Translations under genes and position numbers: made by a program
UHGV virus genome: UHGV-0178829
DNA from: a virus
Reading direction: 5' to 3' (one strand)
Length of the DNA: 12,800 nt
Part shown: positions 1 through 12,800 of the stretch, piece by piece
Position numbering within the stretch: position 1 is the stretch's first letter
Layout of the letters: each line of letters starts with the position of its first letter
The notes under the pieces: generated by a model
What the model was told of the DNA's origin: nothing
The model's input: the letters and a program-made list of their open reading frames with translations, nothing else
Database searches by the model: none

Positions 1-53
1 CGCAGGTTCTCCCGTGCTAACGGTTCATCATCGACAATTAAGACTTTAATCAT
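1..53 (-). CDS. btsR: LytTR-family response regulator BtsR/YehT, first 17 codons only; gene continues beyond the window start
   Basis: Reverse complement of 1-53 reads ATG ATT AAA GTC TTA ATT GTC GAT GAT GAA CCG TTA GCA CGG GAG AAC CTG = MIKVLIVDDEPLARENL, a receiver-domain N-terminus matching remembered BtsR. The ATG (53-51) overlaps the TGA stop (52-50) of the upstream kinase gene. Confidence 0.8.
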   Translation of the reverse strand, partial: MIKVLIVDDEPLARENL

Positions 54-1735
54 GCCTCGTCCCTCCATGGTAGTCGTAACGTTATTCGGGTGTAACTATC
101 AGGCTCACAGGCGACGCTTATTCCATAGTCATCGCCAAACCGTTCACGTAAACGCTTATCCACCAGATTCATCCCCAGCCCACTGGCATTGGTTACCGGT
201 TGATACAAACCGGCATTGTCTTCGATCTCCAGCATCAAATGTTGCCCCTCACGTCGGGCGCTGATTGCCACTCGCCCTGTATCCAGCAGTTGTGATGTCC
301 CATGTTTAATGGCGTTTTCCACTATCGGTTGCAGGGTAAACGCGGGCAATTGCTGCTGGGATAATTCTTGCGGAATAGCAATGTTGACCTGCAACCGCGA
401 CTGGAAGCGCGCCTTTTCAATTTGCAGATAAGCATTCACATGTTCAATTTCGTCGGCGAGAGTAACAAACTCCGAAGGCCGCTTTAAGTTTTTGCGGAAA
501 AAAGTGGAAAGATACTGCACCAGCTGGCTGGCCTGTTCGCTGTCGCGGCGGATCACCGCTTTAATGGTGTTAAGCGCATTAAACAAAAAATGGGGATTCA
601 CCTGGGCGTGAAGCAGTTTGATCTCTGACTGGGTGAGCATCGCTTTTTGCCGCTCATATTGCCCGGCAAGGATCTGCGCCGAAAGCAATTGCGCAATCCC
701 CTCACCCAACGTGCGGTTGATTGAACTGAATAAACGGTTTTTGGCTTCATACAATTTGATGGTGCCCATCACCCGCTGATTTTCACCACGCAACGGAATT
801 ACCAGCGTCGACCCCAGTTTGCATTGCGGATGCAAAGAGCAACGGTAAGGTACTTCGTTGCCATCAGCGTAGACCACTTCACCGGTTTCAATCGCTTTTA
901 AAGTATAAGTTGAAGAAATCGGTTTGCCGGGTAAATGGTGGTCGTCACCAATTCCGGTAAAGGCCAGCAATTTCTCTCGATCGGTAATCGCGACTGCACC
1001 AATATCCAGTTCCTGATACAGCACCTGAGCCACTTTCATGCTGTTCACTTCGTTAAACCCCTGGCGCAAAATGCCTTCCGTCGAGGCTGCCACTTTCAGC
1101 GCAGTGGCAGAAAAAGCCGAAGTGTATTTTTCAAACATCGCGCGTTTATCGAGCAATATACGCATAAACAGCGCCGCGCCGACGGTATTGGTGACCATCA
1201 TTGGTGCAGCAATATTACTCACCAGACGCACCGCATCTTCATAAGGTCGGGCGATCGCAAGGATGATCAGCATTTGCACCATTTCAGCGACGAACGTGAC
1301 GGCACCGGCGGTAATGGGGTTAAAGACTTTATCAGTGCGCCCGCGGCGGATCAGGATGCTGTGTACCAGGCCACCGAGTAATCCTTCAACGATGGTCGAG
1401 ATCATGCAACTTAACGCGGTCATGCCCCCCATCGAATATCGATGTAAGCCGCCGGTCAGACCAACCAGCCCACCGACGACGGGACCGCCGAGTAAGCCGC
1501 CCATTACCGCGCCTATCGCACGGGTATTGGCAATAGAATCGTCAATGTGCAACCCAAACCAGGTGCCCATGATGCAGAAGATGGAAAAGACGATGTAGCA
1601 GAGAAATTTATGCGGCAGACGAACCGTGACCTGCATTAACGGTATGAATAATGGCGTTTTACTCATTAACCATGCAATGACTAAAAAAACGCACATCTGC
1701 TGAAGCAGCAGCAACACCAGATTAAAATCGTACAT
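50..1735 (-). CDS. btsS: LytS-type sensor histidine kinase BtsS/YehU (561 aa from the ATG at 1735; the track ORF begins 5 codons upstream at a GTG)
   Basis: Track ORF 50..1750. Translation shows multi-pass membrane N-terminus with GG-rich helices, a GAF-like middle, and a C-terminal kinase core (NPHFLFNALN H-box, ATPase motifs). Synteny with btsR immediately downstream. First ATG at 1735-1733 (MYDFNLVLLLL...) matches the remembered BtsS start. Confidence 0.9.
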   Translation of the reverse strand: MYDFNLVLLLLQQMCVFLVIAWLMSKTPLFIPLMQVTVRLPHKFLCYIVFSIFCIMGTWFGLHIDDSIANTRAIGAVMGGLLGGPVVGGLVGLTGGLHRYSMGGMTALSCMISTIVEGLLGGLVHSILIRRGRTDKVFNPITAGAVTFVAEMVQMLIILAIARPYEDAVRLVSNIAAPMMVTNTVGAALFMRILLDKRAMFEKYTSAFSATALKVAASTEGILRQGFNEVNSMKVAQVLYQELDIGAVAITDREKLLAFTGIGDDHHLPGKPISSTYTLKAIETGEVVYADGNEVPYRCSLHPQCKLGSTLVIPLRGENQRVMGTIKLYEAKNRLFSSINRTLGEGIAQLLSAQILAGQYERQKAMLTQSEIKLLHAQVNPHFLFNALNTIKAVIRRDSEQASQLVQYLSTFFRKNLKRPSEFVTLADEIEHVNAYLQIEKARFQSRLQVNIAIPQELSQQQLPAFTLQPIVENAIKHGTSQLLDTGRVAISARREGQHLMLEIEDNAGLYQPVTNASGLGMNLVDKRLRERFGDDYGISVACEPDSYTRITLRLPWRDEA

Positions 1736-1956
1736 ACCCGCAAACCACACTTCCCTTTAAAACGCGTAACATACATTGCCTGCGTTTAACTTTCTTTGAA
1801 CTCTTGCAGAAAAATGAGAATTCGTGAGTACGATCACTCAAAATCGCCTGGCAAAAATAAAATCACCCTATAGATGCACAAAAAACGGGCAAAACTACCT
1901 GGTTCGCAAAACTGCGTCTAAAGTTAAACCGGGACCTCGCGAGCAAGGGTGAGACG

Positions 1957-2025
1957 ATGGCGCTTTACACAATTGGTGAAGTGGCGTTGCTTTGTGATAT
2001 TAATCCTGTCACGTTACGCGCGTGA
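1957..2025 (+). pseudogene. mlrA: 5' fragment of mlrA/yehV (MerR-family curli regulator): 22 codons then TGA; resemblance to mlrA ends here
   Basis: ATG at 1957 encodes MALYTIGEVALLCDINPVTLRA followed by TGA at 2023-2025. This matches the remembered MlrA N-terminal HTH (MALYTIGEVALLCDINPVTLRAW...). Downstream sequence in all frames is unrelated to MlrA, and the track ORF 1949..2134 is in a different frame. Confidence 0.75.
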
Positions 2026-2148
2026 CGCAACATTTTTAAAAATCGACGAAGATCGTCCAGGAGCGCCATTTTTCAAGGGTTGGACAGATGATTCGTTTTC
2101 GATGTCGACGAACTTCGACGGATTTCGCCGATAAAAAGTGTCCCATAC

Positions 2149-2170
2149 ATGCCCCATAGATGCCCCATAG
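2149..2170. repeat. Perfect tandem direct repeat, 2 x 11 bp (ATGCCCCATAG ATGCCCCATAG), preceded by a third partial CCCATA copy (2142-2147)
   Basis: Read directly: tcccataC ATGCCCCATAG ATGCCCCATAG gcaat, about 125 bp inside the phage side of the mlrA junction. Confidence 0.6.
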
Positions 2171-2183
2171 GCAATATTACCAA

Positions 2184-2213
2184 TTGACACTGGTTATCCA
2201 CACAGCTAAAAAT
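2184..2213 (+). promoter_or_regulatory. Candidate sigma70 promoter of the dinI-like gene (TTGACA, 17 bp spacer, TAAAAA(T))
   Basis: TTGACA at 2184-2189 is a perfect -35. A 17-nt spacer is followed by the A/T-rich hexamer TAAAAA at 2207-2212. The promoter sits about 40 bp upstream of the dinI-like start and directly abuts the LexA box. Confidence 0.45.
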
Positions 2214-2218
2214 AACAC

Positions 2219-2234
2219 CTGTACATAACTACAG
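2219..2234 (+). promoter_or_regulatory. LexA (SOS) box CTGTACATAACTACAG (CTGT-N8-ACAG) over the predicted transcription start of the dinI-like gene
   Basis: Read directly. It conforms to the CTGT-N8-ACAG LexA operator pattern with an AT-rich spacer, lies just downstream of the -10, and is 15 bp upstream of ATG 2250. SD AGGAGGGGG at 2239-2247. Confidence 0.65.
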
Positions 2235-2249
2235 TTACAGGAGGGGGCT

Positions 2250-2498
2250 ATGCGTGTTGAGATCTGTATCGCTAAAGAAAAAATCAGCAAAATGCCGAAA
2301 GGTTCTGTTCCTGCTCTGCAGCAAGAAATGCTGCGCCGCATAGGTAAGCGATATGACGATGCAGATGTGATCGTTAAATCTGCCAGCAATGATGGACTCA
2401 CCATTTTAAGAGCCGTCGATAAAGAATCAGCACTGGAGTTCGTACAGGAAACACTACAGGAAGTCTGGCAAACCGCGGACGACTGGTTTATGCAATAA
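2250..2498 (+). CDS. dinI: DinI-family protein (prophage-encoded DinI homolog, 82 aa)
   Basis: Track [12 protein letters not shown]...[14 protein letters not shown] parallels E. coli DinI (MRIEVTIAK...LQETWESADDWF) in length and motifs. Strong SD, LexA box upstream, and a terminator about 90 bp downstream. Confidence 0.8.
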
Positions 2499-2589
2499 CG
2501 GGATCATAATCACTGTAATGACCTGTTTTGTATGACATTCTTAAAAGGCATAACAACGAGCTTGTCGTTTCAAGCGACTTCTTCTGGTT

Positions 2590-2616
2590 GGGGAGCCTGA
2601 GTGCTCCCCTTTTTTT
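2590..2616 (+). terminator. Rho-independent terminator downstream of the dinI-like gene; also abuts the stop of the convergent minus-strand ORF
   Basis: GGGGAGC (2590-2596), loop CTGAGT, GCTCCCC (2603-2609), then 7 T (2610-2616). On the minus strand the hairpin is preceded by an A-run and not followed by a U-run, so it is mainly a plus-strand terminator. Confidence 0.7.
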
Positions 2617-2912
2617 CAGCTAAAAATCAGCATACAGCCATACAATCCCGCACAGGCCACCACCGGCACCACAAAATCCATCAGACTGGCCACATTCCAC
2701 ACACGCGGATCAAAACCGCCCCACCACGGCATGTTCTGTCTGTGACCATCACCAAAACGCTTAATCCAGCGATATTCTGCCTGGGTATGTTCTCGGGCAA
2801 TAAAGAACGTACAACCCGCTATCGCTCCGTAAACCCAGTCACCGGTAATGCACCCGACCAGCCCCTGCACGGCTACTGCACAAATTGCATGAAGTATCGG
2901 CGTGATATCCAT
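2616..2912 (-). CDS. Hypothetical small membrane protein (98 aa, about 3 predicted transmembrane helices, Cys-rich); moron-like, function unknown
   Basis: Track ORF with ATG at 2912-2910 preceded by SD GGGGAG (TAAGGGGAGCAG-ATG). Hydrophobic stretches ITPILHAICAVAVQGLVGCIT, VYGAIAGCTFFIA and LMDFVVPVVACAGLYGCMLIF. Lies 9 nt downstream of the preceding ORF in the low-GC block. No recognisable homolog recalled. Confidence 0.6.
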   Translation of the reverse strand: MDITPILHAICAVAVQGLVGCITGDWVYGAIAGCTFFIAREHTQAEYRWIKRFGDGHRQNMPWWGGFDPRVWNVASLMDFVVPVVACAGLYGCMLIFS

Positions 2913-2921
2913 CTGCTCCCC

Positions 2922-3200
2922 TTAAAACCACCCCCTGAGCGGGCGCTCTGGTGTAACCACCCACTCACGGAACACGGATTCATCAAAGCCATCGTCAAGA
3001 AGACGAATATTAACAAAGTACCCTTCGTCTCGCGTGTATTCAGGCTCCCCGTCAGCAGAAACACCTGACTCACTGAACGTAAAACCAATCTCATCAACCA
3101 GAATGGCATTCTGCAGCTCTTCGTCCTCTTCCCAGTTAAGTTTCCTGAGAAATGCCCTGAAATCTGCTTTATCACTGAAACGCAACGTGAAATCTCTCAC
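2922..3200 (-). CDS. Hypothetical small acidic protein (92 aa), translationally coupled to the tail-fiber gene; positional candidate for a tail-fiber assembly chaperone
   Basis: Track ORF. Its only available start is GTG at 3200-3198, overlapping the tail-fiber TGA stop (GTGA); there is no in-frame ATG anywhere in the ORF. D/E-rich. It occupies the slot of P2 gpG/Tfa but does not resemble remembered gpG or lambda Tfa. Confidence 0.5.
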   Translation of the reverse strand: MRDFTLRFSDKADFRAFLRKLNWEEDEELQNAILVDEIGFTFSESGVSADGEPEYTRDEGYFVNIRLLDDGFDESVFREWVVTPERPLRGWF

Positions 3201-4987
3201 TCCACAACCTCCCCAAGCTGCGCATCTGTTAGCTCTTTATGCCAGAGACGAAAATTCCTCACATGCCCAAATAAATGGCGTAATCCTGCTGTAGTTTGTC
3301 CACCAATGCGAATGGTTGCTGTACTCCGGATATATTCCCATGTGGTTTTTGTTTCGCTGGATATACGCCCGTTACTTACTGCACATGTAGACTGATCTGA
3401 CTTTACACGCATCCCCATAACCATTTTTTTCAACGATGCGTTTTCGTTAACACGCCTATTTGATCCACCAATATCGCAATAAGGAAATCCGTCTGGCCCA
3501 TCTGCCGAAGATCCGAAGCCAAGAATAATAGCCGCTCCGGTTTGATGACCGCCGGTATCAAAAACACGTGGCGCTGCATTTGGCGTTTTATACCAGTTCT
3601 TATGTACCTCACAAAGAACCGTAAAAGGAAGATTATAAAGATTATTCTTAATTGGAACTGTAACTATATCGCTTGCGCGGGTCGCCGCCGTCGCTCCTGA
3701 TATAATAAAAGATGATACACAAGGCCCATCTTCTACTTGTGGGGTGGCCAGATAAATATAGTCACCAGATACGGTTGCCCCGCTCTGCTTAGGAGAATAC
3801 TGTATCTGAGAGCCTATTTTTAACTCCCCATCAATTGCCTGAATTGTTGCCTCTGCAAAAATCCATCCGGTAGCTTCGTCCTTTCTGACTCTCGCTGTAA
3901 TCCTTGAGGCAGCACCGCCTGTCATATTAATTTCAAGCGTTTGTGTATCAATATACGCATCACCAAGAAAAGTTGTTGCGCTACCGTCATATTTATCAAA
4001 CCGGATACGCAACCTTACCTGCAGTTCTGTTTTAAAACGACATGAGGTTGTCACGTGTTTATTATCGCCTGAGACATCAACTGACTTTGTTGCAGCAATT
4101 GATGCCATATTAATGGCTGAGGTTTGCCCAATCAGAGAATCGTTGCAGACAAACTTTCCATAGGTAAAACCAAAATTATCCGTCCCTGTTTCGGGCACAT
4201 CCATATTTGACGATCGCCCCCAACTGGCAGGGCTTTCCGAATTGAGCATGTAGTTTGTTCTTTGCCCCTCAATAAGCAGGCCATCACGTTCAAATCGTGG
4301 CTCGTCAATGGCAGCCTCTGTCAGCACACCAGATTTGTTAATATAGGTTGCTTTCGATGCACGTTTAAACTTAACAATCTTGTCGCCAGGCATCGTTATT
4401 TCATCGTCACCAATAACAATTTTTTTATATGACGGCGAAAAGCCCGTAATCATATCCAGTGAATCGTTAAACGGTATCCACACATCAGGCAGCGGCGGTA
4501 CAGACTCCTTTTCCTGCGCAACATATTCTTCAACATAGGCGCGGGTGGCGAGCACGACAGAGGGATCAACTTTCAGTTCGACAGACGAAGCACTGGAAAC
4601 CACAACAATCATGCGAATCGTCTGCGTGCGCCCGCTTCCCTCGGTGAGTACAGGCTTGTAGGTTTCGGGGCAGTTCGCCACGGCAATCATCACGCCGTCG
4701 CTGTCAAAAAGCCCAATCTCGCGGATCCAGAACCCCCCTTTATCTTCCGGGATAATCATCTCGGCGATAAGCTGGCTGGCATCAGACGCGCTGATGCTCA
4801 GTTGATTCAATGGGGCGCTGTATACCGTGTTCACCAGATTTTCCATGGAAGCCTCCGGTTCCGGCAGGCTGCCGCCGCCATCCCCCAGTTTCATGGTGGT
4901 GATGGATATTTTCGAGCCGCTGGCCACCGCCTTTGCCAGACGGGCGGCACCCTTGTCAGTCAGAACAGAAAAATATTTTACAGTCAT
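3197..4987 (-). CDS. Phage tail fiber protein (P2 gpH-like N-terminal domain; divergent C-terminal receptor-binding region ending in a LamG/concanavalin-like motif)
   Basis: Track ORF, 596 aa. N-terminal about 160 aa (MTVKYFSVLTDKGAARLA...ITTMKLGDGGG...IIPEDKGGFWIREIGLFDSDGVMIAVANCPETYKPVLTEGSGRTQTIRMIVVVSSASSVELKVDPSVVLATRAYVEEYV) aligns with remembered P2 gpH. The C-terminus ...GLRHLFGHVRNFRLWHKELTDAQL resembles the end of LamG-type jelly-roll domains. ATG at 4987 overlaps the upstream stop (ATGA). Confidence 0.85.
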   Translation of the reverse strand: MTVKYFSVLTDKGAARLAKAVASGSKISITTMKLGDGGGSLPEPEASMENLVNTVYSAPLNQLSISASDASQLIAEMIIPEDKGGFWIREIGLFDSDGVMIAVANCPETYKPVLTEGSGRTQTIRMIVVVSSASSVELKVDPSVVLATRAYVEEYVAQEKESVPPLPDVWIPFNDSLDMITGFSPSYKKIVIGDDEITMPGDKIVKFKRASKATYINKSGVLTEAAIDEPRFERDGLLIEGQRTNYMLNSESPASWGRSSNMDVPETGTDNFGFTYGKFVCNDSLIGQTSAINMASIAATKSVDVSGDNKHVTTSCRFKTELQVRLRIRFDKYDGSATTFLGDAYIDTQTLEINMTGGAASRITARVRKDEATGWIFAEATIQAIDGELKIGSQIQYSPKQSGATVSGDYIYLATPQVEDGPCVSSFIISGATAATRASDIVTVPIKNNLYNLPFTVLCEVHKNWYKTPNAAPRVFDTGGHQTGAAIILGFGSSADGPDGFPYCDIGGSNRRVNENASLKKMVMGMRVKSDQSTCAVSNGRISSETKTTWEYIRSTATIRIGGQTTAGLRHLFGHVRNFRLWHKELTDAQLGEVVE

Positions 4988-5760
4988 GAAAAAATCCTCA
5001 AAGAATCCTCCAGAAATACCACTGATGCTGTCAGGGTTCCGGTTGTGGCGGTCAGTTGCATCACCGCCTGTGGCTCCACGGTCACCGCATCATCGCCCGT
5101 AACCTGTAATCCCATGACAATCCCCGCATCGACAGATACCGACGGTGTCGGCGGGTAAATGGTGAGCATGTCGCCGTCAAAGAAAGCCGGAGATGCCCGG
5201 AACACCGAAACAGTCTCAACACCGGCAGAAGCGGCTGGCCAGATTGTTGTTTCACTGCCGTCGTGCATGCCGGAAAACACACGTGCGACTCCCTGCGTAT
5301 CCAGCATAATGTTCAGCGAGGCAAGGTGGCGGCTGACCGGACGGGCATCGTCGATCAGTCGTGTCAGCTCGGAGTACGTTTCCTCTGTGATACCCGCGTC
5401 CTGCACGCCAATATCAATGCGGAACGTGCCGCGCGGGTCGCCGTTCTGCCACCACTCCGTCACGTTAATGACATAGCCAAAGGGTTCAACCACACGCCTG
5501 ATGGCGCTGATGGTTCCCTTATGGCGGTGGATTGCCCAGGCATCACGGATCACCTGGCGCTTTGTTTCTTCCGTCCAGTCACGATCCCACCTGTCCACGG
5601 ACAGCGCCCACGCCAGATAAGGCAGCAGGGCTGCCGGGCAGGTGTCAGGATCCCAGAGCTGGTTAAGGCTGACAGGTAATGCTGACAACCGGGCGGTTCC
5701 CCGCTCCACGCAGCGCATGAAATCGCTGGCTGAAGGGGGGAGAAGTGACGGTTCACTCAT
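4984..5760 (-). CDS. Baseplate assembly protein (P2 gpI homolog) with a C-terminal extension of about 80 aa
   Basis: From the internal ATG at 5760: MSEPSLLPP...LWDPDTCPAALLPYLAWALSVDRWDRDW...KGTISAIRRVVEPFGYVINVTEWWQNGDPRGTFRIDIGV matches remembered P2 gpI (…LWNPDTCPANLLPWLAWAFSVDRWDEKW…). The track ORF extends to 5823 but that would overlap the J homolog by 70 nt. Confidence 0.85.
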   Translation of the reverse strand: MSEPSLLPPSASDFMRCVERGTARLSALPVSLNQLWDPDTCPAALLPYLAWALSVDRWDRDWTEETKRQVIRDAWAIHRHKGTISAIRRVVEPFGYVINVTEWWQNGDPRGTFRIDIGVQDAGITEETYSELTRLIDDARPVSRHLASLNIMLDTQGVARVFSGMHDGSETTIWPAASAGVETVSVFRASPAFFDGDMLTIYPPTPSVSVDAGIVMGLQVTGDDAVTVEPQAVMQLTATTGTLTASVVFLEDSLRIFS

Positions 5761-6649
5761 TGGTTCCCCCTGTGCTGACCGTGAACGATGTGCAGTACGC
5801 TGACTGCACATCACTGATAACAATATTCTGTGCGGGGCTGGTCAGTTCCACGCGCTGAACGCCCTGAACATGCAGTGCGGCCATGATGGCGGAGAGCGCG
5901 ACATCGCGACCGATTTTGCCCTGTTCGGCAAGCCAGGTTTCCAGATTGTTTCTGGCGGCATTCAGGATGGGTTCCGACTCCGGCCCCGGATAAAAGTAAA
6001 GCCGGGCATCAATCTGATACCGTATGATTTCTGCGCTCTGCACCGTCAGACGGTCACCGACCGGGCGAACGTCTTCGGCATTCAGCGCATTTCTGACCGT
6101 TGTCAGGAGTTCTTCGGTCGCCGTGCCGTCGCCTTCTGTGGACAACACTGTCACCACCACTTCCGCCGGTGCGGGGCTGGTTGCGCGCGCGTCCGCCACC
6201 TGACCGCTGGCACTGCGGGCAAAATATTCATACGCCCCGGTGGGACCGGCCACGCTGAGGCCATCAAATGCAGACTGCGCACGCAGCCGCAGGGCGGAGT
6301 CGCTTTCCATGACGGCCTCCGTGGTGTCCATGGCCGGTGTGATGACCAGCCGCGCGGTGTTCATGTTGGCAGCGAGGTTGTCCAGGTCATCACCTGTGGA
6401 ATGGCTCAGCATACAGGCCGCTGCGCCCTCATTAATGCGCTGGCGAAGCAGCAGTTCACGCAGCGCGAAAGCCTGGGCAATGACCGTGAGCGGTTCGGAC
6501 TCCAACGCCATGGCTGACCGGATGGCAGCCTGCTGTGTCTGTGGAAATGACGTAATGATGTCTTCTTTCACTTCCGCTAGGATGACTTCAAAATCCGGCG
6601 TTTCAATAATCTGTGGTGTCGGCAGTTCCGACAGGTCAACGGCTGGCAT
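5753..6649 (-). CDS. Baseplate assembly protein J (P2 gpJ homolog)
   Basis: Track ORF, 298 aa. MPAVDLSELPTPQ...VRNALNAEDVRPVGDRLTVQSAEII...LHVQGVQRVELTSP closely parallels remembered P2 gpJ along its whole length. Confidence 0.9.
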   Translation of the reverse strand: MPAVDLSELPTPQIIETPDFEVILAEVKEDIITSFPQTQQAAIRSAMALESEPLTVIAQAFALRELLLRQRINEGAAACMLSHSTGDDLDNLAANMNTARLVITPAMDTTEAVMESDSALRLRAQSAFDGLSVAGPTGAYEYFARSASGQVADARATSPAPAEVVVTVLSTEGDGTATEELLTTVRNALNAEDVRPVGDRLTVQSAEIIRYQIDARLYFYPGPESEPILNAARNNLETWLAEQGKIGRDVALSAIMAALHVQGVQRVELTSPAQNIVISDVQSAYCTSFTVSTGGTNE

Positions 6650-7001
6650 TGTCGCTCCTGAGTGTCAGTGTGTTCTGTACGGTTTCCAGGCTTTCTGTCA
6701 GTGTGCCGGTGAGGGTGATAACGGCTTTTCCGCCCGCCTCCCACTGAATGTCAACGGCATTCAGGGCGATGCGTGGCTCCCACTGTGTCAGGGCAATCAC
6801 CACGGCGCTCATGCACTGAAGGCGCGTGGTGGCATTCATCGGTGCATCCAGCAAATCCGGCAGCAGGCTGCCGTATTCCCGGCGCATCACCCGGCTGGCG
6901 AGCGGTGTTAACAGAATATCCCTCACGCTGTTCCACAGATGGTCCGTGTCGCTGAGCGTGCCGGTGGCCTCGGGGTTCATCCCCAGAAAACGGGCACTCA
7001 C
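6636..7001 (-). CDS. Baseplate wedge protein W (P2 gpW / gp25-like); GTG start
   Basis: Track ORF, 121 aa. (M)SARFLGMNPEATG...LTPLASRVMRREYGSLLPDLLD...WEPRI...VITLTG matches remembered gpW (MTARYLGMN...TPVGSRVMRRDYGSLL...). GTG at 7001-6999 overlaps the V stop (GTGA). Confidence 0.85.
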   Translation of the reverse strand: MSARFLGMNPEATGTLSDTDHLWNSVRDILLTPLASRVMRREYGSLLPDLLDAPMNATTRLQCMSAVVIALTQWEPRIALNAVDIQWEAGGKAVITLTGTLTESLETVQNTLTLRSDNASR

Positions 7002-7579
7002 TGCGGGCCTCCTGTGCTGTCACCGCCGCTCTTCACGCCACTGTGTTTGTGCGTGTGCAGCGTCACACCGTTTGAGGTGAAATCACCGCCGCTGTGCGAG
7101 ATACTGCCACTCATGGTTCCGCCTTCTGTCACCTCAATCGTTGTCGTCTTCAGATGGTTTGTGCAGGTGACGGTGGGGGTATCCAGCGTCACGCCTGTTC
7201 CGGCCTGAATGGTGGCAGTTTTGATTCCGCTGGCGCTCAGTGCGCCAGCGTCCGCATCGTAGCGGAACACCGCGCCGTCAGGCGCTGTAACCACGATTTC
7301 CGTCAGGCTGCTGCCGGGCGCCGGATGTTCGCTGCTCCAGAGACTGCCGATGACGGACGCGGTCGCGGGGTCGCCACCGATGCAGGCAATCATGACCTGT
7401 TCGCCCACGGCAGGCGGCAGCCAGACGCTGAACGCGCCCGCGCGTGGTGTGTTCCAGCGCAGCCAGTCGGTTTCCAGCTCTCCGCTGCGCACGCGAACGC
7501 GCCACGTTGTTTCGTCCACGGCAAAAATCACGCCCGTGCGGATGATATTTGCAAGCAGTCGCATGATTTCCGCTGTCAT
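6998..7579 (-). CDS. Baseplate spike/hub protein V (P2 gpV homolog)
   Basis: Track ORF, 193 aa. ...SGIKTATIQAGTGVTLDTPTVTCTNHLKTTTIEVTEGGTMSGSISHSGGDFTSNGVTLHTHKHSGV... matches the remembered gpV C-terminal region. ATG overlaps the S stop (ATGA). Confidence 0.85.
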   Translation of the reverse strand: MTAEIMRLLANIIRTGVIFAVDETTWRVRVRSGELETDWLRWNTPRAGAFSVWLPPAVGEQVMIACIGGDPATASVIGSLWSSEHPAPGSSLTEIVVTAPDGAVFRYDADAGALSASGIKTATIQAGTGVTLDTPTVTCTNHLKTTTIEVTEGGTMSGSISHSGGDFTSNGVTLHTHKHSGVKSGGDSTGGPQ

Positions 7580-8214
7580 CGTGCTGCACTCCCCAGGGAA
7601 CGGATAATCGCGTCACGCATCCGGCGTTCGTCGGCTGCGGTCACACCCAGCAGTTCACGCACCGGGTAGGTGGTCATCACGCCCGGTGTCACCTCGTCGC
7701 GTAACCCCGCCTGATGCACGCGGGCAATCCGCGCAGCCAGGCCATCAAAGCCCACCACAGCGCCTTCCGCATCTGAGCGCATTTTTAACCAGCGATATGT
7801 GCGAAGACGCGCGAACATCGGCGTGCTTTTCTTGCTGGTCTGGCGGGCAGACATGGACGATACAGCGAGGTATCGTTCAATATCATCGCGGTAAAACGTC
7901 CTCAGTGCGCCGCCACGGTCAGGGTCGCGCCCGATGATGGCGCGGCCTTTCCGGTAACGTTTGTGCCCCCACTGGCGCAGCGTGCGGACCTCGCCGTTCC
8001 AGACAAACTTCACCTCCCGGCGGGTGTGCATTACCTGCTGTTTTCGCGCCGGATACGGCGAACCGTCTGCGTTCTTCTGCGTACGGATACGCGCCTGCTG
8101 GCTCTGGCGCAGCGCCTGCCCGACAGCCCTCGCCGTGCGTGCACGTCCGGCGGTGGAAAGTCCGTTCAGGATGTCGCGGAAAACCGCGTCCGGGTCATGC
8201 GTCGTCGTGTTCAT
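7576..8214 (-). CDS. Phage virion morphogenesis / tail completion protein (P2 gpS family), 212 aa
   Basis: Track ORF at the gpS position between the R and V homologs. Basic protein with ATG at 8214 and an AAGGA SD. Family assignment is by synteny and general resemblance; it is longer than P2 gpS. Confidence 0.65.
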   Translation of the reverse strand: MNTTTHDPDAVFRDILNGLSTAGRARTARAVGQALRQSQQARIRTQKNADGSPYPARKQQVMHTRREVKFVWNGEVRTLRQWGHKRYRKGRAIIGRDPDRGGALRTFYRDDIERYLAVSSMSARQTSKKSTPMFARLRTYRWLKMRSDAEGAVVGFDGLAARIARVHQAGLRDEVTPGVMTTYPVRELLGVTAADERRMRDAIIRSLGSAAR

Positions 8215-8677
8215 CCGTCAAATCCTTAAAGGTCACATCCTCAACAATCAGCTCTCCCCAGGCTCCTGTCAGTGCGGCAGGCGGGCGGGGTTCCGGCAGG
8301 TGCACCGGATACAGTTCCCCCTGTTCATTGCGACAGACTTTCACGCGCTCGCGCACGGGAATTTCCAGTAACAGGTCGGTGCTGTCGTCGTCATTGACGG
8401 CAACGGAAAACTTAACGTCCTTGTTTTTCTCCGGGTTGAGCAGCAAATCCGGCTGGTTGTGCATGAGCCAGACAATCAGCGGCAGCATCAGCTCGTCGAT
8501 GTGTCCCGGAAAATCCATGACGAAGGCCACGAGCGTGTAACGGTAGACAAACGTCGGGGTTTCACCCGTGGTCTCAATACTTCCGCTTTCTGCAAACACG
8601 GTGAGTTTTTCCGGATTCGCGCGACACCACCGGGATGAGGCGGTGAGGGCTTCGCGCAGACGGTTCATTTTCAGCAT
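8195..8677 (-). CDS. Tail completion protein R (P2 gpR homolog)
   Basis: Track ORF, 160 aa. MLKMNRLREALTAS...YRYTLVAFVMDFPGHIDELMLPLIVWLMHNQPDLL resembles remembered gpR. Strong SD AAGGAGA 5 nt upstream of ATG 8677. Confidence 0.8.
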   Translation of the reverse strand: MLKMNRLREALTASSRWCRANPEKLTVFAESGSIETTGETPTFVYRYTLVAFVMDFPGHIDELMLPLIVWLMHNQPDLLLNPEKNKDVKFSVAVNDDDSTDLLLEIPVRERVKVCRNEQGELYPVHLPEPRPPAALTGAWGELIVEDVTFKDLTDEHDDA

Positions 8678-8686
8678 GACTTCTCC

Positions 8687-8980
8687 TTACGGTCGCATCC
8701 GGCGTTGTTGTTCGGTTGCTTTAATGGCTGCCTTGTCAGCGTTGCAGCTCTCCAGTGCGTCCAGCAGCCGGTCACTCCAGACGGCCAGTCCGCCCCACGT
8801 CAGCGGACGGGGCAGGGACGGCACCGGCGTTGGCTGTGTCAGACTTTCCGGCAGCGGTGCGTGCTGCGTCTGAGTGACCACGACGGGGCGCGGCGCGCTG
8901 TTGCAGGCGGTCAGCAACAGCGGCAGGCACAGCAGCAGCCGCGCACGGATTTTCCCGGAGTGTGTTGCGTATCTCTTCAC
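8687..8980 (-). CDS. o-spanin (Rz1/LysC-like outer-membrane lipoprotein), out of frame with and overlapping the 3' part of the i-spanin gene; proposed GTG start
   Basis: Within track ORF 8687..9133: ...KRYATHSGKIRARLLLCLPLLLTAC-NSAPRPVVVTQTQHAPLPESLTQPTPVPSLPRP... has a basic n-region, hydrophobic core, lipobox LTAC and a Pro-rich mature part. In-frame GTG at 8980-8978 is preceded by AGGAGGGAG. The upstream ATGs would give an implausibly long signal peptide. Confidence 0.55.
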   Translation of the reverse strand: MKRYATHSGKIRARLLLCLPLLLTACNSAPRPVVVTQTQHAPLPESLTQPTPVPSLPRPLTWGGLAVWSDRLLDALESCNADKAAIKATEQQRRMRP

Positions 8981-9218
8981 GGCGTTTTTCTCCCTCCTGA
9001 TTCCGGTGCTGCTCTGCGGCGCGGACCTGCGCCAGCAGGTCGCTGATGCCCCGGAGTTCCGCATGAAGTGCATCCACGGCGGCATTTGTTCCCGCCAGCG
9101 CCTGTTCGTGATATTCCCGGCGCGCCCGTTCATGCCCTGCCTGCCAGGCCAGACGCAGTGACACCAGATACAGCGCCCCCGAAAACAGGGCGACGACGGC
9201 GGCGGTGGTCAGCCTCAT
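8772..9218 (-). CDS. i-spanin (Rz/LysB-like; N-terminal TM anchor plus periplasmic coiled coil)
   Basis: Within track ORF 8772..9245, from ATG at 9218 (GGAG SD): MRLTTAAVVALFSGALYLVSLRLAWQ... then a charged helical region rich in A, R, E and Q. The ATG overlaps the lysozyme stop (ATGA). The o-spanin gene overlaps its 3' end, as with P2 lysB/lysC. Confidence 0.7.
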   Translation of the reverse strand: MRLTTAAVVALFSGALYLVSLRLAWQAGHERARREYHEQALAGTNAAVDALHAELRGISDLLAQVRAAEQHRNQEGEKRREEIRNTLRENPCAAAAVPAAVADRLQQRAAPRRGHSDAARTAAGKSDTANAGAVPAPSADVGRTGRLE

Positions 9219-9757
9219 TTCTGTTTCTCCACATCCCGCAGACACCAGGCGCGAAAATCGCTGCGGCGGTTAACCAGTCCCTGACTGCGCTTCCCGCCTG
9301 CATTCACAAAATCAGTGAGGCGGGCACACATCCGCGCCCAGTTATGCGCCTGTGCCTGTTTCCAGATGGTGGTGCGCTGGCGCTTACCGTTGCGGTCCCT
9401 GAACCACATCAGACCGGAGCACCCCAGATTGAAGGCTGCATCCGTCATCGCCTCGAAGGCCGACTGCGGCATGGCTGCCCCCTGAAAATTCTGGTTAATA
9501 CAGCTCTCCGCCCGCTGCATGTCATTCACCCAGCGACGGGCCACCTCCTGCTCGCTGTACAGGTGTTTCTGTACGTTCCCCGTGGAGCCGCAGCCCACGG
9601 TGGCAACACCCGCGATGTCCGTGTAGGGTGTGGCGCGGCAGTCTTCCCACGTGGCAATTTTTATCTGTGCCTCCTGTGAGGTGCGCAGTGCTTCAGGAGC
9701 CAGCGAGACACCCAGCGCCACAATCACGGCGGCGGCATATCGCTTAATGTTTTTCAT
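9215..9757 (-). CDS. Phage lysozyme (GH24, T4/P21-type endolysin) with an N-terminal hydrophobic segment (signal peptide or SAR domain)
   Basis: Within track ORF 9215..9841, from ATG at 9757: MKNIKRYAAAVIVALGVSLAPEAL... then WEDCRATPYTDIAGVATVGCGSTG (E-D-T catalytic pattern) and ...FVNAGGKRSQGLVNRRSDFRAWC, which parallel remembered P21 R21 lysozyme motifs. Confidence 0.8.
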   Translation of the reverse strand: MKNIKRYAAAVIVALGVSLAPEALRTSQEAQIKIATWEDCRATPYTDIAGVATVGCGSTGNVQKHLYSEQEVARRWVNDMQRAESCINQNFQGAAMPQSAFEAMTDAAFNLGCSGLMWFRDRNGKRQRTTIWKQAQAHNWARMCARLTDFVNAGGKRSQGLVNRRSDFRAWCLRDVEKQK

Positions 9758-10037
9758 CGTTATCCCGTTGCAGTGCGGCAAGCGCCCGTTGTTCACTTTC
9801 ATGAAGCCCGCGCGTTCCGGCCTGTGCCAGAATCTGTGCAATCAGCGCATTGCGGCGGACCTGCGCACGCTCCATGCGGCGACGGTGAAGCCAGCCCTGA
9901 AAGAGTGAAAGCGCACCCAGCAGCAGCCCGGCCAGCGCGATTTTTTCGCTGATGGTCATCGCGCCAATCGTGACCGCAGAGACGGAGGCGGCGAAGGCGA
10001 TGTGGTCGTAAATACTGCGAAAAAAACCTAATCCCAT
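9744..10037 (-). CDS. Putative holin (about 97 aa, two TM segments, charged C-terminal tail; pinholin-like topology)
   Basis: Within track ORF 9744..10187, from ATG at 10037 (the upstream part would overlap the gpX homolog): MGLGFFRSIYDHIAFAASVSAVTIGAMTISEKIALAGLLLGALSLFQGWLHRRRMERAQVRR.... It sits immediately upstream of, and overlaps by 14 nt, the lysozyme gene. Confidence 0.5.
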   Translation of the reverse strand: MGLGFFRSIYDHIAFAASVSAVTIGAMTISEKIALAGLLLGALSLFQGWLHRRRMERAQVRRNALIAQILAQAGTRGLHESEQRALAALQRDNDEKH

Positions 10038-10228
10038 AACTGCACCGTCTCCCGTGTTTTTTTCTCTTCCTGCTCCGGTAATTCCACTTCCTGTCCGGCC
10101 TCCAGAAAAATCTGTCCGCACAGCCCCGGATTGGCGGCCAGCACCTTTTCGGTCACGCCCTGCGTTGTGCCGTAGTGCCGGAAGCACAGCAGGTCAACGG
10201 TGTCGTCCTGTAATGCCTTCACCTTCAT
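10028..10228 (-). CDS. Tail protein X (P2 gpX homolog, LysM-like)
   Basis: From ATG at 10228-10226: MKVKALQDDTVDLLCFRHYGTTQGVTEKVLAANPGL...ELPEQE...VQLWD matches remembered gpX (MKTFALQGDTLDAICVRYYGRTEGVVETVLAANPGL...). The ATG overlaps the L stop (ATGA). The track ORF starts 2 codons upstream at a GTG. Confidence 0.85.
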   Translation of the reverse strand: MKVKALQDDTVDLLCFRHYGTTQGVTEKVLAANPGLCGQIFLEAGQEVELPEQEEKKTRETVQLWD

Positions 10229-10722
10229 CAGCACAGCCTCGCAAAGATGCGCGGTGCGCCCTGAATATCGGCAATGGCCCAGCGCACGTCGCGCCAGAGG
10301 TCACCGGTCTGGGCTTCCAGTGCGTCCGCTTTCCGGTCGCCCTGTTCGGTGGTGTCCACATCGCGCACGCGCTCCAGTATCAGGGCGCGGGTGGCGGCAT
10401 ACACCGCAAGACGGAAGCGGTGCACGTTGACGCTTTCGCCGTTCACGCGGGAAGCCGGAACGTCCGCCAGCGTGCGGTATCCGTCATTCATCTGCTGCGT
10501 CTGCCAGTTGCGCAGCTCACCGGTGACGTGTGCCACGGCTTCGGTTGCCGCGTGCATCAGGCGCGACGTGGTGGTGCGACCGGGCAGGCGCACGGCAAGA
10601 CGCAGCGCGCGCAGTTCTGTCTCCGGCCAGAAGTCGTCCGTGGTGATGCGTGCATCACCGTCGTCCGTGTCCGCGACATCCTCCGTCGCGGCAGTGATAC
10701 CGGGTTTTGCAATCATGCTCAT
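10228..10722 (-). CDS. Head completion/stabilization protein (P2 gpL homolog)
   Basis: Track ORF, 164 aa, in the gpL position between the M and X homologs. Acidic N-terminus (...DDFWPETELRALRLA...) and overall pattern resemble remembered gpL. SD GGAGG 7 nt upstream of ATG 10722. Confidence 0.75.
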   Translation of the reverse strand: MSMIAKPGITAATEDVADTDDGDARITTDDFWPETELRALRLAVRLPGRTTTSRLMHAATEAVAHVTGELRNWQTQQMNDGYRTLADVPASRVNGESVNVHRFRLAVYAATRALILERVRDVDTTEQGDRKADALEAQTGDLWRDVRWAIADIQGAPRIFARLC

Positions 10723-10753
10723 GACGAGCCTCCGTTAAAAAGTCAGGCGGTGG

Positions 10754-10801
10754 GCGAACGGTCAGAAGGTCGCGGAGTTAAAAAACCAGGTGACCGTTCG
10801 C
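10754..10801. repeat. Perfect 11-bp inverted repeat GCGAACGGTCA ... TGACCGTTCGC with a 26-nt spacer, in the intergenic region between the M and L homologs
   Basis: Read directly: 10754-10764 GCGAACGGTCA and 10791-10801 TGACCGTTCGC are exact reverse complements. Confidence 0.6.
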
Positions 10802-10841
10802 GCCGCCTGTCGCCGGGGCGAAGTCGGTATGCGTGAGAGTC

Positions 10842-11639
10842 TCACGCGGATTTTTTGCTTTTCCGTGTGGCAGTGGCTTTTGTGGCGCTCTTTTTGCCTG
10901 CCTTTTTCGTCACGGTTTTCGCGGTACTTTTGCCTTCCGCGTTGTTCTCCGCACCGTCGGTACTGGTCAGCTTTTTCACTGCACGGGACAGCGTGGCAAT
11001 CTCGCGCTTCACGCCCGCGTTCGGGTTCAGGTGCATCGCTTCGCGCAGCAGTTTCAATGATGAAGCCATACTGTCCGCATCGGTCAGACCACGGCGGGAA
11101 AAGGCGCACGCCTTGCAGAGTTTGGCGCGGACCTCGTCCGGCATGTCCCGACCGGCGATAATTTCCTGTAGCGTGTCCAGCGGGGCGATGTATCCGGACA
11201 AATCCGCGTCCTGGTCAGTGCCTGCCAGCGTCAGCACCGGGTTACAGATTTCCTCTGTCAGCAGCGTGGCGGCATCGCGCCCGAAGCTGTCCGGTGTGCT
11301 GAGGTTATGGCGTACCACGTACTCACCGATGCGCAGCGCCAGCGGCAAATCACCGCAGTCAACGGCCCAGACCATGAGGGTGACTATCACCTCATCCTGG
11401 CGTCCGCTGTCGCTCTCGAGCGTGCCGTCAATCCAGCCGGAAAAATCCGGCAGCAGCGTCTTTTTCAGTTCCGCTTTCGCTGCCTTTGACTGAATGCCTT
11501 TCAGTCGTGCCTGTGCCAGTCGCAGGCGATGCAGGATTTGTTCGTGAGCCGTGCGCACCGTCTGTGACTGACTGTCATCGGTCAGTCCGGCGCGTTGTGC
11601 CATCGTGCGCTGAAAATGCGCCTGTGCCGGTGTCAGCAT
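10842..11639 (-). CDS. Terminase small (endonuclease) subunit (P2 gpM homolog)
   Basis: Track ORF, 265 aa. MLTPAQAHFQRTMAQRAG...LLPDFSGWIDGTLE...DMPDEVRAKLCKA...NAGVKREIATL... and a Lys/Ala/Thr-rich basic C-terminal tail parallel remembered gpM (MTSPAQRHMMRV...DMPDEVRAKLHK...AGVKKEIERL...). Confidence 0.9.
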   Translation of the reverse strand: MLTPAQAHFQRTMAQRAGLTDDSQSQTVRTAHEQILHRLRLAQARLKGIQSKAAKAELKKTLLPDFSGWIDGTLESDSGRQDEVIVTLMVWAVDCGDLPLALRIGEYVVRHNLSTPDSFGRDAATLLTEEICNPVLTLAGTDQDADLSGYIAPLDTLQEIIAGRDMPDEVRAKLCKACAFSRRGLTDADSMASSLKLLREAMHLNPNAGVKREIATLSRAVKKLTSTDGAENNAEGKSTAKTVTKKAGKKSATKATATRKSKKSA

Positions 11640-11688
11640 TGTTCTCTCCTCTTACGGGCGGTCAGCGCCCGCCCGTGGTTCAGGTAAA

Positions 11689-12750
11689 TCAGTCTTCGTG
11701 ATGGCTTTCATCAGCCAGTTTCAGCCCCGTGATAAGGGCGCACTTGCCGAAGTCTTCCACCACCCACGCATCGTTGGAGGACTGATAGGTTGCGATGCGG
11801 TTGTAGTCCGGCTCTTCACGCATCAGACGACGTAATGCTCCCACCTGGTAGTAGATGGACAGGTTGTCGAACGAGGTGATGAGCAGCGCGTCTTTCGGGA
11901 AGAACGGCGCGAGATATACCGGCAGACCACCAATCAGGCGTGAGGAGGTAATCAACTGACCGGCCATCAGTTCCGTGTTCGGCGCGGCGGCACTCATGGC
12001 GTTAATGAGTGGCAGGCGCAGCGTGTTGAACAGGTCGCGTCCCATCATCACCACAAGGTCGGATGAATCCTTGTACCACTCATCCAGCAGTGATGAGCGC
12101 GCATCCTGTACCAGCGCGTCCGGGTTGTTGTACTTGCCTTTGTAGGTGACGGCGTTGTCCATATCGCGTGCCGTAATGGTGACATCAGACATCACGCGCT
12201 GGGCTGCATTCTGGCGGATGCTTTCCAGCCAGCCCACGCCACAGTCCTGCAACAGCGGGTTACTGCTGCGGTCGGACTTCACGGCGCGGGACGTGCCGTT
12301 GAAACCAATCATGATGCGATCAAGGGCGATACGGCGGGCAATCTGCGCGCTGACCCGAGCCTGAAAATCCGGGTGTGCGGACCACGCGTCCAGTTGTGCG
12401 TAGCTGATAAATGTGTCGTAGTTGACCTGCTCGCAGGCGTACTGGCGTGCCGCCAGCTCGTGGAGTGATGCCGGTTCGCGGCGCTCACTTGTACTGGTGT
12501 TCACACTGGCAGACGGACCGTTGATGCCGATCAGGACTTTTTCGCCTTTCTGGTCGGTCACACCGATGACGTTGATTCTTTGCAGCAGCTCGTCGCTCTG
12601 CTGAATGGCGTTTTCCATGCGCTGCTGCACGGCGGGCTGAACGTTAAAACGCTGAGCAAGCGCTGCGGGAGAAACATTGTTCATGCCCGCCTGCTGCTGC
12701 ATATACATCGCCAGAGCGCCACGGGTGGTGGATGAAAGAGTCAGGTTCAT
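11689..12750 (-). CDS. Major capsid protein (P2 gpN homolog)
   Basis: Track ORF, 353 aa. ...GFNGTSRAVKSDRSSNPLLQDCGVGWL...LVQDARSSLLDEWYKD..DLVVMMGRDL...LSIYYQ...VVEDF... matches remembered gpN (…AGFNGVKRAETSDRSSNPMLQDVAVGWL…). SD GAGGA upstream of ATG 12750. Confidence 0.9.
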   Translation of the reverse strand: MNLTLSSTTRGALAMYMQQQAGMNNVSPAALAQRFNVQPAVQQRMENAIQQSDELLQRINVIGVTDQKGEKVLIGINGPSASVNTSTSERREPASLHELAARQYACEQVNYDTFISYAQLDAWSAHPDFQARVSAQIARRIALDRIMIGFNGTSRAVKSDRSSNPLLQDCGVGWLESIRQNAAQRVMSDVTITARDMDNAVTYKGKYNNPDALVQDARSSLLDEWYKDSSDLVVMMGRDLFNTLRLPLINAMSAAAPNTELMAGQLITSSRLIGGLPVYLAPFFPKDALLITSFDNLSIYYQVGALRRLMREEPDYNRIATYQSSNDAWVVEDFGKCALITGLKLADESHHED

Positions 12751-12800
12751 GGTTAATCCTCAGAAATCACAGGCGGTGTAAGCAATGCCGCCGCCGGTTA

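Follow-up and report, generated by a model that had tools for sequence, protein, structure and literature searches.

A lambdoid prophage junction inside mlrA, joined within a tail-fibre gene to P2-type phage genes

The 12,800-nt stretch of DNA analysed here (the window; UHGV virus genome UHGV-0178829) runs from the bacterial chromosome through the 5' end of mlrA into phage DNA, and its end at 12800 falls in the capsid gene region of a P2-type module (Table 1). When positions 1-2024 are aligned with E. coli K-12, three of the 2024 positions are mismatched (1205, 1460 and 1481) and all three lie within btsS, indicating that btsS, the intergenic region and the 5' end of mlrA are native chromosome. 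The btsS product has 5TM-5TMR_LYT, His_kinase and HATPase_c domains (Pfam), and btsS and mlrA are divergently transcribed. Translation from the ATG at 1957-1959 produces MALYTIGEVALLCDINPVTLRA, 22 codons that are followed by a TGA at 2023-2025 and that are residues 1-22 of K-12 MG1655 MlrA (b2127, 243 aa). In the alignment, identity with K-12 ends at 2024, after ...CGCGCGTG, and at position 2025 the window has an A where K-12 has a G, which turns TGG (Trp23) into TGA. The stop codon was thus made by the junction, since it consists of the last two core bases, TG (up to 2024), and the first phage base, A. The MerR_1 helix-turn-helix occupies residues 4-72 of K-12 MlrA (Pfam), so a cut after codon 22 places the break inside the DNA-binding domain. 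With 22 codons remaining before the TGA, a functional 243-aa MlrA, comprising the helix-turn-helix, the MlrA helical domain and the C-terminal domain, is absent. These results bear out the sequence-only reading of this DNA, which had described a 22-residue MlrA start that meets a TGA where the resemblance to mlrA ends; the interval that it had given for the truncation, 1957-2030, is accurate.

Table 1. Features of the window, with coordinates, strand and the basis of each assignment
Feature	Coordinates	Strand	Basis or remark
btsS (yehU), sensor kinase, mlrA neighbour	50-1735	-	annotated in VR50, MS 196-1 and K-12
btsS-mlrA intergenic region, native mlrA upstream (presumed promoter) region	1736-1956	+	identical to K-12
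mlrA' remnant, 22 codons + TGA	1957-2025	+	partial pseudogene by RefSeq in VR50, MS 196-1 and SCU-172
att core CCTGTCACGTTACGCGCGTG, attL copy, 20 bp	2005-2024	+	one copy in K-12 mlrA, two in VR50 (attL, attR)
lambdoid arm next to attL	2025-2249	+	homology to VT1-Sakai, BP-4795, JLK-2012 and YYZ-2008 starts at 2026
ATGCCCCATA repeats, 2 copies	2149-2158, 2160-2169	+	candidate Int arm-type sites
promoter-like site, TTGACA at 2184, N18, AAAAAT ending at 2213	2184-2213	+	10/12 match, promoter scan
LexA box CTGTACATAACTACAG	2219-2234	+	pattern search; SOS box annotated in VT1-Sakai
dinI-like gene, 82 aa, prophage-end cargo	2250-2498	+	Pfam DinI, E = 6.7e-17
terminator-like GC-rich hairpin GGGGAGCCTGAGTGCTCCCC + TTTTTTT	2590-2616	.	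between convergent dinI-like gene and tail-fibre cassette
two small ORFs of the lambdoid fibre cassette (98 aa, 2616-2912; 92 aa, 2922-3200)	2616-3200	-	
chimeric tail-fibre gene, intact, 596 aa	3197-4987	-	mismatch maps, translation
fibre part, VR50-type lambdoid	3197-3652	-	first VR50 mismatch of the fibre at 3653
fibre part, LF82-type lambdoid stf	3513-4459	-	identical to LF82 side-tail-fibre gene
fibre part, P2-type H N-terminus	4451-4987	-	Phage_tail_fib PF12571, residues 1-149
crossover patch, lambdoid/P2	4451-4500	-	three-way alignment; 4451-4495 encode PLPDVWIPFNDSLDM, residues 165-179
gpI	4984-5760	-	Pfam Tail_P2_I in window
J; W; V	5753-6649; 6636-7001; 6998-7579	-	
S; R	7576-8214; 8195-8677	-	
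LysC/LysB-like; lysozyme; 97-aa ORF	8687-9218; 9215-9757; 9744-10037	-	
X; L; M; major capsid N	10028-10228; 10228-10722; 10842-11639; 11689-12750	-	

The interruption itself is a recurrent one. With a query of positions 1700-2600 (at least 80% covered), the same arm at the mlrA junction was found in 339 of 5426 complete E. coli genomes, and the match to strain VR50 is 100% identical. Likewise, a 401-nt K-12 probe across the site showed mlrA to be uninterrupted in 4944 of the 5426 genomes and interrupted at or near the site in 482 (8.9%), most of them with the same arm. A lambda-type insertion at mlrA is thus present in about 6-9% of E. coli genomes and is well known already. That mlrA only seems broken because of a sequencing or assembly error, or that the region is not mlrA, can practically be dismissed, as the 5' side is identical to K-12 over its full length, the same junction is present in 339 independent complete genomes and in the annotated VT1-Sakai record, and nothing was found in favour of an error. 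A chance ORF at 1957 was also rejected, since the same junction recurs together with its downstream DNA in those 339 genomes.

The sequence CCTGTCACGTTACGCGCGTG is taken to be the att core because K-12 mlrA has one copy of it and the VR50 prophage has one at either end. Comparison with K-12 sets the break after 2024, and VR50 shows the duplicated core for which the sequence-only reading had suggested an alignment. That reading had also named mlrA (yehV) as an integration site of Stx1 phages, which is confirmed by VT1-Sakai (Sp15, AP000400), an Stx1 phage in yehV with the identical breakpoint and the same 20-bp core. The arrangement annotated in AP000400 (yehV', a 20-bp attachment site at the same place, a putative promoter, a putative SOS box and DinI) is that of the window. 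A breakpoint inside mlrA at the 20-bp core, followed directly 3' by repeats, a promoter, an SOS box and a dinI-like gene, marks the lambdoid prophages of this site, and both are found here. The VT1-Sakai and BP-4795 arms, like that of the window, carry ATGCCCCAT[A/T] repeats, the promoter, the SOS box and the dinI-like gene, and the VT1-Sakai alignment also shares TTGACA-N18-AAAAAT, CTGTACATAACTACAG and the start of the dinI-like gene. VT1-Sakai matches the arm at 87.6% over its first ~370 nt and BP-4795 at 86.0% over 469 nt. At attR of VR50, next to the stop codon of int, there is a third copy of ATGCCCCATA, and we regard these repeats as candidate arm-type Int sites. The dinI-like protein is annotated in VR50 as DinI-like family protein WP_001261928.1.

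A scan of 2025-2250 found no canonical intrinsic terminator. Small hairpins are present at 2007-2027 (the core and two phage bases) and at 2045-2057, neither of them with a directly adjoining T-run, and the fold of the interval between mlrA' and dinI is not better than that of shuffled sequences (z = -1.38). Judged from these scans, read-through from the mlrA promoter toward the dinI-like gene is possible. The dinI-like gene itself appears to be independent of the mlrA promoter, because it has a promoter-like site and a LexA box of its own, as annotated in VT1-Sakai. No RNA family was found in the window (Rfam).

The nearest complete relative of the arm, the prophage of VR50 (NZ_CP011134, 2324.9-2371.6 kb), is a 46.7-kb lambdoid with int/xis between the mlrA halves and no stx annotated. 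Its genes run inward as dinI-like, two small ORFs, side tail fibre, lom, gpJ, tape measure, head and terminase, and onward through lysis genes, Q, replication genes, xis and int, with the rest of mlrA 35 nt past int. Positions 1-3652 of the window differ from VR50 by four mismatches and have the attL, the dinI-like gene, the two small ORFs and the 3' end of the tail-fibre gene in common with it. The two small ORFs are 100% identical to those of VR50 save one SNP at 2932; they are hypothetical proteins in VR50 and match no Pfam family above threshold. Whereas the VR50 fibre continues into the lambdoid stf N-terminal domain, Lom and gpJ, the window switches at 3513-3652 and at 4451-4500. Accordingly, no lambda-type tail genes (stf N-terminal domain, lom, gpJ) follow the fibre cassette, and the DNA is P2-type from 4451-4500. 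The same holds against VT1-Sakai, as past the tail-fibre gene the window contains P2-type genes and not lambdoid tail genes. In comparison with the Stx1 phages, no stx is visible in the window; stx1AB would be expected downstream of Q, beyond this stretch.

The tail-fibre gene is where the two kinds of phage DNA meet. Three blocks, A (1-3652), B (3513-4459) and C (4451-12800), come together inside one 596-aa ORF. Block B is identical to the side-tail-fibre gene of an LF82 lambdoid prophage, which sits at another locus than mlrA. Blocks A and B overlap by 140 nt of exact identity at 3513-3652. The mlrA lambdoid of MS 196-1 carries a B-like middle fibre segment, so a fibre composed of A and B could be a natural variant, and one crossover would then suffice. 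In all lambdoid relatives, homology ends at 4496-4505, and the exact overlap between B and C ranges from 9 nt to about 50 nt, depending on the known lambdoid parent that is used. An exact 44-nt junction pattern is present in 41 lambdoid viral contigs and so is not specific to the junction; the crossover interval thereby grows from 9 to no more than 50 nt.

The protein sequence at this switch is highly conserved. Among the best 120 homologues from 5.8 billion protein clusters, PLPDVWIPFNDSLDM is invariant in all 120; it lies at positions 3 to 537 and stands behind at least three unrelated N-terminal modules. In this fibre family the motif is therefore the general joint of anchor modules with receptor-binding cassettes, and hence a natural shuffling point. 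Known proteins with the P2-type N-terminus all continue LTGFAP..., whereas the window alone continues ITGFSP..., as lambdoid fibres do. The exact 596-aa protein is not on record, and among the 5.8 billion clusters its best full-length homologue is 82% identical. The chimeric junction is likewise absent from the 5426 complete E. coli genomes, searched with the whole window, 2450-5300 and 4250-4760 as queries, the last of which is covered in only four genomes, at 87-90% identity. An 89-nt junction pattern had no match in viral, metagenome or species-representative genome contigs. A search with the 92-aa ORF returned three short metagenome contigs that share the private SNP at 2932 and are VR50-type past 3653.

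Beyond the fibre gene, the P2-type virion and lysis set is present (N, M, L, X, lysis, R, S, V, W, J, I and the H N-terminus). Gene identities at 4984-12800 are based on Pfam and gene calls on near-identical loci (L005-L007) and on the SCU-172 annotation. The families called on the near-identical loci are P2 capsid, terminase small subunit, GPL, tail X, GpR and tail S, and further base V, GPW and baseplate J. Positions 4451-12800 match the P2-like prophage of SCU-172 with no mismatch in 8350 nt, and in complete genomes 1-4500 matches lambdoid mlrA prophages and 3330-12800 matches P2-family prophages elsewhere on the chromosome. The SCU-172 prophage, which is Peduoviridae-type, adjoins ihfA (NZ_CP054353, 2303.9 kb to beyond 2335 kb). 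Its H is 593 aa long with an LTGFAP-type C-terminal part and is followed by its own 92-aa and 97-aa ORFs, the counterparts of the two small ORFs at 2616-3200. After the 97-aa ORF, SCU-172 continues with gpU, tape measure, gpE, tube, sheath, gpD and ogr, whereas the window has lambdoid DNA and chromosome. Sheath, tube, gpE, tape measure and gpU, which all relatives of this prophage have beyond the H cassette, and gpD and ogr, which come next in the SCU-172 locus, are thus missing from that position, and their place is taken by the lambdoid cassette, the dinI-like gene, attL and btsS. Its exact gpJ protein recurs in 215 blocks from public assemblies, and in all 24 of the gpJ-sharing contigs that we read, H has its normal 593 aa and leads into the genes for gpU, tape measure, tube and sheath. 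In the phage collection the P2 module has no close relative (best P88, ~75%).

Together, these comparisons leave little doubt about how mlrA was split: almost certainly, a lambdoid prophage of the VT1-Sakai/BP-4795/VR50 type was integrated at CCTGTCACGTTACGCGCGTG by Int-mediated site-specific recombination. The window contains attL, with the native mlrA upstream region, 22 codons and the junction TGA, and the insertion has parted the 3' part of mlrA from its promoter. We are similarly confident that the P2-type module is not the integrated element, and that the switch from the lambdoid arm to P2-like DNA lies at 4451-4500 within the fibre ORF. The P2 tail genes are replaced by lambdoid DNA and chromosome, indicating that the P2 element did not integrate at mlrA. 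The sequence-only reading had assigned the occupant of mlrA a P2-type morphogenetic module; the P2 morphogenetic genes are indeed present, but the DNA that abuts mlrA (2025 to ~4500) is a lambdoid arm. Integration of a P2-type phage at mlrA itself was rejected, as the core adjoins this lambdoid arm. The P2 module is fused to the arm by a single switch, with no second crossover.

As to the join, we somewhat favour a real single crossover in which stf of the lambdoid at mlrA recombined with gene H of a P2-like phage or prophage. The chimeric ORF is uninterrupted and keeps its frame, the switch lies at PLPDVWIPFNDSLDM, a recurrent natural module junction, and the exact overlap with the closest known parents is only 9-50 nt. 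Most modern assemblers finish with a k-mer longer than such an overlap. The fuller proposal, that the join is a very recent in-vivo stf x H crossover at the 15-residue motif that rearranged the chromosome (as a ~0.5-Mb inversion or a nested P2 genome), is one that we regard as evenly balanced. Such a crossover would take place within the patch of at most 50 nt and could be carried out by RecA or by a phage Rad52-type recombinase. One option would be an inversion between two resident prophages, the mlrA lambdoid and the P2-like one; in another, a circular P2-like genome would have been inserted into the lambdoid stf by Campbell-type homologous recombination, yielding a nested prophage. An inversion would leave attL and attR out of direct orientation, so that excision could not rebuild mlrA, whereas a nested P2 genome would, formally, still allow excision by Int/Xis. 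SCU-172 carries an mlrA lambdoid and the P2-like prophage on opposite strands about 514 kb apart. This is the orientation that an inversion requires, so that stf x H recombination there would yield the exact order of the window. The chromosomal backbone of the window is K-12/VR50-like and not SCU-172-like. attR, int and the reciprocal junction are all absent from the window, in which the type of rearrangement is therefore not seen. A 0.5-Mb inversion inside one replichore may cost fitness.

Events of this general kind have precedents. In E. coli O157:H7, prophages are documented to mediate large rearrangements through homologous recombination (PMC8743559), which likewise involve prophage genes that share sequence. 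Most of the published rearrangements are between two lambdoids with kilobases of identity, whereas the candidate here is between a lambdoid and a P2-type element at a short exact patch. Relaxed recombination by phage Rad52-like recombinases is also documented (PMC3945230). The window resembles the mosaic tail fibres of P2, lambda, Mu and P1 in that C-terminal cassettes are common to unrelated phage types. Mosaicism of tail-fibre genes between these four phages was reportedly described by Haggard-Ljungquist and colleagues in 1992.

Several observations weigh against a real crossover. The chimeric junction is unique across all collections searched, it is one of two switches seen nowhere else that lie within 1 kb of each other (3513-3652 and 4451-4500), and the nearest relatives of the arm, those with the SNP at 2932, stay VR50-type past 3653. 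The pattern is also consistent with an assembler having taken a wrong path in a tangled graph. An assembly chimera is accordingly a serious alternative, to which we give less than even credence. It would have wrongly joined the mlrA lambdoid, a second lambdoid with an LF82-type fibre and a separate P2-like prophage by way of shared fibre repeats (140 nt exact at 3513-3652 and up to 50 nt at 4451-4500), and the mlrA truncation would still be real. Each block matches a different known prophage and the switches occur exactly within shared sequence, as would be expected from such misassembly, and the normal 593-aa H and P2 tail genes in 24 of 24 gpJ-sharing contigs point the same way, as does the presence of two otherwise unseen junctions so close together, in no other assembly or collection searched. 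However, the B/C overlap of 9-50 nt is too short to mislead assemblers that finish at k >=55, and two wrong joins in a row would be unusual, as assemblers normally break contigs at unresolved repeats. The switch also falls at a module junction that recurs in nature, and the B-like segment of MS 196-1 makes one of the two artefacts needless.

Two further explanations fare much worse. It is very unlikely that one viable hybrid phage, lambdoid at its integration end and P2-type in its virion module, integrated at mlrA as a unit, in which case the occupant would indeed be P2-type. The tail-fibre ORF is intact, and so are the P2 head, baseplate and lysis genes, which are identical to those of a widespread prophage; on the H side, however, essential P2 tail genes are missing and the dinI-like gene, attL and chromosome are there instead. 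The halves match separate complete prophages of different types, and this near-identity indicates a very recent join rather than an established hybrid lineage. No such hybrid is present in the phage collection (P88 best, ~75%) or in IMG/VR. Less probable still is the joining of sites at the constant/variable boundary of the fibre by a Din-family invertase (Pin/Gin/Cin type). The switch does lie at such a boundary and pinQ stands beside the fibre cassette in LF82-type lambdoids, but no invertase gene is found among the window genes, no significant inverted repeats are present in 1900-5300, and P2-like prophage relatives have no invertase near H. Compared by eye with what we take to be the Mu gix site, the patch agrees at ~14 of 26 positions and is non-palindromic. 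In favour of the idea, tail-fibre segments of P88-like and BP-4795-like prophages in ST131 isolates are reported to be switched by an invertase (bioRxiv 10.1101/2022.05.07.487787).

The truncation of mlrA at a lambdoid junction is already known and common. Prophage insertions in mlrA limit curli and biofilm formation and were found in 53 of 55 O157:H7 strains and 4 of 19 non-O157 STEC strains (PMC3874044), in keeping with the association of mlrA disruption with lower curli and biofilm that the sequence-only reading had mentioned. When mlrA was supplied in trans, two of the four non-O157 insertion strains regained curli production and Congo-red binding (PMC3874044), and prophage induction may give back some of the mlrA properties (PMC5931665). 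On the strength of the published curli-negative phenotype and of mlrA complementation, the allele described here should be null for csgD activation. The interruption is textbook for O157:H7, and the count given above shows that it is common well beyond O157. An mlrA cut in this way would predict a curli- and biofilm-deficient strain, which is relevant for the typing of persistence phenotypes.

The sole unusual element of the window is the lambdoid-P2 fibre chimera, a single unverified case of an already known type of event. As an artefact, it would illustrate that tail-fibre repeats can yield plausible chimeric contigs whose ORFs are intact. As a real join, it would be a clean natural case of cross-family phage recombination at a short conserved tail-fibre motif, in which P2 baseplate genes gain an intact fibre gene with a lambdoid receptor-binding part. 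Should the rearrangement have been an inversion, the mlrA prophage would be immobilised and the loss of the curli regulator would be permanent.

In the middle segment of the tail-fibre gene (window 3700-4150, compared with L003, the sequence of E. coli MS 196-1), we observed that the mlrA lambdoid prophage of MS 196-1 is nearer the LF82 type than VR50 is. The fibre gene of the mlrA lambdoid prophage family is a patchwork across strains. The 98-aa ORF occurs in the lambdoid and the P2-like versions of the fibre cassette alike, and its match to the Pfam putative phage holin family scores 18.1 bits, below the cut-off of 26.4. Within the neighboring 92-aa ORF, position 2932 of the window carries a SNP that is private with respect to VR50, MS 196-1 and SCU-172. 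The exact 92-aa protein of the window is on record only in three ENA metagenome contigs, all of them short, and the SNP is common to both of the contigs examined (L053 and L054; samples ERZ28621996 and ERZ27295924).

Features of the window and of the compared prophages
Feature	Coordinates	Strand or location	Basis
ATGCCCCAT[A/T] repeats	window 2149-2169	att-proximal arm	alignment A2 with L051 (VT1-Sakai), L052 (BP-4795)
98-aa ORF, fibre cassette	window 2616-2912	minus	Pfam putative phage holin match, sub-threshold
gpI	window 4984-5760; L002 (SCU-172) 13966-14425	minus in window	RefSeq annotation, ORF, Tail_P2_I domain
Two overlapping lysis ORFs, different frames	window 8687-9218	minus	
Rz1-like LysC	window 8687-9133	minus	
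LysB-like ORF, DUF2570	window 8772-9218	minus	
Region downstream of Q	L001 (VR50) 33796-35959	VR50 mlrA prophage	annotation
mlrA 3' remnant at attR	L001 49649-49901	VR50, NZ_CP011134 from 2371648	RefSeq annotation

In the P2-type module, the ORF read from DNA identical to the SCU-172 gpI is intact, is 258 aa long and contains the full Tail_P2_I domain. An intact gpI is also called on a metagenome contig; the RefSeq annotation of SCU-172 marks the gene as a truncated pseudogene. At the overlapping lysis ORFs, either the LysB-like ORF or LysC is called, depending on the pipeline.

Alignment A2 revealed two copies of ATGCCCCAT[A/T] in the att-proximal arm of the window, two in VT1-Sakai and four in BP-4795, and attR of VR50 has one further copy, next to the stop codon of int. 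It is possible that these repeats are arm-type Int binding sites of variable copy number.

While Stx phages carry stx downstream of Q, the VR50 mlrA prophage has at the same position three tRNA genes (Arg, Arg, Ile), a methyltransferase fragment and an ompC-like porin gene, and no stx gene is annotated in this prophage. At its attR, RefSeq presents the mlrA 3' remnant as intact, under the name "HTH-type transcriptional regulator MlrA" (WP_042101647.1, 228 aa). The start codon of this protein in VR50 is ATC, which is non-canonical and lies a short distance upstream of the att core, and the remnant is without MlrA residues 1-15 and the native promoter. Thus, counts of intact mlrA that are based on annotation will miss such disruptions.

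Follow-up and report, generated by a model that had tools for sequence, protein, structure and literature searches.

The P2-type late operon in the window (the whole 12,800-nt stretch analyzed here, from the viral genome UHGV-0178829) seems to end at its tail-fiber gene, and it is likely that it does so because the window crosses a joint between a P88-like and a lambdoid prophage inside this gene. The alignments leave little doubt that the window is composed of two prophages, and the joint is very probably a real biological one. That the event was an inversion specifically is an even call. The tail genes were probably displaced to the reciprocal joint and not lost.

Host flank and lambdoid right end

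The left part of the window carries the following features.

1-53, minus strand: 3′ end of the host gene btsR (yehT), positioned from the MS 196-1 annotation
50-1735, minus strand: host gene btsS (yehU), sensor kinase (Pfam and annotation)
1957-2025, plus strand: mlrA' (yehV'), the first 22 codons, then a stop made by the prophage end
2005-2024, no strand: att core of mlrA/yehV-integrating lambdoid phages, attR side (VT1-Sakai match)
2184-2236, plus strand: promoter-like site (TTGACA, 18 nt, AAAAAT) and LexA box, upstream of dinI (promoter scan and direct reading)
2250-2498, plus strand: DinI-like gene (Pfam DinI, E = 6.7e-17)
2590-2616, plus strand: terminator-like GC-rich hairpin and T run (terminator scan)
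2616-2912, minus strand: small ORF of 98 aa with hydrophobic ends, lambdoid allele (phrog_1443, E = 1.9e-48)
2922-3200, minus strand: small acidic ORF of 92 aa, lambdoid allele (phrog_1361, E = 4.7e-39)

Positions 1-2030 are 99.9% identical to many E. coli chromosomes, with a btsS backbone ~2% diverged from that of strain SCU-172, and btsS matches the Pfam families 5TM-5TMR_LYT, His_kinase, GAF, and HATPase_c. The mlrA' reading starts at the ATG at 1957 and is cut after codon 22 (MALYTIGEVALLCDINPVTLRA, then the stop at 2023-2025), which places the junction at 2026, as originally predicted; the VT1-Sakai annotation gives the equivalent stretch as truncated yehV'. All 20 bases of the att core agree with the annotated VT1-Sakai attachment site, so mlrA is interrupted at a known att core, and the core overlaps the YYZ-2008 feature “direct repeat due to prophage insertion.”

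The LexA box (CTGT-N8-ACAG, 2217-2236) has the position of the annotated SOS box of VT1-Sakai, the promoter and dinI also lie at the same positions as in VT1-Sakai, and the terminator-like hairpin sits between dinI and the convergent fiber operon. As in mlrA/yehV lambdoid prophages, attR is adjoined by a dinI-like moron bearing an SOS box, together with a side-tail-fiber operon in convergent orientation. The dinI-like gene is ~100% identical to the mlrA'-adjoining gene in MS 196-1 and SCU-172. The 98-aa ORF shows 100% identity to the mlrA prophages of both strains, whereas in 100-nt windows its nucleotides agree with the P2-like copy at only 52 to 78%; likewise, identity of the 92-aa ORF is 99 to 100% with the lambdoid copy of SCU-172 and 56 to 64% (nucleotides, per 100-nt window) with the P2-like one. 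Both ORFs belong to PHROG families without an assigned function. Overall, 2100-3650 is ~100% identical to the mlrA lambdoid prophages of SCU-172 and MS 196-1.

The Stx1 phages VT1-Sakai/Sp15 and YYZ-2008 share with the window the att core, truncated mlrA', promoter, LexA box, dinI-like gene, and convergent stf operon, although they carry other genes between dinI and stf. In the mlrA prophages of MS 196-1 and SCU-172, the entire right end, including the small ORFs and the fiber, is as in the window. In lambdoid mlrA prophages, the distal stf is preceded by the stf N terminus, lom, and J, whereas the Stf N-terminal domain (PF08400), lom, and lambdoid J are not in the window, which has the P2-like H N terminus, I, and J baseplate genes there instead. 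On these alignments, we assign positions 1 to ~4455 to host btsR/btsS, mlrA', and the right end of a lambdoid, non-P2-type prophage, in which dinI is under LexA control. The mlrA insertion had been taken for a P2-type prophage, and this does not hold for the att core, the LexA box, dinI, the small ORFs, or fiber codons ~180-596, all of which are lambdoid.

P2-type late arm and its complete relatives

The rest of the window is occupied by P2-type late genes and the fiber gene. Each late gene scored above its Pfam gathering threshold, except the holin, which is a PHROG match alone.

3197-4987, minus strand: hybrid tail-fiber gene of 596 aa, intact frame (Pfam, PHROG, nucleotide and protein alignments)
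4451-4496, no strand: crossover patch of 46 nt with one mismatch (4460) between the parent fiber genes (alignments)
4984-5760, minus strand: I, gpI-like baseplate protein of 258 aa with a C-terminal extension (Pfam Tail_P2_I)
5753-6649, minus strand: J, baseplate (Pfam Baseplate_J)
6636-7001, minus strand: W, baseplate (Pfam GPW_gp25)
6998-7579, minus strand: V, baseplate (Pfam Phage_base_V/Phage_spike/Apex)
7576-8214, minus strand: S, tail completion (Pfam Phage_tail_S)
8195-8677, minus strand: R, tail completion (Pfam P2_Phage_GpR)
8687-10037, minus strand: lysis cassette, comprising the next three genes (Pfam and PHROG)
8687-9133, minus strand: LysC/Rz-like spanin (Pfam LysC)
9215-9757, minus strand: lysozyme (Pfam Phage_lysozyme)
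9744-10037, minus strand: holin (PHROG family phrog_1350)
10028-10228, minus strand: X (Pfam Phage_tail_X)
10228-10722, minus strand: L, head completion (Pfam Phage_GPL)
10842-11639, minus strand: M, small terminase (Pfam Phage_term_smal)
11689-12750, minus strand: N, P2-family major capsid (Pfam Phage_cap_P2)

The capsid, gpM, gpL, gpX, the lysis cassette, and gpR/S/V/W/J/I are all present in P2 order in the Pfam and PHROG scans; gpI matches Tail_P2_I (E = 1e-52, aa 7-142) and is identical to the SCU-172 copy. These scans confirmed the N-to-H series of the original prediction and its truncation past the fiber, with no tail genes before mlrA'. From 3197 to the mlrA break, Pfam, PHROG, and ORF searches likewise gave the two small ORFs and the DinI-family gene only, as had been described. 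No ORF of at least 40 aa in 2026-3197 is homologous to sheath, tube, tape-measure, D, or ogr genes, and none of the sheath FI, tube FII, E/E', tape measure T, U, D, and ogr was found by ORF and Pfam analysis within 1-12800. The window content alone, with sheath, tube, tape measure, and D absent, cannot build a contractile tail, as was proposed.

From 4451 to 12800, there are 0 mismatches in 8,350 nt to a P88-like prophage of E. coli SCU-172, and we assign this segment to a P88-like Peduoviridae prophage of roughly 60% GC, of which it forms the head, lysis, and baseplate arm. The late order N-M-L-X-lysis-R-S-V-W-J-I-H is common to the window, the Xuanwuvirus P88, and the prophages of SCU-172 and AR_0085. 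However, the window capsid is only 64 to 66% identical to those of P88-group phages, and the window prophage is therefore placed outside the P88 genus-level group.

The P2-like prophage of SCU-172 is complete, with H and two small ORFs, then U-T-E-tube-sheath, D, and ogr, and the same layout is found in the AR_0085 prophage and phage P88, although ogr is annotated in the two prophages and not in the P88 record. In this lineage, the U-T-E-tube-sheath block is convergent to H and the two small ORFs, and complete relatives continue after it with D, ogr, and hok/gef; they also carry ParM and a partition gene. The previously expected order of H/G, Z/fun, FI, FII, E, T, U, D, and ogr is thus that of P2 itself and differs from that of P88, SCU-172, and AR_0085. 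Compared with these relatives, the window is missing the whole tail module and has lambdoid DNA in its place.

Switch point in the fiber gene

The fiber gene joins the two prophages. Its residues ~1-178 correspond to a P2-like H, with the anchor domain and the first part of a conserved motif, and residues ~180-596 correspond to a distal, receptor-binding cassette of a lambdoid Stf (~417 codons). PF12571, the P2-type N-terminal baseplate-binding domain, matches fiber aa 1-149 (E = 7.5e-57), phrog_1419 positions 344-793 align with aa 148-595, and nucleotides 4050-4505 are 99.3% identical to an NRG 857C-type stf. About three-fourths of the “H” gene, the distal 430 codons of a side-tail-fiber gene, belongs to the lambdoid prophage.

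The last disagreement with the P2-like parent is at 4450 and the first with the lambdoid references is at 4460, which places the switch at 4451-4459, or at most within 4451-4496. This patch encodes most of the boundary motif PPLPDVWIPFNDSLDM. The parents are only 60 to 85% identical across the shared fiber region, and the tract of perfect identity at the switch spans just 9 to 46 nt; a 36-nt run within the patch is the second-longest exact match between both parents and is among the three longest identity tracts. The switch coincides with the border between the phage-specific N-terminal anchor and the distal cassette common to both phage types. Natural proteins carry this cassette after PF12571, PF08400, or a different N-terminal domain, which makes the boundary a recurrent exchange point. 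Taken together, these alignments identify the break as a homology-guided switch between two prophages inside the fiber gene.

The joint is a singleton across the collections searched. It was absent from 5,426 complete E. coli genomes and was not found in GTDB species representatives, JGI metagenomes, or IMG/VR. No record of the hybrid fiber protein was found, and across 5.8 billion protein clusters no full-length relative exceeds 82% identity.

Haggard-Ljungquist et al. are said to have described, in 1992, how unrelated phages exchange tail-fiber cassettes horizontally (P2 H, lambda Stf, Mu/P1 S). Lambda and defective prophages form homology-driven mosaics on diverged sequence by relaxed recombination, stf/tfa exchanges included (De Paepe et al. 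2014, PMC3945230), and both precedents resemble our case in the anchor/cassette switch, the several N termini, and the kept frame. In a cassette swap, however, the sequence returns to the recipient genome downstream, whereas here it continues to the lambdoid attR and the host. Because P2-like DNA never resumes, a single crossover joining two replicon segments is indicated.

Origin and significance of the joint

SCU-172, the only genome showing both parents, carries them at separate sites, with the fiber genes in inverted orientation and separated by 513 kb (stf on the plus strand, 1,798,607-1,800,667; H on the minus strand, 2,313,525-2,315,306). Inverting SCU-172 between stf and H gives the window gene order and strands exactly, with the inverted parent repeats seen here in a relative, not the source strain. 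In an SCU-172-like genome, the fiber genes would thus form inverted repeats ~0.5 Mb apart, and a recombinase tolerant of divergence, such as RecA or a prophage Rad52-like enzyme, may make a single crossover at the 46-nt patch. This crossover would link the lambdoid attR side to the P2-like arm through an in-frame hybrid fiber and invert the segment between. The reciprocal joint would then receive U, T, E, tube, sheath, D, and ogr, placed after the lambdoid J, lom, and stf N terminus, which would leave the P2-like prophage split and unable to excise as a unit, with its tail genes retained. Against an inversion, reversing 0.5 Mb inside a single replichore may come at a cost.

In O157:H7 E. coli, large chromosomal rearrangements are bounded by prophages (Fitzgerald et al. 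2021, PMC8743559). There, too, recombination occurs between repeated prophage segments, the mlrA/yehV site is involved, and inverted repeats give inversions with hybrid prophages at both ends. The O157:H7 partners, however, are lambdoid prophages with long, highly similar regions, whereas here a Peduoviridae myovirus and a lambdoid siphovirus share a diverged fiber cassette only, with a 46-nt patch, and the inversion is inferred, not seen.

Exactly the observed joint would also result if a circular P88-like genome had entered the stf of a resident mlrA prophage by one Campbell-type crossover at the 46-nt patch. In that case, the lambdoid prophage would contain the entire 34-kb P2-like genome; the tail genes would be found ~25 to 30 kb rightward of the window, and beyond them the lambdoid stf N terminus, lom, and J. 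We consider such nesting unlikely. It can do without a large inversion, a recent arrival would be consistent with a P2-like arm perfectly identical to that of SCU-172, and phage Rad52-like recombinases act on short or diverged homology (PMC3945230), but it needs a rare crossover within the brief life of a circular genome, whereas resident prophages have unlimited time; moreover, SCU-172 holds both prophages at separate sites, and none of the 5,426 complete genomes has such a structure. It is quite improbable that a P88-like phage entered without its own att site to leave a myovirus nested in a siphovirus prophage, in which two reciprocal chimeric fibers would swap receptor-binding cassettes and viable particles could carry either, altering host range. 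There is also a small chance that both prophages are intact in the source genome and were joined by the assembler via shared fiber sequence, as the joint is unique in all collections searched and lies in a repeat common to two prophages that co-occur in one genome. The intact frame is no argument for a real event, because any join within homologous sequence would keep it. However, the parents are only 60 to 85% identical there, parent-specific sites at 4450 and 4460 bracket 9 nt, the longest perfect run (36 to 46 nt) is shorter than the k-mers or overlaps of modern assemblers, and the lambdoid allele with T at 4460 is carried by no genome searched.

Two readings by deletion fare worse. The original prediction left open a remnant or tail genes located elsewhere, and the latter is the better supported. 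Loss of the sheath-to-ogr segment from a P2-type prophage in mlrA, giving a head-plus-baseplate remnant, would account for the absence of tail genes between H and mlrA' with the other late genes intact, but it is scarcely credible, as the att core, dinI with its LexA box, the small ORFs, and the ~417 fiber codons are lambdoid and ~100% as in mlrA lambdoid prophages, P2-like relatives sit elsewhere (ihfA/btuC and flk/pdxB, with the AR_0085 site differing from that of SCU-172), and the break is a homologous switch with no deletion scar. A crossover between a P2-like prophage near the mlrA prophage and the latter, with their fibers in the same orientation, would give the same joint while removing the tail genes and the left lambdoid part, and losing both prophages' mobility functions is a common decay route. 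This is nevertheless very unlikely: the SCU-172 repeats are inverted and 513 kb apart, a 513-kb loss would take essential genes such as thrS, infC, and pheST, and no known P2-like insertion site is near mlrA. We therefore retain the two-prophage joint, with its tail genes probably displaced, as a prophage-driven rearrangement of an ordinary kind.

The label “defective P2 remnant in mlrA” would mislabel two prophages together, and for automated prophage callers the case is a warning that synteny up to the fiber with a bacterial junction nearby does not make it the junction of the same phage. What the window contains is a hybrid across phage families, derived in part from a myovirus prophage and in part from a siphovirus prophage, and it shows that recombination can link prophages that are otherwise unrelated by way of a shared fiber cassette. 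If the inversion is true, it would be an E. coli rearrangement of ~0.5 Mb bounded by prophages of different families and nucleated by <50 nt of identity, with both prophages split and immobilized and all their genes kept.

Gene content and origins of the window

The minus-strand series of the original prediction (N, M, L, X, lysis genes, R, S, V, W, J, I, and fiber) was borne out by the ORF listing and Pfam/PHROG scans.

Features of the window, from right to left
11689-12750, minus strand: N (Pfam/PHROG)
Series after N, minus strand: M, L, X; holin, lysozyme, and LysC/Rz-like spanin; R, S, V, W, J, I (Pfam/PHROG)
3197-4987, minus strand: fiber gene, 596 aa, with its first 149 residues forming the P2-type N-terminal domain PF12571
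2922-3200 and 2616-2912, minus strand: two small ORFs, left of the fiber stop
2250-2498, plus strand: DinI-family gene, left of the fiber stop
1957-2025: truncated mlrA, 22 codons and then a stop
Beyond the truncated mlrA, leftwards: btsS/btsR

The same listing and scans detected no sheath, tube, tape-measure, D, or ogr gene in the window. As predicted, tail genes are missing between the fiber and mlrA, where only the two small ORFs and the DinI-family gene are found, and the junction with the host had been accurately placed at about 2026 (mlrA', 1957-2025).

When 5,426 complete E. coli genomes were searched by megablast, the matches fell into two families that overlap along the window, with positions 1-4500 matching chromosomes that have a lambdoid prophage beside btsS and positions ~3330-12800 matching a "P2 family" prophage; none of the 5,426 genomes covered both parts. 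Many E. coli chromosomes match the host part (1-2030) at 99.9% identity. Within it, the btsS allele (600-1500) is 99.9% identical to those of O145:H28 and VR50 strains and diverges by 2-5% from SCU-172 and MS 196-1 across ~900 nt, with flanks that are near-identical in all of them. The pattern resembles that left by recombination within a core gene beside a prophage hotspot.

The att core at 2005-2024 agrees at 20 of 20 bases with the attachment site annotated in yehV for the Stx1 phage VT1-Sakai, and a promoter-like site, a LexA box (CTGT-N8-ACAG, 2217-2236), and dinI are positioned as annotated in that phage. Identity was 100% to the right end of the MS 196-1 lambdoid prophage in mlrA over 2100-2900 and ~100% to the SCU-172 lambdoid prophage in mlrA over 2100-3650; in both strains, the Stf N-terminal domain, lom, and J precede the distal fiber. 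Positions 4050-4505 are 99.3% identical to stf of NRG 857C-type lambdoid prophages, compared with 85% for P2-like H alleles. These identities mark dinI, the two small ORFs, and ~417 of the "H" codons as lambdoid. A P2 prophage in mlrA with an internal deletion, as originally proposed, is contradicted by the att core and the adjoining 2.4 kb, which are lambdoid.

The two small ORFs (also at 19290-19874 of L001, a locus compared as a complete relative of the P2-like element) accompany the distal fiber cassette in lambdoid and P2-like prophages and occupy the place expected for the tail-fiber assembly gene (tfa). One (phrog_1361) is acidic and soluble-looking, and the other (phrog_1443) has hydrophobic N- and C-terminal segments, with a holin_8 match below threshold. 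They may be fiber chaperones or membrane morons.

The P2-like arm and its relatives

Positions 4451-12800 show 0 mismatches in 8,350 nt to a complete P2-like prophage of E. coli SCU-172 located between ihfA and btuC. After H, this prophage has two small ORFs, two more small hypothetical ORFs, a convergent U-T-E-(E')-tube-sheath block, D, ogr, and hok/gef; on its other side are O, P, Q, ParM, a partition gene, a replication endonuclease, and an integrase. This layout is shared by a relative with 94% identity in AR_0085, which is integrated at flk/pdxB, and by phage P88 (genus Xuanwuvirus). The P2 gene order (G, Z/fun, FI, and so on) invoked by the original prediction is therefore inapplicable, since all three have a convergent tail block, but its expectation of tail genes after the fiber module still holds for the P88-like lineage, where they should lie within ~1.5 kb. 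Because the capsids of P88-group phages are only 64-66% identical to that of the window, the element represents a P88-like but distinct Peduoviridae lineage.

Several other features of this arm and its relatives were observed. Plasmid-like maintenance modules (ParM, a partition protein, and a hok/gef toxin gene) are present in the complete integrated relatives and in P88 (L001 9935-10075 and 34834-36109; loci L009 and L003). The AR_0085 relative has a different integrase and site (flk/pdxB), and an S8 peptidase and AAA ATPase pair adjoins its portal gene. The gpI-like ORF (4984-5760, minus strand) encodes 258 aa, of which the Tail_P2_I domain spans only aa 7-142, followed by a C-terminal extension of ~100 aa. 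NCBI labels the identical SCU-172 copy and the AR_0085 relative as pseudogenes "missing C-terminus"; despite this label, the frame stays open as far as the H start codon. GC content is ~57-65% in the P2-like arm (4500-12800), ~50% in the host part, and ~43-47% in the distal fiber, and the sharp composition step coincides with the crossover and the homology boundary. The high GC of the arm suggests a Peduoviridae lineage not long adapted to E. coli.

The joint in the fiber gene

In a four-way alignment, the last site differing from the P2-like parent is 4450 and the first differing from the lambdoid references is 4460; right of 4496, these references are unrelated to the window. Positions 4451-4496 are common to both parents with one mismatch, and the 36-nt perfect run at the joint ranks second in length among exact matches between the parental alleles, which are only 60-85% identical in the rest of the shared 2672-4500 region. 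Ungapped and pairwise comparisons took the place of a three-way MAFFT alignment, in which identity near the right end came out too low. In no genome searched does T at 4460 occur together with the lambdoid allele to the left of 4450. From the disagreement sites and this missing combination, the most likely position of the switch is the 9-nt interval 4451-4459, or a heteroduplex that spans the patch.

Most of the motif PPLPDVWIPFNDSLDM, which begins at aa 164 and is the first conserved stretch past the phage-specific anchor domain, is encoded by the patch. Among 5.8 billion protein clusters, the distal cassette was found joined to N-termini of at least three kinds (PF12571, PF08400, and others), indicating that the anchor/cassette boundary is a recurrent natural exchange point. 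In the public proteins compared (P0002-P0120), this cassette (aa 164-596; 3197-4496) had anchors of at least three kinds, namely PF12571 with or without PF03406, the lambdoid PF08400, and a PF14749-annotated type that includes plasmid-borne proteins in Escherichia marmotae. The lambdoid stf allele of the window is itself mosaic, being NRG 857C-type at ~aa 164-480 and SCU-172/MS 196-1-type at ~aa 480-596.

The particular hybrid fiber is new to the collections searched. An exact look-up of the protein returned no record, and a homologue search of the 5.8 billion clusters returned no full-length relative above 82% identity. Junction patterns of 90, 67, and 61 nt were absent from the contigs of GTDB genomes and JGI metagenomes and from IMG/VR, and megablast of the junction region found a locus spanning the joint in 0 of the 5,426 complete E. 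coli genomes.

Proposed origin by inversion

The sequence runs through the lambdoid attR into the host without returning to P2-like DNA, which indicates that the joint is a single crossover between two chromosomal or replicon segments. A simple cassette swap, which would return to P2-like DNA past the exchanged piece, was rejected. Site-specific integration of one prophage into another was set aside, since the two parts meet within homologous coding sequence instead of at an att site.

SCU-172 harbors both parental elements together. Its lambdoid stf is on the plus strand (1,798,607-1,800,667), with the small ORFs, dinI, mlrA', and btsS after it, and its P2-like H is on the minus strand (2,313,525-2,315,306), making the two inverted repeats 513 kb apart. 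Inversion between them predicts btsR(-), btsS(-), mlrA'(+), dinI(+), orf(-), orf(-), distal fiber(-) :: H N-terminus(-), I(-), J(-)...N(-), an order and strandedness matching the window exactly. Given this match, we favor an inversion that split both prophages, by which the tail genes would have been displaced, not lost. A crossover between the inverted fiber genes would invert the intervening segment; in the reciprocal product, the lambdoid J, lom, and stf N-terminus would come ahead of U-T-E-tube-sheath-D-ogr, with the stf N-terminus (PF08400) fused at PPLPDVWIPFNDSL to an SCU-172-type H distal part and two small ORFs next to that part. SCU-172 itself was rejected as the parent strain because of the ~2% divergence of its btsS from the window and differences in its stf at 3650-4460; it serves as a model of how the parental elements were arranged.

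The same joint would have formed if a circular P88-like genome had crossed over once with stf and now lay nested inside the lambdoid prophage, with the tail genes 25-30 kb right of the window; only flanking sequence can tell the two models apart. We consider such a nested insertion improbable. An assembly chimera of two prophages would fit a joint that is a singleton across every collection searched, but the perfect run at the switch, 9-46 nt amid otherwise 60-85% identity, is too short to mislead modern assemblers, and there is little chance that the joint arose in this way. Deletion between direct repeats is unlikely, as the SCU-172 prophages are inverted and distant, with essential genes between them. 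In the homologue search for the hybrid fiber, where the best full-length identity was 82%, no intact P2-like phage with the hybrid allele was found, which makes it less likely that a cassette swap came first and that the crossover then took place in long perfect homology.

In E. coli O157:H7, inversions bounded by prophages are well documented (PMC8743559). Experiments with lambda and defective prophages have demonstrated homology-driven exchange between diverged sequences, stf/tfa included, that depends on phage Rad52-like recombinases (PMC3945230); any assignment of a recombinase to the window joint would be an inference. The finding is real, though of an ordinary kind: prophage-prophage recombination at the boundary of a tail-fiber cassette, of which it is a new instance, unusual only in uniting a myovirus-type and a siphovirus-type prophage via a very short identity tract.

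Follow-up and report, generated by a model that had tools for sequence, protein, structure and literature searches.

LexA-controlled genes of the DinI family are a widespread and already described form of prophage cargo in the enterobacteria, and prophage DinI-like genes are regularly listed as cargo in other surveys. The Gifsy-1, -2 and -3 prophages of Salmonella each encode a dinI homologue immediately downstream of a LexA box, and mitomycin C treatment leads to accumulation of the protein (Lemire et al. 2011, PMC3121763). These homologues head a LexA-controlled operon together with an antirepressor gene (gfoA or gftA) and irsA, and non-polar deletions of dinI in Gifsy-1 and Gifsy-3 left prophage induction unchanged (PMC3121763). 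Nalidixic acid induces the three Gifsy homologues 4.6- to 23-fold, each having one box 19 nt from its ATG, while the chromosomal dinI of Salmonella has two boxes, 19 and 42 nt from the ATG, the one at 42 nt being very weak (PMC8072944). In coliphage 186, the LexA-controlled phage gene tum encodes an antirepressor fused to a DinI-like half (PMC3121763). As for the protein itself, a cryo-EM and mutagenesis study of RecA-DinI (2023 structure) described a pocket of L13, L21, W71, W77 and F78 that receives RecA F203, and an acidic patch made up of E24, E69 and D76. In the literature on O157 mlrA prophages and on SOS transcriptomes we found no expression data for a prophage dinI-like gene, nor did we find in the literature any experiment on the E. 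coli clade to which the gene described below belongs. A radioresistance preprint that we consulted is about the chromosomal dinI.

The gene considered here lies in a stretch of DNA of 12,800 nt, which we refer to as the window. We think it very probable, from the sequence comparisons set out below, that this gene is a LexA-repressed, RecA-filament-binding paralogue of dinI carried as a prophage moron. It would form a self-contained, monocistronic SOS cassette, riding as cargo in a lambdoid prophage with mlrA as its integration site, at the tail-fibre end. An earlier note on the same DNA had proposed the core of this reading (prophage cargo in the form of a DinI-family gene that has a terminator and a LexA-operated promoter to itself), and our in silico results support it. 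To the pattern already described, the present analysis adds an operator pair around the -10 hexamer in this clade, the retention of the RecA-contact residues, and the finding that O157:H7 has this promoter cassette at its own mlrA junction.

Salmonella MsgA, the product of a chromosomal-island gene linked with macrophage survival, resembles the window gene product in being a small DinI-family paralogue whose gene has a LexA box. That box is weak, lies 14 nt from the ATG and goes with modest induction by damage (PMC8072944). Like the window gene, the Gifsy dinI homologues are prophage-encoded and stand directly behind a LexA box and promoter, but they lie in the early region, in an operon and behind one box, whereas the window gene is at the tail-fibre end, monocistronic and behind two. 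Tum of coliphage 186 (and the split tum genes of PSP3 and Fels-2) shares its DinI-like domain with the window protein; Tum, however, has 146 aa with an antirepressor as its N-terminal half, and the window protein corresponds to the DinI half only. E. coli DinI (81 aa; 1GHH, 7YWA) belongs to the same Pfam family, aligns over its full length and has its RecA-contact residues conserved in the window protein. Its gene, too, is SOS-controlled and monocistronic, with a LexA box a short way upstream of the ATG, although it occupies the chromosomal dinI locus while the window gene is prophage-borne, and the K-12 gene has one listed box, about 19 nt before the ATG (PMC3009722), where the window gene has two of middle strength, at 42 and 13 nt.

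The coordinates of the locus are collected in Table 1. Alignment with K-12 mlrA places the host/prophage junction at 2024/2025: the window is identical with mlrA through 2024 and is unrelated to it beyond, the DNA from 2025 onward being prophage. In RefSeq, strain VR50 and O157:H7 both have this mlrA stub, annotated as an incomplete CDS. The DinI-like ORF starts 225 nt inside the prophage end, in agreement with the earlier placement of the gene at a prophage/host junction. Between the junction and the promoter, the att arm contains an 11-bp tandem repeat (TGTCCCATACA, TGCCCCATAGA, TGCCCCATAGG) at 2139-2171, which is kept in the prophage end of O157:H7, with single-base differences, and in IMG/VR relatives; these repeats might be arm-type sites for the integrase.

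Table 1. Features of the btsS-mlrA-prophage junction and of the DinI-like gene, in window coordinates.
Feature	Position	Strand	Details
btsS (yehU)	50-1750	-	opens the window; intact btsS-mlrA intergenic region next
mlrA promoter region	1751-1956		intact, upstream of the stub
mlrA 5' stub	1957-2025	+	22 codons kept; stop is TGA at 2023-2025, made across the junction
Prophage end (att arm)	2025-2183	+	between junction and promoter
-35 hexamer TTGACA	2184-2189	+	promoter scan, direct reading
LexA box 1 (putative), CACTGGTTATCCACACAGCT	2188-2207	+	core CTGG-N8-ACAG at 2190-2205; fills the -35/-10 spacer
-10 hexamer AAAAAT	2208-2213	+	18-nt spacer; promoter scan, 10/12 matches
LexA box 2 (putative), ACCTGTACATAACTACAGTT	2217-2236	+	core CTGTACATAACTACAG at 2219-2234, perfect CTGT-N8-ACAG; box ends 13 nt before the ATG
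Shine-Dalgarno AGGAGG	2239-2244	+	5 nt before the ATG at 2250; direct reading
DinI-like family protein	2250-2498	+	82 aa + stop; RefSeq WP_001261928.1
Intrinsic terminator GGGGAGC-CTGAGT-GCTCCCC + T7	2590-2616	+	hairpin 2590-2609, T7 2610-2616; terminator scan

An index of public assemblies has this exact protein in 7401 blocks. Ten independent assemblies were read; in each of them the gene lies within a lambdoid prophage, adjacent to btsS and the mlrA stub, and the gene order is btsR, btsS, the DinI-like gene, a 98-aa ORF, a 92-aa ORF and a lambdoid side tail-fibre gene, with Lom and J next in most of these places. The lambdoid prophage of strain VR50 is complete, at about 47 kb, and closes with xis, int and the distal portion of mlrA.

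A second prophage with this arrangement is found at mlrA in O157:H7; we take this prophage in mlrA/yehV to be the Stx1 prophage, i.e. Sp15 or CP-933V. Its junction, -35 and -10 hexamers and LexA box 2 are identical to those of the window, and its DinI-like gene is also beside tail-fibre genes, while box 1 and, as mentioned, the att-arm repeats differ by single bases. The DinI-like allele itself is only 65% identical to the window protein, the promoter thus being better conserved than the gene.

The two putative LexA boxes bracket the -10 hexamer, and box 2 covers the expected start of transcription, predicted at about 2220. We scored them with a position weight matrix derived from the table of 18 E. 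coli boxes in PMC3009722; the ranges given here come from symmetrising the matrix or not, and from leaving dinI itself out or not. Box 1 scores 16.6-17.8 bits (heterology index 8.4-10) and box 2 13.4-18.6 bits (heterology index 8.5-11.4). With the symmetrised matrices box 1, at 16.6-17.1 bits, equals or exceeds box 2, whereas the unsymmetrised matrix gives 17.8 bits for box 1 and 18.6 for box 2. On both strands of the window no match other than these two reaches 10 bits (the third best scores 6-9 bits), and matches of at least 13 bits are expected 0.02 times per 12.8 kb in simulated sequences with the window's dinucleotide content. For comparison, leave-one-out heterology indices of validated sites run from about 0.6 (sbmC, umuD) to about 17 (polB), with ruvA at 8.5-8.6, cho at 7.9-8.0, dinB at 11.8-12.3 and dinG at 11.4-12.8. 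Both window boxes fall inside the span of the 18 published E. coli sites, and box 2 is near ruvA, cho and uvrB on the unsymmetrised matrix and near dinG and dinB on the symmetrised one. We predict on these grounds that LexA binds here and that the window copy is induced by DNA damage.

The earlier note had described a single near-consensus operator, corresponding to box 2, between a perfect -35 hexamer and a strong Shine-Dalgarno sequence. The -35 hexamer and the Shine-Dalgarno sequence are present as described, and the operator is indeed predicted by the matrix and does lie between them; the promoter also has a -10 hexamer upstream of box 2, however, and box 1 had been missed. The word near-consensus does not hold for a site of middle strength whose 20-mer departs from the consensus TACTGTATATATATACAGTA at 6 positions, and a search of the window for the 20-nt consensus with up to 3 mismatches gave no match. 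The centres of the boxes are 29 bp apart, and because this is a non-integral number of helical turns, cooperative binding of LexA is not implied. The simple pattern CTGT-N8-ACAG occurs twice in the window against 0.19 expected occurrences; the second, at 8321-8336, is inside a P2-like structural gene and outside the ten best matrix matches, and was taken as a chance match.

The promoter cassette is conserved among relatives. From 207 relatives in IMG/VR we kept 80 loci, and the loci with enough upstream sequence gave 27 distinct promoter regions, 25 of which were aligned over their last 100 nt. The -35 hexamer (as TTGA[C/T]A), box 1, the -10 hexamer and box 2 are conserved in these 25 distinct relatives; in most of them box 1 reads CTGTTTATCCATACAG, with a perfect core, and nearly all keep AAAAAT as the -10 hexamer. 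Upstream of the -35 hexamer, the aligned relatives fall into at least five unrelated sequence groups. One relative (L047) carries the gene without the promoter cassette. Among complete E. coli genomes, 1767 of 5426 contain matches, at up to 8 places per genome, and the DNA similarity of the paralogues often begins at query positions 34-35, at or next to the -35 hexamer.

A scan of one genome per species gave a separate set of 80 DinI-family loci from many enterobacterial genera (Enterobacterales). A LexA box of at least 10 bits is present within 120 nt upstream in 75 of these loci, against one match in control segments drawn from elsewhere in the same 80 loci. Of the loci whose product shares 55% identity or more with the window protein, most carry a pair of boxes, about 41 and 13-14 nt upstream of the ATG; a single strong box, about 18-21 nt upstream, is the arrangement at the chromosomal-type loci. 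Most of the DinI-like copies examined sit behind one or two predicted LexA operators. The window boxes are among the weakest of the 80-locus set, at 13-17 bits versus 20-28 in most relatives, and the putative LexA repression could therefore be leaky. We did not find the operator pair of the close prophage clade annotated or described in the literature.

It might be argued that the LexA-like boxes are non-functional, and that the gene is expressed constitutively from the sigma-70 promoter or mainly through RpoS-dependent read-through from the mlrA promoter. The boxes are, after all, of middle strength, box 1 has CTGG instead of CTGT, and the mlrA promoter and stub lie upstream on the same strand with only a weak hairpin in between. 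CTGG half-sites, however, are present in validated boxes such as those of ruvA, cho and dinG; the two matrix matches, against the 0.02 expected, coincide exactly with the promoter core; both recur in relatives whose flanks are unrelated; and homologues with comparable boxes are damage-induced. We consider a promoter with idle boxes very improbable and retain the reading of a LexA-operated one. Some read-through from the mlrA promoter into the DinI-like gene, also suggested in the earlier note, is possible by orientation. The only structure between the mlrA promoter and the gene is a hairpin at 2007-2027, beside the att junction, considered as a terminator against such read-through; it folds weakly (z = -1.38), with a displaced U-run, and decides nothing.

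At its other end the cassette is closed by the intrinsic terminator, which the earlier note had called clean and whose hairpin appears in both the MFE and the centroid folds. The terminator lies between the DinI-like gene and a convergent ORF on the minus strand (2616-2912), the U-run abutting the stop codon of that ORF. On the plus strand, between the stop at 2498 and the terminator, we found no ORF with a plausible product and no candidate for an antirepressor co-transcribed as in Gifsy; because the gene has its own terminator and no such ORF lies before that terminator, we regard the gene as monocistronic. The 92 nt from the stop codon to the terminator fold no better than shuffled sequences (z = -1.17), and since an Rfam search of 1700-3300 with E up to 1 gave no match, they do not represent a known RNA family. 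The gene is convergent to the minus-strand tail-fibre genes and outside the flanking phage operons. With a promoter (2184-2213) and a terminator (2590-2616) of its own, a position at the junction, and a cassette found in relatives behind at least five unrelated flanks, it has the properties of a prophage moron, as had been proposed.

These observations bear on whether the locus could instead be a switch for prophage induction like that of Gifsy or of 186 Tum, where an antirepressor comes from a LexA-controlled operon and has the DinI-like moiety as an accessory or fused part. Tum itself, being an antirepressor fused to a DinI-like half, gives some substance to this idea, as does the PHROG 189 profile ("RecA filament binding protein DinI"), which has 151 positions of which the window protein covers only 71-149. 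Against it, the 82-aa protein covers the DinI domain only, no antirepressor ORF lies between 2498 and the terminator, and the gene is at the late (tail-fibre) end, convergent with structural genes and outside the early region. Such a switch is hardly to be expected here, and a free-standing DinI paralogue remains our reading of the locus.

The family assignment of the protein, already made in the earlier note, is borne out by several searches. The match to Pfam PF06183 scores 62 bits against a gathering cutoff of 24.2 (E 6.7e-17), with residues 16-80 aligned to positions 1-63 of the 63-position profile. The solved structures of DinI (PDB 1GHH/7YWA) are matched over the full length with E 8e-11, residues 1-81 of the window protein aligning to 1-79, and the match to PHROG 189 mentioned above agrees; the alignment to the DinI family thus holds in proper searches. 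RefSeq names the exact protein, WP_001261928.1, "DinI-like family protein". Its score against the NCBIfam DinI equivalog, NF007893, is 61.7 bits against a cutoff of 111, that is, below the cutoff, and it is 40% identical to E. coli DinI; because of this identity and the score below the equivalog cutoff, the window gene is, as judged by sequence, a paralogue and not an orthologue of the chromosomal dinI. Compared with seven relatives of 62-89% protein identity, the DinI-like gene has dN/dS values of 0.07-0.20 and is therefore under purifying selection.

A single-sequence AlphaFold2 model (pLDDT 76.5), which is good enough for the order of secondary-structure elements only, gives E2-8, H17-34, E39-46, E49-56 and H58-75 (beta-alpha-beta-beta-alpha). 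The two top matches of this model in a Foldseek search of the PDB were 7YWA and 1GHH, but with E about 6e-3 and a poor superposition (TM 0.35).

The DinI residues that contact RecA align to M15, L23, W73, W79, F80, E26, E71 and D78 of the window protein, seven of the eight being identical and one a conservative replacement. An acidic residue adjoining the contact patch of DinI is lost (E72 -> Q). Across the prophage clade, the motif ADDWF in the C-terminal helix is invariant or nearly so, and the clade has motifs of its own, EKxSKMP and KRYDD, that are absent from DinI.

One could accordingly ask whether the fold of DinI has been kept for a target other than RecA, such as a role as a DNA mimic directed at some other DNA-binding protein or at a defence system, or an MsgA-like role in virulence, with SOS control providing only the timing. 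Such a change of target might be read into the 40% identity and the score below the equivalog cutoff, into the clade's own motifs, and into MsgA as a DinI-family paralogue with a weak LexA box; moreover, DinI has been treated as a DNA mimic, and it altered Zorya II defence in a panel of mimics. On the other hand, seven of the eight residues shown by mutagenesis to matter for stabilisation of the RecA filament are identical, the eighth being conservative, and the ADDWF motif has hardly varied within the clade. We regard a different target as improbable, and prefer the reading in which the window protein acts on RecA filaments.

The locus might then work as follows. In undamaged cells, LexA dimers would be bound to both operators bracketing the -10 hexamer, together occluding RNA polymerase. 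Upon DNA damage, RecA filaments would trigger the self-cleavage of LexA, after which the strong promoter and ribosome-binding site would yield the 82-aa DinI-type protein. By homology, this protein should lie in the groove of RecA-ssDNA filaments, its conserved hydrophobic pocket accepting F203 of RecA loop L2 and its acidic patch pairing with RecA K232, R243 and K245. It would stabilise the filament and compete there with other groove-binding clients (UmuD, CI-type repressors), and the prophage would in this way add DinI dosage to the host SOS circuit. Both the binding to RecA and the physiological consequence are what we infer for the window protein.

Feedback of the DinI-like gene on prophage induction, as envisaged in the earlier note, is plausible in principle. 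The deletions in Gifsy-1 and Gifsy-3, the one relevant experiment that we came across, gave a negative result, which is not decisive in this respect because the Gifsy prophages use non-cleavable repressors. The switch of the VR50 prophage may not depend on repressor cleavage either, since its HTH-domain regulators come without an annotated S24 peptidase and KilA-N and ORF6N proteins are present.

A broader and rather doubtful suggestion is that the prophage DinI-like paralogues, with up to 8 matching places in one genome, collectively form a dosage-dependent brake on late functions of the RecA filament. If this were true, the brake would work by competition in the groove with slowly cleaved clients, namely UmuD and the CI-type repressors of co-resident prophages; more damage would then be needed for mutagenesis and for the induction of prophages, rival or own, and the dual weak operators would set an early, graded onset. 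Should prophage copies alter SOS kinetics, mutagenesis or induction thresholds, this would bear on antibiotic-triggered induction of prophages and of Shiga toxin.

As a separate observation, the lambdoid prophage end gives way, inside a tail-fibre gene of the window, to P2-like genes. Among complete E. coli genomes none has the whole window in one place, and an exact copy of the 596-aa hybrid tail-fibre protein is absent from the assembly index. Up to about 3650 the window agrees with VR50 except for one mismatch near 2900, and from about 4500 to at least 6000 it is identical to a P2-like prophage found in strain SCU-172; the segment 3700-4500 has diverged from both, and over the whole match to the SCU-172 P2-like prophage (3330-12800) the identity is 97.3%. 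In SCU-172 the two parental loci are about 0.5 Mb apart and in inverted orientation. Recombination or inversion between homologous tail-fibre modules, or an assembly chimera, would each give the lambdoid/P2 arrangement seen in the window.

The promoter/operator cassette of the DinI-like gene is near-identical between the window (2184-2249) and the O157:H7 prophage at the same mlrA junction (L083, 4035-4100), while the proteins encoded by the two DinI-like genes share just 65% identity. On this sequence comparison, the combination implies a recombination breakpoint at the start of the gene or just within it. The IMG/VR relative L047 has a DinI-like gene without the cassette, with unrelated sequence in front (upstream of 345), and in another relative, L023 (2001-2246), the gene is interrupted by an in-frame stop codon. 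A second exact CTGT-N8-ACAG in the window, CTGTTCATTGCGACAG at 8321-8336, lies within a P2-like structural gene. The ten highest-scoring hits of the LexA matrix do not include it, and by that measure it is a chance match.

In one assembly (L174), an insertion made up of an ISL3-family element and a DUF1706 gene splits LexA box 2, so that the DinI-like gene is parted from its own promoter and box 1. The window sequence ACATAACT (2223-2230) is matched at either side of the insert, a pattern consistent with an 8-bp target duplication. In a study of ST95, the genes linked to drug-susceptible strains include those for an ISL3 transposase and a DinI-like protein, not necessarily the loci seen in L174.

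Features of the window and of related loci
Feature	Coordinates	Strand	Remarks
11-bp tandem repeat	2139-2171		att arm, just 5' of the dinI-like promoter; units TGTCCCATACA, TGCCCCATAGA, TGCCCCATAGG
Small ORF, 98 aa	2616-2912	-	PHROG 1443, function unknown
Small ORF, 92 aa	2922-3200	-	PHROG 1361, function unknown
ISL3-family insertion	L174 (GCA_000407865.1, KE136710.1) about 4089-5973		window equivalent 2223-2230
VR50 prophage regions of note	L175 18207-19218, 5000-5521, 22054-22803

The tandem repeat in the att arm is kept both at the end of the O157:H7 prophage and among the IMG/VR relatives, and its units may be candidate arm-type binding sites for the integrase. From the stop codon of the DinI-like gene to the terminator (2497-2620), the window has a separate match at 87% identity in other E. 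coli genomes (H80, H81), where the matching sequence adjoins a YkgJ-family gene; Rfam returned no match for this segment. It may represent a 3' module that moves independently, or else the remnant of a prophage end.

DinI-like genes with 59-70% identity to the window protein were also found in records titled Chryseobacterium sp., Saccharibacteria MAG and Wohlfahrtiimonas MAG in genome_contigs (L084, L089 and L091). Enterobacterial-type LexA boxes are present in all three, two each in L084 and L091 and one in L089, and the contigs are probably enterobacterial, either wrongly labelled or present as contamination.

At a larger scale, the window is itself a mosaic. The lambdoid prophage end of E. 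coli VR50 is identical to window positions 1-3650 except for one mismatch near 2900, and a P2-like prophage elsewhere in E. coli SCU-172 is identical from about 4500 (compared as far as 6000). Window 3700-4500, within the 596-aa tail-fibre gene, matches neither prophage; the breakpoint zone is at about 3650-4500 (of the region 2600-5000 considered). No complete E. coli genome was found to contain the entire window at a single locus, and no record of the hybrid 596-aa tail-fibre protein was found. The two parental loci lie about 0.5 Mb apart and inverted in SCU-172. The picture suggests inter-prophage recombination or inversion, or else an assembly chimera.

The tail-fibre gene is followed by the 98-aa and 92-aa ORFs. 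Homologues of both follow the fibre gene in lambdoid prophages and also in the SCU-172 P2-like prophage, and therefore the ORFs travel with the fibre tip. The product of the 98-aa ORF is hydrophobic in appearance.

In VR50, the lambdoid prophage at mlrA is complete (L175). It has two HTH-domain regulators and no annotated S24 peptidase, and also encodes KilA-N and ORF6N domain proteins; judging from these annotations, its induction switch may work through an antirepressor and not through CI cleavage. This prophage also carries a copy of ompC and three tRNA genes.

Follow-up and report, generated by a model that had tools for sequence, protein, structure and literature searches.

Two small genes at the 3′ end of a prophage tail-fibre operon: a putative fibre-tip partner and a putative captured inner-membrane protein

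Introduction

Known assistants of phage tail fibres—lambda Tfa, P2 gpG and Mu gpU (Caudo_TAP), as well as T4 gp38—are encoded directly after a fibre gene, are co-translated with it and move horizontally together with the C-terminal receptor-binding module of the fibre, whose tip they are expected to help fold, possibly remaining bound. Fibre swapping for host-range engineering fails when such a required chaperone is left behind. A related concept comes from Alteromonas phages, in which transient chaperone ‘caps’ sit on the fibre tips (Gonzalez-Serrano et al. 2023, cited in PMC11990801).

Temperate and virulent phages also carry small accessory membrane proteins for superinfection exclusion, often encoded next to receptor-binding genes and not required to assemble virions: P22 SieA, T4 Imm and HK97 gp15 in the inner membrane, and the products of phi80/N15 cor and T5 llp, exclusion genes located at the end of late operons. 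Both Cor and Llp are lipoproteins of the outer membrane. Accessory cargo is likewise found in the Z/fun locus of P2, located after H–G in the P2 gene order, and in the lom/bor/cor genes that close the lambdoid late operon.

Here, we analyzed a 12,800-nucleotide stretch of the virus genome UHGV-0178829 (hereafter, the window), in which two small genes, encoding an acidic 92-aa protein and a 98-aa membrane protein, follow a tail-fibre gene. Both families are already catalogued as unknowns, and what is new in the present work is a testable hypothesis for each. On balance, we lean towards reading the two as genuine, mutually independent genes that make up the 3′ end of the tail-fibre operon, one specifying a fibre-tip partner and the other a captured inner-membrane protein.

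Results

Locus layout and prophage boundaries

As assembled, the prophage lies in mlrA and is a mosaic, with a putative lambdoid/P2-like join inside the fibre gene. Window positions 1–2024 gave a 99.85% alignment to K-12 that runs from btsS through nucleotide 68 of mlrA (yehV) and ends there, placing the junction 68 nt into this gene (Table 1). Between the junction and the 98-aa gene lies a DinI-like gene on the plus strand (2250–2498), which converges with the fibre operon; in the region separating them, a terminator-pattern scan returned—as consensus matches only—one hairpin on the minus strand (2575–2560) and another on the plus strand (2590–2609), the latter GC-rich and accompanied by a T-run. 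Using the ORF list and the annotation of the matching SCU-172 prophage, we placed lysozyme and Rz/Rz1-like ORFs at ~8687–9841, about 6 kb from the 98-aa gene. Rfam and tRNA scans of the window gave zero matches; the published sRNA svsR lies within cI, and the paper describing it is unrelated to the two genes.

Both small ORFs occupy exactly the positions given in the original prediction, and both are genuine genes under purifying selection. The prediction had allowed for one or both not being real; each, however, matches a PHROG family and has homologues (see below), and synonymous differences far exceed non-synonymous ones in both (pS 0.47–0.88 versus pN 0.14–0.46).

Table 1. Features of the fibre-operon 3′ end and its surroundings (window coordinates).
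Feature	Position	Strand	Description or basis
98-aa gene	2616..2912	minus	predicted three-helix inner-membrane protein, PHROG 1443; final gene of fibre operon
92-aa gene	2922..3200	minus	acidic protein, PHROG 1361 / pVOG7707
Tail-fibre gene (596 aa)	3197..4987	minus	P2-type N-terminal anchor and ~450-aa C-terminal module
GTGA stop/start overlap (fibre TGA with 92-aa GTG)	3197..3200	minus	direct sequence reading
Shine-Dalgarno GGGGAGG of 92-aa gene	3208..3214	minus	direct sequence reading; inside fibre gene
Shine-Dalgarno GGGGAG of 98-aa gene	2916..2921	minus	direct sequence reading; in 9-nt spacer
Convergent terminator region, fibre operon / DinI-like gene	2560..2609	both	terminator-pattern scan, consensus matches only
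Host/prophage junction in mlrA (yehV)	2024..2025		K-12 alignment end

The 92-aa gene and the fibre tip

The plus strand at the boundary between the fibre and 92-aa genes reads tcac, that is, GTGA on the coding strand, with the GTG start (3200–3198) overlapping the fibre TGA stop (3199–3197) and a GGGGAGG Shine-Dalgarno located 7 nt upstream. No in-frame ATG occurs in the reading frame, which terminates with a TAA at 2922–2924. Seven of nine aligned homologues use ATG at the same residue, the remaining two (from this window and phage rolling) GTG; because the homologues begin at the same aligned residue, the start position is confirmed. The sequence itself bears out the earlier proposal of a GTGA-coupled, ATG-less ORF.

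The protein is as acidic as had been assumed (pI 4.28; 22 D+E versus 11 K+R) and matches phrog_1361 over its full length (E 4.7e-39; residues 1–92 against profile positions 1–92 of 92), a family listed in the catalogue as of unknown function. We retrieved 314 homologues, and homologues in phage records carry the annotation VOG7707; identity to VogelGryff bas25_0023 is 43%, and further homologues are IrisVonRoten bas32_0023 and PeterMerian bas05_0030. Its AlphaFold model (pLDDT 85.3) has the order β-α-α-β-β-α, and Foldseek comparison of this model with viral structures returned uncharacterised proteins only. Pfam at E ≤ 1 yielded just three chance-level matches (SARAH, UL42, and DUF5734) and NCBIfam none. 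In these two databases, there was no sequence match to the Tfa/gpG/gpU chaperones (Caudo_TAP; DUF4376), nor did the fold resemble their solved structures, so that the suspected unlikeness to P2 gpG and lambda Tfa holds at both levels. Literature searches (BASEL, DT57C, AKFV33, rV5, lambdoid exclusion; PHROG and VOG identifiers) found nothing on either small-gene family.

The preceding fibre gene couples a widespread C-terminal module to a P2-type anchor. Residues 1–149 match PF12571 (E 7.5e-57) and residues 148–595 phrog_1419 (E 6.6e-235), with an additional match of residues 238–438 to NF048003 (GTA_spike_fiber). The C-terminal module (aa ~147–596) is 45–85% identical to fibres of six unrelated phages; altogether, seven fibres preceding 92-aa homologues have these C-terminal ~450 aa in common and differ in their N-terminal anchors. 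Its end is homologous to the tip of IrisVonRoten Gp22, termed ‘galectin-like’ (PMC11990801), and by this homology the module is predicted to end in a lectin-like tip. A conserved motif near the fibre C-terminus reads IRIGGQT..G.RHLFGH.RNFR.W.

Homologues of the last 157 aa of the fibre were present in 205 phage records and the 92-aa family in 189, with near-identical organism breakdowns. In every fibre/92-aa pair checked, the small gene begins where the fibre gene ends, and the sampled homologues abut or overlap that end, mostly with ATG starts. They are spread over seven lineages (lambdoid, P2-like, Seuratvirus, Vequintavirus, Tequintavirus, Drexlerviridae, and Dhillonvirus), and because most of these are virulent, a function restricted to lysogeny is ruled out. 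Two features that characterize fibre assembly proteins, namely a position directly 3′ of the fibre gene and co-transfer with its C-terminal module, were thus both found across the seven lineages; the presumed fibre link of the 92-aa protein took the form of an almost one-to-one association with a single C-terminal module. The divergence of the small protein does not parallel that of the tip: identity is 43.8% for the tip and 62% for the 92-aa homologue in phage 21, as compared to 82.1% and 46.2%, respectively, in swan01. Recombination therefore separates tip and 92-aa gene, and any interaction between their products must use conserved features.

The 98-aa membrane protein

As predicted, only 9 nt (ggggagcag) separate the TAA of the 92-aa gene from the ATG of the 98-aa gene (at 2912), and this spacer contains a GGGGAG Shine-Dalgarno. 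We found no sigma-70-like promoter directly upstream of the 98-aa gene, and its translational coupling to the fibre genes points to late lytic, not prophage, expression.

The description of the product as a Cys-rich membrane protein with three helices was likewise upheld: it has five Cys and three hydrophobic segments, and its AlphaFold model (pLDDT 92.9) contains helices at residues 4–23, 26–53, and 74–97. It matches phrog_1443 (E 1.9e-48; residues 1–91 against profile positions 1–91 of 97), again of unknown function in the catalogue. The 538 homologues retrieved belong to a family of 438 clusters at 50% identity, for which there was no consistent Pfam match and no NCBIfam match at all. None of the exclusion families in Pfam or PHROG was hit, the matches being confined to two families of unknown function, phrog_1443 and phrog_34165, and a weakly scoring holin family (see Discussion). 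No PADLOC-DB v2 model matched either small protein at E ≤ 1, and profile searches against PDB sequences gave no matches.

Among 99 diverse family members, R40, E41, and W72 are invariant, and H8, Q44, A45, E46, and P83 are each kept in at least 94. Loop 40–73 carries on average 5.35 K+R as compared to 0.07 in loop 24–25, predicting a three-helix inner-membrane protein with an N-in, C-out topology whose conserved loop 40–73 faces the cytoplasm. The conserved surface, comprising H8, the R40-E41-x-x-Q44-A45-E46 face and the W72 loop, would accordingly lie at the cytoplasmic membrane interface.

Temperate phages of five architectures (lambdoid, P2/HP1-like, Uetakevirus, Lederbergvirus, and Hapunavirus) have the gene at the close of the receptor-binding operon, where it is preceded by S74-chaperone fibres, Tfa fibres, DUF4376 fibres or tailspikes and often overlaps the upstream stop codon. 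It was absent from all six inspected virulent-phage loci with the same fibre cassette as in the window. In E. coli, it is present in 1921 of 5426 complete genomes (~35%) with up to seven copies per genome, always annotated as hypothetical, and at five of five sampled sites it occupied the same position with variable cargo behind it: sitABCD, nuclease, methyltransferase, VapA/B-family or YkgJ-family genes, or DinI. The original prediction had placed the small genes within an accessory-gene hotspot. A membrane protein is indeed encoded at this cargo position, but the hotspot itself begins downstream of the 98-aa gene, with which the conserved part of the fibre operon ends. The location is that of P2 Z/fun and of lambdoid lom/bor/cor; unlike those cargo genes, however, the 98-aa gene is itself conserved and variability starts only behind it.

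Outside of phages, the 98-aa homologue of Aeromonas is chromosomal and syntenic in five loci, and that of Alphaproteobacteria is an ordinary chromosomal gene among housekeeping genes. Neither across 54 species-level loci nor among 143 ORFs around the alphaproteobacterial copies did we detect a recurrent neighbour of the family.

Discussion

The 92-aa protein is probably a dedicated accessory of the fibre C-terminal tip, functioning as a chaperone or a cap. With its translation coupled to the fibre stop codon, this small α/β protein would most likely aid folding or trimerisation of the tip domain, or stay bound as a cap. It would thus act like the Tfa/gpG/gpU chaperones, though outside that family: similarly to these proteins and T4 gp38, it is encoded directly after the fibre gene, appears to be co-translated and travels horizontally with the C-terminal receptor-binding module, and help in tip folding, possibly followed by continued binding, would be expected of it as well. 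The Alteromonas caps provide a parallel in concept—a small fibre-adjacent gene product that stays on the receptor-binding tip and masks it until release—with which the acidic, protein-binding-type fold of the 92-aa protein would be compatible.

For the 98-aa protein, position and analogy tentatively suggest exclusion or envelope-related cargo as the likeliest role. We envisage a member of a proteobacterial cellular family that would have been captured by temperate phages and kept as the last gene of the receptor-binding-protein operon, where it would be dispensable for fibre building. By the same analogy, it would most likely alter an inner-membrane process, with blocking DNA entry of superinfecting phages and handling of envelope precursors as candidates. 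In being a small accessory membrane protein that is encoded near receptor-binding genes and seemingly dispensable for virion assembly, it resembles SieA, Imm, gp15, cor, and llp. Unlike these, it has chromosomal cellular homologues and a polar motif, almost invariant and with a predicted cytoplasmic orientation, and it matched neither a Pfam/PHROG exclusion family nor a PADLOC model. The deep conservation of this motif and the cellular homologues could also reflect an enzymatic function, or a housekeeping one, with no link to phage exclusion.

Could the two genes instead form one obligate functional pair, such as a toxin–immunity or two-component defence module? They are adjacent, 9 nt apart, and occur together in many lambdoid and some P2-like prophages. 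The gene distribution nonetheless largely refutes this reading, rendering it extremely improbable: the 92-aa family is found in 189 phage records, with the 98-aa gene lacking from the six virulent loci inspected; conversely, the 98-aa family is present in 1921 E. coli genomes as compared to the 365 in which a DNA search could detect this 92-aa allele, and it occurs without a 92-aa gene behind S74, Tfa, and DUF4376 fibres and at non-phage chromosomal sites. A third gene is sometimes inserted between the two, and PADLOC returned nothing for either. The originally considered two-gene module thus fails because its members occur widely apart, and the suggested check for co-occurrence showed that they do not consistently travel together. 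A different, somewhat unlikely view of the 92-aa protein is that of a structural adaptor in the virion, linking the proximal fibre at its lectin-like end to a distal fibre or branch, and not of a folding chaperone. Several phages encode a second fibre protein 3′ of the 92-aa homologue, an arrangement that suits an adaptor as well as a chaperone: the Tequintavirus order is proximal fibre, 92-aa homologue, distal T-shaped fibre, and in NCTC86, plasmid Esc24, VogelGryff, and tinuso the 92-aa gene is likewise followed by a gene for a further protein, either a second one with a ‘tail fiber domain’ label or a different one. The IrisVonRoten record labels its homologue ‘tail fiber protein’, and the distal fibre is attached to the proximal one (PMC11990801). 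Against this stand the window, phage 21, VR50, SCU-172, KE21, and others, in which no distal fibre gene lies behind the 92-aa gene, and virion proteomics did not detect the 92-aa homologue, with the AKFV33 study covering only four gel bands.

Two further functions come into consideration for the 98-aa protein. Its length of ~100 aa and three hydrophobic helices are shared with class I holins, and weak matches to PF16931 (Phage_holin_8; 18.1 bits, E 0.003) and to phrog_198, a holin family (E 0.042), would fit a lysis protein—holin, antiholin or lysis-timing factor. However, the PF16931 score falls below the 26.4-bit cutoff, covers only hydrophobic helices and was reproduced by just 2 of the 99 diverse family members; it looks like chance, and we rejected a Phage_holin_8 identity. 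Holins are encoded in the lysis cassette beside the endolysin, from which the 98-aa gene is far removed in lambdoid and P2-like phages. Only two sampled contexts had it shortly before a holin: two genes ahead of the holin–endolysin cassette in a Uetakevirus and directly upstream in one metagenomic phage. A polar motif that hardly varies, and chromosomal homologues located amid housekeeping genes, are likewise unlike holins, and lambda-type class I holins have a topology opposite to the N-in/C-out arrangement predicted here. A lysis role is hence quite improbable. We consider it very improbable that fibres or tails require the protein for their assembly or function, for instance as a membrane-anchored assembly factor. 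Such a role would explain the tight coupling to receptor-binding genes, given that in many phages no gap separates the gene from the stop codon of a fibre or fibre-assembly gene, which it either abuts or overlaps, and that phiHAP-1 has a homologue between its fibre-assembly and sheath genes. Yet the gene is missing from the six virulent loci that share the fibre cassette, accompanies at least four unrelated fibre or spike types and also persists on chromosomes as a stable gene with no phage genes around it, while its conserved loop is predicted to be cytoplasm-facing.

Our preferred reading of two independent genes, a fibre-tip partner and a captured inner-membrane protein, can be extended to a bolder joint proposal that we regard as unlikely: the 92-aa protein would found an unrecognised class of fibre-tip chaperones or caps, and the 98-aa protein would be a captured cellular membrane protein with which temperate phages, encoding it at the end of the fibre operon, would remodel an inner-membrane step. 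If so, the lectin-like tips found across no fewer than seven lineages of coliphages, among them BASEL model phages, would need a member of the 92-aa class, and this new chaperone/cap family could be tested in K-12 model phages; as an obligate tip partner, the protein would have to accompany the tip in engineered phages. The H/RE/QAE site of the 98-aa protein would be catalytic-looking, with DNA entry or lipid-carrier and envelope-precursor handling as the inner-membrane steps concerned, and the function that about 35% of E. coli genomes carry would be a generic one in exclusion or conversion. Few unannotated E. coli prophage genes are as common as the 98-aa gene. Establishing whether it acts in phage exclusion or in envelope modification would annotate thousands of ‘hypothetical protein’ entries and explain why temperate phages of five architectures retain it behind their receptor-binding genes.

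One chromosomal neighbourhood was set aside as functional evidence because it is convergent and confined to a single clade: in Aeromonas, the syntenic 98-aa homologue adjoins lipid A acyltransferase genes.

Two accessory genes close the fibre operon

Both small open reading frames behind the 596-aa tail-fibre gene are real, ordinary-looking accessory genes, lying on the minus strand at the coordinates first proposed for them. The plus-strand tetranucleotide tcac at 3197–3200 reads GTGA on the coding strand, so that the GTG start of the 92-aa gene overlaps the fibre stop, as the original prediction had it; its further claim of a frame without any ATG also held. A GGGGAGG Shine-Dalgarno sequence lies 7 nt upstream of this start, within the fibre gene, and nine homologues share the start position at the same aligned residue (MKD/MRD...; ATG in seven, GTG in two), confirming the predicted start codon by homology. 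The 92-aa frame closes with TAA (2922–2924), and the 9-nt spacer ggggagcag that follows harbors a second Shine-Dalgarno sequence—the GGGGAG previously noted—ahead of the 98-aa ATG at 2912. The 92-aa protein is acidic (pI 4.28; 22 D+E versus 11 K+R).

Features at the end of the fibre operon
Feature	Position	Strand	Remark
596-aa fibre gene	3197–4987		TGA stop overlapped by 92-aa GTG start
92-aa ORF	2922–3200	minus	ORF reading of the window
98-aa ORF	2616–2912	minus	ORF reading of the window
Terminator-like hairpins	2560–2578 and 2590–2609		between fibre operon and DinI-like gene
DinI-like gene	2250–2498	plus	convergent with fibre operon; PF06183, E 6.7e-17

PHROGs, pVOGs and RefSeq already list both families as unknowns, and we found no literature on either; comparative genomics of the two genes now yields specific, testable hypotheses. 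The DinI-like gene has a promoter-like site at 2184–2213 and a strong terminator at 2590–2609; no other cargo separates the 98-aa gene from the prophage junction.

The prophage end is mosaic

Positions 1–2024 match K-12 at 99.85% identity from btsS into mlrA (yehV), where the match ends after 68 nt, placing the prophage junction at 2024/2025, inside mlrA. Judged by sequence comparison, the prophage end is mosaic. Strain VR50 has a lambdoid prophage at the same site, ordered J, lom, stf, 92-aa gene, 98-aa gene, DinI, whose end is ~100% identical to positions 1700–3650. Positions 4500–7000 are matched as closely (~100%) by a P2-like prophage elsewhere in strain SCU-172; the stretch at 3700–4500 matches both poorly (58–86%) and constitutes a third allele, with breakpoints at ~3650 and ~4500. 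None of the complete E. coli genomes in the collection carries this VR50-like/SCU-172-like join, which may stem from recombination between prophages or an inversion, either one via the shared fibre module, or from a chimeric assembly. The P2-like prophage of SCU-172 carries diverged 92-aa and 97-aa genes of its own behind its fibre gene; the pair is therefore also native to P2-like phages.

A DNA search found the 92-aa allele in 365 E. coli genomes. The idea of a two-gene module did not survive a survey of homologues across phages and prophages, in which the genes were not tied together: each is widespread on its own, and a third gene may separate the two. They are neighbors because the 92-aa gene is tied to the fibre tip and the 98-aa gene to the place where the fibre operons of temperate phages end.

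The 92-aa protein is a probable accessory of one fibre module

The 92-aa protein matched no Pfam or NCBIfam family, and matched over its full length phrog_1361, annotated as function unknown. By tblastn it occurs in 189 phage records and the C-terminal 157 aa of the fibre in 205, with nearly the same organism breakdown (Escherichia 153/164, Salmonella 15/17, 'Campylobacter' 8/8). In every record listed with both coordinates, the small gene begins at the end of the fibre gene (for example in PhiR40_1, VSe12, JenP2, T5_ev219, EC142 and phage 21). Annotated loci revealed this arrangement in seven lineages: lambdoid (phage 21), P2-like (the SCU-172 prophage), Seuratvirus (VogelGryff, 43% identical), Vequintavirus (nimi), T5-like (KookSpook, IrisVonRoten), Drexlerviridae (tinuso) and Dhillonvirus (rolling). 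Their fibres have the C-terminal ~450 aa in common (45–85% identity) and differ in their N-terminal anchors. Four records labelled Campylobacter or Listeria phage (MG065692, MG065676, MG065666, OR848352) carry this coliphage fibre cassette and are probably mislabelled or contaminant sequences.

In IrisVonRoten, the homologous tip of Gp22 is described as a galectin-like domain that may be an additional receptor-binding domain (PMC11990801), and the fibre homologue of AKFV33 is a confirmed virion protein. The same paper (PMC11990801) is inconsistent in naming the proximal fibre, which it calls first by one name and then by the other, Gp22 or Gp23. Gp23 (bas32_0023; locus L094, 4468–4746), annotated 'tail fiber protein', is in fact the homologue of the 92-aa protein; the paper does not discuss what part it plays in the modelled fibre complex.

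We conclude that the 92-aa protein is an accessory specific to this fibre module, with a function that is probably linked to the fibre. The AlphaFold model, which is confident (pLDDT 85.3; beta-alpha-alpha-beta-beta-alpha), matched only uncharacterised proteins among viral structure models. Synonymous sites in the gene are saturated (pN 0.25–0.41). One caveat to the fibre-accessory reading is that the protein's divergence is out of step with that of the tip: in phage 21 the tip is 43.8% and the small protein 62% identical, whereas swan01 shows the opposite pattern (82.1% and 46.2%).

We favor a chaperone or cap that would bind the lectin-like tip and assist or cover it, working much as Tfa, gpG and gpU do. 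The 92-aa protein nevertheless failed both sequence and fold tests for membership in these families, in keeping with the lack of resemblance to P2 gpG and lambda Tfa noted at the outset. Several phages encode a second fibre protein after the 92-aa homologue, which keeps alive a less favored reading of the small protein as an adaptor for that second fibre.

The 98-aa protein belongs to a conserved family of predicted membrane proteins

As anticipated, the 98-aa protein is a Cys-rich, predicted three-helix membrane protein, with five Cys, three hydrophobic segments and a three-helix AlphaFold model (pLDDT 92.9) that retrieved only generic helical bundles in a fold search. It matches phrog_1443 (function unknown) and had no match in NCBIfam or PADLOC. 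Its sole Pfam match, Phage_holin_8, was sub-threshold (18.1 bits versus a 26.4-bit cutoff) and is treated as chance, since only 2 of 99 diverse members reproduce it. With 538 close homologues and 438 clusters at 50% identity, this is a real family of moderately large size, whose members are all standalone proteins (about 60–146 aa). R40, E41 and W72 are invariant in the 99 diverse members and H8, E46, P83 (97/99 each), Q44 (95/99) and A45 (94/99) nearly so. Mean K+R counts are concentrated in loop 40–73 (5.35, versus 0.07 in loop 24–25, 0.65 at the N-terminus and 0.41 at the C-terminus), arguing by the positive-inside rule for an N-in/C-out topology, with the conserved loop and motif predicted at the cytoplasmic face.

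In phages and prophages, the 98-aa gene sits behind receptor-binding genes of unrelated types: after lambdoid side tail fibres, in P2-like and HP1-like prophages (the latter with an S74 chaperone domain in the fibre), after a Uetakevirus fibre, in a Lederbergvirus conversion locus beside OafA and integrase, after the fibre-assembly gene of Hapunavirus phiHAP-1, and in a metagenomic phage between a DUF4376/DUF7338 fibre module and a holin. It often overlaps the upstream stop codon, and was absent from all six virulent-phage loci inspected with the same fibre cassette. It occurs in 1921 of 5426 complete E. coli genomes (3967 places, up to 7 per genome), always annotated 'hypothetical protein', and was last in the fibre operon at 5/5 sampled E. 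coli sites. Beyond it, the genes vary—an ATP-dependent nuclease, sitABCD, a methyltransferase, VapA/VapB-family and YkgJ-family genes, or hypothetical genes near a TacA antitoxin gene. The variable cargo hotspot, originally placed just past the fibre genes, therefore begins only downstream of the 98-aa gene.

The 98-aa protein is probably non-structural cargo, which would act from the cytoplasmic side of the inner membrane on some process of the host or of an incoming phage; a role in exclusion or envelope modification specifically can be proposed only tentatively. Inner-membrane exclusion proteins and holins resemble it in size and location only. A simple promoter scan showed no sigma-70-like site immediately ahead of the gene, and translational coupling suggests late expression; both speak against classical cargo expressed from the prophage.

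The family also extends beyond phages. Five Aeromonas loci (L012, L031, L034, L040, L042) share a syntenic chromosomal slot in which the 98-aa family gene has a pirin gene on one side and, on the other, a convergent block with a kinase-like (RIO1) gene followed by two for lipid A acyltransferases. Alphaproteobacterial copies neighbor housekeeping genes (LigA, FtsZ, ThiC, penicillin-binding proteins), and no recurrent partner emerged around them. Contigs labelled Collinsella or Desulfovibrio piger (L028, L059, L061) carry near-E. coli copies and are probably mislabelled or contaminant.

Several further loci bear on the gene's surroundings. The sitABCD iron/manganese transporter lies directly past it in phage 21 (locus L001, 1–2876) and strain AVS0968 (L096, 1–2876). 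In other lambdoid prophages (L020–L025, L018–L019), two small conserved ORFs of 79 aa and 105–111 aa, without Pfam matches and absent from the window, regularly follow it. Between the OafA O-acetylase and integrase genes of vB_EcoP-611R6 (L009), the 98-aa homologue is closely preceded by a 37-aa coiled-coil remnant (3345–3458) that is annotated 'tail fiber protein', which suggests that a fibre gene's 3′ end and the membrane gene were acquired jointly.

Follow-up and report, generated by a model that had tools for sequence, protein, structure and literature searches.

A probable pinholin/SAR endolysin lysis cassette with overlapped spanin genes in a P2-like prophage of Escherichia coli

The four genes that lie between the homologues of the tail genes X and R in the DNA studied here form the lysis module of a P2-like (Peduoviridae) E. 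coli prophage, and this module is located inside the late head/tail operon. Judged from the encoded proteins, it is quite likely that the module combines a pinholin with a SAR (signal-anchor-release) lysozyme and a two-part spanin. At the level of sequence, the pinholin/SAR reading is well supported by homology, because relatives of the two proteins are found in P1 Lyz and the HP1 holin, and because of the experiments performed with HP1; with this precedent, the reading is not new (PMC7312051). We regard the cassette as an added enterobacterial example of the HP1-type pinholin/SAR-endolysin cassette in P2-like phages. The main value of our analysis is the correction of the public annotation, whose errors are an instance of the known trouble that gene callers have with overlapped lysis genes.

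The window, i.e. the whole stretch of 12,800 nucleotides of the virus genome UHGV-0178829 that was analysed, is 100% identical to a prophage of E. coli SCU-172. This prophage is rare, as it is present in seven out of 5426 complete genomes. On the minus strand, the order of the genes is X-hol-lyz-isp-osp-R, with the positions given in an earlier note on this DNA. The cassette is bounded upstream by the gene for the tail protein X homologue (10028..10234; Pfam Phage_tail_X, 1e-19) and downstream by the gene for the tail completion protein R homologue (8195..8677; P2_Phage_GpR, 7e-39). Between them, and likewise on the minus strand, are the genes for a holin of 97 amino acids (9744..10037, ATG at 10037), a GH24 lysozyme of 180 amino acids (9215..9757, ATG at 9757), an i-spanin of 148 amino acids (8772..9218, ATG at 9218), and an o-spanin of 97 amino acids (8687..8980, GTG at 8980). 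The earlier note had proposed exactly these four functions between gpX and gpR homologues; the coordinates agree, every one of the four proteins has a profile match, and for all six genes from X to R the matches far exceed chance expectation. It had also stated that each gene overlaps the next, and the coordinates show an overlap at all three junctions: the lysozyme gene overlaps the holin gene by 14 nt, the start of the i-spanin gene and the stop of the lysozyme gene share an ATGA, and the o-spanin gene begins within the i-spanin gene. Moreover, the holin gene overlaps X by 10 nt (the X stop codon is at 10028-10030). These overlaps suggest that the genes of the cassette may be translationally coupled. 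A scan for promoters and terminators between positions 7400 and 11000 revealed nothing above the shuffled expectation, which is consistent with a cassette internal to a longer operon. The gene order is kept in all ten related loci that were retrieved, and it is shared by prophages of Edwardsiella, Citrobacter, Serratia, Brenneria and Symbiopectobacterium as well as by the Enterobacter phage phiT5282H. These relatives were reached with blastn only, at 66-71% identity, and when the phage collection was searched with megablast, the region had no match.

The module occupies the place that is held by the lysis genes in P2: in that phage, they also lie between X and R in the operon, the spanin genes are overlapped, and the o-spanin is a member of the LysC Pfam family, as is the o-spanin of the window. 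In BLASTP comparisons with P2, the X and R proteins are 53% (1e-21) and 38% (9e-24) identical, respectively, whereas the searches against P2 Y, K and lysA returned E values above 0.1 for all three. Holin, lysozyme and i-spanin differ from the P2 proteins in that they have no BLASTP similarity to Y, K and LysB. Moreover, a hydrophobic N-terminus is lacking in P2 K, the start codon of P2 lysC is ATG rather than GTG, and P2 possesses lysA but the cassette studied here does not. The absence of lysA had already been noticed in the earlier note, and both the failure of the search against P2 lysA and the overlap of the lysozyme stop with the i-spanin start, which leaves no room for such a gene, bear this out. 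The cassette also shows that the set of lysis genes found between X and R can be replaced as a unit.

The lysozyme matches Pfam Phage_lysozyme (PF00959, 2e-23) and the endolysin family phrog_7 (2e-47). Its triad E-x8-D-x5-T (E38, D47 and T53) aligns with that of P1 Lyz, and E38, T53 and C40 do not vary across the family alignment. The best solved relative is P1 Lyz (1XJT, 6e-32), and this alignment reaches into the SAR region. In a family-profile comparison, P1 Lyz was found at 2.8e-51 as compared to 5e-10 for R21 (3HDE); the alignment with both proteins that the earlier note had called for thus finds the triad present and P1 Lyz far closer. The SAR-type N-terminal segment (residues 1-24; 9686..9757, minus strand), as defined from hydropathy and homologue alignments, contains the sequence MKNIKRYAAAVIVALGVSLA that was quoted in the earlier note and that matches the translation. 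The basic residues K2, K5 and R6 are followed by AAAVIVALGVSLA and then by Pro21, and the segment does not contain any cysteine. Residues 8-24 have a Kyte-Doolittle value of 1.94, and eight of these 17 residues are Gly, Ala, Ser or Thr. On the Wimley-White octanol scale, the segment has a value of +2.1 kcal/mol as compared to -4.7 for the transmembrane domain (TMD) of the i-spanin, scored over residues 3-19, and -6.2 for TMD2 of the holin, scored over residues 33-49, and it is a marginal TMD on this scale. SAR segments are weakly hydrophobic N-termini rich in Gly, Ala, Ser and Thr that follow one to three basic residues (PMC9239132), and both features are present in the lysozyme. Thus, the basic residues, the marginal hydrophobic stretch and the relationship to P1 Lyz argue for the SAR-type N-terminus that had been proposed, and the protein is probably a SAR endolysin of the P1 Lyz clade.

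The holin matches the holin family phrog_1350 (1.5e-18). With the Pfam HP1 holin family PF16080 it reaches 20.9 bits (E 3.6e-4), which falls short of the gathering score (28.8); this family corresponds to TCDB 1.E.7 (PMC7312051). In BLASTP, HP2 hol aligns with 32% identity (E 8e-7) over both TMDs and the juxtamembrane region. No NCBIfam model was matched by the holin, and a Pfam scan at E <= 0.01 gave no match to Phage_holin_2_1 (PF04971), the holin family of phage 21. That the protein would have two transmembrane segments had been claimed before, and hydropathy analysis indeed finds two hydrophobic segments: TMD1 (about residues 13-29) is weakly hydrophobic with a Wimley-White value of -1.6 and SAR-like in composition (ten out of 17 residues are Gly, Ala, Ser or Thr), and TMD2 (about residues 33-50) is clearly hydrophobic. 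The loop between them has a length of only three residues, and a highly charged, basic C-terminal tail of about 47 amino acids follows. TMD2 contains a G37xxxG41 motif that is invariant in 12 out of 12 aligned sequences and that is common with HP2 hol. A dual-start antiholin was sought in the holin gene and not found: there is one start codon, GTT precedes it in frame, and a second Met is absent from its vicinity. Based on hydropathy and homology, the predicted topology is N-in, C-in with two TMDs; for the over-expressed HP1 holin, an unusual topology with the C-terminus out has been reported (PMC7312051). The HP1 holin kills E. coli without the release of beta-galactosidase, and the experiments with HP1 hol and lys suggest that the two form a pair of a pinholin and a SAR endolysin (PMC7312051). 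By homology to the HP1 holin, small-hole behaviour may be expected from the class II holin of the window as well, which makes it a probable pinholin.

Two other readings of this pair of proteins have to be weighed. The SAR endolysin of P1 functions with the canonical holin LydA (LydA/LydC; PMC9025707), and an N4 SAR endolysin-holin system is named in the title of a 2026 preprint. Since SAR endolysins also work with canonical holins, a SAR partner is no proof of a pinholin, and the holin of the window might be a canonical large-hole class II holin that serves the SAR endolysin as LydA does in P1. The long charged C-terminal tail of about 47 amino acids, which is unlike S21 68, and the absence of a dual start would fit this reading. 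Nevertheless, we consider it unlikely: the composition of TMD1 is SAR-like, the homologous HP1 holin killed E. coli but beta-galactosidase was not released, and the holin gene is placed directly upstream of the SAR endolysin gene and overlaps it, an arrangement typical of pinholins (PMC9025707). Even less probable than a canonical holin is a cleaved Sec signal peptide at the N-terminus of the lysozyme, which would make the enzyme a secreted endolysin of the Lys44 type (fOg44) with a holin that only kills or depolarises the cell. It is true that the N-terminus of HP1 Lys is called a signal peptide by SignalP (PMC7312051). Moreover, the hydrophobic core of the window lysozyme is short (about 13-14 residues), it follows basic residues, and it ends with S-L-A in agreement with the -3/-1 rule. 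However, S-L-A is the only small-x-small site of the segment, and it is directly followed by Pro21 as the would-be +1 residue. A proline at +1 blocks signal peptidase I, and Pro21 is invariant in all 42 close homologues and nearly so if HP2 Lys is added. In addition, the alignment with P1 Lyz runs into the SAR domain, and a sister lineage with the same cassette context has a cysteine within the N-terminal segment along with a catalytic cysteine, as P1 Lyz does. In P1 Lyz, the activating thiol comes from the uncleaved SAR segment. The two cysteines of the sister lineage therefore count for an uncleaved segment, because the P1 switch needs the segment on the mature protein. Taken together, a pinholin and a lysozyme with an uncleaved SAR segment are the reading that we prefer.

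P1 Lyz is, as Xu et al. reportedly found in 2005, activated via disulfide isomerisation among the SAR cysteine Cys13, Cys44 and the catalytic Cys51. The lysozyme of the window has Tyr7 at the position of the SAR cysteine and Asp47 at the catalytic position, and hence neither of the two cysteines that define the P1-type subclass. C40, which is the equivalent of P1 C44 and is located two residues after the catalytic Glu, is kept, as are four further cysteines that are conserved with P1. Cys56, three residues past the catalytic Thr, occupies the position of Ile60 in P1 Lyz. Among the 42 close homologues, the SAR and catalytic positions are occupied by Cys/Cys in 26 and by Tyr/Asp in 16 proteins, and mixed combinations do not occur; as the split may stem from a single ancestral event, these figures count sequences rather than independent changes. 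With both the SAR and the catalytic cysteine missing, the P1 disulfide-isomerisation switch would be unusable for activation, which would then have to rest on membrane release and refolding alone, according to the logic of R21. The window lysozyme thus belongs to a sub-lineage of the P1 Lyz clade that departs from the P1 type at these three positions together. As a tentative idea that we hold to be possible rather than probable, a fixed C40-C56 disulfide and the canonical Asp may have replaced the thiol switch in this sub-lineage, with control by membrane release only. If true, the enzyme would stand, as a natural intermediate, between the P1 and R21 types of control, in a single family of homologues and with the cassette context conserved. 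The pairing of a cysteine at E+2 with a cysteine at T+3 was tested in the wider family with 122 representatives (clustering at 50%). In this set, the Cys/Asp/Cys combination without the SAR cysteine is also present in three distant members (P0073, P0090 and P0125), T+3 Cys occurs without E+2 Cys in two cases, and the majority of the Asp-type members with E+2 Cys have no T+3 Cys. Since the pairing is imperfect, we treat the C40-C56 disulfide as hypothetical. Cassettes that otherwise match but carry either a Cys-type or an Asp-type lysozyme would offer a convenient natural pair for gauging the share of the disulfide switch in SAR control.

The i-spanin carries a TMD at its N-terminus (about residues 3-22), its periplasmic domain is helical, and Cys91 is conserved. 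The protein itself is conserved in the ten related loci, and no NCBIfam model matched it. The o-spanin, a LysC-family outer-membrane lipoprotein, matches Pfam LysC (PF23793, 9e-17) with 61.2 bits as compared to a gathering score of 27, and phrog_456 (5e-23); the NCBIfam search gave only a sub-threshold match to P2_Rz1. Its lipobox LTAC, with Cys26 and Asn27 rather than Asp at +2, agrees with the consensus [LVI][ASTVI][GAS]C (PMC6139136). The earlier note had named a lack of conservation of the lipobox frame in related prophages as a finding that would speak against its reading; the lipobox is kept in ten out of ten related loci, in one of them as MGC. The o-spanin gene starts 209 nt before the i-spanin stop and ends 85 nt past it, so it overlaps and outruns the i-spanin gene as had been stated. 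This corresponds to the overlapped architecture, which is defined by an o-spanin gene that begins within the i-spanin gene, in a different reading frame, and continues past its end (PMC6139136). The proposed GTG start with an upstream AGGAGG also holds: the GTG is invariant in 11 out of 11 loci, and the sequence contains the Shine-Dalgarno-like AGGAGGGAG (8990..8998, minus strand), whose last GGAG ends 9 nt upstream of the GTG and which has purine-rich equivalents in all relatives. In the i-spanin frame, the Arg codon over the GTG is always CGT; the adjacent Arg codon varies (CGC, CGA, CGG, AGA). Several relatives have an ATG seven codons upstream of the GTG or five to ten codons downstream, so that the relatives may not all start at the same codon.

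Based on the observed gene order, overlaps, family membership, conservation and residue patterns, a course of lysis can be proposed. The lysozyme would be exported by Sec, and the weakly hydrophobic, uncleaved SAR segment would keep the enzyme inactive in the inner membrane. The two-TMD holin would build up in the membrane and, at a critical level, form small holes that depolarise it. Upon loss of the proton motive force, the SAR segment would leave the bilayer, and the released lysozyme would refold to its active form and degrade the peptidoglycan. With the wall gone, the complex of i-spanin and o-spanin may then fuse the inner and outer membranes. We infer the membrane topology, the hole size, the timing and the release of the SAR segment from the sequences and their relatives.

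By descent, as judged from homology, the cassette is HP1/P1-like rather than phage-21-like. HP1 and HP2 (hol-lys-orf25; Peduoviridae, Hpunavirus) are also P2-like myophages, and in both a gene for a small holin without a dual start is located directly upstream of, and overlaps, the gene for a P1-Lyz-like lysozyme with a hydrophobic N-terminus, with a LysB-like gene next after the lysozyme. The lysozymes are about 40% identical, and the holins are distant homologues. However, the cassette of HP1 and HP2 follows the tail tube gene and is not located between X and R, the HP1 holin has 78 amino acids and lacks the long charged tail, and an o-spanin is undescribed for HP1. Moreover, HP2 Lys is of the P1 type with the SAR and catalytic cysteines, whereas the enzyme of the window has neither. 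With P1 Lyz (PDB 1XJT, 1XJU), the prototype SAR endolysin, this enzyme shares an alignable SAR region, the C40/C44 cysteine and four further cysteines. The logic that we propose is the same as in phage 21, i.e. a two-TMD holin with a weak TMD1 and a SAR lysozyme (S21 68/R21). R21 resembles the window lysozyme also in the canonical E-D-T triad and the cysteine-free SAR segment, a combination with which regulation cannot depend on a thiol. In contrast, homology between the holins is not detectable, the relationship to R21 is distant (5e-10, profile), the window holin lacks a dual-start antiholin, and the spanin genes are overlapped while those of phage 21 are embedded in the lambda style. The earlier note had proposed a phage-21-type lysis strategy rather than the P2 Y/K arrangement. 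The departure from P2 stands, with no similarity to Y, K or lysA detected by BLASTP; the link to phage 21 does not extend to descent, which is HP1/P1-like, with R21 related at the profile level only. The order X-hol-lyz-isp-osp-R is found again in phiT5282H (Novemvirus) and in P2-like prophages of Klebsiella, at 66-69% nucleotide identity. RefSeq labels the phiT5282H genes as holin, endolysin and Rz-like spanin; this phage differs from the window in that its lysozyme is the P1-type cysteine variant and its o-spanin, which is unannotated, has a nearby ATG.

In the RefSeq record NZ_CP054353.1 (PGAP), lysC is annotated at window positions 8687-9133 with 148 amino acids, and the i-spanin gene at 8772-9218 is unannotated. 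Taken at face value, this annotation would mean that the o-spanin starts from the ATG at 9133 and that there is no separate i-spanin gene, which we regard as highly improbable. With this ATG, 77 residues would precede the lipobox cysteine, and such a length rules out a lipoprotein signal peptide. The upstream frame is not conserved and stops at differing places in the relatives; at one locus (L002), an in-frame stop is located five codons upstream of the GTG. Moreover, the other frame encodes a conserved protein with a TMD that matches the Rz-like spanin family phrog_214 (1e-23), and mis-called starts and missed overlapped spanin genes are a documented problem of annotation (PMC6139136). With the o-spanin starting at the GTG, the lysC start in RefSeq is 51 codons too early. 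The same record calls the holin a hypothetical protein and starts X at the ATG at 10228. Near-identical holin proteins elsewhere in the NCBI records carry the label 'phage tail protein'.

Our analysis confirms the four-gene lysis cassette claimed in the earlier note: It occupies 8687-10037, exactly the span from the holin ATG through the o-spanin stop codon. The minus strand is the coding strand for every gene in this part of the window. The X homologue (Phage_tail_X, 1e-19), which ends at 10028, is followed by genes for a holin of 97 aa (ATG at 10037, stop at 9744; phrog_1350 'holin', 1.5e-18), a lysozyme of 180 aa (ATG at 9757, stop at 9215; PF00959, 2e-23; phrog_7 endolysin, 2e-47), an i-spanin of 148 aa (ATG at 9218, stop at 8772; phrog_214 Rz-like spanin, 1e-23) and, in another frame, an o-spanin of 97 aa (GTG at 8980, stop at 8687; Pfam LysC, 9e-17, above the gathering score), and then by the R homologue (8677-8195; P2_Phage_GpR, 7e-39). 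X and the holin gene overlap by 10 nt, the holin and lysozyme genes by 14 nt, and the lysozyme and i-spanin genes in an ATGA. The o-spanin gene both overlaps the i-spanin gene (209 nt) and runs past its stop codon (85 nt), as had been proposed. A sequence scan of 7400-11000 revealed neither a conspicuous sigma-70-like promoter nor a conspicuous terminator on the minus strand; expression of the cassette within a long late operon, by analogy with the P2 O operon, would be consistent with the data.

In BLASTP comparisons with the P2 proteins, the X and R homologues share 53% and 38% identity with their counterparts, whereas no similarity was detected between the holin, lysozyme and i-spanin and P2 Y, K and LysB. 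P2 LysC is related to the o-spanin at the profile level only, and a counterpart of lysA is absent. Thus, the module does not follow the P2 Y/K arrangement and contains no lysA-like gene, in agreement with the earlier note. Since only X and R are homologous to P2 by BLASTP, the lysis module between them is a non-orthologous replacement. The order X, holin, lysozyme, i-spanin, o-spanin, R is common to ten related loci, which come from prophages of Edwardsiella piscicida, Citrobacter youngae, Serratia marcescens, Brenneria populi and three Symbiopectobacterium genomes and from Enterobacter phage phiT5282H. In this RefSeq phage, the o-spanin ORF (2183-2551, minus strand) is unannotated; the 'hypothetical protein gp32' (30 aa, 2094-2186) lies just downstream and has only about 4 nt in common with its end.

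Homology to P1 Lyz and HP2 hol as well as sequence features support the idea that the cassette is a pinholin-SAR endolysin-spanin module of the HP1/P1 type. By hydropathy, the holin has the two predicted transmembrane segments: residues 13-29 (IAFAASVSAVTIGAMTI; Gly, Ala, Ser or Thr at 10 of 17 positions; Wimley-White -1.6) and residues 33-49 (-6.2), linked by the three-residue loop S-E-K. The charged C-terminal tail of about 47 residues, which starts HRRRMER, would fit an N-in, C-in topology. There is no dual start in the holin gene. The match to the Pfam 'holin family HP1' (20.9 bits) is under the gathering score of 28.8; in pairwise BLASTP, the holin is 32% identical to HP2 hol across both TMDs (E 8e-7), and the G37xxxG41 motif is shared without exception by the relatives and HP2 hol. 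In HP1, deletion of hol blocks lysis and phage release, over-expression of hol kills E. coli but causes neither lysis nor leakage of beta-galactosidase, Lys alone lyses E. coli, and phage release is azide-sensitive; the authors concluded that HP1 uses a pinholin and a SAR endolysin (PMC7312051). Since HP1 and HP2 belong to the Peduoviridae, such a cassette has already been described in a P2-like phage, and the window adds another member. Nearly all members of the holin family share Met27-Thr28 at the end of TMD1 (Met27 codon at 9957-9959); translation starting at this internal Met would give a product with TMD2 alone.

The best solved relative of the lysozyme is P1 Lyz (1XJT; 6e-32, and 2.8e-51 with the family profile), and the alignment starts within the SAR domain. 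The catalytic triad E38-x8-D47-x5-T53 is present. The N-terminus carries K2, K5 and R6, followed by AAAVIVALGVSLA; residues 8-24 have a Kyte-Doolittle mean of 1.94 and a Wimley-White octanol free energy of +2.1 kcal/mol, as compared to -4.7 for the i-spanin TMD and -6.2 for holin TMD2. This supports the weakly hydrophobic, SAR-type N-terminus noticed earlier, and SAR domains have been described as marginal TMDs of this kind (PMC9239132). Alternatively, the segment, which contains a single S-L-A site, might be a cleaved signal peptide. Two observations argue against this: Pro21, directly after that site, is invariant in all 42 close homologues (and nearly so with HP2 Lys added), and 26 of them have a cysteine in the N-terminal segment together with a catalytic cysteine, i.e. 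the P1 arrangement. In that arrangement, the retained SAR segment supplies the activating thiol.

The window lysozyme, for which we thus favour a SAR segment, falls into the other group of 16 homologues, in which Tyr (Tyr7) stands in place of the SAR cysteine, the catalytic residue is Asp, and the third residue after the catalytic Thr is Cys (Cys56) rather than Ile, Leu or Met. Mixed Cys/Asp types do not occur among the 42, and every member of either group has C40, the equivalent of P1 C44. The split may go back to one ancestral event. By its sequence the protein is P1-like in descent (R21 is found with the profile only, at 5e-10), but the P1 disulfide switch is not open to it, and by its logic it therefore groups with the thiol-independent, R21-like SAR endolysins. 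The phage-21-type lysis proposed earlier is thus supported for the logic but not for descent. Among 122 wider representatives, three distant members again show Cys/Asp/Cys, but the residues are not strictly associated; a fixed C40-C56 disulfide is thus no more than a hypothesis. The sole mildly novel point is a P1-clade, Asp-type SAR lysozyme without the SAR and catalytic cysteines and with the new Cys56. Five wider family members (P0063, P0074, P0075, P0088 and P0105) have E-x-C-x-x-C right after the catalytic Glu and Asp at the catalytic position, most of them also a cysteine in the N-terminal hydrophobic segment; they may represent a different disulfide-caging arrangement.

In the i-spanin, a TMD lies at the N-terminus and a cysteine in the periplasmic part is conserved; the o-spanin carries the lipobox L-T-A-C26, followed by Asn at +2, as well as a C-terminal cysteine that is conserved. 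The GTG start suggested in the earlier note, 26 codons ahead of the lipobox cysteine, is well supported: It is invariant in 11 of 11 sequences, even though its middle T, the third base of an i-spanin-frame Arg codon, is free to vary there as the sole base of the GTG. This Arg codon is always CGT, whereas the adjacent one is CGC, CGA, CGG or AGA. All loci have a purine-rich element ahead of the GTG, the one in the window being AGGAGGGAG, with the final GGAG ending 9 nt upstream. The Edwardsiella locus has an in-frame TAG 5 codons upstream. In some relatives, an ATG occurs 7 codons before the GTG or 5 to 10 codons after it; the window has neither, and its nearest in-frame upstream ATG would place 55 residues ahead of the lipobox cysteine. 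Given this start-codon evidence, the lysC start in RefSeq NZ_CP054353.1 (ATG 9133, 148 aa) is very unlikely to be correct. In the same record, the holin (9744-10037) is a 'hypothetical protein' and the i-spanin gene is unannotated; near-identical holins are called 'phage tail protein' in other NCBI records. Missed overlapped spanin genes and miscalled starts are a documented annotation problem (PMC6139136).

The region matches the chromosome of E. coli SCU-172 (NZ_CP054353.1) at 100% identity; at 94% identity or higher, it occurs in just 7 of the 5426 complete genomes of this species. Its G+C content, at about 60%, clearly exceeds the value of roughly 51% typical of E. coli, and it is surrounded by a set of P2-type head and tail genes. 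At 1600-4800, which spans the tail-fibre gene and small downstream ORFs, G+C drops to 43-50%, compared with about 60% elsewhere in the prophage, suggesting a mosaic, recently exchanged host-range region. The gpI homologue (about 5301-5760) is an incomplete pseudogene without C-terminus in RefSeq; a 279-aa ORF (4984-5823, minus strand) nevertheless runs through it, and the end of this ORF overlaps the beginning of the tail-fibre gene, which may point to a fusion or a recombination scar. On the plus strand, 1-1441 holds the end of the tape-measure gene and the next tail gene, convergent with the minus-strand tail-fibre genes, whereas the corresponding P2 operons run in one direction. Outside the window, the SCU-172 prophage has a DUF3800 protein gene and parM-like plasmid partition genes beside its portal gene (17532-19201 of locus L011); the partition genes seemed unexpected among P2-type structural genes.
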